Virus record (IMG/VR): IMGVR_UViG_3300048599_000902
Location: 1 to 32,730 of that record
DNA from: a virus
Lineage: Duplodnaviria > Caudoviricetes
Strand: one strand, 5' to 3'
Length of the DNA: 32,730 nucleotides
The notes beneath the pieces are model-generated. The model saw nothing but the letters and a program-made list of their open reading frames with translations. It was not told where the DNA came from and did not search any database. Below are positions 1-32,730 of the stretch, piece by piece (the first letter of the stretch is position 1; each line of letters begins with the position of its first letter). Made by a program: the position numbers and the translations under genes.

Positions 1-213
1 CTACAATGTGGCGTTTTTCGACAGATACATGAGGAAATCCGAGCGGGTCACGTTCCATTCTTCGTCCGCCATATAGCCGTGTAGGCCGCCTGGGCGCTTC
101 AACTCGCGCCGGACCGTCGATGGTGAAACACGCAGGATCGAACAGATATCCGGGATGTTCAGAATAGCAGGCAGCGAGCTTTCCAGCTCTTGTCGCAACT
201 CGTCTGGTATCAT
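1..213 (-). CDS. Excisionase-like (HTH_17/MerR-like) DNA-binding protein
   Basis: 70 aa; LNIPDICSILRVSPSTVRRELK...WNVTRSDFLMYL pattern; GGAGG RBS just upstream of ATG. Confidence 0.75.
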   Translation of the reverse strand: MIPDELRQELESSLPAILNIPDICSILRVSPSTVRRELKRPGGLHGYMADEEWNVTRSDFLMYLSKNATL

Positions 214-358
214 AGTCCTCCACTGTTGACATATCGACCCGATAAATCCATCGAACCTTCACTGCATAAAGCTCGCCGATATAGATGAGGTAATAGATAT
301 GATTCGCATCGCAACGAAGTCGCGCGGCGGCCTCGACTACTGTTCCGAAAGAAGTCAT
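1..358 (-). CDS. Second excisionase-like HTH protein, open past the window edge (not in ORF track)
   Basis: Manual translation from ATG 358 (GGAGG RBS; ATGA overlap with upstream stop): MTSFGTVVEAAARLRCDANHIYYLIYIGELYAVKVRWIYRVDMSTVEDY...; no stop before position 1. Confidence 0.7.
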   Translation of the reverse strand, partial: MTSFGTVVEAAARLRCDANHIYYLIYIGELYAVKVRWIYRVDMSTVEDYDTRRVATRAGKLAACYSEHPGYLFDPACFTIDGPARVEAPRRPTRLYGGRRMERDPLGFPHVSVEKRHIV

Positions 359-621
359 GCACACCTCCCTGGCATCGCGATGAATTGTTCCATGCCCTTG
401 CGCAAGCGTGGGCCCTCCATGTAGCCGCATTTTGGACATCGGTATTTCCCTTGCCCGTTCGTCGAAAGATCATGCTTACATTTTGGGCAAGCCCGGCAGG
501 AGCGGAAGAAGGTGCGCCAGCTTGAGCCCTCGCCGTAAAATGAAACGAGGGGAATCCAGTCCCTGGGAGGAATGCTCCTCAAGGCGGATTGGCTTGCATT
601 GGTATGATCGTCGGGGCTCAT
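355..621 (-). CDS. Small Zn-ribbon protein
   Basis: CPKC-x13-CPKC; ATGA overlaps with both neighbours. Confidence 0.65.
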   Translation of the reverse strand: MSPDDHTNASQSALRSIPPRDWIPLVSFYGEGSSWRTFFRSCRACPKCKHDLSTNGQGKYRCPKCGYMEGPRLRKGMEQFIAMPGRCA

Positions 622-1100
622 GAACTTACCCCCTTACGTTCAGATGGAACACGTGGAGAGGGACCATCAGGATCTATACCAGCTTTCCAGCAGATATCAC
701 GTAACGCGAGAATAAGAGAAGATGCGTCCTTCTTCACGAGGAAACGGAGATCCTCGACATGACCAATCCGCTTCACCATTGCTCGGAGGCTTTTCTCGTT
801 CTTCGAGCGGCTCGCGAGCTCCCAGAGCCCCTTAATATAGTAGAGCTGCCGATCAGTGCAGTAATTGTTCCTTTGATCATCGCGGACAGGCAGGCGCTTG
901 TTCTTCGTTGGAGAACGAACGAAGCCGAGATTCGAAAAGGCTTTCATAACGGCCTCGAATTGCTCTTCCGTGTTAATCTTTCCAGCGCTGGCCACTCCTG
1001 CGGCTCCATAGAGCAATCCGCGATATGCGTCCTCGTCGAGAGCCCGATCCTTCCGTGCGAGATGAATGATCGCGAGCTTTTCAGATCGGCGGGAAAGCAT
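618..1100 (-). CDS. Mu GemA/gp16-like (DUF1018) regulatory protein
   Basis: LAIIHLARKDRALDEDAYRGLL N-terminus and QLYYIKGLW...SLRAMVKR motif typical of the family. Confidence 0.85.
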   Translation of the reverse strand: MLSRRSEKLAIIHLARKDRALDEDAYRGLLYGAAGVASAGKINTEEQFEAVMKAFSNLGFVRSPTKNKRLPVRDDQRNNYCTDRQLYYIKGLWELASRSKNEKSLRAMVKRIGHVEDLRFLVKKDASSLILALRDICWKAGIDPDGPSPRVPSERKGVSS

Positions 1101-1987
1101 TATTCGTCCTTCCCGCCGATGGCATCGCGGGCCTTATCTACCATTTCGACAAAGTCATCCGCCTCTCTTGCCTCACCGATTGGTATGCATAGGCTCCAAT
1201 GTTTGTGATCCCTTCCTACGGCCATCTTGCAGCCGGTACACCAATGGGTGAGCTTGTCATGGTCTGCTATATCCTCAAGGGCCTTGCGCTCCCTTTTCCG
1301 CTCGGCGAGCGTGGCGCAAAGGGCGACAGCCACGAGGTCATATATCTCTCTAGCAACCTCACCCTGCATCCTACTGACCGCTGATGGATATTGCGATGTA
1401 AACGACCGGTAGGAGCCAAGCCGGGCCTCGATGCAGTCGAGGAGGTGCTGGTGTTTTTCCTCGCTCGGGGCGGACTCGGGTTTGTTGACGCATGTCGGGG
1501 ATAGTACGTCCCGCATAGCTTCATCCATGGTATCCTTGGCTCGGGGATCGCCGTTTAGGAACGTGTCCTTCGCCTCTCCCTGCTCGGGCGCGGGGATGGC
1601 GTCAAGGAGAGCTGACTTCTGAGCCGCACACGCAGCGCACTCATGTCCCGCGAGCTTTCCGTTGTCGGAATCCCATATCCCTGCCTTGGCGTGCGAGTGT
1701 CTTGGATATCCGACATTGCCTGGGCTGCTACGGCAGCGATATTCTTCACGAAAAAGCCTCTTAATTCGGCGCCACTCAGCAAGCTCGGGCTCCTCTTGTC
1801 TACGCCCCGAGGCTAAGGCCACCCCCGCCTCAAACACACGTTGAAGAATAGGTTCAAGCGTCTCCACACAGAGTCCTAGCTCATCGAGTCCTGTCCGTGC
1901 CTCAAGTTTCTCGATCTCCGGCCGGTACTCAGTCTGCATCAGGCGAGCGAACTCTAGCACTTGAGTGGTCTGCATCTTTTCGTTCAT
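1100..1987 (-). CDS. Hypothetical phage early protein, Cys/His clusters
   Basis: 295 aa ORF, RBS (AAGGGAG), coupled to the GemA-like gene; HECAAC and WCTGC motifs. Confidence 0.65.
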   Translation of the reverse strand: MNEKMQTTQVLEFARLMQTEYRPEIEKLEARTGLDELGLCVETLEPILQRVFEAGVALASGRRQEEPELAEWRRIKRLFREEYRCRSSPGNVGYPRHSHAKAGIWDSDNGKLAGHECAACAAQKSALLDAIPAPEQGEAKDTFLNGDPRAKDTMDEAMRDVLSPTCVNKPESAPSEEKHQHLLDCIEARLGSYRSFTSQYPSAVSRMQGEVAREIYDLVAVALCATLAERKRERKALEDIADHDKLTHWCTGCKMAVGRDHKHWSLCIPIGEAREADDFVEMVDKARDAIGGKDE

Positions 1988-2006
1988 AAGACTCTCCCTT
2001 TATCTA

Positions 2007-2123
2007 TGGAGGATGCGGGACTCGAACCCGCTCGGGCGCCTCAAGATGAAGGGCAGTACGGAAGGAGCGAAAGCTCTCTGCCGCTTCATCTTGCCGAGAC
2101 TGGTACTCTCGGCCCTATCCCCC
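2007..2123 (-). ncRNA. tRNA-like structured RNA with alanine-type acceptor stem
   Basis: 5' GGGGGAT pairs with ATCCTCC plus discriminator A; T-arm GCGGG-TTCGAGT-CCCGC; interior hairpins instead of canonical D and anticodon arms. Confidence 0.7.
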
Positions 2124-2192
2124 GTGAAGCAGGCCCCGGAGGGCCTGTATGACCGCGTCCAGGCCGGACGTCCAGAACGGCCTGGACATGAA

Positions 2193-2786
2193 CTACGCTG
2201 CAATATCGAGATTGATGAGATCGTATTTGCCCTTGTCATTGCGGCGATAGATCCGTATGTATTCTTTCGATTCCGCAACCGTGATCGAGTCGGAGATGGC
2301 TTCCATTGCCTTCTTCCACTTCTCGTTCTCGATCGGTAGGCGCCTGAGGCTGAGGACGCGGTTTGTGTTGATCTTGCCAGCCTTGTCCACCGCGAAGGCG
2401 TCATCGACGATGACCTTGAGTTCCGCTGGGGAGTCTTTCGTCCACTCGCGGAAGCACGCGTCGATGAGGGCTTTCGCGGCCTGGAGTCGCTCGTCGAAGG
2501 TTATGCGCTCATCCACCGCGATGAGGATTTTGTATTCACCATCGTAGCTCGTGAGCGTAATGTTTCCTTTTTGTCCGCCCAGCCTCACACCATATTGCTC
2601 GGCGGAGAGCTCGACGAATGCCTTGACGTCCCCGAGAGCCCTTTGCTTGAACAGCGAAAGCCCCCGCGCTACGGTCATTGCATTCGTGAGGATATCGCGG
2701 ACAAGCTCGTCTCGCGCCTTGTCGATCGGCCGCACCATCTCCTCGGGCACCATGCGGCCTTTCGAGTCTTTCATGAATCCGTCCAT
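2193..2786 (-). CDS. DUF3164-family protein of Mu-like phages
   Basis: MKDSKGRMVPEEMVRPID...GGQKGNITLTSYDG...FDERLQAAKALID...WKKAMEAISDSI...YIRIYRR signature. Confidence 0.9.
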   Translation of the reverse strand: MDGFMKDSKGRMVPEEMVRPIDKARDELVRDILTNAMTVARGLSLFKQRALGDVKAFVELSAEQYGVRLGGQKGNITLTSYDGEYKILIAVDERITFDERLQAAKALIDACFREWTKDSPAELKVIVDDAFAVDKAGKINTNRVLSLRRLPIENEKWKKAMEAISDSITVAESKEYIRIYRRNDKGKYDLINLDIAA

Positions 2787-2959
2787 TAGGGTCTCCTTTC
2801 TCCTTTGTGATCCGAGAGAGCCATCGGCTCCCTGAAAAACGCGCAGGGGCTTACACTGGCAATTTTTGTTTCATCCCCATTGTGAGCCGTTGCCTCATCC
2901 ATCACTGCGGCCAGCCGGTCGGAACAGGCGATTACTCGCTTCTCCAGTCCACTGAGCAT
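2786..2959 (-). CDS. Hypothetical protein (57 aa; start moved to ATG 2959)
   Basis: AAGGAGG RBS before ATG 2959; stop overlaps the DUF3164 start. Confidence 0.55.
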   Translation of the reverse strand: MLSGLEKRVIACSDRLAAVMDEATAHNGDETKIASVSPCAFFREPMALSDHKGERRP

Positions 2960-2970
2960 GGCGTCCTCCT

Positions 2971-3192
2971 TCAGGCGGCCCTCGGCCCTTCGGGCCCAGG
3001 CCAAGCAGGATCGAGTTCGATGCACTCCCGGAGAGTTGTTCGGAGGCCGAAGAGCGAAGACCTTACGCCCTGGAGAGATGCTCGTGCCTTGTCTCCGTCA
3101 AGACCGGGATCCAGAAGACCCGAATCAACCTTGTCCTGAATTGCATCGATTTTCTGATCAATCAAGTTGAATTTCGCGTCATCGAGAATCAT
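2971..3192 (-). CDS. Hypothetical protein
   Basis: 73 aa; ATGA overlap with upstream gene; AAAGGAG RBS. Confidence 0.65.
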   Translation of the reverse strand: MILDDAKFNLIDQKIDAIQDKVDSGLLDPGLDGDKARASLQGVRSSLFGLRTTLRECIELDPAWPGPEGPRAA

Positions 3193-4133
3193 CTTTTCGC
3201 TCCTTTCGTCGCTTTCACGACGGACTTCTTTTTTGCAACCCTTGCGGTCTGGCTCTTATCAGGCGAGACATCCCTCATCCTCTGAACCATGGCATTCCGC
3301 GAGGTGTCAAAGGGAGTGGGTATAGTTCCCTGATCCTCGAGCTGCTCAACTGTTGCGTAGAAGGTCTCGAGAGCGAGTTGCAGATTCTGATGAGCCTTGG
3401 TAACTGCCACCTGATATGCGGGTTCATCGATAGCCATGTTCACGAAGAGATTACAGACCGGCATGGCGCCGATCTCAGGCCTGACGACATAGAGAGTCCC
3501 ATCGCGATACGGAGCTATGCGATAGTGCTTGAGCACGATTCCGGAAAGCGTGGGCTTCTTGAAAATTCCCGCGAAGTCTTCGGGGCGCGGCTCTCCCCCG
3601 AGGCTCTGTCCGCCTTTCGTGTGGATTTCCTCGCCTTCATCCGGCGCGGCGAGTTTCTTCACGCCAGCGTCAAGGTAGGCTTCCGTGATCGAGAACTCTT
3701 CGAGGGCTTTTCGTGGTTCGGTCTTATACCGTTCGTAAACTTGCATATAGCGATTTGCCGTCATTCGTGAAAATGGGCAATTCGCCTCAATCCAGGGGAT
3801 GAATTCGCCATGGTTAAGAACTTCCTTGACTTCGGAAAGGATCTTCCCCATAGCGAAGATAACAACTACAGTCTTCTGCGAGAGCCCCGTAAGAATTCCC
3901 TGGAGTGCCGCAAGTTCATTCTGTGCTTCATCGGCTCCGGGAGTCCCCGAGCGTGAAAGAATGCGTTCGAGAAGCCCCTCCTGCTTCTCCGCCATAGTGG
4001 CCAATTCCGTTCCGGGAAGCTCGCTCTGGGCAGGCTGGCCCTTGGCGGGAGAACTTCCCGTATCTTGTTCATGCCTCCGGCCTCCAGCGCCAAGAAGATC
4101 GAGGATACCGCCTGCGTTTCTCTCTTTTGCCAT
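3189..4133 (-). CDS. DUF3102-domain protein
   Basis: GKILSEVKEVLNHGEFIPWIEANCPFSRMTANRYMQVY motif. Confidence 0.8.
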   Translation of the reverse strand: MAKERNAGGILDLLGAGGRRHEQDTGSSPAKGQPAQSELPGTELATMAEKQEGLLERILSRSGTPGADEAQNELAALQGILTGLSQKTVVVIFAMGKILSEVKEVLNHGEFIPWIEANCPFSRMTANRYMQVYERYKTEPRKALEEFSITEAYLDAGVKKLAAPDEGEEIHTKGGQSLGGEPRPEDFAGIFKKPTLSGIVLKHYRIAPYRDGTLYVVRPEIGAMPVCNLFVNMAIDEPAYQVAVTKAHQNLQLALETFYATVEQLEDQGTIPTPFDTSRNAMVQRMRDVSPDKSQTARVAKKKSVVKATKGAKR

Positions 4134-4141
4134 ACATTACC

Positions 4142-5038
4142 TCACGCAAATAAAAAGCTCGCCGACTCCGAGACAAGCTCGGCCGTTGGCAGTTCGAGGC
4201 TGCTTTGCCGCAAAACGCGCTTCGTGAGCGCTATATGGCGAATCAGTATGTGCAGACTCTGGCGTGCTGATTTTTCGAAGACCTTCCCGGATTCGGGGTC
4301 AAGGTCCGGCCAGACCGCGGCAAGGATCTCGCGCACATCAGCTGCCCCGACATCCTCGACGTTGAGCCTCATGCCCACGCGGTTTTCGAGCTGCCTATGG
4401 TCGGATTTGAGGCTGTGTATGCGGTATTCGATCCGCGGTAACCCTGACAAGACGAGCGCGGATCCACCCTTGTCGTTGATGGCGATGCGCGCCCACTCGA
4501 GCACCTGATCGGTGAGGTAGTCCGCCTCATCGAAGATCACGCACATGTCGCGCTTTCGAAGCTCGGCTACAATGCGGTCGGAGATCTCGGAGATTCGTCC
4601 CTTGGGATCCAACCCGAGCTCGCGGGCGAGGGTCGAGACGATCGTAGAGAGTCCCATGGTCGGATCGCATTTCACGAGCACGGTCGTGTTCGGATTCTCG
4701 ATCGTGTATTCCTCGAGAGCTCGACTTTTCCCGGCCCCGGAGTTTCCGAGTACGAGTCCGATGAACTTCTCCTCATGGGCGACGCGGACAGCGGTCTTTA
4801 TCCGCGAGGTCCTCTTCAAGGGAACGAAGGGCACGACGCCCGCTTCCTCGCGGGCCTCCTGGAGTTCGAGCCATGCGCGGATCTTTGCCTCTACGGCGTC
4901 GATGTCGCCCTTGTACTCGCCTTTTCTCCACTGCGAGATGACGCCAGCCGTATAGCCGATGCCCTGAGCGGCTTTATTCATGGAGATGTGATATTTCTGG
5001 CAGTATGCATCAAACCTAGCTAATAGTGCGTTATCCAT
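4142..5038 (-). CDS. MuB-like transposition AAA+ ATPase
   Basis: N-terminal HTH (ISQWRKGEYKGD), Walker A GNSGAGKS, Walker B VIFDEAD; directly after the transposase. Confidence 0.95.
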   Translation of the reverse strand: MDNALLARFDAYCQKYHISMNKAAQGIGYTAGVISQWRKGEYKGDIDAVEAKIRAWLELQEAREEAGVVPFVPLKRTSRIKTAVRVAHEEKFIGLVLGNSGAGKSRALEEYTIENPNTTVLVKCDPTMGLSTIVSTLARELGLDPKGRISEISDRIVAELRKRDMCVIFDEADYLTDQVLEWARIAINDKGGSALVLSGLPRIEYRIHSLKSDHRQLENRVGMRLNVEDVGAADVREILAAVWPDLDPESGKVFEKSARQSLHILIRHIALTKRVLRQSSLELPTAELVSESASFLFA

Positions 5039-5041
5039 GGA

Positions 5042-6970
5042 TTACTCCTCTGTTGCGAATAGATCGATGATTGCATTCACGCGATCTTGCGCGTGCCTGT
5101 GTGACTCAATCTCGGCGCCACGTGGCGGCTCGGGGTCGCTTTCAGAACCCGCGGCGAGTGCGAGAGGCTCGGACATACTGCCCAGAGAGGCCTTACGCAT
5201 TTCGCCCAGGCTCCGCATCCCTTCGGGCGGCTCGATACGACCCTTCGAAAGTTCATTGATGAGCTCAAGGTTGGTCTTCGCCGATTTCTTCCGCCTCTCA
5301 ATCGTGGCGGCAGTATCACTGCTTTCCGCAAAGTAGTTCGCGGTAGCCCGACAGAGGACACTTCCCTTGATGTCACAAACAAGAGCCGTGTCCGGAGCGG
5401 CGAGTGGCCTTTTCACGAGGACATCTGTCCCCGTGTAGCGGAGGAGTTCCTCCGACCAGTAGTTTACGCCATCCACCTGGACACCATTTTCCCTTACTCG
5501 ACGCTTGTCCGCTCTACAGAGCGCTAGTTCGAGGACCTCGCGGCTGACGGGCCGAGGTTCGGGGGCAAGGTCCTTAAAGACCTCATGGGGCGTCCTTCCG
5601 TCCATGCCTTTCCCCTTTCCTCTCCAGGATTCATTCCACCAGTCGAGGAAACCCGCGAGCCAAAGAACAAATGCTTCCCAGGTGAGAATTTTGCCGCGAT
5701 GCTCAAGCGCCTTTGCCCCTCGCCAGAGGAGCTTGGTCTCCTCGGGACAGTCGTGGGTATTTGAACCGACATAGGCCCCGAGCTCCTTGGCGAGATATTC
5801 CTGCCACGTTCCGTGGTTGCGTTCGTGACGTCCCTTGGACTGCCCCGCGTAAGTCCAGGTGAACGAGACCTCGTCCACGCACGCCTGATAGGCGCCCGCG
5901 ACATAAATTTCTTCCTCCTCGGGGAATCCATCCGCATTGAGCGTCTGGAACTGCATGGTCTTGCCATTAAGGAACTGCCCGCGATAGTCCTTGCCATTGT
6001 CCACGGTAAGTACCTTGGCCTTGCCAAAGTTGAGAGCCATGATGGCGAGGGATGTCGTGATTGAGAGATAGCTTGGTGACGGGGTCGGCGCCATCCCGAG
6101 CACGAGGCCGGAACGGAAGTCCTGAATAGTCGTGAGCCAGGGCCTGATAAGTTTACCCTGGTACTCGACCACCGCATCGATCATGACATGATCACTCGTT
6201 ACAAGATCCATTGGACGATAGAGCCGCATATCACGCTCAATGTAGGGATCGTAATCCGCGGCCCATCGCGTCTTGCCTTCGCGCCACGCTGCTTTGTAGG
6301 TCGGCGGCAGGGCATTGAGGTATCGGACGACAGTCTGGTAGCTCGGGATCTCTGGCAGCCTGCCAGCGTCACGAAGGCCCTCAAGCTGTAGATAGACATG
6401 GCCTATCGAGGGCCGCGTTGGCTTGAGATAGAACCATTCGGCATACCCCTTGGCGAGATCGGAAAGACTGGCCCCAACTTCCTTCTTTGCGTGCCTCGCA
6501 GCGTAGCGGGGGACAAGGCCGGACAGACAGCGTCCGGCATCCTCCCACCCTTGTAGCCATCTATAGAAGGTAGCTTGCGAGATGATGCCCAGCCGCTGAA
6601 GAAGCGCTGGATTCACCCTGCCTGAGTCGTACGCAATGACGAAGTCTGCGACCGATAATTCCATCCCACGATAAATGCCAATGAGCGTGGCCCGGAGCTG
6701 GGCCGTTTCCCTGTCCTTTTCGCGGGCCATTAGAAATGATGCCTCAGTGGGGGCGCTCGCCTGATCGCTTGCAGGCTCGGGGACCTCCGGCTCAAGGAGC
6801 CCCCGGCCGATGAGAGCCGCAATGACCTCGGCGGGGAGACTCCGGGGAAGCCAGCGCAGAGCCCTGCCCTCTCCTTTATAGAGCCATCCCTCCTTGGAGG
6901 CACGAGCGAGCACTGCTTGGCGCGTCATCCCGAGAGCGCCAGCGACGGCAATGGTCGAAAGCTCAGTCAT
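5042..6970 (-). CDS. MuA-like DDE transposase (start moved to ATG 6970)
   Basis: Mu DNA-binding N-terminus; catalytic VTSDH / TVDNGKDY / KGRHERNH; C-terminal VRENGVQVDGVNYWS; AGGAG RBS before 6970. Confidence 0.95.
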   Translation of the reverse strand: MTELSTIAVAGALGMTRQAVLARASKEGWLYKGEGRALRWLPRSLPAEVIAALIGRGLLEPEVPEPASDQASAPTEASFLMAREKDRETAQLRATLIGIYRGMELSVADFVIAYDSGRVNPALLQRLGIISQATFYRWLQGWEDAGRCLSGLVPRYAARHAKKEVGASLSDLAKGYAEWFYLKPTRPSIGHVYLQLEGLRDAGRLPEIPSYQTVVRYLNALPPTYKAAWREGKTRWAADYDPYIERDMRLYRPMDLVTSDHVMIDAVVEYQGKLIRPWLTTIQDFRSGLVLGMAPTPSPSYLSITTSLAIMALNFGKAKVLTVDNGKDYRGQFLNGKTMQFQTLNADGFPEEEEIYVAGAYQACVDEVSFTWTYAGQSKGRHERNHGTWQEYLAKELGAYVGSNTHDCPEETKLLWRGAKALEHRGKILTWEAFVLWLAGFLDWWNESWRGKGKGMDGRTPHEVFKDLAPEPRPVSREVLELALCRADKRRVRENGVQVDGVNYWSEELLRYTGTDVLVKRPLAAPDTALVCDIKGSVLCRATANYFAESSDTAATIERRKKSAKTNLELINELSKGRIEPPEGMRSLGEMRKASLGSMSEPLALAAGSESDPEPPRGAEIESHRHAQDRVNAIIDLFATEE

Positions 6971-7232
6971 GGCTGTCTCCTGTTTTATTGAGGCGACGCC
7001 GGAGACTGTCATTCTCGCGGGTGAGTCGAGCGCAAGACTCAAGAGCCTTTACTGCCCGATCCTGTTCCCCTTTCAACTCTTCCTCAATCCGGTGCATACG
7101 TTCGAACTGATCCTTCTTGAAGGCCTCGAGTTGGTCCATGTAGCGGCAGGCACTCTCGAGCGCACGCTTTTCCTGCTCAAGCTCTTCTTCAAGGTCGCGG
7201 ACATACTTGAACCTGCGAAGAATCCTCTTCAT
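6963..7232 (-). CDS. Hypothetical coiled-coil protein
   Basis: 89 aa, E/K/R-rich heptads; coupled to neighbours. Confidence 0.7.
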   Translation of the reverse strand: MKRILRRFKYVRDLEEELEQEKRALESACRYMDQLEAFKKDQFERMHRIEEELKGEQDRAVKALESCARLTRENDSLRRRLNKTGDSHD

Positions 7233-7561
7233 GCCACGACCTCCCCACAGACATGCTGGAAGGCCTGCACACTGGACAGAGCCCCGACGAAGCGATTCCT
7301 GTCTCCCTTGGTGATACCAGAGCGCTGCGTAAGAATCTCTATGAGCTCAACAGCGGCCTTGGAGAATTCGCCCTGCTCTCCTTTGTCTTCGAGACCCGAG
7401 CGATAGTAGGGGATGCCAACACGGCCGAAACGGAAGCCAGGGACGTACTCGATGCCGTAGCCCCGGAAGTTGCCCTCAAGCTCATCGCCGCGTCCTTCAA
7501 AGGAGATCCATACAACGCGCTTCTCGCGGTCGATGAAGTCAACGTGGGCGCAATTGCACAT
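7229..7561 (-). CDS. Hypothetical protein
   Basis: 110 aa; GGAGG RBS; TAATG coupling. Confidence 0.65.
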   Translation of the reverse strand: MCNCAHVDFIDREKRVVWISFEGRGDELEGNFRGYGIEYVPGFRFGRVGIPYYRSGLEDKGEQGEFSKAAVELIEILTQRSGITKGDRNRFVGALSSVQAFQHVCGEVVA

Positions 7562-7842
7562 TAGGCTACCACCTCCCCCTCATAGAGGGCATGGAGGATG
7601 GCGCTAAACTCAGGATCATCCTCAGCATCGTCGCAGTGCGTGAGAAGCTTTGCCTGGCTGCCGTCCTCGTCGAGGATGAAGCGGCCAAGGGCGAAGTCCA
7701 CGAGAAGGAGCCCTTGCTTCCCGTCCGACCGCACAAAATCCTCGTAGTCGCCACCGGTTTGTACGTCGCGTAGCATCCAACCTGCCTCAGAAAGCCGTCG
7801 TAGCGCGACGCCCCGCGTACAGAGGTTCTGGAACTTCGTCAT
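7561..7842 (-). CDS. Hypothetical protein
   Basis: 93 aa; ATGA overlap with the Ner-like gene. Confidence 0.65.
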   Translation of the reverse strand: MTKFQNLCTRGVALRRLSEAGWMLRDVQTGGDYEDFVRSDGKQGLLLVDFALGRFILDEDGSQAKLLTHCDDAEDDPEFSAILHALYEGEVVA

Positions 7843-8117
7843 GCTGCTATCCCCCTACGAGCGGGGCGTTGACCGAAGAGATCTTCCCAAGGCTTGTTGA
7901 GCGCTTCGGCAATTGCCTTCTCTGCACTCTCTAGGCGCCTTCGTCCCCAAATAACCGAGGAGACATAACCCGGAGTAACATTGAGAACAGCAGCCAACTC
8001 CGTGGTAGTCATGCGCCGTTCAGATAGCGCTGACACTACACGGGCGCGGCGCTCCCAGTCCTTAGGGTGAAGCGTACTGGGTGCTTTCCTCTTTACGCGA
8101 ACTTGAACATCGGTCAT
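7839..8117 (-). CDS. Ner/Cro-like HTH regulator
   Basis: MTTTELAAVLNVTPGYVSSVIWGRR...EKAIAEAL; first early gene, divergent from the repressor. Confidence 0.85.
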   Translation of the reverse strand: MTDVQVRVKRKAPSTLHPKDWERRARVVSALSERRMTTTELAAVLNVTPGYVSSVIWGRRRLESAEKAIAEALNKPWEDLFGQRPARRGIAA

Positions 8118-8190
8118 ACTTAGACCGTCCTTTCTCGCGGCGTCCCGTCGTTGTTCAGGCTCCGGGTGCCGCGATTTTTTTAGGGCTAGT

Positions 8191-8206
8191 GGTAAAGTTT
8201 TTTACC
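8191..8206. promoter_or_regulatory. Candidate operator
   Basis: Inverted repeat GGTAAA-GTTT-TTTACC just downstream of the predicted early promoter. Confidence 0.4.
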
Positions 8207-8220
8207 GGCCCGACGATCTT

Positions 8221-8248
8221 ATTATCGACAGATTGTTGATTCTGTCAA
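8221..8248 (-). promoter_or_regulatory. Sigma70-type early promoter
   Basis: TTGACA-16 nt-GATAAT, overlapped by inverted repeats GACAGA..TCTGTC and GTTGATT..AATCAAC. Confidence 0.65.
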
Positions 8249-8273
8249 GCCGAAATCAACGGAATGGCGAATT

Positions 8274-9191
8274 ATGGATGACTATAGAAAACAAATTGGC
8301 AATCGTCTGCGTACTTTTCGAGAAGCTCTTGGTTTTCAACGTCAAAATGTTTTCTGTGATGATTTCGGGGGGGTAACGACGGCTGCTTGGTCGAACTATG
8401 AAAATGGAGGAAGAAGCCTTCCCGACGAAATTAAAGAACGGCTATATAAGAAATATGGATTGAACGCTAACTGGTTGCTGACTGGTGAAGGCCAAATGTA
8501 TCACAATGTTACATTTGAGGAAGGTGGCCCAATTCCACACAATGTGGAATTCAAGGATACTGAGCCTGAACCAAATTTAAGCACTGAGAAAGGATCAGAA
8601 GAAGGAGCCCGTAAGGGGCCGGCGCTTCGTTTGATGCCTGGCCTTGTCCCGGAGGACCCACGGGAGCCAGGGTCGGGAGCTATGACTGAATGTATAGATT
8701 CCTATGAGCTTGAGGGAGCAAGACTCGAAGGCGCCCGATCTCTTGAAATATCGGGGCCTGCATCGGGTGACGATGTCGTTTATGTCGATTTTTTTTCTGG
8801 TCAAACAGCGGGGGCTGGACCCGCTCGAGAAATTGAGGTAGTTCAACCAATAACCCCACAGGCAATCTTGCGGAGATTTATAAGTCCATGGCGACCGAAT
8901 CAGATCCGGGCTCTAGAGGTCCGAGGCGATAGTATGACGAAGGTCAGCATCTTTGATCGTGACATCGTTTTGTTTGTTCCCGAAGAAAAGGAAGGTGATG
9001 GCATTTTTGTGATTTCTATTGAAAATCGAATGCAAGTTAAAAGACTAGAATTTGATATTTTGGGTATGACCCTTAGGATTATCTCTGAAAATGACAGATA
9101 TCAACCACGGGTACTGACTGCGCAGGATGAAATTGAGCGAGTGGTTATTGAAGGTAAGGTTATTGGAGTATTGCATAGGCATCCATATTGA
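8274..9191 (+). CDS. CI-like repressor (XRE HTH + S24 autopeptidase)
   Basis: WSNYENG HTH, NANWLLTGEG, AGAG cleavage region, VRGDSM (Ser) and VKRL (Lys). Confidence 0.92.
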   Translation: MDDYRKQIGNRLRTFREALGFQRQNVFCDDFGGVTTAAWSNYENGGRSLPDEIKERLYKKYGLNANWLLTGEGQMYHNVTFEEGGPIPHNVEFKDTEPEPNLSTEKGSEEGARKGPALRLMPGLVPEDPREPGSGAMTECIDSYELEGARLEGARSLEISGPASGDDVVYVDFFSGQTAGAGPAREIEVVQPITPQAILRRFISPWRPNQIRALEVRGDSMTKVSIFDRDIVLFVPEEKEGDGIFVISIENRMQVKRLEFDILGMTLRIISENDRYQPRVLTAQDEIERVVIEGKVIGVLHRHPY

Positions 9192-9207
9192 AAATAAGGA
9201 GTTAGAA

Positions 9208-9918
9208 ATGAAATATACAGATGCGGTTGTAGGTAGTGTGCGAAAGAGAATTTGTAAAGAGTGCGGGAAAGTATGGTATGTGGAGCCCAGACGCGAGAAG
9301 ATGATAGGGATTGCTGGGGCCGCTATGTCTCTTGAAGCCATGGCTACCGATTCATCGATTGCTAGAGCTAGTGCGATTGGGGCGGCTGCATCACTCAGTC
9401 GCATAATGCCAAACAAGTGCCCGGCGTGTGGCGGAATGATGTATGACGAGGAGATTATATATTACCGGGGCATGATGAAAAACTTAGAACCTAAACCAGA
9501 AATTGTCTGTCCGATGTGTAAATCACTGATTCCTTATAACGCCCCCAAGTGTTGCTATTGTCAGTCAGACTTATCTTCTGATTTGGTTAATGCAAATGTA
9601 AAGAACTATGAAGCCTCTCTAGGGGAGTACAAAAAAAAGCAAACCCTCTTGGCTGTTGATTATGACTTCCAAAAAAAATGTCGCAAAAAAACAAATACCG
9701 GTATTAGAATCATATTGCTCGTGTTATTTATTGCCGCGGTTGCCTTTATAGGTGCTCTGGATGTTTTGATTAACTCTTCAGCTTCTGACATAATTATAGC
9801 CTTGCCTTGTGGAATCGGAATTGTTGCCATTTTGTTGATGTTTTTTCTTAATGCGCATGAAAGAAGACTTGTTATAGCTAACGTAAATAAAGAACCAATA
9901 TTGCTCGATGGAAAGTAG
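9208..9918 (+). CDS. Zn-ribbon-containing membrane protein
   Basis: AAGGAG RBS before ATG 9208; four CxxC motifs; two C-terminal hydrophobic helices; AT-rich. Confidence 0.75.
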   Translation: MKYTDAVVGSVRKRICKECGKVWYVEPRREKMIGIAGAAMSLEAMATDSSIARASAIGAAASLSRIMPNKCPACGGMMYDEEIIYYRGMMKNLEPKPEIVCPMCKSLIPYNAPKCCYCQSDLSSDLVNANVKNYEASLGEYKKKQTLLAVDYDFQKKCRKKTNTGIRIILLVLFIAAVAFIGALDVLINSSASDIIIALPCGIGIVAILLMFFLNAHERRLVIANVNKEPILLDGK

Positions 9919-9998
9919 AACTTAAGACTAACTCGCTCCCTTTCTATTATTTTAAGTTGCATGGCTTGTACCCTTTAAGAGGGTAGCGGTTCCTTTCC

Positions 9999-10035
9999 CC
10001 ACATTTGAGCGCCTCTCCCGCCTCTTGGGTACGAT
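9999..10035 (+). promoter_or_regulatory. Putative late promoter (lysis/packaging operon)
   Basis: CCACATTTGAGCG-N18-TACGAT, repeated at 18937-18973. Confidence 0.65.
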
Positions 10036-10055
10036 CTTATTCAAGAGGCACGGAG

Positions 10056-10673
10056 ATGAATTTACCACTCGACTGCTCGGTCTTCTTCCCATCATCGACG
10101 ATAACAACCGGCTTTGGCTGGGACCCCCTGACTTTCCCCGGCCATCCGCGGATCCACACCGCTGTCGATCGCGCCGGCAAGGGCATAGTCCATTCGCCTG
10201 TTTCCGCGTCCCGCACTGCTTGGATTGATAATGATGCCGAGGGCTGCTCGGTGTTCCGCCTCTTTTTTGATGGTGGAGAATTCCGCATGCTCCATTTCCT
10301 CCGTGCCGAGCTCGATTCCGGGGCTCTCGCTGCTGCCATAGCGCATGCCCCGCTCGCCAAGGGTGCTCCCATTGGCCCAACGGGCAACCATGGCCTTTCG
10401 GTGCCGATGAATGGCGGCACGGGGCGGCATGTCCACTATTCCCTTATCCTCGAACCCGGTGCCTATGACAATGACCTTCAGGTCCTTTCGGGTGGTTCGT
10501 GGAACTCGGATCGTACATCGGACTATCGAGCCAAGTATGGCGCTCCTTTCATCTCGCAGGCTGCGCAGCGCGGCATCCAATGGATGAACGAGTTCTGTAT
10601 TGCCCGCAATGATCCCTACTACGACGGGAAGCTTCGCTTCTACATCAATACATACCGCTTCTTCGGTATGTGA
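10056..10673 (+). CDS. M23-type peptidase, probable endolysin
   Basis: HTAVD (HxxxD), IGPTGNHG and GRHVH (HxH) motifs; first late gene, before the holin-like gene. Confidence 0.75.
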   Translation: MNLPLDCSVFFPSSTITTGFGWDPLTFPGHPRIHTAVDRAGKGIVHSPVSASRTAWIDNDAEGCSVFRLFFDGGEFRMLHFLRAELDSGALAAAIAHAPLAKGAPIGPTGNHGLSVPMNGGTGRHVHYSLILEPGAYDNDLQVLSGGSWNSDRTSDYRAKYGAPFISQAAQRGIQWMNEFCIARNDPYYDGKLRFYINTYRFFGM

Positions 10674-10681
10674 GGCGTACC

Positions 10682-10936
10682 ATGAAAACCAAGAAGTCGA
10701 CTGCGTTCTGGGCCTCATTCATCGCCCTTGTCCTGCTTTTTGCCCTCACGGCTATCAAGGCTCCACAAAGCCTCGATGGCGTGGGATCGACCATCGTCAT
10801 TGCAATAGCTATGGCTGGCGGCCTCTACCAGGCCGCAAACGTTGCCGACAATTGGCAACGCTCAAAGTTCTACAGGCCGGAACTAGATGAGCGTACTCCG
10901 CCGTCCGCGGCTGGCGCTGAAGGGGAGGGCAAATGA
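10682..10936 (+). CDS. Putative holin
   Basis: Two transmembrane segments, charged C-terminus, lysis cassette position. Confidence 0.65.
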   Translation: MKTKKSTAFWASFIALVLLFALTAIKAPQSLDGVGSTIVIAIAMAGGLYQAANVADNWQRSKFYRPELDERTPPSAAGAEGEGK

Positions 10937-11451
10937 ATGCGCGCACAATCCTTGTCACGGTCGGGATTGGTTTTGCTGGCCTTGCTGGCGCTTTTGCTGG
11001 AGGGTATGTCCTCGGCCTCAGGGCAGGATGCAATGCAGGACCTGTCGCAGATGACTACCGCCGAGCTAGTGAGCAAGGCACTCGAGATCTCGAAACAGCT
11101 AGTGCCAGAGCTGATGACACAGAACACAGCCTGGGACGAATTGAAGAACGAGAACGAGGCGCTGCAATCGGAAATCGATCAAGTGCGGAGCGACTTAGCG
11201 CAGGCGAAAACATCCTCAACACAGGCTCAGAGCAACTACGACAAAGCACAAGCCGAATTGACGCAGGTGAAAGCGGAACTCGAGCAGCGAGCGAACGACT
11301 CGGAGGCATCAGCGAACGAACTCTCCGAGGCTCGAGCGGCGCTCAAGACAATCTCGTCCTTGGTACACAACTCCTCGGTGTCCTGGAAGAACTCGACAGA
11401 CGCGGTGGAAATAACGCTCAAGACGGCTGCTCGAAAACAGAGACTCGCTGA
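10933..11451 (+). CDS. Membrane-anchored coiled-coil protein, spanin-like subunit
   Basis: N-terminal hydrophobic segment then helical polar domain; ATGA overlap with the holin. Confidence 0.55.
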   Translation: MNARTILVTVGIGFAGLAGAFAGGYVLGLRAGCNAGPVADDYRRASEQGTRDLETASARADDTEHSLGRIEERERGAAIGNRSSAERLSAGENILNTGSEQLRQSTSRIDAGESGTRAASERLGGISERTLRGSSGAQDNLVLGTQLLGVLEELDRRGGNNAQDGCSKTETR

Positions 11452-11539
11452 GGCCTGTGCTTATACGGCTTCCGCGGTTTCGATAGCTACAACTATTTGG
11501 GCCATCGTAGAGACTGTATTGAGAAAGGCAGGGAAATAA
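10937..11539 (+). CDS. Exported coiled-coil protein with C-terminal hydrophobic helix, spanin-like partner in +1 frame
   Basis: Signal-peptide-like LVLLALLALLL, long heptad region, C-terminal AVSIATTIWAIVETVL; ends 1 nt before the next ATG. Confidence 0.65.
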   Translation: MRAQSLSRSGLVLLALLALLLEGMSSASGQDAMQDLSQMTTAELVSKALEISKQLVPELMTQNTAWDELKNENEALQSEIDQVRSDLAQAKTSSTQAQSNYDKAQAELTQVKAELEQRANDSEASANELSEARAALKTISSLVHNSSVSWKNSTDAVEITLKTAARKQRLAEACAYTASAVSIATTIWAIVETVLRKAGK

Positions 11540-11540
11540 C

Positions 11541-11897
11541 ATGGAGCTCATCACGAAGTTGCTCGACTATGGTACGGCTCCCGCGCTCCTTGTTGTGGGT
11601 TTCCTGTTGTTCTGGGTAGTGAAGAAGCTCGAGGAAAACGGACGAAAAGACGAGGCGAGGGCAAAGGATCTGTCCGACGCCATGACCACGCAGATGAATG
11701 CGATGGAGGATCGCTTTGAAGAGCGATTTGCCCTCTCCGACAAGAGGCTCGACGATCTATCAAATAGGGTGTCTTGCGTGGAGAGGGACTATTTGCCCCG
11801 TGAAGAGCACTACAAGGAATTCTCCGGCTGGCGGGCCGAAATCAATCGCCTATCCGATCTCATCATCAATCTATTTAAGGAGAAGGCAACCAAATGA
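11541..11897 (+). CDS. Single-TM coiled-coil phage protein
   Basis: N-terminal TM plus helical tail; usual position between lysis and packaging genes. Confidence 0.7.
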   Translation: MELITKLLDYGTAPALLVVGFLLFWVVKKLEENGRKDEARAKDLSDAMTTQMNAMEDRFEERFALSDKRLDDLSNRVSCVERDYLPREEHYKEFSGWRAEINRLSDLIINLFKEKATK

Positions 11898-12187
11898 AGC
11901 CCCTCATCCTTCGAGGAAAACTCCTCGAGTTTCTCCGCGACCTCTACCCCGAAGGCGCTGATGAGCGCACCATCGTCGGCGTGTTCTATGAATATCACGA
12001 ATATGACGATATCATCGCGTCCCTTTCATACCTTGCTGACAAGGGGTATGCGGAGTGCAAGGAAGTACCGCATCCCTACAAAAGTGCAGAAAGAATTCGC
12101 ATCTATAAAATCGCCCCGCCTGGCATCGATCTCATGGACGGTACGACTGTCGATCCCGCGGTGACCATCGTCCCCGAGGGGAAGTGA
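11894..12187 (+). CDS. Mu gp26-like winged-helix protein
   Basis: LSYLADKGY...YKIAPPGIDLMDG; immediately upstream of TerS. Confidence 0.65.
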   Translation: MKPLILRGKLLEFLRDLYPEGADERTIVGVFYEYHEYDDIIASLSYLADKGYAECKEVPHPYKSAERIRIYKIAPPGIDLMDGTTVDPAVTIVPEGK

Positions 12188-12194
12188 GGCCATT

Positions 12195-12719
12195 ATGGGC
12201 CGCCGAGCGAAAGCAGACCTCTATGACCTCGTCGACAGAATCCTCGAGCTCTACACGAAAGATAAGCTTAACATCCGCGAGATCGAGGCCCAACTCAAGA
12301 GCGAAGGCTACGAGATCAGCCGCGAGGCGATCAGGCGATCTCTCAAGAGCTCGAAGGAAATCGCTGCTGATCTACAGGCGACCATAGCCGAGGCAAAAGT
12401 CATGATCGATACCGTCCGGGCAAATCCTAACACGGACGTGGCCGAAGCGGTCGTCACCCGCCTCGGAGGCCTTCTCCTCCGCGAATCGCAGAACATCGAT
12501 GCCCTTCAATTCGAGGATCCGGGAGAGGCCGTCCTCGCCGCGGGGCGCCTCGCGAACGCTCAGGCCAAGCTCGCCTCAGTGCGGATGAAATATCAGGACG
12601 GCTACGAGGCCGCAAAACGCGCCGTCATCGACATGCTCAAGGCCGAGCTCTCTTCGGATCCCGACCTCGCCGCGAAACTCTCGACCGTCGTCATGGGGCT
12701 CGCCCCGGAGGACAGGTGA
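12195..12719 (+). CDS. Terminase small subunit (Mu gp27/DUF3486-like)
   Basis: MGRRAK start, LKSEGYEISREAIRR HTH; precedes TerL. Confidence 0.8.
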   Translation: MGRRAKADLYDLVDRILELYTKDKLNIREIEAQLKSEGYEISREAIRRSLKSSKEIAADLQATIAEAKVMIDTVRANPNTDVAEAVVTRLGGLLLRESQNIDALQFEDPGEAVLAAGRLANAQAKLASVRMKYQDGYEAAKRAVIDMLKAELSSDPDLAAKLSTVVMGLAPEDR

Positions 12720-14269
12720 AAACGCCCCTCCTCAATGAGCTCGTTGGAAATCGTGAGGTCCAGGCAAAGGACGCGGAACGCCGAGCCCGACGCGATTCAT
12801 GCGAAACCGACTTTTTCCTCTTCTGTCAGACCTATTTTCCGCATTACTTTGGTGCCGAACCGGCCCCATACCACCGCATACTTATGGACGTCGTTTCCTC
12901 TGGCTGTCTCACGGAAGAAGAGGTCGAAAAGCTCAAGCCGCTCATCAAAGAGAAATATCACCTCTATATGACTCCCACTGAGACCGTGGCGGGCATCATC
13001 GACGTAGAGCCGCGCGGATTCTCGAAATCGACGCGCTTTTCACTCGCCTTCCCGATCTGGGTCACCTTCTACAAGAAAAGGAACTTTCCTATTCTCTTTG
13101 CCTCCTCGCAGCGCCAGGCAGCTGAGAACCTCCAGTCGATCAAGGATGAGATCGAGCAGAACGAGCGACTTGCCGAGGACTTCGGCGAGATGAAGGGCAA
13201 GACCTGGAAAGCCGACAAGATTACCCTAGCGAATGGCACAGCCATCGTGGCGCGCGGCGCCGGGGCCTCAACGCGCGGCATCAAGAACGGACCGAACAGG
13301 CCCGACGTCGCGATCTGCGACGACATCATGACTGACGAGATTGCAGCCTCAAAAGTGCAGCGCGACAAGCGCTATCGCTGGTTTAAACGCGTGGTGCTTC
13401 CTCTTGGGAAGGATATCTTCCCTGTCCTTATCAACACGATCTTCCATGAAGACGACATTGTCTGCCGACTCCTCAAGGAGCTCACGGAAGGGCAGCTCAA
13501 GGGCTGGGTCGGCTTCCGCTTCGCCGCGCGCACGCCATCGGGCGCCTCCCTCTGGCCAGCCTACTGGACTGACGAAAAGCTTTGCAAGAAAGAGGACGAG
13601 CTCGGTTCGGCCGCCTGGTCCACGGAGATGATGAACGAGCCGCTCTCCTCCGAGGACTCCATCATTAAGAAGTTCATTACCTACGAGTTCCGCGAGCTCA
13701 ACGTAGCAGCCGCGAAGAAGTACGGTGGCATTGATCCGGCGACAGGGGCTCACGACAAGTGCGCCTTCGATACACTGGCCGATCCCGATACGGGCATCCT
13801 TTATGTCCTCGATTCCTGGGGCGAGCGCCTCGCGGAGGCGGGCTTCCTCGCAAAAATCATTGATACCTTCCTCGTGTACAAGCATGCCTCCATCGGCTTT
13901 GAGGACGTCGCCTTCCAGGGTATCTACAAGAACAACCTCATGGAAAAGGCCGCGGCCCGGAAAGTCTGGCTCCCCATCAACGGTCGCAAGACCGGCGGCC
14001 TTTCCAAGGTCCAGCGCGTGAAGGAGATGGCTCCTCTCATAGAGGCGGGTTTCATCCGTTTCCGCTCCGACCAGAAGGAACTCATGGAGCAGCTCTCCAT
14101 GTTTACGCCAGACGGCCCCAAGTCGGCTTACGACGATGAAGCCGATGCGCTCTGGTACGCGTTCAAGGAAGTCCAGTTCAAGAAAAAACAGGGGACACCC
14201 TCGATCGTCCCGTTTGAAAGATTCGGCGTGCGCCGCACCGTGCACACCATGTTGCGAGGATACAAATGA
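12716..14269 (+). CDS. terL: Terminase large subunit
   Basis: PRGFSKST Walker A, VAICDD Walker B, GIDPA and DDEADA nuclease motifs. Confidence 0.93.
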   Translation: MKTPLLNELVGNREVQAKDAERRARRDSCETDFFLFCQTYFPHYFGAEPAPYHRILMDVVSSGCLTEEEVEKLKPLIKEKYHLYMTPTETVAGIIDVEPRGFSKSTRFSLAFPIWVTFYKKRNFPILFASSQRQAAENLQSIKDEIEQNERLAEDFGEMKGKTWKADKITLANGTAIVARGAGASTRGIKNGPNRPDVAICDDIMTDEIAASKVQRDKRYRWFKRVVLPLGKDIFPVLINTIFHEDDIVCRLLKELTEGQLKGWVGFRFAARTPSGASLWPAYWTDEKLCKKEDELGSAAWSTEMMNEPLSSEDSIIKKFITYEFRELNVAAAKKYGGIDPATGAHDKCAFDTLADPDTGILYVLDSWGERLAEAGFLAKIIDTFLVYKHASIGFEDVAFQGIYKNNLMEKAAARKVWLPINGRKTGGLSKVQRVKEMAPLIEAGFIRFRSDQKELMEQLSMFTPDGPKSAYDDEADALWYAFKEVQFKKKQGTPSIVPFERFGVRRTVHTMLRGYK

Positions 14270-15552
14270 GCAAGAAACATCGAAACCGGACCGCAAGCTC
14301 CTTGCGTTTTGCCGATCCCGCGGCGGCCACTCCCGACCCCGCCGTCATGACTGCGCGAGTTATCAAAATGGATGATATATCGACCTTCCTGGGCTACATG
14401 CCAAACCCAGACGAGATCCTGCGCGACACTGGCGAGGCTATTTCCGTTTATCGCGAGATGAAGACGGACGCCCGCATCAAGAGCCTCCTCGCTGTCGCAA
14501 AGGCGGCCGTGCTCAACTACCCCATCCAGCTCGAGCAAGGAGAAGCTTCCAGCTCCACCATGGACCTCACGAAGGAAGCGCTCGGAGATCTCTCCTTCTA
14601 CGGCGTGGCAAAGCGTCTGCTATCCGCAATGGATTACGGATACTCGGTGGTCGAGCTCGTTTGGGAAAATGACAGCCTTTGGCGGCCAGTCGATGCCGTT
14701 GCGCGGCGGCCGGAACGTTTTCGCTTCGACGGAGACGGTCGACTTAAATGGCTCCACTACGGCGAACTCATCGACCTCTATTCCCAGTCCTACAAGTGGC
14801 TCGTCTGGCGCCACGACAAGGACGCCGAGAATCCCTACGGAACGGCGGCCCTTAAGGCATGTTACTGGCCCTGGAAGTTCAAGAAGGCCGGCGCCGAGTT
14901 CTGGCTCATGGCCACGGAGAAATTCTCGGTGCCTTCAGTCCTGGCCCTCTTCGACTGCGCGGATAACGAAGATAAGGTCCGGGAGCGGGCCGCCTCGCTC
15001 GCCGAGATGCTAGGGCAAATGAGCTCTGGTTCCGGCGCCGCCCTTGCAAACATCCGGGACGCGAAGGTCCTCTCCGTGGACGGCAAGCTCTCGGAGTTCA
15101 AGACTCTCATGGACTGGTGTGATACGCAGTTTGCCTATGCCCTTGTGTATCAGAGCCTCGCCGTCCAGGAGGCAGAGAACGGCACGCGGGCACAGGCATC
15201 GGTCCACGAGGATACTTTCCTCCAGACCATGAAGGGCCAAGCGCGGGAGCTTCAGCCGGTGCTTCAGCAGATCGCTGACTGGATCGTAGAACTCAACGTC
15301 GGTCCCGGAGAGCCCGCCCCTCGCGTCACCTTCGACCTCTCCGACTACGCAAGCTGGGAGGCGATTACTGGCGCTATCGATCGGGGCGTACCCATCTCGA
15401 CCTCAGCTCTGTATGATCGCTATCACCTTCCCAAGCCCACTGGCACGGCGGACGCCTTCGTGAAGCCGCAAGGTATGGCCGGAAGCAGTCCCAGCTTCTT
15501 TGCCGATGACGATGTAAAAAAAAAGCGACGTCCCCCGCTGAGGCTCGTGTAG
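14266..15552 (+). CDS. Portal protein (Mu gp29/DUF935-like)
   Basis: YGYSVVELVW, NPYG, EKFSVP, GTRAQASVHE motifs; follows TerL. Confidence 0.92.
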   Translation: MSKKHRNRTASSLRFADPAAATPDPAVMTARVIKMDDISTFLGYMPNPDEILRDTGEAISVYREMKTDARIKSLLAVAKAAVLNYPIQLEQGEASSSTMDLTKEALGDLSFYGVAKRLLSAMDYGYSVVELVWENDSLWRPVDAVARRPERFRFDGDGRLKWLHYGELIDLYSQSYKWLVWRHDKDAENPYGTAALKACYWPWKFKKAGAEFWLMATEKFSVPSVLALFDCADNEDKVRERAASLAEMLGQMSSGSGAALANIRDAKVLSVDGKLSEFKTLMDWCDTQFAYALVYQSLAVQEAENGTRAQASVHEDTFLQTMKGQARELQPVLQQIADWIVELNVGPGEPAPRVTFDLSDYASWEAITGAIDRGVPISTSALYDRYHLPKPTGTADAFVKPQGMAGSSPSFFADDDVKKKRRPPLRLV

Positions 15553-16994
15553 CACTCGAGGATCTCCGGGCCGCGATAGGTCGCGACGAGCTCGCGAAAG
15601 CTCGCGAGCTCGACTCCGTCGCGGCTTCGGCACAGGAGCGACTTGTCTCTCTCCTTGGTGCGCAGGTGTCGGCCTGGCGTAGGAAAGTGGATGGCCGCGG
15701 GACCTTGAGCCGCGAAGCTTTCGAGGGGGCCGCCGCTCCGAGTGTGAGCGAGGACCTCGTACGTGAGACAGAGAAGCTCCTCACGGTGTCCTATCTCCTC
15801 GGTCGCGATCATGTAGGCTCACGCCTTGACTTGGCCGATCCCGATCCGGAAGTTCCGGCCATCTCGCTCGATGAAGCGGTGAAATTCGCGAAAGCGCGCG
15901 TTCCCCTCACACGTGCCGAATGGACCACACTCGAGCCAGAACTCCGTTTCCGGGCCTTTACGGTAGCCGCTCTCTCGACGCATGACAACATCGAAAAGGT
16001 CAGGCAGATGTCCATCAAGGCGGTTGAGGACGGCACGCCTCTCTCTGAGTTCTGGACCGAGGCCAATGCCCTCGATGCCGCAGGCCTCGGCTCATCGCCC
16101 TGGTACTGGGAGACCGTCTATCGAACAAATACCCAGACCTGCTATAACGCCGGCCGCGCCGCTGAATTCACTCGGACGCAACCAGAATATCTAGAGTTCG
16201 TCGGCATCGAAGATGGCCGCCAAACGGAGATATGCGCGGCCAGGTCTGGCGTGATCCGCCCCGCCTCGGATCCCTGGTGGCGTTTGAATTGGCCACCCCT
16301 GCATTTCAATTGCCGTTCCACGGTACGCGCCGTCTATCAGGAAGAGGTTGATCTCCTTCGCGAGACGAACCCTAATTGGGAACCAACAGCTACAGATACC
16401 CTTACTCATGATTCGCCGGCCAAGGGATTCGGCGCAAATCCTGTTTCGAGCGGCAGCTTCTATAAGCTTACTCCGGCCATGATCGACAGAGCGAAGCAAT
16501 ACGGCATCCTCGACGACATCAAGGCGCTGGGCAAGACGCTCGGGCTTCGTTACGATCCCGTCTCCCTCTCCTCAGTTGCAAGTGAATCTGGCGTGCCCTC
16601 GATAGACAAAACAATTCCTGCTGATAGTGGAGATCGGGCCGCCCTCAGAAAAAACGCAAAGGAAACTTTGAACGCGCTTCGTAATCAGTCCTTCACCAAT
16701 ACCGCCCTTGGAGAGGAAGTCACGCTCAATAAAACGGGCATTGATCACGCCGTCTCTTTTGCTGGGGATCCCACGAAGCTTGCAGTCCTCGACCATATCC
16801 CGGATATCATGAAGGCGGCGACCGATTTCTCGGTCGAGCCCGAGGCCCACGGCAACCCCAGCTATACGGAGGTACTGCGCGGCAAGGCCGTCCTCGAGGT
16901 GAATGGCCAACGGAATCTCTTTGCAGTGGTACTGAAGCGAAAGAAGGACGGGACGCTTGTATTTTACGATCTCATGCCGTGGGAGCAAAAATAA
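15510..16994 (+). CDS. MuF/gp30-like head morphogenesis protein with C-terminal LPD3/BECR-like domain; frame opens at 15510, track start GTG 15666
   Basis: RAFTVA, TVYRTN...YNAGR, DGRQTEIC, WPPLHFNCRSTV; extra ~120-aa C-terminal domain (NKTGIDH...VFYDL). Confidence 0.88.
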   Translation, partial: RCKKKATSPAEARVALEDLRAAIGRDELAKARELDSVAASAQERLVSLLGAQVSAWRRKVDGRGTLSREAFEGAAAPSVSEDLVRETEKLLTVSYLLGRDHVGSRLDLADPDPEVPAISLDEAVKFAKARVPLTRAEWTTLEPELRFRAFTVAALSTHDNIEKVRQMSIKAVEDGTPLSEFWTEANALDAAGLGSSPWYWETVYRTNTQTCYNAGRAAEFTRTQPEYLEFVGIEDGRQTEICAARSGVIRPASDPWWRLNWPPLHFNCRSTVRAVYQEEVDLLRETNPNWEPTATDTLTHDSPAKGFGANPVSSGSFYKLTPAMIDRAKQYGILDDIKALGKTLGLRYDPVSLSSVASESGVPSIDKTIPADSGDRAALRKNAKETLNALRNQSFTNTALGEEVTLNKTGIDHAVSFAGDPTKLAVLDHIPDIMKAATDFSVEPEAHGNPSYTEVLRGKAVLEVNGQRNLFAVVLKRKKDGTLVFYDLMPWEQK

Positions 16995-17064
16995 AGCCGA
17001 GGGAGTATCGGCTTGCCAGCCAAACCAATGCTGGAGTCTGCTCCCTCGGCTCATACCCCTTGCA
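16987..17064 (-). ncRNA. Putative small structured RNA convergent with the MuF gene
   Basis: Upstream TTGACG-17-TATATT; 11-bp inverted repeat; ends in AAGCCGA/TCGGCTT hairpin followed by TATTTTT. Confidence 0.55.
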
Positions 17065-17070
17065 AGATTA

Positions 17071-17099
17071 AATATAGCGCCTGGATATAGAGGCGTCAA
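17071..17099 (-). promoter_or_regulatory. Sigma70-type leftward promoter
   Basis: TTGACG (17099-17094), 17-nt spacer, TATATT (17076-17071). Confidence 0.65.
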
Positions 17100-17206
17100 T
17101 ATCGAGACAAAAGGATGGTTCCGCCGACTTCCTAAGGCCATTTCCGTTGTGGTGCGATTCTCTTACAGCATTATCCCCGCAACTTCACAGTTTAATCGTA
17201 TTAGAT

Positions 17207-17235
17207 TTGCGTCGATGGATAAAATGTGGTAAATT
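17207..17235 (+). promoter_or_regulatory. Sigma70-type promoter for 17303..18046
   Basis: TTGCGT-17 nt-TAAATT with TGn extended -10. Confidence 0.55.
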
Positions 17236-17302
17236 ATGCCAATACCGATCAATCGACGCGTCCTTGGGCTTTTTTGAAAAAACGCGTCTTCAGAGGTGAA
17301 CG

Positions 17303-18046
17303 ATGACAAAAAACTTCAGCGCCTCAGAGCTCGCTCGTCTCGCGGCTGTGACCCCGCGGGCGGTGTATCAGTGGATTGAGGCATGCCCGGCGGAACTGAA
17401 GGCGAGGCTGGGTGATCTACAAATTGCAGGGCGTTTTGACCTCAAGGATGCTCAGGTCATTCTCAAGGCTGGAAGGCGGGAGGAGTTGGCCAACCTCTTG
17501 GGAGAACTATCCCTGGCCCAGGGATTCATCCCTCCAGAGCCCGAGCCTGAGTTCTTTGGAGAGGTTGTCTTTGTCGCCCCGCCCAAGCGTGGCCGACCTG
17601 GGCATCGAAGGATTTCTGCATGGGTCGCCCTTGAGGATCTCGCTGGAGCGATGGAAAACAGGGACCGGGTTACGGCTGCTCTTTACCGAGCGAATGCAGA
17701 GATGGAGACGATTCACGATGCCACATATGTCGCCATGGAGACTATCCCGTCAGATATCCTGGCACCAATGATCGCTCGCCTTGAATCAGCCGGGGATCAG
17801 CTCGAAGAGTTTCACCGTAATCATGCAGATGAAACTGGGGAGCTGTGGATACCTGGTAAAAGAATTGCAGCGGCGCTCGGCTGGAGTAATAGACTTGTCG
17901 CTACTCGTGGATGGAGGACACCCTGGGCATCCCGGCCACATCGGGATGAACGAGGAGTTGACGAGGGCCTTGAGTACGAATTATCGAGTCTGCCCGAGGA
18001 GCTTCGCGTGCCAATCCTGCGGTATCTTATGTCCATAGCCGCATGA
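17303..18046 (+). CDS. DNA-binding protein: N-terminal HTH plus C-terminal Mu-type DNA-binding domain
   Basis: SASELARLAAVTPRAVYQWI; RIAAALGWSNRLV...W...LEYELSSLPEELR; GAGGTG RBS. Confidence 0.7.
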   Translation: MTKNFSASELARLAAVTPRAVYQWIEACPAELKARLGDLQIAGRFDLKDAQVILKAGRREELANLLGELSLAQGFIPPEPEPEFFGEVVFVAPPKRGRPGHRRISAWVALEDLAGAMENRDRVTAALYRANAEMETIHDATYVAMETIPSDILAPMIARLESAGDQLEEFHRNHADETGELWIPGKRIAAALGWSNRLVATRGWRTPWASRPHRDERGVDEGLEYELSSLPEELRVPILRYLMSIAA

Positions 18047-18065
18047 TCGTAAACCTCTGATTGTC

Positions 18066-18097
18066 AAAAAGGCCCTGCTCCTGTGCAGGGCCTTTTT
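18066..18097. terminator. Bidirectional intrinsic terminator
   Basis: AAAAA-GGCCCTGC-tcctgt-GCAGGGCC-TTTTT. Confidence 0.85.
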
Positions 18098-18159
18098 GTT
18101 GCTCGCTGCTCCCTCCAGCTTTTGAGCTGGACTACGCCTCGCGGAGTCAATCTCCGCAT

Positions 18160-18930
18160 ATGAGCAAAGCAACATCGTACATCGACAAGATCATCCTCGG
18201 TGACTGCCTCGAAGTTATGCCACACCTCGAGGCGGCCAGTATCAACCTCATCCTCTGCGATCTACCCTACGGCGTGACGGACTGCGTCTGGGACAAGAGG
18301 CTTCCCCTCGACCGTCTCTTCCAGGAATACAAGCGCCTGCTTAAGCCCCGAGGAGCTATCGTCCTCACTGCGACCCAACCCTTTACGACGGATCTCGTCA
18401 ATGCATGTCGAGCCTGGTTCCGCTACGACCTCGTCTGGGACAAGTCGGCTCCTGTCGGATTCCTCAACGCAAACCGCATGCCTCTTCGTCGGCATGAATC
18501 AATCCTCTTATTCTATGAACACCTCCCCGTCTACCATCCACAATTTGCAAAAGGACAGCCCTACAAGTCGAAAGGGCATGGCATGAAGAAGCCTGGCGTT
18601 TACAAGGCGACGCCTACGGCCTCCATAGATAATCCGGGGCGCCGTTACCCTACCAGTATCCTTGAGTTCCCGCGCGAGACGAATGGAGGAGGGCACAGGC
18701 ACCTCTATCACCCAACCCAGAAACCGCTCGCCCTCTTTGAATACCTTATTGAAACGTACACTGAACCTGGAGCCATTGTCCTTGACAACTGCATTGGTGC
18801 CGGGACAACGGCTTTGGCGAGCATCGCAACTGGTCGGCACTTTATCGGTATTGAGAAGGATCCTGTCTTTGCCGCGTGCTCCAGCGAACGTGTGGCCGCG
18901 GCCAAAGCTGAACGCGGGCAAGCGGCCTAG
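18160..18930 (+). CDS. Orphan N4/N6 DNA methyltransferase (beta class)
   Basis: GDCLEVM, DLPY, HPTQKP, VLDNCIGAGTT, FIGIE motifs; no restriction gene nearby. Confidence 0.92.
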   Translation: MSKATSYIDKIILGDCLEVMPHLEAASINLILCDLPYGVTDCVWDKRLPLDRLFQEYKRLLKPRGAIVLTATQPFTTDLVNACRAWFRYDLVWDKSAPVGFLNANRMPLRRHESILLFYEHLPVYHPQFAKGQPYKSKGHGMKKPGVYKATPTASIDNPGRRYPTSILEFPRETNGGGHRHLYHPTQKPLALFEYLIETYTEPGAIVLDNCIGAGTTALASIATGRHFIGIEKDPVFAACSSERVAAAKAERGQAA

Positions 18931-18936
18931 ACTCCT

Positions 18937-18973
18937 CCACATTTGAGCGTCGATCCATGTCTCGTCATACGAT
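18937..18973 (+). promoter_or_regulatory. Putative late promoter (capsid operon)
   Basis: CCACATTTGAGCG-N18-TACGAT; ATG 18981 follows after 7 nt with no SD. Confidence 0.65.
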
Positions 18974-18980
18974 GAGAGCC

Positions 18981-20021
18981 ATGAAGACGATCAAACGAGA
19001 GTTGGTTCACGTTGGCATGTTCGGGTCTGACGGCACAGTCGTGACGAAACAGGATCTTGCGGATATCAACGAAACCTTCGATGGCAAGGGCCCCGTGACT
19101 CTTGGCCACAAGCTCGTCGACTGGATGCCGAAGTTTGGCAACACGACGAACGTCGATCTCAACGCGAGCGGGGAAAGTCTCGCCGGCAAACTCGAAATCA
19201 ACGATGTTCTCGCAGACGCCGTTGACGAGAAGTTCTACGAGGATATCTCGATCGGCATGAAGCGGCGGGCCTCGGATGGCAAACGCTATTTGCATCATGT
19301 GGCCTTCCTCGGGGCTGTACCGCCGAAGATCAGGGACCTCAAGACCTTCTCGGATCTCGGTATCGAGTTCTGCGGCGATGACGAAGGCGTTGTCCTTTTT
19401 TCTGATGCTCAGCAAGCCCCCGCTCCTGACCCCGCGGCCCCGTCCGATACTCCTCAAGATATCGCTGACGCGCTCAGGCGCATTGCCGACAAGGGGCGCG
19501 CCGGCTGGGCGTTCGAAGACGTGACGAAGGCACTCGCCGAGCTCACGTCTATCGCTACGGAAATGCTCGTTAACGGCGCGAAGATCCCGGACTCACTCAA
19601 AGACCCGATGCAGAACTTCGCGGATCAGCTCTTAAAAAACAAAGCTACCGGCGAGGCCGGCAAGGAGGAAGACGTGGAAGCGAAAGAGGAGAACGAGCGC
19701 CTCAAGAAGGAACTCGCCGACTCGAAGGCCGCCAATTTGGTGACCGCGAAAGAAGGCCTCAAGACGGCCATGGAGGGACGCATTCCCAAGGCGCAGCAGG
19801 GGCTCGTGCTCGAGCTCGCCGACCGCCTCCAGGACGTCGACACCATCGAGCTCGCTGACAGCGAGAGCGGCACCAAGGAGAAGGTCTCGGGCCTTGAGGT
19901 CCTTCGCCGCGTGCTGGCCTCTATCCCGAAGCCCGTCGTCGAGGGCCGGATGAATCTCGGCGACGGCGACGAGAAGCCGGATGGCAAGCCTGCTGTCCGC
20001 ATCTCCTTCGACAAGGCCTAA
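18981..20021 (+). CDS. Prohead protease/scaffold (Mu I-like)
   Basis: PVTLGH, YEDISIG, YLHHVAFLGAVPPKIRDL motifs; acidic helical C-terminus. Confidence 0.85.
   Translation: MKTIKRELVHVGMFGSDGTVVTKQDLADINETFDGKGPVTLGHKLVDWMPKFGNTTNVDLNASGESLAGKLEINDVLADAVDEKFYEDISIGMKRRASDGKRYLHHVAFLGAVPPKIRDLKTFSDLGIEFCGDDEGVVLFSDAQQAPAPDPAAPSDTPQDIADALRRIADKGRAGWAFEDVTKALAELTSIATEMLVNGAKIPDSLKDPMQNFADQLLKNKATGEAGKEEDVEAKEENERLKKELADSKAANLVTAKEGLKTAMEGRIPKAQQGLVLELADRLQDVDTIELADSESGTKEKVSGLEVLRRVLASIPKPVVEGRMNLGDGDEKPDGKPAVRISFDKA
19674..20021 (+). CDS. Internal in-frame scaffold protein (Mu Z-like)
   Basis: AAGGAGG then in-frame GTG at 19674; 115 aa. Confidence 0.6.
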   Translation: MEAKEENERLKKELADSKAANLVTAKEGLKTAMEGRIPKAQQGLVLELADRLQDVDTIELADSESGTKEKVSGLEVLRRVLASIPKPVVEGRMNLGDGDEKPDGKPAVRISFDKA

Positions 20022-20039
20022 GGGCTGGAGGATGTCGAC

Positions 20040-20396
20040 ATGAATGGCAAGATTTTCAGCGGATCCGTTGGGTATGGCTCTGTGGCGACTCCGACCCATT
20101 CCCCGGTGAAGAAGACCATCCTCGCGGTGGCCAATCAGGGAGAGCTGCCCGCAGGCATGCTCTATGCCCTCGACGCCAACAGCAAGGTCATCCCGTACAA
20201 CAGAACCGGTGCCGCGCCGGCAAACGTACTCAAGGGCGTACTCGATAAGAGCATCGACACCTCTGAGGACACGGCTGCCGTTGGCATCGTGCATGGGACG
20301 GTCAACCAGGAGCTGCTCGTCTACGGCGCCGACTCCGGCGCAGTGACGGTGGCAGACATCGCGGCCCTCGAGGCCATAGGCATCTGGGCGCAGTAA
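20040..20396 (+). CDS. Head decoration protein (lambda gpD-like)
   Basis: GELPAGM...KGVL...VHGTV...LEAIGI; between scaffold and capsid genes. Confidence 0.75.
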   Translation: MNGKIFSGSVGYGSVATPTHSPVKKTILAVANQGELPAGMLYALDANSKVIPYNRTGAAPANVLKGVLDKSIDTSEDTAAVGIVHGTVNQELLVYGADSGAVTVADIAALEAIGIWAQ

Positions 20397-20419
20397 GCCC
20401 AGGAAGAAAGGAGACTTTA

Positions 20420-21418
20420 ATGCCCGATACTCAGGCAATCATCCGTAAGCTCTTCGCCAGGGAGTCAATCGTCGAGATGGTGGGCCGCATGCCCAACCTG
20501 CAGAGCCCAGCTCTCGACATCCTCTATCCCCCGGCGAACCGCATCAACCATCCTCTCCCGGTAATCGGGGCCAAAGACCTCGCGCCGCGGAGCGGGAACA
20601 TTCCTTTGATCAAGCGCGGGACCCAGTCCTACCAGATCGCTGAGAGCTCCGGGATCGCCGCTATCGAACCCCAGCCGGTCGCCCCTTCGAGTTTCCTCGA
20701 CGCCGCCGACATGAATAATCTGCTCATGTTCGAAGGCCGCGGCCCGGACGGGACTGCGAATCAGCAGACCCTTGTCTCCAATCGCATCGATACCCTCCGA
20801 AGGATCTGCCGGGATACCGCACAGGCCATGGCCATCCAGTCTGCGTCCGGAAAGATCAACTACGATCTGCGGGCTAGCGGCGGCAGCTTCGAGAAGTTCG
20901 AGATCGACTTCGGCACACCGAAGGCAGTGCCCTGCGACACGCTTTTCGACGCCGCCGGCGTGAAGATCGGCGTCCTCATCAAGCAGCTTCAGGCAATGAA
21001 GGCCGCCATGCAGGCCCAGGGCTTCGGAAACGACATCCTCTTCCTCGCCCCGGATGATGTGTTCGCCGCCATCCTCAACGTCTACCCCGCGGCCTGGAAA
21101 CCCGACTACGATCCGGACGGGAATCTCGTCCTCGCACCTGGCATCAAGGTTGCCCTCTTCGGCTACACCTACTACGACTTCACGAACAAGGCATCGGTCG
21201 GCCTCACGGCGAAGACCCTGGTGGCCTGGGACCGCGCTGCGGGCTCGAGCCTCATCTACGCCGCGGTCGACGACATCGACGCTGACTTCGTGGCCAGCCC
21301 CTTCTGGACCAAGGCGATCAAGTCAGACGATCCCTCCGGGTACAAGGTTATCGGACAGTCCAAGCCGGTCCCGGTCCCGAACGTGAAGGGTATCGTCACC
21401 TCCGTGGTCATCAGCTGA
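20420..21418 (+). CDS. Major capsid protein (gpE-like)
   Basis: 332 aa, IDFG and DPSGYKVIGQSKPVPVP C-terminal motif; strong RBS. Confidence 0.88.
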   Translation: MPDTQAIIRKLFARESIVEMVGRMPNLQSPALDILYPPANRINHPLPVIGAKDLAPRSGNIPLIKRGTQSYQIAESSGIAAIEPQPVAPSSFLDAADMNNLLMFEGRGPDGTANQQTLVSNRIDTLRRICRDTAQAMAIQSASGKINYDLRASGGSFEKFEIDFGTPKAVPCDTLFDAAGVKIGVLIKQLQAMKAAMQAQGFGNDILFLAPDDVFAAILNVYPAAWKPDYDPDGNLVLAPGIKVALFGYTYYDFTNKASVGLTAKTLVAWDRAAGSSLIYAAVDDIDADFVASPFWTKAIKSDDPSGYKVIGQSKPVPVPNVKGIVTSVVIS

Positions 21419-21446
21419 ACCAAGGGCCGCTAGGCCTAATGTTTCG

Positions 21447-21483
21447 CCCTCGCGGAGAGGCTGTCTTCGCGAGGGTTTTCTTC
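21447..21483 (+). terminator. Intrinsic terminator after the capsid gene
   Basis: CCCTCGCGGAGA/TCTTCGCGAGGG stem followed by TTTTCTTC. Confidence 0.7.
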
Positions 21484-21508
21484 AATCTTTTTTTCAAAGG
21501 AGCTTTTT

Positions 21509-21943
21509 ATGAAGAAGTTTTTACGTGTTTCGTTCTTCCTCCTCGTGCTCTGCTTTATCGCAGTACCTATCGTCTCGGCGACTCCGCAGGGACAGTCCCC
21601 CGGCCAGCCCATCATGGCTTCCGCGTATCCCACGCAGCAGATCGTCTCGGGAGAACTCACGCTCAGCATACCCAGCATGGAGCAGGGCATGGCAAGCCTT
21701 GACCAGAAGGTGGCTACCCTCGATCGGGACATCTCCGCGGTCAGGAGAGCCGAGAGCACGGTGATAGTGCTCGACCTCCTCATACTGATAGCCGTGGCCT
21801 TTGTCGCGCTGATCCTCATAATGCGGACCAAAGTATTGAAAACGCTGGGGCTTGCGTCGATTGCCGATCCTCCGGCCGGAGCCGACGCCCCAAAGCCTAC
21901 TCCTGCGAGTACCGGATCCGGTGCATCGGCGACGGGCACCTGA
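21509..21943 (+). CDS. Exported/membrane protein
   Basis: AAGGAG RBS, signal peptide, short coiled coil, TM helix, P/A/T/G-rich tail. Confidence 0.7.
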   Translation: MKKFLRVSFFLLVLCFIAVPIVSATPQGQSPGQPIMASAYPTQQIVSGELTLSIPSMEQGMASLDQKVATLDRDISAVRRAESTVIVLDLLILIAVAFVALILIMRTKVLKTLGLASIADPPAGADAPKPTPASTGSGASATGT

Positions 21944-21960
21944 GAGACAGGGGCTAGATA

Positions 21961-22416
21961 ATGCGCATAACCGACTTCGACGACTTGCTTGGCCCACGGC
22001 CATCAACCGTGACGGAACTGATCGCGACCTCGTATCAAACCACGGGGACGGCAATCACGGCCGCCGAAGTCGAGGCGCGTCTCGCACCAAGCCTCTATGC
22101 CCAACTCGCGGATGGATCCGACAGTACGGTCCTTCGCGCCGCGGAGCGAGCCACCATCCGTGCAGGCGCCATCGCTGCACGGATGGGACGGATTCTTGAC
22201 CTTGATACGACGGTTATGCGGGAGATCGTGCTCAACCTTACGGTCTACGAGATGCACATGGCCCTCGGACATGAGGAAGCCGGTAGAGAATACAGACTGG
22301 CTGCCAAGGATCTCATCGTTGCAGCCTTCGGCGATTATCCAGAGGCCGGCCGCGAGCAGGAGGCCAAGGTGCCAGCCGCGGCGATCAAGTTGGCGATACG
22401 GAGACGGTTACCATGA
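21961..22416 (+). CDS. Head-tail connector (Mu gp36/DUF1320-like)
   Basis: Helical protein with REIVLNLTVYEM...YRLAAKDL; position after the capsid. Confidence 0.6.
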   Translation: MRITDFDDLLGPRPSTVTELIATSYQTTGTAITAAEVEARLAPSLYAQLADGSDSTVLRAAERATIRAGAIAARMGRILDLDTTVMREIVLNLTVYEMHMALGHEEAGREYRLAAKDLIVAAFGDYPEAGREQEAKVPAAAIKLAIRRRLP

Positions 22417-22982
22417 TGGTTGATGTCCTGGACGCAATAGGCAGACGCATGGCGGATCCCGAACTGCTCGATGTTCTGGGTTCGGCTGCAGAAAGCATGA
22501 TCATCAAGAACATCAAGACGGGTTCCTGGGCGGCGAATGCCCCTCTTACGCAGGACGTAAAGGGAAATGATAAGCCCCTTCAGGATTCGGGCGGGTTCCT
22601 GGGCTCCTTCGCTCATCGAGTGGAAGGGAATAAGGCCATCGTCGGAACCACGCATGTTGCGGCGAGGATTCTCAACTATGGCGGGACCATTCGGCCGAAG
22701 GCGGCCAAGAATATTGCTATCCCGGCGAGCCACGACACGCGGACCATCATGAGGATGTACGGACTTACGCCACGGGCATGCATCGAAGGGATGAAAGCCG
22801 CCGGGTATCAGATTTGGATCTCCGGGGCCTGCATCATGGCGCGCAAGGGCAAGACGGGAAAACCGCGAGCTCTCTTTCTGCTTCGAAAGAGTGTCACAAT
22901 CCCGGCTCGCCATTACATGGAGTTCTCCCCCGAGGGGCGGACTGTTCTATCGCGGATGGCCGCGAAAAGGATTTTTGGATGA
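22413..22982 (+). CDS. Virion morphogenesis protein (Mu G-like)
   Basis: KPLQDSGG, VGT...ARILNYGG, IPARHYM motifs. Confidence 0.85.
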   Translation: MMVDVLDAIGRRMADPELLDVLGSAAESMIIKNIKTGSWAANAPLTQDVKGNDKPLQDSGGFLGSFAHRVEGNKAIVGTTHVAARILNYGGTIRPKAAKNIAIPASHDTRTIMRMYGLTPRACIEGMKAAGYQIWISGACIMARKGKTGKPRALFLLRKSVTIPARHYMEFSPEGRTVLSRMAAKRIFG

Positions 22983-23413
22983 CCGCTATCGATGTCGCTC
23001 ATCTCTTCGAGAAGCAGATCGCGAGGCGTACCGGGATCAAGACCATCCTCGCGCCGTCTTCGCTCAAGGAATCGGGGCCTCATGTCAAGGTGCTCGTCCG
23101 GAAGGTCCTCGTCCCCGCGAGGCCGGCCGCCGCTCAGGGGCAGCACGAGCTCAGGCTCTATGTCTCCCTCGAGGGAAAACTCGAGAGCGATACCGGCCTC
23201 AAGATGGCGCTCGACGATTGCGAGAGCCTTGCGGTCTACATCCTCACAACGCCAAGCCTCCACCTTGAGGACGAAACCGGGAAGGCGATCGCCAACACGC
23301 TCATCACGGCGAAGCCTGACGAGAACGATGGCCTCGTGGGAGACCCTGACGATGACAAGGTCGCATGGGCTGATGACCTCATCTACGTGAGCGTCTTCTA
23401 TCCTGCAGCCTAA
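22979..23413 (+). CDS. Putative tail completion/terminator protein
   Basis: ATGA overlap at 22979; position before the tail tube gene. Confidence 0.55.
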   Translation: MTAIDVAHLFEKQIARRTGIKTILAPSSLKESGPHVKVLVRKVLVPARPAAAQGQHELRLYVSLEGKLESDTGLKMALDDCESLAVYILTTPSLHLEDETGKAIANTLITAKPDENDGLVGDPDDDKVAWADDLIYVSVFYPAA

Positions 23414-23423
23414 AGGAGTCTCG

Positions 23424-23666
23424 ATGATAAGCGACAAGCTGAAGCGCGCGCCTGATCTCGTTACGAAGACGGAGTACGGGACTGTGAATGGTCACCGGAT
23501 GCCCATCGCGACGGTCTACTCGAGTAGGCGCTTTGGACTCGAAGAGCGGGAGGAACATCTCGCCAAGAAAGATACAGCCCCATCCGTCGAACCGGACCAG
23601 ACTGGTGACGAGGATCGGGGATCGAGAAGGAACCGCAAGGCCGCTGAGTTGGCCGGAAAGGAGTGA
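23424..23666 (+). CDS. Hypothetical protein
   Basis: AAGGAG RBS; 80 aa, charged. Confidence 0.65.
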   Translation: MISDKLKRAPDLVTKTEYGTVNGHRMPIATVYSSRRFGLEEREEHLAKKDTAPSVEPDQTGDEDRGSRRNRKAAELAGKE

Positions 23667-23668
23667 GT

Positions 23669-24361
23669 ATGAGCGAAGAGAACATCAGCCTCATAGGCGA
23701 TGACGCGACCATCGAGGAAGTCGCCTTCGGCACCGAGTGCGTAGGCGACGCAACGAAGCCCCTCGATGTCCTCGCTGGTGGTGCGGCCGCGTCCGGCAAG
23801 GGAAAGGGCTTCTGGCTCATCACAGCCAAGGCCGCGGCTGGATCCATCTTTGACAAGCTTATCGTTGGGGATCTCTTTCCAACTGATGGGACCGAAATAC
23901 TGGCTGTCGGCGACAAGGCGAAACTCGCCACGGGGACGCCTTTCCTCGACGCGTCGAGTTGGACTTCGTCCTTTACTGCCAAGGAAGTGGACGTGACTCT
24001 TCTCAAGCACAGAGTCATGAAGTATCGCAAGGGCAAGGCCGACGCTGAAGGCACGCTCAAGGGCATCTTCACCCTCGGCGTTACTGGTGCGGCTGGCGGC
24101 CTGCTCAACCAGTTCCTCAAGATCGTGCACAAAAGCGCAGCCGGCGTCGTCACCGTGAGTGCCGTCAACTCGCACCCCATCTACATCCGGGGCGTGGTAC
24201 GCGACACGAACGTCTCGGGCGAGACCTACGCCTTCATGTTCGCCCAGATCGAACTCTTCGGCGTCAATCTCGGTGCGGAGTCGGGGAACAAGCAGGAGTA
24301 CTCCTCCAAGTTCCGTTTCACCGGCAACGATCCCATCTACTACGAGGAAGAAATCGCCTGA
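23669..24361 (+). CDS. Putative major tail tube protein
   Basis: Beta-rich, EVDVT...YRKGKADAEGTLKG; upstream of chaperones and tape measure. Confidence 0.7.
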   Translation: MSEENISLIGDDATIEEVAFGTECVGDATKPLDVLAGGAAASGKGKGFWLITAKAAAGSIFDKLIVGDLFPTDGTEILAVGDKAKLATGTPFLDASSWTSSFTAKEVDVTLLKHRVMKYRKGKADAEGTLKGIFTLGVTGAAGGLLNQFLKIVHKSAAGVVTVSAVNSHPIYIRGVVRDTNVSGETYAFMFAQIELFGVNLGAESGNKQEYSSKFRFTGNDPIYYEEEIA

Positions 24362-24369
24362 ACGCCAAA

Positions 24370-24398
24370 GCGAAGCCTTAGTGCTTCGCCATCTTTTT
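24370..24398 (+). terminator. Weak terminator-like hairpin after the tail tube gene
   Basis: GCGAAGC-cttagt-GCTTCGC then CATCTTTTT. Confidence 0.45.
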
Positions 24399-24416
24399 GA
24401 AAGACAAGGATGTACC

Positions 24417-24812
24417 ATGGTACTCACTGTTGCAAAGACCAAATCGTTTTACCCGACCTTCAATAATAACCTCGACCTCCCAGAAGATGAGCGGGTCAAG
24501 ATCACATATAAGATGCCAACCCTGCAGCTGAAAAACCAGCTTAAGCCGCGGTCGCCCATGCGGTTCGATATCGACCCCGCCAGTGGCCGGACGGAACGAG
24601 GGGTTGTCGAGATAAACGTGAATAAGGAGGAGGTCGTAAAGGCCCTCCTTGTACGGATTGATAATTTCGCGTGCTCAGATGAAAAAGGCGAGCACAAGGT
24701 GACGAACTGGGCTGAACTCCTGCAGGGGCCTCGCGAATGTTCAGAACTGGTAGACGAAATGTACACCGAGTTCAAGAAAGAACTCGACTATGAGATCGAC
24801 GAAAAAAACTGA
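24417..24812 (+). CDS. Tail assembly chaperone (G-like; start moved to ATG 24417)
   Basis: AAGGA RBS; ends in slippery A AAA AAC just before TGA. Confidence 0.75.
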   Translation: MVLTVAKTKSFYPTFNNNLDLPEDERVKITYKMPTLQLKNQLKPRSPMRFDIDPASGRTERGVVEINVNKEEVVKALLVRIDNFACSDEKGEHKVTNWAELLQGPRECSELVDEMYTEFKKELDYEIDEKN

Positions 24813-25174
24813 GAATTGCTTACCGGCTTTTCCGCGCCGGTAAGCAAATGCAGAAAGTCCGGCCCGGACGTCAATCGGAACTGTTTATCCCTACGGGTGT
24901 AACGGACTCCGAGGGGAAGGCCATCTTTATCACGGCAGGGGATGTTCCAAAGTACTTCAATGAAGAATTTTGGAGTGCTTACGAGTTTTTTGCCATGACA
25001 GAGATCCTCGAAGTTCCACCATTTTCTGGTGGCTGGACGGCCTGGCCGGCCATAGCGGTTTCGATTTTGTTCACCTTGAGAGCGGAGCGAAATCGTTGTG
25101 ACAAGGAAGAGATTGAAGACAAGAGCCAGACAACAAAACGGCAGCCAATAGGTCAGCGAGGAAATCGTGGGTGA
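24803..25174 (+). CDS. Tail assembly chaperone -1 frame extension (T-like)
   Basis: -1 frame open from the slippery site through 24848..25174; PFSGGWTAWP motif. Confidence 0.75.
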   Translation, partial: KKLRIAYRLFRAGKQMQKVRPGRQSELFIPTGVTDSEGKAIFITAGDVPKYFNEEFWSAYEFFAMTEILEVPPFSGGWTAWPAIAVSILFTLRAERNRCDKEEIEDKSQTTKRQPIGQRGNRG

Positions 25175-28100
25175 TACCACTACTGAGAAATTGAGACTGG
25201 AAATTGAGGTCGCCGCACAGGATGCCCTCAAATACCTCACCTCCACGGCGAGCGAAATAAAAAGGCTCGCCGCGGAGGCTCAGGCCTCTGTGCCTCCTGT
25301 CAATCAATTGAAGGTCACGATCGCTCAGCTCCAATCTGATCTAAAGACAAGCGCCACTACCGCTGAGTTTTTCGGAGATGAGGTCGGTGGTCTGCGGGAT
25401 CGCCAGGCACTCCTAAAAAATACCATCGTTGATCTTATTAAAAGCGGGATTGCCCCCGAAACTCAAGAACTCCAGGAACTAAAATCCCAGTACGATGAGA
25501 CATCAGAAAAACTCAAGCACTTCGACGATAGCACTGTATCCCTTACGGACAAGATCGGAAAGCTCGCGGCCACGGGTGCCGCCCTTGCGGCGGCCAACAA
25601 GATCAAGCAGTTTTCCGAGGCTGCTGTTGCTGATTTTGCCAATGCTGAAGCCTCATCAGAACGTCTTAACCTTGCTCTACAGATGAGGGGAATGGCCGCT
25701 GCGGCGCCAGCCCTCAACGCTCTTGCAGAACGACTAAAAAAAGTTGCTGGCATTGATGACGACCTCACCACGCAAATCGAAGCGGAACTGATTGCACAAG
25801 GCAAGAGTGAAATAGAGACAGAAAAAATCATCAGAGCAGCAGCTGGAATGTCCGCTGTATCCGGGGATCTTTCATCCAATGTGCAAAAGCTTGAATCCTC
25901 TTATTCTGGTGTGGCTGGTGGCATCGGAAGAGCGATTCCTGAATTCAAAAACTTGACCGATGAGCAGCTTCGTGCAGGCGCAGGCGTTGATCTGATGTTG
26001 GCCAAATACGAAGGATTTACAGGCAAGACAGGGAAGACAACCATAGCTCTTGCTATTATGAAAGCTAGCATCGATGATGCAAAAAAAGCATTTGGTGAGG
26101 GGCTCTCTCCAATTGTCATTGAAGGATCGAATGCTATTTCCGCGTTTGCATCTATCCTAGAGAAAATACCGACGCCTTTGAAAGAAATTGGCGGAATAAT
26201 AACTACCGTCCTTTTGGTAGCACTCGGAGCGCTCGTCTTGAGAACTGTTGCCGTGACCGCTGCTGAGTGGGGGCTCTTCGGCGCCAAGATGGCGGTTAAC
26301 GCGGCCACAGCTGTGGGTAATCCCTTGCTTTGGGCTGGTATCGCTGCAGCGGTGGCAGCTGTTGCGGCCACAACGGCTTTGGTAGCCGCAAAAGTCAAAG
26401 AAGCAAAAGCCATGACCGATGCATCAAATCAATATGATGCCAATGCAGCTGCTATGGATGCAGCCAAACAATCCGCTGATGCTTACCGTGACTCCGTGGA
26501 AAAAATGAGCAAGGCAGAACTCGAATCCGCAGCCGCATCTCTTCGTGCCGCAATGCTACGGTCGACCAATATGGGGGGACTCACCGAGGCTGCTAACCAG
26601 CTTAAAATAATTGACGAGCGTCTTGCCAAACTAAAGCAAGCAGACCTTGATGCAAAAGCTGCAACATTCAAGGCCTCGTGGTCACAGACGTATGGTCAAT
26701 CTATCGCTGACCAGTCCTCTAATCCCTATGCCTCTATAAACTATGAAGAACAGCAGAAGCTCGCAGAAGTAGCTGCTTCAAACTTAACAAAAACCGACAA
26801 AAAAACAATTGATGAAATTAGTGCCTATTATTATGCCAAGCGAAAAGTCTTGGCTGATTCAATAGCAAAGGACGAAGCGTCCCAACTCGCAAAACTCACT
26901 GCGACCAAGGTCGATGATCTTCAGCTCGAGGAAAAGGACCAGATCAACGCCCTCAACGCCCTCGAGATAAAAGCGGTCGCAGCTGAAGGGCTGACTCAGA
27001 ATCAGATATCTGCGATCCATGCGAAATATGCCTCTCTTCGAGCCAGTGTAGATATCAAGTACTCCCAGGAGATATCTGACACTCGAAAGCAGGAAGTAAT
27101 AGATGCCGCGGCCGCTTATTTCGACCTGTCGAACAAGGAACGGGCTGCCGCTGTTGCCCTCACCGTATCTAAAGTGGACGACCTTGAACTGGAGCGAGAC
27201 AGAGCACTCGCGCTTTTTAAGGGCACCGAAGTCGAAAAGCTTGCTCTTTCCTCTTCGTATGCCAAGAAGATAGCGGATGCCCAGATCGAAGAGGACAAGC
27301 GCGTCTTTGCCGAACGCCTCGCTAATGCCAAATCGAGTGGCGATTATGGCACCTATGCTGCGCTATCAACCAGCAGTGCGATATCCAGCACGCAAGTCGG
27401 CCAGATGCTCGGCGCTGGCGGTGCCGCAGCTGCCGATCCCATGATTGTCCTCGTCGATGCCGCAGTCAAATTCGCGACCTCCCTTGAGAGCGTGCAGAAA
27501 GTCCTGAATGTCTTTGATACTGGCCTCAGCGGAATGAAGACGCTTGTCGATGGACTCTTGGGGGGCGGCGCCGACGAGCTCGTGAATACGATTGTTGATA
27601 TTGGAGAAGCGCTTGGCAACGTGGCTGCGCCCTTCCTCGGGCTTTTTGTACTCAATCTCAAGATTACAACGGCGTTATTGAATACCTTCGTCGTGCCGCG
27701 TCTTCAGCTGTTGGGCAAAGCCTTTGCCTGGCTGTACGACAGCGTTATTGTACCTGTTGGGAATGCCTTTATCAGCATCGTAAACGGGGTGATACAGGCC
27801 ATCAATAGTGCTCTTGGCTGGGCCGGTGTGTCCATAAGCTACGTGGCGGCCCTCAAGACGACAGCTCAAATCGCCGCAGAAGCAGACGAGATAGCAGCAA
27901 AAGTCGATGCGGTGAGCGATACCATGTCGGATGTTCAAGCAATTTTTGATGATAAAAAGAACGATCTCAAAGAGGCATACGACAAGAATATCTCGGCACT
28001 GAAAAATCTTCTTGAGCTTGGCGCAATCAGTGCAACCGATTATGCGTCCCGAATATCAACGCTTAATAGTGATTATACGGCTGCGGTCAAGGTGCTTGAG

Positions 28101-28475
28101 ACCCAGGAAAAAGCTCAGCTTAAAACCCTCCAGGAGATCCTGGATAGTTTGAATAAGGGAAATGATATTTCAACCGCGGCTCTGCATGCCGCTGGCGTTG
28201 CAGGGTATGCGGTTGGCGCAATTGAGATTCCAGAGACCCAGTCAGCTATCGTGCATAAAGGCGAGACCATCATACCTGCAAGTTTTGCGGCAGGGATCAG
28301 ATCTGGGGAGCTGTCTCTGAGTAAGCTTTCTCCCTCATCATCATCCAGTGGGTCAAGCTTGTCGGTGGAGGTATATGTTGCTGGCTCTGTTACAACAGAG
28401 AATGACCTGGCTGATAAAGTTGGCACTAATATCGCGCGCCGCATTAAGCGTGGCCAGTTGGAGACGGCATCGTGA
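25167..28475 (+). CDS. Tail tape measure protein
   Basis: 1102 aa, Ala-rich helical, hydrophobic segments, C-terminal GYAVG...VHKGETIIPA. Confidence 0.92.
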   Translation: MGDTTTEKLRLEIEVAAQDALKYLTSTASEIKRLAAEAQASVPPVNQLKVTIAQLQSDLKTSATTAEFFGDEVGGLRDRQALLKNTIVDLIKSGIAPETQELQELKSQYDETSEKLKHFDDSTVSLTDKIGKLAATGAALAAANKIKQFSEAAVADFANAEASSERLNLALQMRGMAAAAPALNALAERLKKVAGIDDDLTTQIEAELIAQGKSEIETEKIIRAAAGMSAVSGDLSSNVQKLESSYSGVAGGIGRAIPEFKNLTDEQLRAGAGVDLMLAKYEGFTGKTGKTTIALAIMKASIDDAKKAFGEGLSPIVIEGSNAISAFASILEKIPTPLKEIGGIITTVLLVALGALVLRTVAVTAAEWGLFGAKMAVNAATAVGNPLLWAGIAAAVAAVAATTALVAAKVKEAKAMTDASNQYDANAAAMDAAKQSADAYRDSVEKMSKAELESAAASLRAAMLRSTNMGGLTEAANQLKIIDERLAKLKQADLDAKAATFKASWSQTYGQSIADQSSNPYASINYEEQQKLAEVAASNLTKTDKKTIDEISAYYYAKRKVLADSIAKDEASQLAKLTATKVDDLQLEEKDQINALNALEIKAVAAEGLTQNQISAIHAKYASLRASVDIKYSQEISDTRKQEVIDAAAAYFDLSNKERAAAVALTVSKVDDLELERDRALALFKGTEVEKLALSSSYAKKIADAQIEEDKRVFAERLANAKSSGDYGTYAALSTSSAISSTQVGQMLGAGGAAAADPMIVLVDAAVKFATSLESVQKVLNVFDTGLSGMKTLVDGLLGGGADELVNTIVDIGEALGNVAAPFLGLFVLNLKITTALLNTFVVPRLQLLGKAFAWLYDSVIVPVGNAFISIVNGVIQAINSALGWAGVSISYVAALKTTAQIAAEADEIAAKVDAVSDTMSDVQAIFDDKKNDLKEAYDKNISALKNLLELGAISATDYASRISTLNSDYTAAVKVLETQEKAQLKTLQEILDSLNKGNDISTAALHAAGVAGYAVGAIEIPETQSAIVHKGETIIPASFAAGIRSGELSLSKLSPSSSSSGSSLSVEVYVAGSVTTENDLADKVGTNIARRIKRGQLETAS

Positions 28476-31400
28476 GCAGTGAATATATAGCCTATTTCAA
28501 TTGCAATGATGGGGCTGGCGAGCGTGGCCCGTATCAATTGCGCAGCGCGACGCCTGACGAGTATTTCTGTTCCGAATCTTTCAAGCGGACTGTCAGCCAA
28601 TACTCGGTCTCGATGATCCCCGATGCGACGCTTCTCGCCGCCCATGCTGCGTCCTCAGGGGATACGATCGTGCGAATCCTCTGCGATGGGACGCTTGTCT
28701 TCAAGGGGCGGGTCCCACCTACGGATTCGTGGACATCAAACGGCATCGCCCTCGATGGATCCGCGGATCTCTCGGACTTCACGTTTGAGGTCCTCGATTA
28801 CTCGGACTGGCTAGAGCATGAGATCACTGATGATGATGCCGTAGCGTGGGAGAACCACGCTGTCTGCTCGTATCAGGAGTCAATATCAATCACGCATAAG
28901 CTCCTTGCCCTTTGCGGCATCTCGGGCGACCTCTTCGTCCCCTCTATCTATGAAGAGACAGTCCTGTCAGGCTTCTCGCCGGATACCGGTTCCAAGGTTG
29001 TGGATGTCCTCGATTCCCTTTTGTATCAATACGGCCTTGTTCTCCGATGGAATATCGATCACTTTGAAATCGCGTCGTGGTTGATAGAGAGCCCAGTGTC
29101 AACGATTGACCTAAACGAGGAAATCATAATGACGGGGCTCAAGACGGAGCGCGTCGATCGTGAAGCAGATGGCGTCGAAGTGATATGGTATGCATTGAAA
29201 TCAAAATCAAAATGCTTCCTTGCAAAACCTTATCTTGACTATAAAGATGATGGCTCCTTTGCTGGCTATCCTATTGAGGCTGGACTCCTTTGGCCGGAAG
29301 AAGCCAATGTTGAAGCAACCTGGTTTGACTATGAGGATACCGCTCTATCGACAAAGGTGAGCAGCGATGGTCTGACAACATCCAAGAACAAGGATTTCAC
29401 TCAAATTGTTCTCACCAAAAACCATTATATAGATGCAAAGTTTGATACGGGAATAGTTGAAGCCATCACACCAATTTTCAAGAATAAAACCTGCCGGATT
29501 GCATACAGCAATCCCACAGCGGCCACGCTTGATCTTTACTACTGCCTAGTTTATGGCGATGTCATTTATCGAGGGGCCGAGAATTCCGTTTGTAAAAACA
29601 CGATAAACTCGCCTCGAAAGACTACCAGCTATACGGCTGAGTACCTCCACGATGAGACGCACGCATCACGGCTGGCCTGCGCGCTGGCTGATCAATATGG
29701 CATCGCATGCTGGCGGTCAACCTTCAATAGCGAAAGCAAGATAGCGCTGGGAACAATCGGAACGCTGATAGATCCCTACGCTGGATTCTCTGGCGTCGTG
29801 TTAGTCATAAAGCGATCGTATGATCCTGACACCGAGATTTACTCCTACAAGGTTGTCTCCCTTCGGCCGGTCACTATTGATCCCACGGCAAAATACATGG
29901 CCGTCATCGATGGACCAAAAACAACCGACCCTGGGGTCCTTGCGCAAAAAGCCCTCGAGGTCGGATCGGTCTCCATGTCGATATCGACCTCGGCGGTGAG
30001 CCGAAACCGCGCTGGTCTATTGACTCCATCAAAGATAGCAGCTATTGCTGCGTTTTCTAGCGGCGGCGCGTATAAAGGCCGATTTGTCGTATCCATTTCC
30101 CCAGATGGCAAGACGTTTGTTGACCAATACACATCAGCGGCAGACGAAACATCATGCGAGTGTGAAATCCCTGCCACCGTCACTATTGAGGACGTCACCT
30201 ATTATGTAGCGTCAGTACGGATCCGGCTATTCGCTGCTGGTGGTACGACTGACAAGTATGCAGAGGCTCTATGTTCTGTCACCCCAGATGCCTCGACAGC
30301 CCCTGCGTATCATGGCTCTCGCTCGACGGCGCCAACTTCGACTGTACAGGTAGATGACTACTATTTCGACAGCAACACGCCGGCCGACGGGGGCGGCGTC
30401 ATCCGTTACTACACAGGATCTGCATTTGCAGAGGCGACGAGTGATTGGTCATATTATGATGATGCCCGCGCCAAGTCGAATCTGGACATGCTCGCGTGGG
30501 CGACTGCACAAGGATCCACTCTGGCTGCGGCTCGTGCGATAGTTCGGTCTATTGTGGCTAGCGATGGATTTATCGATGAGTTGGCTGCACGAGTTATCAT
30601 CTCAGCCGCCCTTTGTAATGACAATGTTACCCCACGGACGATGATCGATCTAGCTAATGCCATCTATCAAACATTCTCCCGCGACAAACTCCAATCAATA
30701 AAGTTATTTGACTCCGTTTTACGATCTGCAGAAGGAGATTTTTGCCTTGACCACCAGGGGCAATCTCTTGTAGCGCGGCGGTCTGCGACTTTCGAAGAAG
30801 TGGCCCGTTTACGATATAGCCCAAACCGAAATTGTTTCCAGAGTTCAAAAATACAGACAAAAATAAAATTTTCTCCCACGATAGCCGTTGCGGCCGCCGC
30901 TCTCACCCAATATAACAAGATTCCTACAAACGAGAAATTCATAATAGTGAGAGATAACCAGTGTCGAATGTACTATGGCTTGGCGACTGTCGAACCCGAC
31001 TCATCCATAAAGTACGACCTCGTATATCAAGTGCTATCTGATGATGGCACCCCCTCTACGACCATTTACACGGAAAGTACACATCCAGCTGCTGGACTTA
31101 TCGAGGTTATGTATGGATGTGCCTTTGCGGATGGATCGCTCCTCATCGCGTATACCAAGCACGGCTCCAGCGATTCGCACGTTTACGAGACAGTTCAAGC
31201 CACGAACGGGGTTTGGTCCGCAGAGAGTGACCTGGGAGCATTTCCGTTCTCGGGCTATCGATTAACCACGAGGGGGCTTAATGACGGGACCGTTCTGCAG
31301 GTGGCTATGTATCCATCCTCTAGCGATATGGTTCTCGCGGGGCGGAGGCGGAACGTGGCTGGAGTGTGGGGTAGTTTCGCCACCATCTCTTCGTCTCCTG

Positions 31401-32530
31401 AAAGTGCTGGCGCTTATATCTATCCTATCATCGTAATTGATAACGATGGCGCAGCATATCTATATGCCGAGTTCTACAACACAACGAGCGGAACCGAGCA
31501 ACTGTCTGTCACTGCGATATCGATTGATGCAGTAAATAACGCAGTCTCCATTGGTGCATGGAGCAATGTTTTGTCTCTGGTAATCGGGAGTACTCCAGTC
31601 GGAGAGGTTCCATTCAAATTGGTCTACTGGCCTGATGATAGCGTGGATGGTTTTGTTCTGCGTGGAGGGAGCCTCTATCGCATTCACCGATCGACAGCCG
31701 GTGCGTGGAGCCTTGCATCCTCTGCATATACATCAACTGTTGCCGCATATGAGGTTTTCTTGGCCATTACTGGCCAACCCATACTCCTACTTGCAACTTC
31801 CTCAAGTTATCTTTGTGCAACGAAAATAGCGACCCTGACGGGGTTTGGAAATGCGGGGGACGTGTTCGTAGATGCGGGCATGGGCATAACTGAACGTGGT
31901 ATCGATAGCAGTGGCCGCGAATATTGGATACTCGGCGATGGATCTACCTATTATCCGGGGGGAGGCAGCATGATAAAAAAAATACAAGAGTTTACTTCCT
32001 CGGGTTCGTGGACATGCCCGGATGGAGTTTATTCTGTCGAAGCCCTTTGCGTGGGAGGCGGTGGTGGAGGTTCCTCCGGTTATAGCGGTGGTGGAGGCGC
32101 TGTAGTTAGGCGCAGGATCCCTGTGGTCCCGGGGACTACGTACACGTTGACTATCGGAGCTGGAGGGTCTGCAGGCTCTTCTAGCACTGCCGGGGGCGCT
32201 GGGGGAACGTCTTCTTTTGGGGCTTTATTATTCGCATACGGCGGAGGCCCCGGTGGAGCACCTGGTGGCTCGCCCCAGTGGGGGGCTTGTGGAACGGATA
32301 AAGATGTGGGGACGAGTGGCTCGGTTAATACCTGCGCTAGGTGTTCTGTATGCGACCCCAGAGACGGGATGTTTGGTGGGATATCAAGATGTGATAGCGT
32401 ATTTTCCGTTAGTAATAGCCCAATGCCGTTTCCTATCCGGGCTACAGCAGCGGTCGCAAATAGAGGCACTGGTGGGACGGGTGTAGGATATTCGGGATTT
32501 ATCTCTATTGGATGGGAGGTAAGCGCATGA
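28472..32530 (+). CDS. Large tail tip/host-specificity protein with Gly-rich C-terminal domain
   Basis: 1352 aa after tape measure; beta-rich; FTSSGSWTCPDGV...VGGGGGG...VVPGTTYTLTIGAGG. Confidence 0.8.
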   Translation: MSSEYIAYFNCNDGAGERGPYQLRSATPDEYFCSESFKRTVSQYSVSMIPDATLLAAHAASSGDTIVRILCDGTLVFKGRVPPTDSWTSNGIALDGSADLSDFTFEVLDYSDWLEHEITDDDAVAWENHAVCSYQESISITHKLLALCGISGDLFVPSIYEETVLSGFSPDTGSKVVDVLDSLLYQYGLVLRWNIDHFEIASWLIESPVSTIDLNEEIIMTGLKTERVDREADGVEVIWYALKSKSKCFLAKPYLDYKDDGSFAGYPIEAGLLWPEEANVEATWFDYEDTALSTKVSSDGLTTSKNKDFTQIVLTKNHYIDAKFDTGIVEAITPIFKNKTCRIAYSNPTAATLDLYYCLVYGDVIYRGAENSVCKNTINSPRKTTSYTAEYLHDETHASRLACALADQYGIACWRSTFNSESKIALGTIGTLIDPYAGFSGVVLVIKRSYDPDTEIYSYKVVSLRPVTIDPTAKYMAVIDGPKTTDPGVLAQKALEVGSVSMSISTSAVSRNRAGLLTPSKIAAIAAFSSGGAYKGRFVVSISPDGKTFVDQYTSAADETSCECEIPATVTIEDVTYYVASVRIRLFAAGGTTDKYAEALCSVTPDASTAPAYHGSRSTAPTSTVQVDDYYFDSNTPADGGGVIRYYTGSAFAEATSDWSYYDDARAKSNLDMLAWATAQGSTLAAARAIVRSIVASDGFIDELAARVIISAALCNDNVTPRTMIDLANAIYQTFSRDKLQSIKLFDSVLRSAEGDFCLDHQGQSLVARRSATFEEVARLRYSPNRNCFQSSKIQTKIKFSPTIAVAAAALTQYNKIPTNEKFIIVRDNQCRMYYGLATVEPDSSIKYDLVYQVLSDDGTPSTTIYTESTHPAAGLIEVMYGCAFADGSLLIAYTKHGSSDSHVYETVQATNGVWSAESDLGAFPFSGYRLTTRGLNDGTVLQVAMYPSSSDMVLAGRRRNVAGVWGSFATISSSPESAGAYIYPIIVIDNDGAAYLYAEFYNTTSGTEQLSVTAISIDAVNNAVSIGAWSNVLSLVIGSTPVGEVPFKLVYWPDDSVDGFVLRGGSLYRIHRSTAGAWSLASSAYTSTVAAYEVFLAITGQPILLLATSSSYLCATKIATLTGFGNAGDVFVDAGMGITERGIDSSGREYWILGDGSTYYPGGGSMIKKIQEFTSSGSWTCPDGVYSVEALCVGGGGGGSSGYSGGGGAVVRRRIPVVPGTTYTLTIGAGGSAGSSSTAGGAGGTSSFGALLFAYGGGPGGAPGGSPQWGACGTDKDVGTSGSVNTCARCSVCDPRDGMFGGISRCDSVFSVSNSPMPFPIRATAAVANRGTGGTGVGYSGFISIGWEVSA

Positions 32531-32730
32531 CCATAGCGTTGATTAAGGCTGATATCTGTATCAACACAATCGAGGCTGACGAAGCATTCGCCGCACAGTG
32601 TGTAGCCGATGGGATGTGCGACTCCTACGTTGATTGCAGTGGTGGGCTCGAATCATATGGAATCGGCATGAAGTGGGACGGGACACGGTTTTACAGTTTC
32701 GAGGACGCGGTGAGCGCCGGGAAGATATAG
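32527..32730 (+). CDS. Small tail-associated protein
   Basis: ATGA overlap; ALIKADICINTI...IGMKWDGTRF, a type often found after Gly-rich tail proteins. Confidence 0.6.
   Translation: MTIALIKADICINTIEADEAFAAQCVADGMCDSYVDCSGGLESYGIGMKWDGTRFYSFEDAVSAGKI

What the first reader, a model, noticed from the sequence alone, without database searches (positions are those of the whole stretch)
16630..17099. MuF toxin-like domain paired with a convergent small RNA instead of an immunity protein
Seen: MuF carries an extra ~120-aa C-terminal domain and no small immunity ORF follows it. Instead a leftward promoter (TTGACG-17-TATATT, 17099-17071) points into an ~80-nt unit with an 11-bp stem (AGCCGAGGGAG/CTCCCTCGGCT) enclosing a CCAGC/GCTGG hairpin. 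It ends at the MuF stop codon in AAGCCGA-TACTCCC-TCGGCTT-TATTTTT, a terminator whose stem is mutually exclusive with the long stem. Known: MuF proteins can carry polymorphic toxin domains, usually with protein immunity genes; by eye this domain resembles LPD3/BECR-fold RNases. Inference: a virion-delivered nuclease-like effector controlled by a dedicated RNA (type III-like or antisense antitoxin).
Basis: partly seen in the sequence, partly recalled or inferred. Interest (0 to 1): 0.85.

Follow-up and report, generated by a model that had tools for sequence, protein, structure and literature searches.

The report
Small-RNA partner of phage head nucleases
A phage head-protein gene ends in a predicted RNA-cutting domain and is followed, on the opposite strand, by a conserved promoter-like site and a predicted 77-base folded RNA; related genes carry such a unit behind RNase-type domains but a small protein gene behind peptidase domains, so the RNA likely serves as the antidote in place of an immunity protein.

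Summary
Observation confirmed and extended. The MuF gene of this Mu-like provirus ends in an LPD3 domain whose model best matches BECR RNases (Z 5.5-6.2). Behind its stop lie a reverse TTGACG-17-TATATT box, a covarying ~60-nt stem-loop and a U-run. All three are kept in close relatives, and the RNA unit is duplicated in one.

The unit follows the domain type. Among 47 MuF orthologue variants, strong reverse promoters follow 6/6 LPD3, 7/10 PBECR2 and 2/2 CdiA_C domains, but 0/12 peptidase domains (11/12 have a small ORF instead) and 0/7 short MuFs. Inside giant polyvalent genes they follow 16/16 LPD3/MuF_C/PBECR1 domains and 0/13 others.

Best reading: an RNA antidote that binds the virion-borne nuclease. 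It would work like a type III antitoxin but is not a member. Transcription, toxicity and binding are untested; folding does not pick a strand; His361 is not family-wide. Ten literature searches found no description. The scan earlier saw such units inside polyvalent genes on other DNA (e1-9712188, e1-2668651).

The parts
15666..16994 (+). MuF minor head protein gene with C-terminal LPD3 domain (start codon uncertain), between the portal gene and later head genes of a Mu-like provirus
15996..16325 (+). Phage_Mu_F domain (residues 111-220)
   Evidence: 50 bits over cut-off 29.6
16632..16991 (+). LPD3 domain, predicted BECR/colicin-like RNase fold; His361 (16746-16748) is invariant in the subfamily, Tyr434 (16965-16967) is conserved family-wide
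17071..17099 (-). sigma70-type promoter-like site TTGACG-17-TATATT facing the gene end
   Evidence: hexamers kept with unrelated spacers in relatives
16987..17064 (-). predicted small RNA of about 77 nt; start inferred from the -10 box, end from the U-run
   Evidence: transcription not shown
16995..17051 (.). outer stem, 16995-17005 paired with 17041-17051; 3 pairs change on both sides across 8 units
17016..17034 (.). inner stem CCAGC/GCTGG, 100% paired in 8 units, 2 pairs with compensatory changes (3 in the set that includes L184)
17033..17039 (-). invariant AGACUCC core, kept in all 8 units and in the more distant L184
17007..17029 (-). candidate pseudoknot helix: loop AUUGGUU (17029-17023) with AGCCGAU (17013-17007); 94.6% of cells paired on minus, 67.9% on plus; no two-sided change; chosen after inspection
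16987..17014 (-). local terminator-like hairpin and U-run (UUUAUUUUU) overlapping the MuF stop codon

Best explanation
The MuF gene ends in an LPD3 domain predicted to be a BECR-fold RNase, and a conserved reverse promoter-like site behind it would make a ~77-nt structured RNA that likely binds and neutralises that domain, taking the place of the immunity protein that follows peptidase-type MuF domains. Steps: (1) shown: the architecture, its conservation and covariation, and the coupling of the unit to RNase-type domains. (2) From the literature: MuF proteins are head components proposed to deliver their C-terminal effector with the DNA (PMC5512222, PMC5576092); untested for this phage. (3) Inferred: host sigma70 RNA polymerase transcribes the RNA independently of the silent late operon, in the lysogen and right after DNA entry. 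Pointing backwards and stopping at a U-run at the domain end would avoid firing the downstream capsid genes. (4) Inferred: the folded core (invariant AGACUCC, covarying inner stem, possible pseudoknot) acts as a decoy or inhibitor specific to its own nuclease subfamily. It would protect lysogens and producer cells, while non-lysogens meet the nuclease first. Some antisense damping of the mRNA may add to this.
For: Domain and fold: LPD3 at 55.6 bits; model pLDDT 85; the top 7 VIA rows are all CDI or TA toxin entries (6cp9 Z 6.2, rmsd 3.2, 88 aligned; 7m5f 6.0; RelE 1wmi 5.6; BrnT 3u97 5.5). Module swap among 47 distinct MuF C-termini: reverse-promoter score >=9.5 behind 6/6 LPD3, 7/10 PBECR2 (the other 3 keep a TG-extended TATACT at the same distance) and 2/2 CdiA_C, versus 0/12 HExxH peptidase-type and 0/7 short MuF; median 11.6 vs 4.4. 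A small ORF abuts 11/12 peptidase domains and 0/6 LPD3. In L012/L014 the small ORF that abuts the peptidase of L102 sits behind the RNA unit, which looks like the remnant of a cassette swap. Inside 8 polyvalent ORFs: 16/16 LPD3/MuF_C/PBECR1 domains versus 0/13 other domains (ART, methylase, helicase, RadC, LPD1 and others; lowest 11.3 vs highest 10.7). Of 29 LPD3 matches in 401 genomes, 21 have a reverse promoter, 1 a forward one and 4 an upstream reverse one. A U-run follows on the minus strand in 24/28 units versus 4/28 in the mirror control. RNA: 5 pairs change on both sides in 8 units, with invariant unpaired bases. The model finds the motif only beside this LPD3 subfamily among 34 sources and 69 genomes (one extra weak hit, E 0.019, not examined). 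L012 holds two tandem copies. Held-out L184 keeps the core and promoter with a different terminator. Plain antisense needs neither invariant loops nor RNase specificity (inference).
Against: No transcript, toxicity or binding data. Folding z-scores do not favour the minus strand across 28 units (15/28, p 0.81), and in this family the plus strand folds better (paired cells 92.8% vs 87.3% for the simple hairpin). His361 is present in only 8/33 LPD3 sequences in my rough alignment, and MuF_C domains, called inactive in phage Mu by PMC5512222, also carry units, so many domains may have nothing to be neutralised. Fold scores are middling (no Foldseek match at E<=0.001; Z under 8). 0/8 weak CdiA_C-like domains and 1 of 2 unassigned domains have no reverse promoter. 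Phage Mu gp30 has none. DUF6883 BECR domains on MuF have a putative protein immunity gene (bioRxiv 10.64898/2026.08.28.747851). The 10 PBECR2 loci are one tight clade and the 8 RNA units are related, so counts overstate independence. The pseudoknot was chosen after inspection, has no two-sided change, and L184 breaks 1 of its 7 pairs.
Confidence: 0.5

Rival explanations
1. Cis-antisense silencing (type I-like, or like BTP1 STnc6030): the reverse RNA pairs with the 3' end of the MuF message, or its promoter collides with late transcription, and keeps leaky nuclease expression or superinfecting relatives down.
For: The RNA is by construction fully complementary to the sense hairpin and overlaps the stop codon. 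A prophage antisense RNA over late genes blocks superinfection in BTP1 (PMC7067206, passages). RNA sequences differ between nuclease families.
Against: It does not explain why 0/12 peptidase and 0/13 other domains lack the unit, why unpaired bases are invariant, or why a second copy sits further from the gene in L012. It could not act on protein delivered by a virion (inference).
Confidence: 0.2
2. Ribonucleoprotein effector: the domain is mainly an RNA-binding module and the small RNA is its cofactor, guide or cargo, packaged with the head protein or assembled after entry to act on a host target such as tRNA or a defence RNA.
For: His361 is absent from most LPD3 domains while Tyr434 (28/33) and a basic residue at 424 (23/33) are kept. 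MuF_C copies also carry units, and PMC5512222 suggests RNA binding for the inactive Mu domain. One unit (L154) folds as a tRNA-like cloverleaf. DUF3800-type protein-associated RNAs are a precedent without known function (PMC5737381).
Against: The exchange of the RNA unit for a small ORF when the domain becomes a peptidase fits an immunity role better. No target complementarity was searched for.
Confidence: 0.15
3. The working structure is the sense hairpin in the MuF mRNA: the nuclease binds or cuts it to limit its own synthesis, and the reverse RNA only masks it.
For: The plus strand folds better in 5 of 6 LPD3 relatives (z -4.4 to -5.4 vs -1.3 to -3.8; L012 is weak on both). An invariant G.U pair works only on plus.
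Against: Two variable positions keep pairing only in the minus-strand pseudoknot helix. Promoter and U-run both point to a discrete minus-strand RNA. There is no strand preference across families.
Confidence: 0.1
4. Ordinary punctuation: an AT-rich intergenic stretch with a terminator and a chance promoter-like match.
For: Raw promoter and terminator counts in the region do not exceed shuffles.
Against: Conserved hexamers with free spacers, covariation, persistence inside coding linkers (24 reverse vs 4 forward strong sites in 66.9 kb of ORF) and domain specificity.
Confidence: 0.05

Closest known systems
MuF polymorphic toxins with protein immunity (Jamet et al. 2017, PMC5576092; passages read)
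   Same: MuF head protein with an exchangeable C-terminal effector domain in a temperate-phage packaging module; the peptidase-type orthologues here show the classic small downstream ORF.
   Different: [quoted passage not shown] Here the LPD3 gene has none and is followed by a reverse promoter and structured RNA; LPD3 does not appear in that paper's text by my search (one search did not list it).
PBECR/LPD3/MuF-C domains of polyvalent proteins (Iyer et al. 2017, PMC5512222, passages; Pham et al. 2026, bioRxiv 10.64898/2026.08.28.747851, abstract, passages and section 10)
   Same: Same domain families, same fusions to MuF, predicted RNases packaged in virions.
   Different: LPD3 is named once in Iyer et al. 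and not assigned a fold in the passage seen; it is not named in Pham et al. (0 occurrences; also 0 for 'ncRNA' and 'non-coding'). No adjacent RNA or antisense promoter appears in the passages read.
Type III toxin-antitoxin systems ToxIN, CptIN, TenpIN (review PMC5086642; passages)
   Same: An endoribonuclease paired with a family-specific small structured RNA, possibly pseudoknotted, sometimes repeated.
   Different: Type III RNA lies upstream on the same strand as tandem repeats, co-transcribed and cut by a MazF/Kid-fold toxin. Here it lies downstream on the opposite strand, usually as one copy with its own promoter, and the protein is a BECR-like domain fused to a virion protein.
STnc6030 antisense RNA of prophage BTP1 (Owen et al. 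2020, PMC7067206; passages); 3'-convergent type I antitoxins of Bacillota (recalled, no paper read)
   Same: Prophage RNA antisense to late genes, expressed in the lysogen.
   Different: STnc6030 is 786 nt and acts by a proposed base-pairing mechanism. This unit is about 77 nt, self-terminating, covarying and tied to one class of protein domain.
DUF3800, drum and skipping-rope RNA motifs (Weinberg et al. 2017, PMC5737381; passages; supplement unreadable)
   Same: Diverse small structured RNAs with 3' terminators, each linked to a protein domain encoded nearby, in either orientation.
   Different: No Rfam match here; different partner domain as far as the main text shows. The unread supplement could name related partner domains.

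Membership tests
MuF polymorphic toxin family | N-terminal MuF domain in a phage packaging module | tested here: met
   Terminase, portal, MuF, HDPD and capsid genes in order
MuF polymorphic toxin family | exchangeable C-terminal domain among orthologues | tested here: met
   LPD3, PBECR2, CdiA_C, HExxH-type or no extension on orthologous MuF
MuF polymorphic toxin family | small immunity ORF directly downstream | tested here: not met
   0/6 LPD3 loci versus 11/12 peptidase loci
MuF polymorphic toxin family | toxicity of the C-terminal domain | not testable with these tools
   needs an expression assay
LPD3 (PF18798) | score over the curated cut-off | tested here: met
   55.6-59.7 bits vs 27; nearest Atlas clusters are LPD3
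BECR fold, colicin-like group | helix plus meandering beta-sheet matching BECR RNases | tested here: inconclusive
   best matches are 6cp9, 7m5f, RelE and BrnT but Z 5.5-6.2, and no Foldseek hit at E<=0.001; points to BECR without proving it
BECR fold, colicin-like group | conserved His in the pre-alpha helix, with nearby basic residues | tested here: inconclusive
   H361 invariant in 7 close relatives but in 8/33 across LPD3, and absent in L184; not superposed on a known active site
Type III toxin-antitoxin | antitoxin repeats upstream, same strand, one operon with a terminator before the toxin | tested here: not met
   the unit is downstream with an opposite-strand promoter; the portal gene lies upstream
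Type III toxin-antitoxin | ToxN/CptN/TenpN (MazF/Kid-like) toxin | tested here: not met
   Pfam gives LPD3 only; top fold matches are CDI/RelE/BrnT entries
Type III toxin-antitoxin | pseudoknotted RNA | tested here: inconclusive
   candidate helix 94.6% and 91.8% paired with one-sided changes only
Type III toxin-antitoxin | RNA binds and inhibits the protein | not testable with these tools
   no RNA-protein folding or assay available
Type I (antisense) toxin-antitoxin | RNA complementary to the toxin mRNA | tested here: met
   covers the 3' UTR hairpin and last codons, if the mRNA extends there
Type I (antisense) toxin-antitoxin | small, usually hydrophobic stand-alone toxin (definition from abstract of PMC6563280) | tested here: not met
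   124-aa soluble alpha/beta domain fused to a 442-aa head protein
Known Rfam families, tRNA | covariance-model or ARAGORN match | tested here: not met
   0 matches at E<=10 in 16500-17400; none over gathering score in 16 related loci; 0 tRNAs in 38 loci

The most novel reading that the evidence does not exclude
Phages and other mobile elements use a widespread, undescribed module: each virion-borne RNase-type domain (LPD3, PBECR, MuF-C, even the unrelated CdiA_C fold) comes with its own small RNA gene written on the opposite strand just behind it, inside coding linkers when the domain is internal. The RNA is a made-to-measure inhibitor or cofactor of that domain. This would be RNA immunity for a polymorphic toxin system, and would make polyvalent proteins arrays of protein-RNA pairs.
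Probability: 0.55. Interest if true: 0.9.

Novelty: new variant of a known kind. Interest (0 to 1): 0.8.

Why it matters
MuF effectors and polyvalent-protein BECR domains have been predicted RNases without known targets or known self-protection since 2017. If the small reverse RNA is their antidote, RNA antitoxins extend from MazF-like type III toxins to colicin-like tRNase folds and to proteins delivered by virions. It would account for MuF toxin genes that lack immunity ORFs and for a recurring 'SI-----VN/CQ' linker motif that is really a promoter on the other strand. It also gives a large natural set of co-evolved RNA inhibitor-nuclease pairs. The test is simple: a 124-residue domain and an 80-nt RNA in laboratory E. 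coli.

Tried and rejected
Expression: no RNA holder was listed for the region; this is no evidence either way.

Rfam and ARAGORN gave no family; PADLOC no match; PHROGs one family of unknown function.

Motif scans of viral contigs: of 45 loci for the 16-mer, 4 were true units. The others lay in unrelated DNA, as did 4 of the 5 loci inspected. A gapped pattern returned only the 4 known contigs.

L003 matched in a non-homologous frame and was dropped. The 189-aa minus-strand ORF 16572-17141 over the unit is not conserved in length or start (53-66 aa from ATG in 4 of 6 loci); rejected as a gene. The 247-aa ORF at 17303 was rejected as immunity.

Terminator/antiterminator switch rejected: both stems end at the same U-run. 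A tRNA-mimic reading holds by eye and by folding for L154 only. A D-loop-like look of the UUGGU loop is recalled resemblance, not tested.

Strand by folding energy across families: undecided. Searches used off-register structure strings of mine and are void; replace them.

The profile search of 1.84 billion representatives and the wide fold search did not run, so the protein family's full range and folds that Foldseek ranks low are untested. The full-length model was poor (pLDDT 53.5) and was not used.

Genome sampling was limited to one phylum (relatives of G001/G002); outside it I have only viral contigs and three Burkholderia-type phages, which show a stem and a reverse TATAAT but weak -35 boxes.

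Papers 10.64898/2026.04.10.717836, PMC10910872 and 10.64898/2026.04.20.719267 (passages) were not relevant; the 'LPD3' hit in the first was LPD38.

Full report
Setting. The window is a 32.7-kb provirus record with Mu transposase, AAA ATPase, repressor, gp27, terminase, Mu portal, MuF, decoration and capsid genes. Close relatives of the domain lie in Spirochaetota assemblies. The MuF ORF is 15666-16994 on the plus strand.

Observation. All elements are present: LPD3 at residues 323-430, an 11-bp stem starting one base after the stop, an inner CCAGC/GCTGG stem, a reverse TTGACG-17-TATATT site at 17099-17071, and a minus-strand U-run at the stop. Raw counts of promoter-like and terminator-like sites in 4 kb equal chance. 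The 67-nt unit folds far better than shuffles on both strands (z -3.9 minus, -6.6 plus). Rfam has no match.

The protein. A six-sequence model of the domain has pLDDT 85. Foldseek gave no match at E<=0.001. Realignment of its top 1000 chains ranked the K. pneumoniae 342 and S. marcescens CDI toxins first (Z 6.2 and 6.0, 87-88 residues, rmsd 3.2-3.5), then RelE, BrnT and the E. coli 3006 CDI toxin. That these are BECR RNases, mostly tRNases in the colicin-like group, rests on bioRxiv 10.64898/2026.08.28.747851 (section 10) and on recall. The scores are moderate, so the fold is likely, not proven. H361 is invariant in 7 close relatives but found in 8 of 33 LPD3 sequences in a rough alignment, whereas Y434 is in 28 of 33. 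Catalysis is plausible here and doubtful family-wide.

The RNA in close relatives. Six other units from five loci (L002, L092, L094, L010, L014) plus two tandem copies in L012 give 8 distinct units with the window's. The promoter hexamers are kept while the spacers diverge. Five pairs change on both sides; the inner stem is 100% paired. Unpaired or weakly paired bases are invariant (minus strand AGACUCC, UGGU, AGC). On the minus strand the inner loop can pair with the segment after the stem: 94.6% of cells, against 67.9% for the mirror on plus, with two positions alternating U.G/U-A and G-C/G.U. This would be an H-type pseudoknot nested in the outer stem. I chose it after inspecting the alignment, it has no two-sided change, and the sequences are related. 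A held-out homologue (L184) keeps the core, adds a compensatory change in the inner stem, uses a different terminator hairpin and breaks one of the seven pairs. The simple hairpin scores better on plus (92.8% vs 87.3%), so structure alone leaves the strand open. A covariance model of the unit matched only loci of this LPD3 subfamily among 34 sources and, in 69 genomes, the one genome of that subfamily plus one weak unexamined hit.

Natural swap experiment. Searches gave 68 MuF loci; with L012 and L013, 70 were examined. Three had no hit, three were cut before the stop, and one ended 3 nt after it. The rest reduced to 47 distinct C-termini, of which 35 were scanned with Pfam (36 proteins including the cut one). 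The others were grouped by near identity, by an HExxH motif seen by eye, or by having no extension. With a sigma70 weight matrix of recalled approximate frequencies, a reverse site scoring 9.5 or more lies within 260 nt of the stop in 6/6 LPD3, 7/10 PBECR2, 2/2 CdiA_C, 1/2 unassigned, 0/8 weak CdiA_C-like, 0/12 HExxH and 0/7 short MuF genes (the threshold was set afterwards, the medians 11.6 vs 4.4 need none). A same-strand ORF of 40 aa or more abuts 11/12 HExxH genes, 0/6 LPD3, 0/2 CdiA_C and 4/10 PBECR2 (TTG starts of varying length, 42-502 aa), 3/8 weak CdiA_C-like and 4/7 short MuF genes. The PBECR2 loci are one clade, and the PBECR2 and L100 units do not fold better than shuffles in the first 85 nt on the plus strand. 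In L012 and L014 a homologue of the 52-aa ORF that abuts the L102 peptidase lies behind the RNA unit, consistent with replacement of a peptidase by nuclease plus RNA (inference).

Generality. In 401 genomes of one phylum, 23 had LPD3, 29 matches in all. A reverse site scoring 11 or more follows 21/29, against 1/29 forward and 4/29 upstream. Many of these domains are internal in proteins of up to 5284 aa, where the promoter is read in frame as SI-----VN/VK or CQ. Twelve such ORFs hold 24 strong reverse and 4 forward sites in 66.9 kb. For 8 of them (58 of 82 pieces scanned), 16/16 LPD3, MuF_C or PBECR1 domains and 0/13 other domains are followed by a site. Ten of the 16 were the LPD3 domains that selected the ORFs; six were new. 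Among 28 units picked for having a promoter, a U-rich run lies 45-100 nt downstream on the minus strand in 24, against 4 in the mirror control; folding z does not differ between strands. Three phages with 27% identical domains show a stem after the stop and a reverse TATAAT. Phage Mu gp30 overlaps the next gene and has no such site.

Mechanism. Shown: a promoter-stem-U-run unit on the reverse strand is coupled to RNase-type domains and alternates with small ORFs by domain type. Inferred: it is transcribed; the RNA recognises the protein; the protein is a virion-borne nuclease. I put 0.5 on an RNA antidote that binds the domain, 0.2 on cis-antisense silencing, 0.15 on a ribonucleoprotein with another job, 0.1 on a sense-hairpin feedback and 0.05 on chance. 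Missing catalytic residues and the better plus-strand folding weigh against it.

Comparison and novelty. It is a MuF polymorphic-effector locus without the usual immunity ORF (PMC5576092: 89.4% of 191 have one; passages). It would work like a type III antitoxin but fails that family's gene order and toxin fold (PMC5086642, passages). Ten full-text searches returned no paper describing RNAs or antisense promoters behind LPD3/PBECR/MuF-C domains. The library lacks most subscription papers; the supplement of PMC5737381 could not be read and that of the BECR preprint is closed, and either may bear on novelty. Earlier notes of this scan report the same design inside polyvalent genes and as captured arrays (a few lines each). 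I reached the pattern before reading them; the tie to RNase-type domains and the swap with protein immunity come from my calls. Verdict: real, conserved, widespread and apparently undescribed; function untested. Interest 0.8.

Noticed in passing
L154, about 20-110 nt after the MuF stop (2605-2720), minus strand: The reverse unit behind an unassigned C-terminal domain folds as a tRNA-like cloverleaf with a GGTTCGAATCC T-arm under a TTGAAA-16-TATAAT promoter; ARAGORN and Rfam do not call it. Possible tRNA decoy for a tRNase.
   Followed up: partly
L134-L148 (PBECR2 clade), 0-115 nt after the stop, minus strand: Two hairpins whose loops hold CCUGG and CCAGG, a possible kissing-loop pair, under a TG-extended -10 box.
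   Followed up: no
L115, L116, L118, L145 after the stop: Weak CdiA_C-like domains lack a reverse promoter; L116 has a duplicated GCGAAGTG.CAGG motif shared with L145, followed by a plus-strand terminator-like hairpin: perhaps a same-strand RNA partner.
   Followed up: no
L012:3361-3600: Two tandem RNA units under one reverse promoter, separated by a further hairpin (CCCGGT..ACCGGG); L014 from the same assembly has one unit with the same promoter region.
   Followed up: partly
L080 and L081, about 215 nt after the stop: A much longer conserved unit (about 190 nt) between the LPD3-like gene end and a near-perfect reverse promoter.
   Followed up: no
L169 codon ~1880; L170 codons ~188 and ~1361; L169 codons 2379 and 2429: Strong in-frame reverse promoters with no Pfam domain before them may mark unrecognised BECR-type domains; L169 has two sites 50 codons apart behind one MuF_C.
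   Followed up: no
window 17303-18046 and 18160-18930: A variable cargo slot follows the unit: a 247-aa protein with a weak N-terminal HTH (homologue in L092) and an N6/N4 DNA methylase, inserted between MuF and the head protease-like gene.
   Followed up: partly
window 17078-17095: The promoter spacer is itself an inverted repeat (GCGCC..GGCGT, flagged as a hairpin); not conserved in relatives.
   Followed up: partly
L065, L084, L066: Stand-alone or terminal LPD3 genes whose reading frame runs on into the RNA stem, showing how an intergenic unit can become a coding linker.
   Followed up: partly
L072 (LPD3 match with an internal TAG); L069 (unit replaced, an apparent insertion follows): A broken LPD3 gene keeps its reverse promoter (score 14.8); a truncated copy lacks it, while its intact relative L071 has it.
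   Followed up: no
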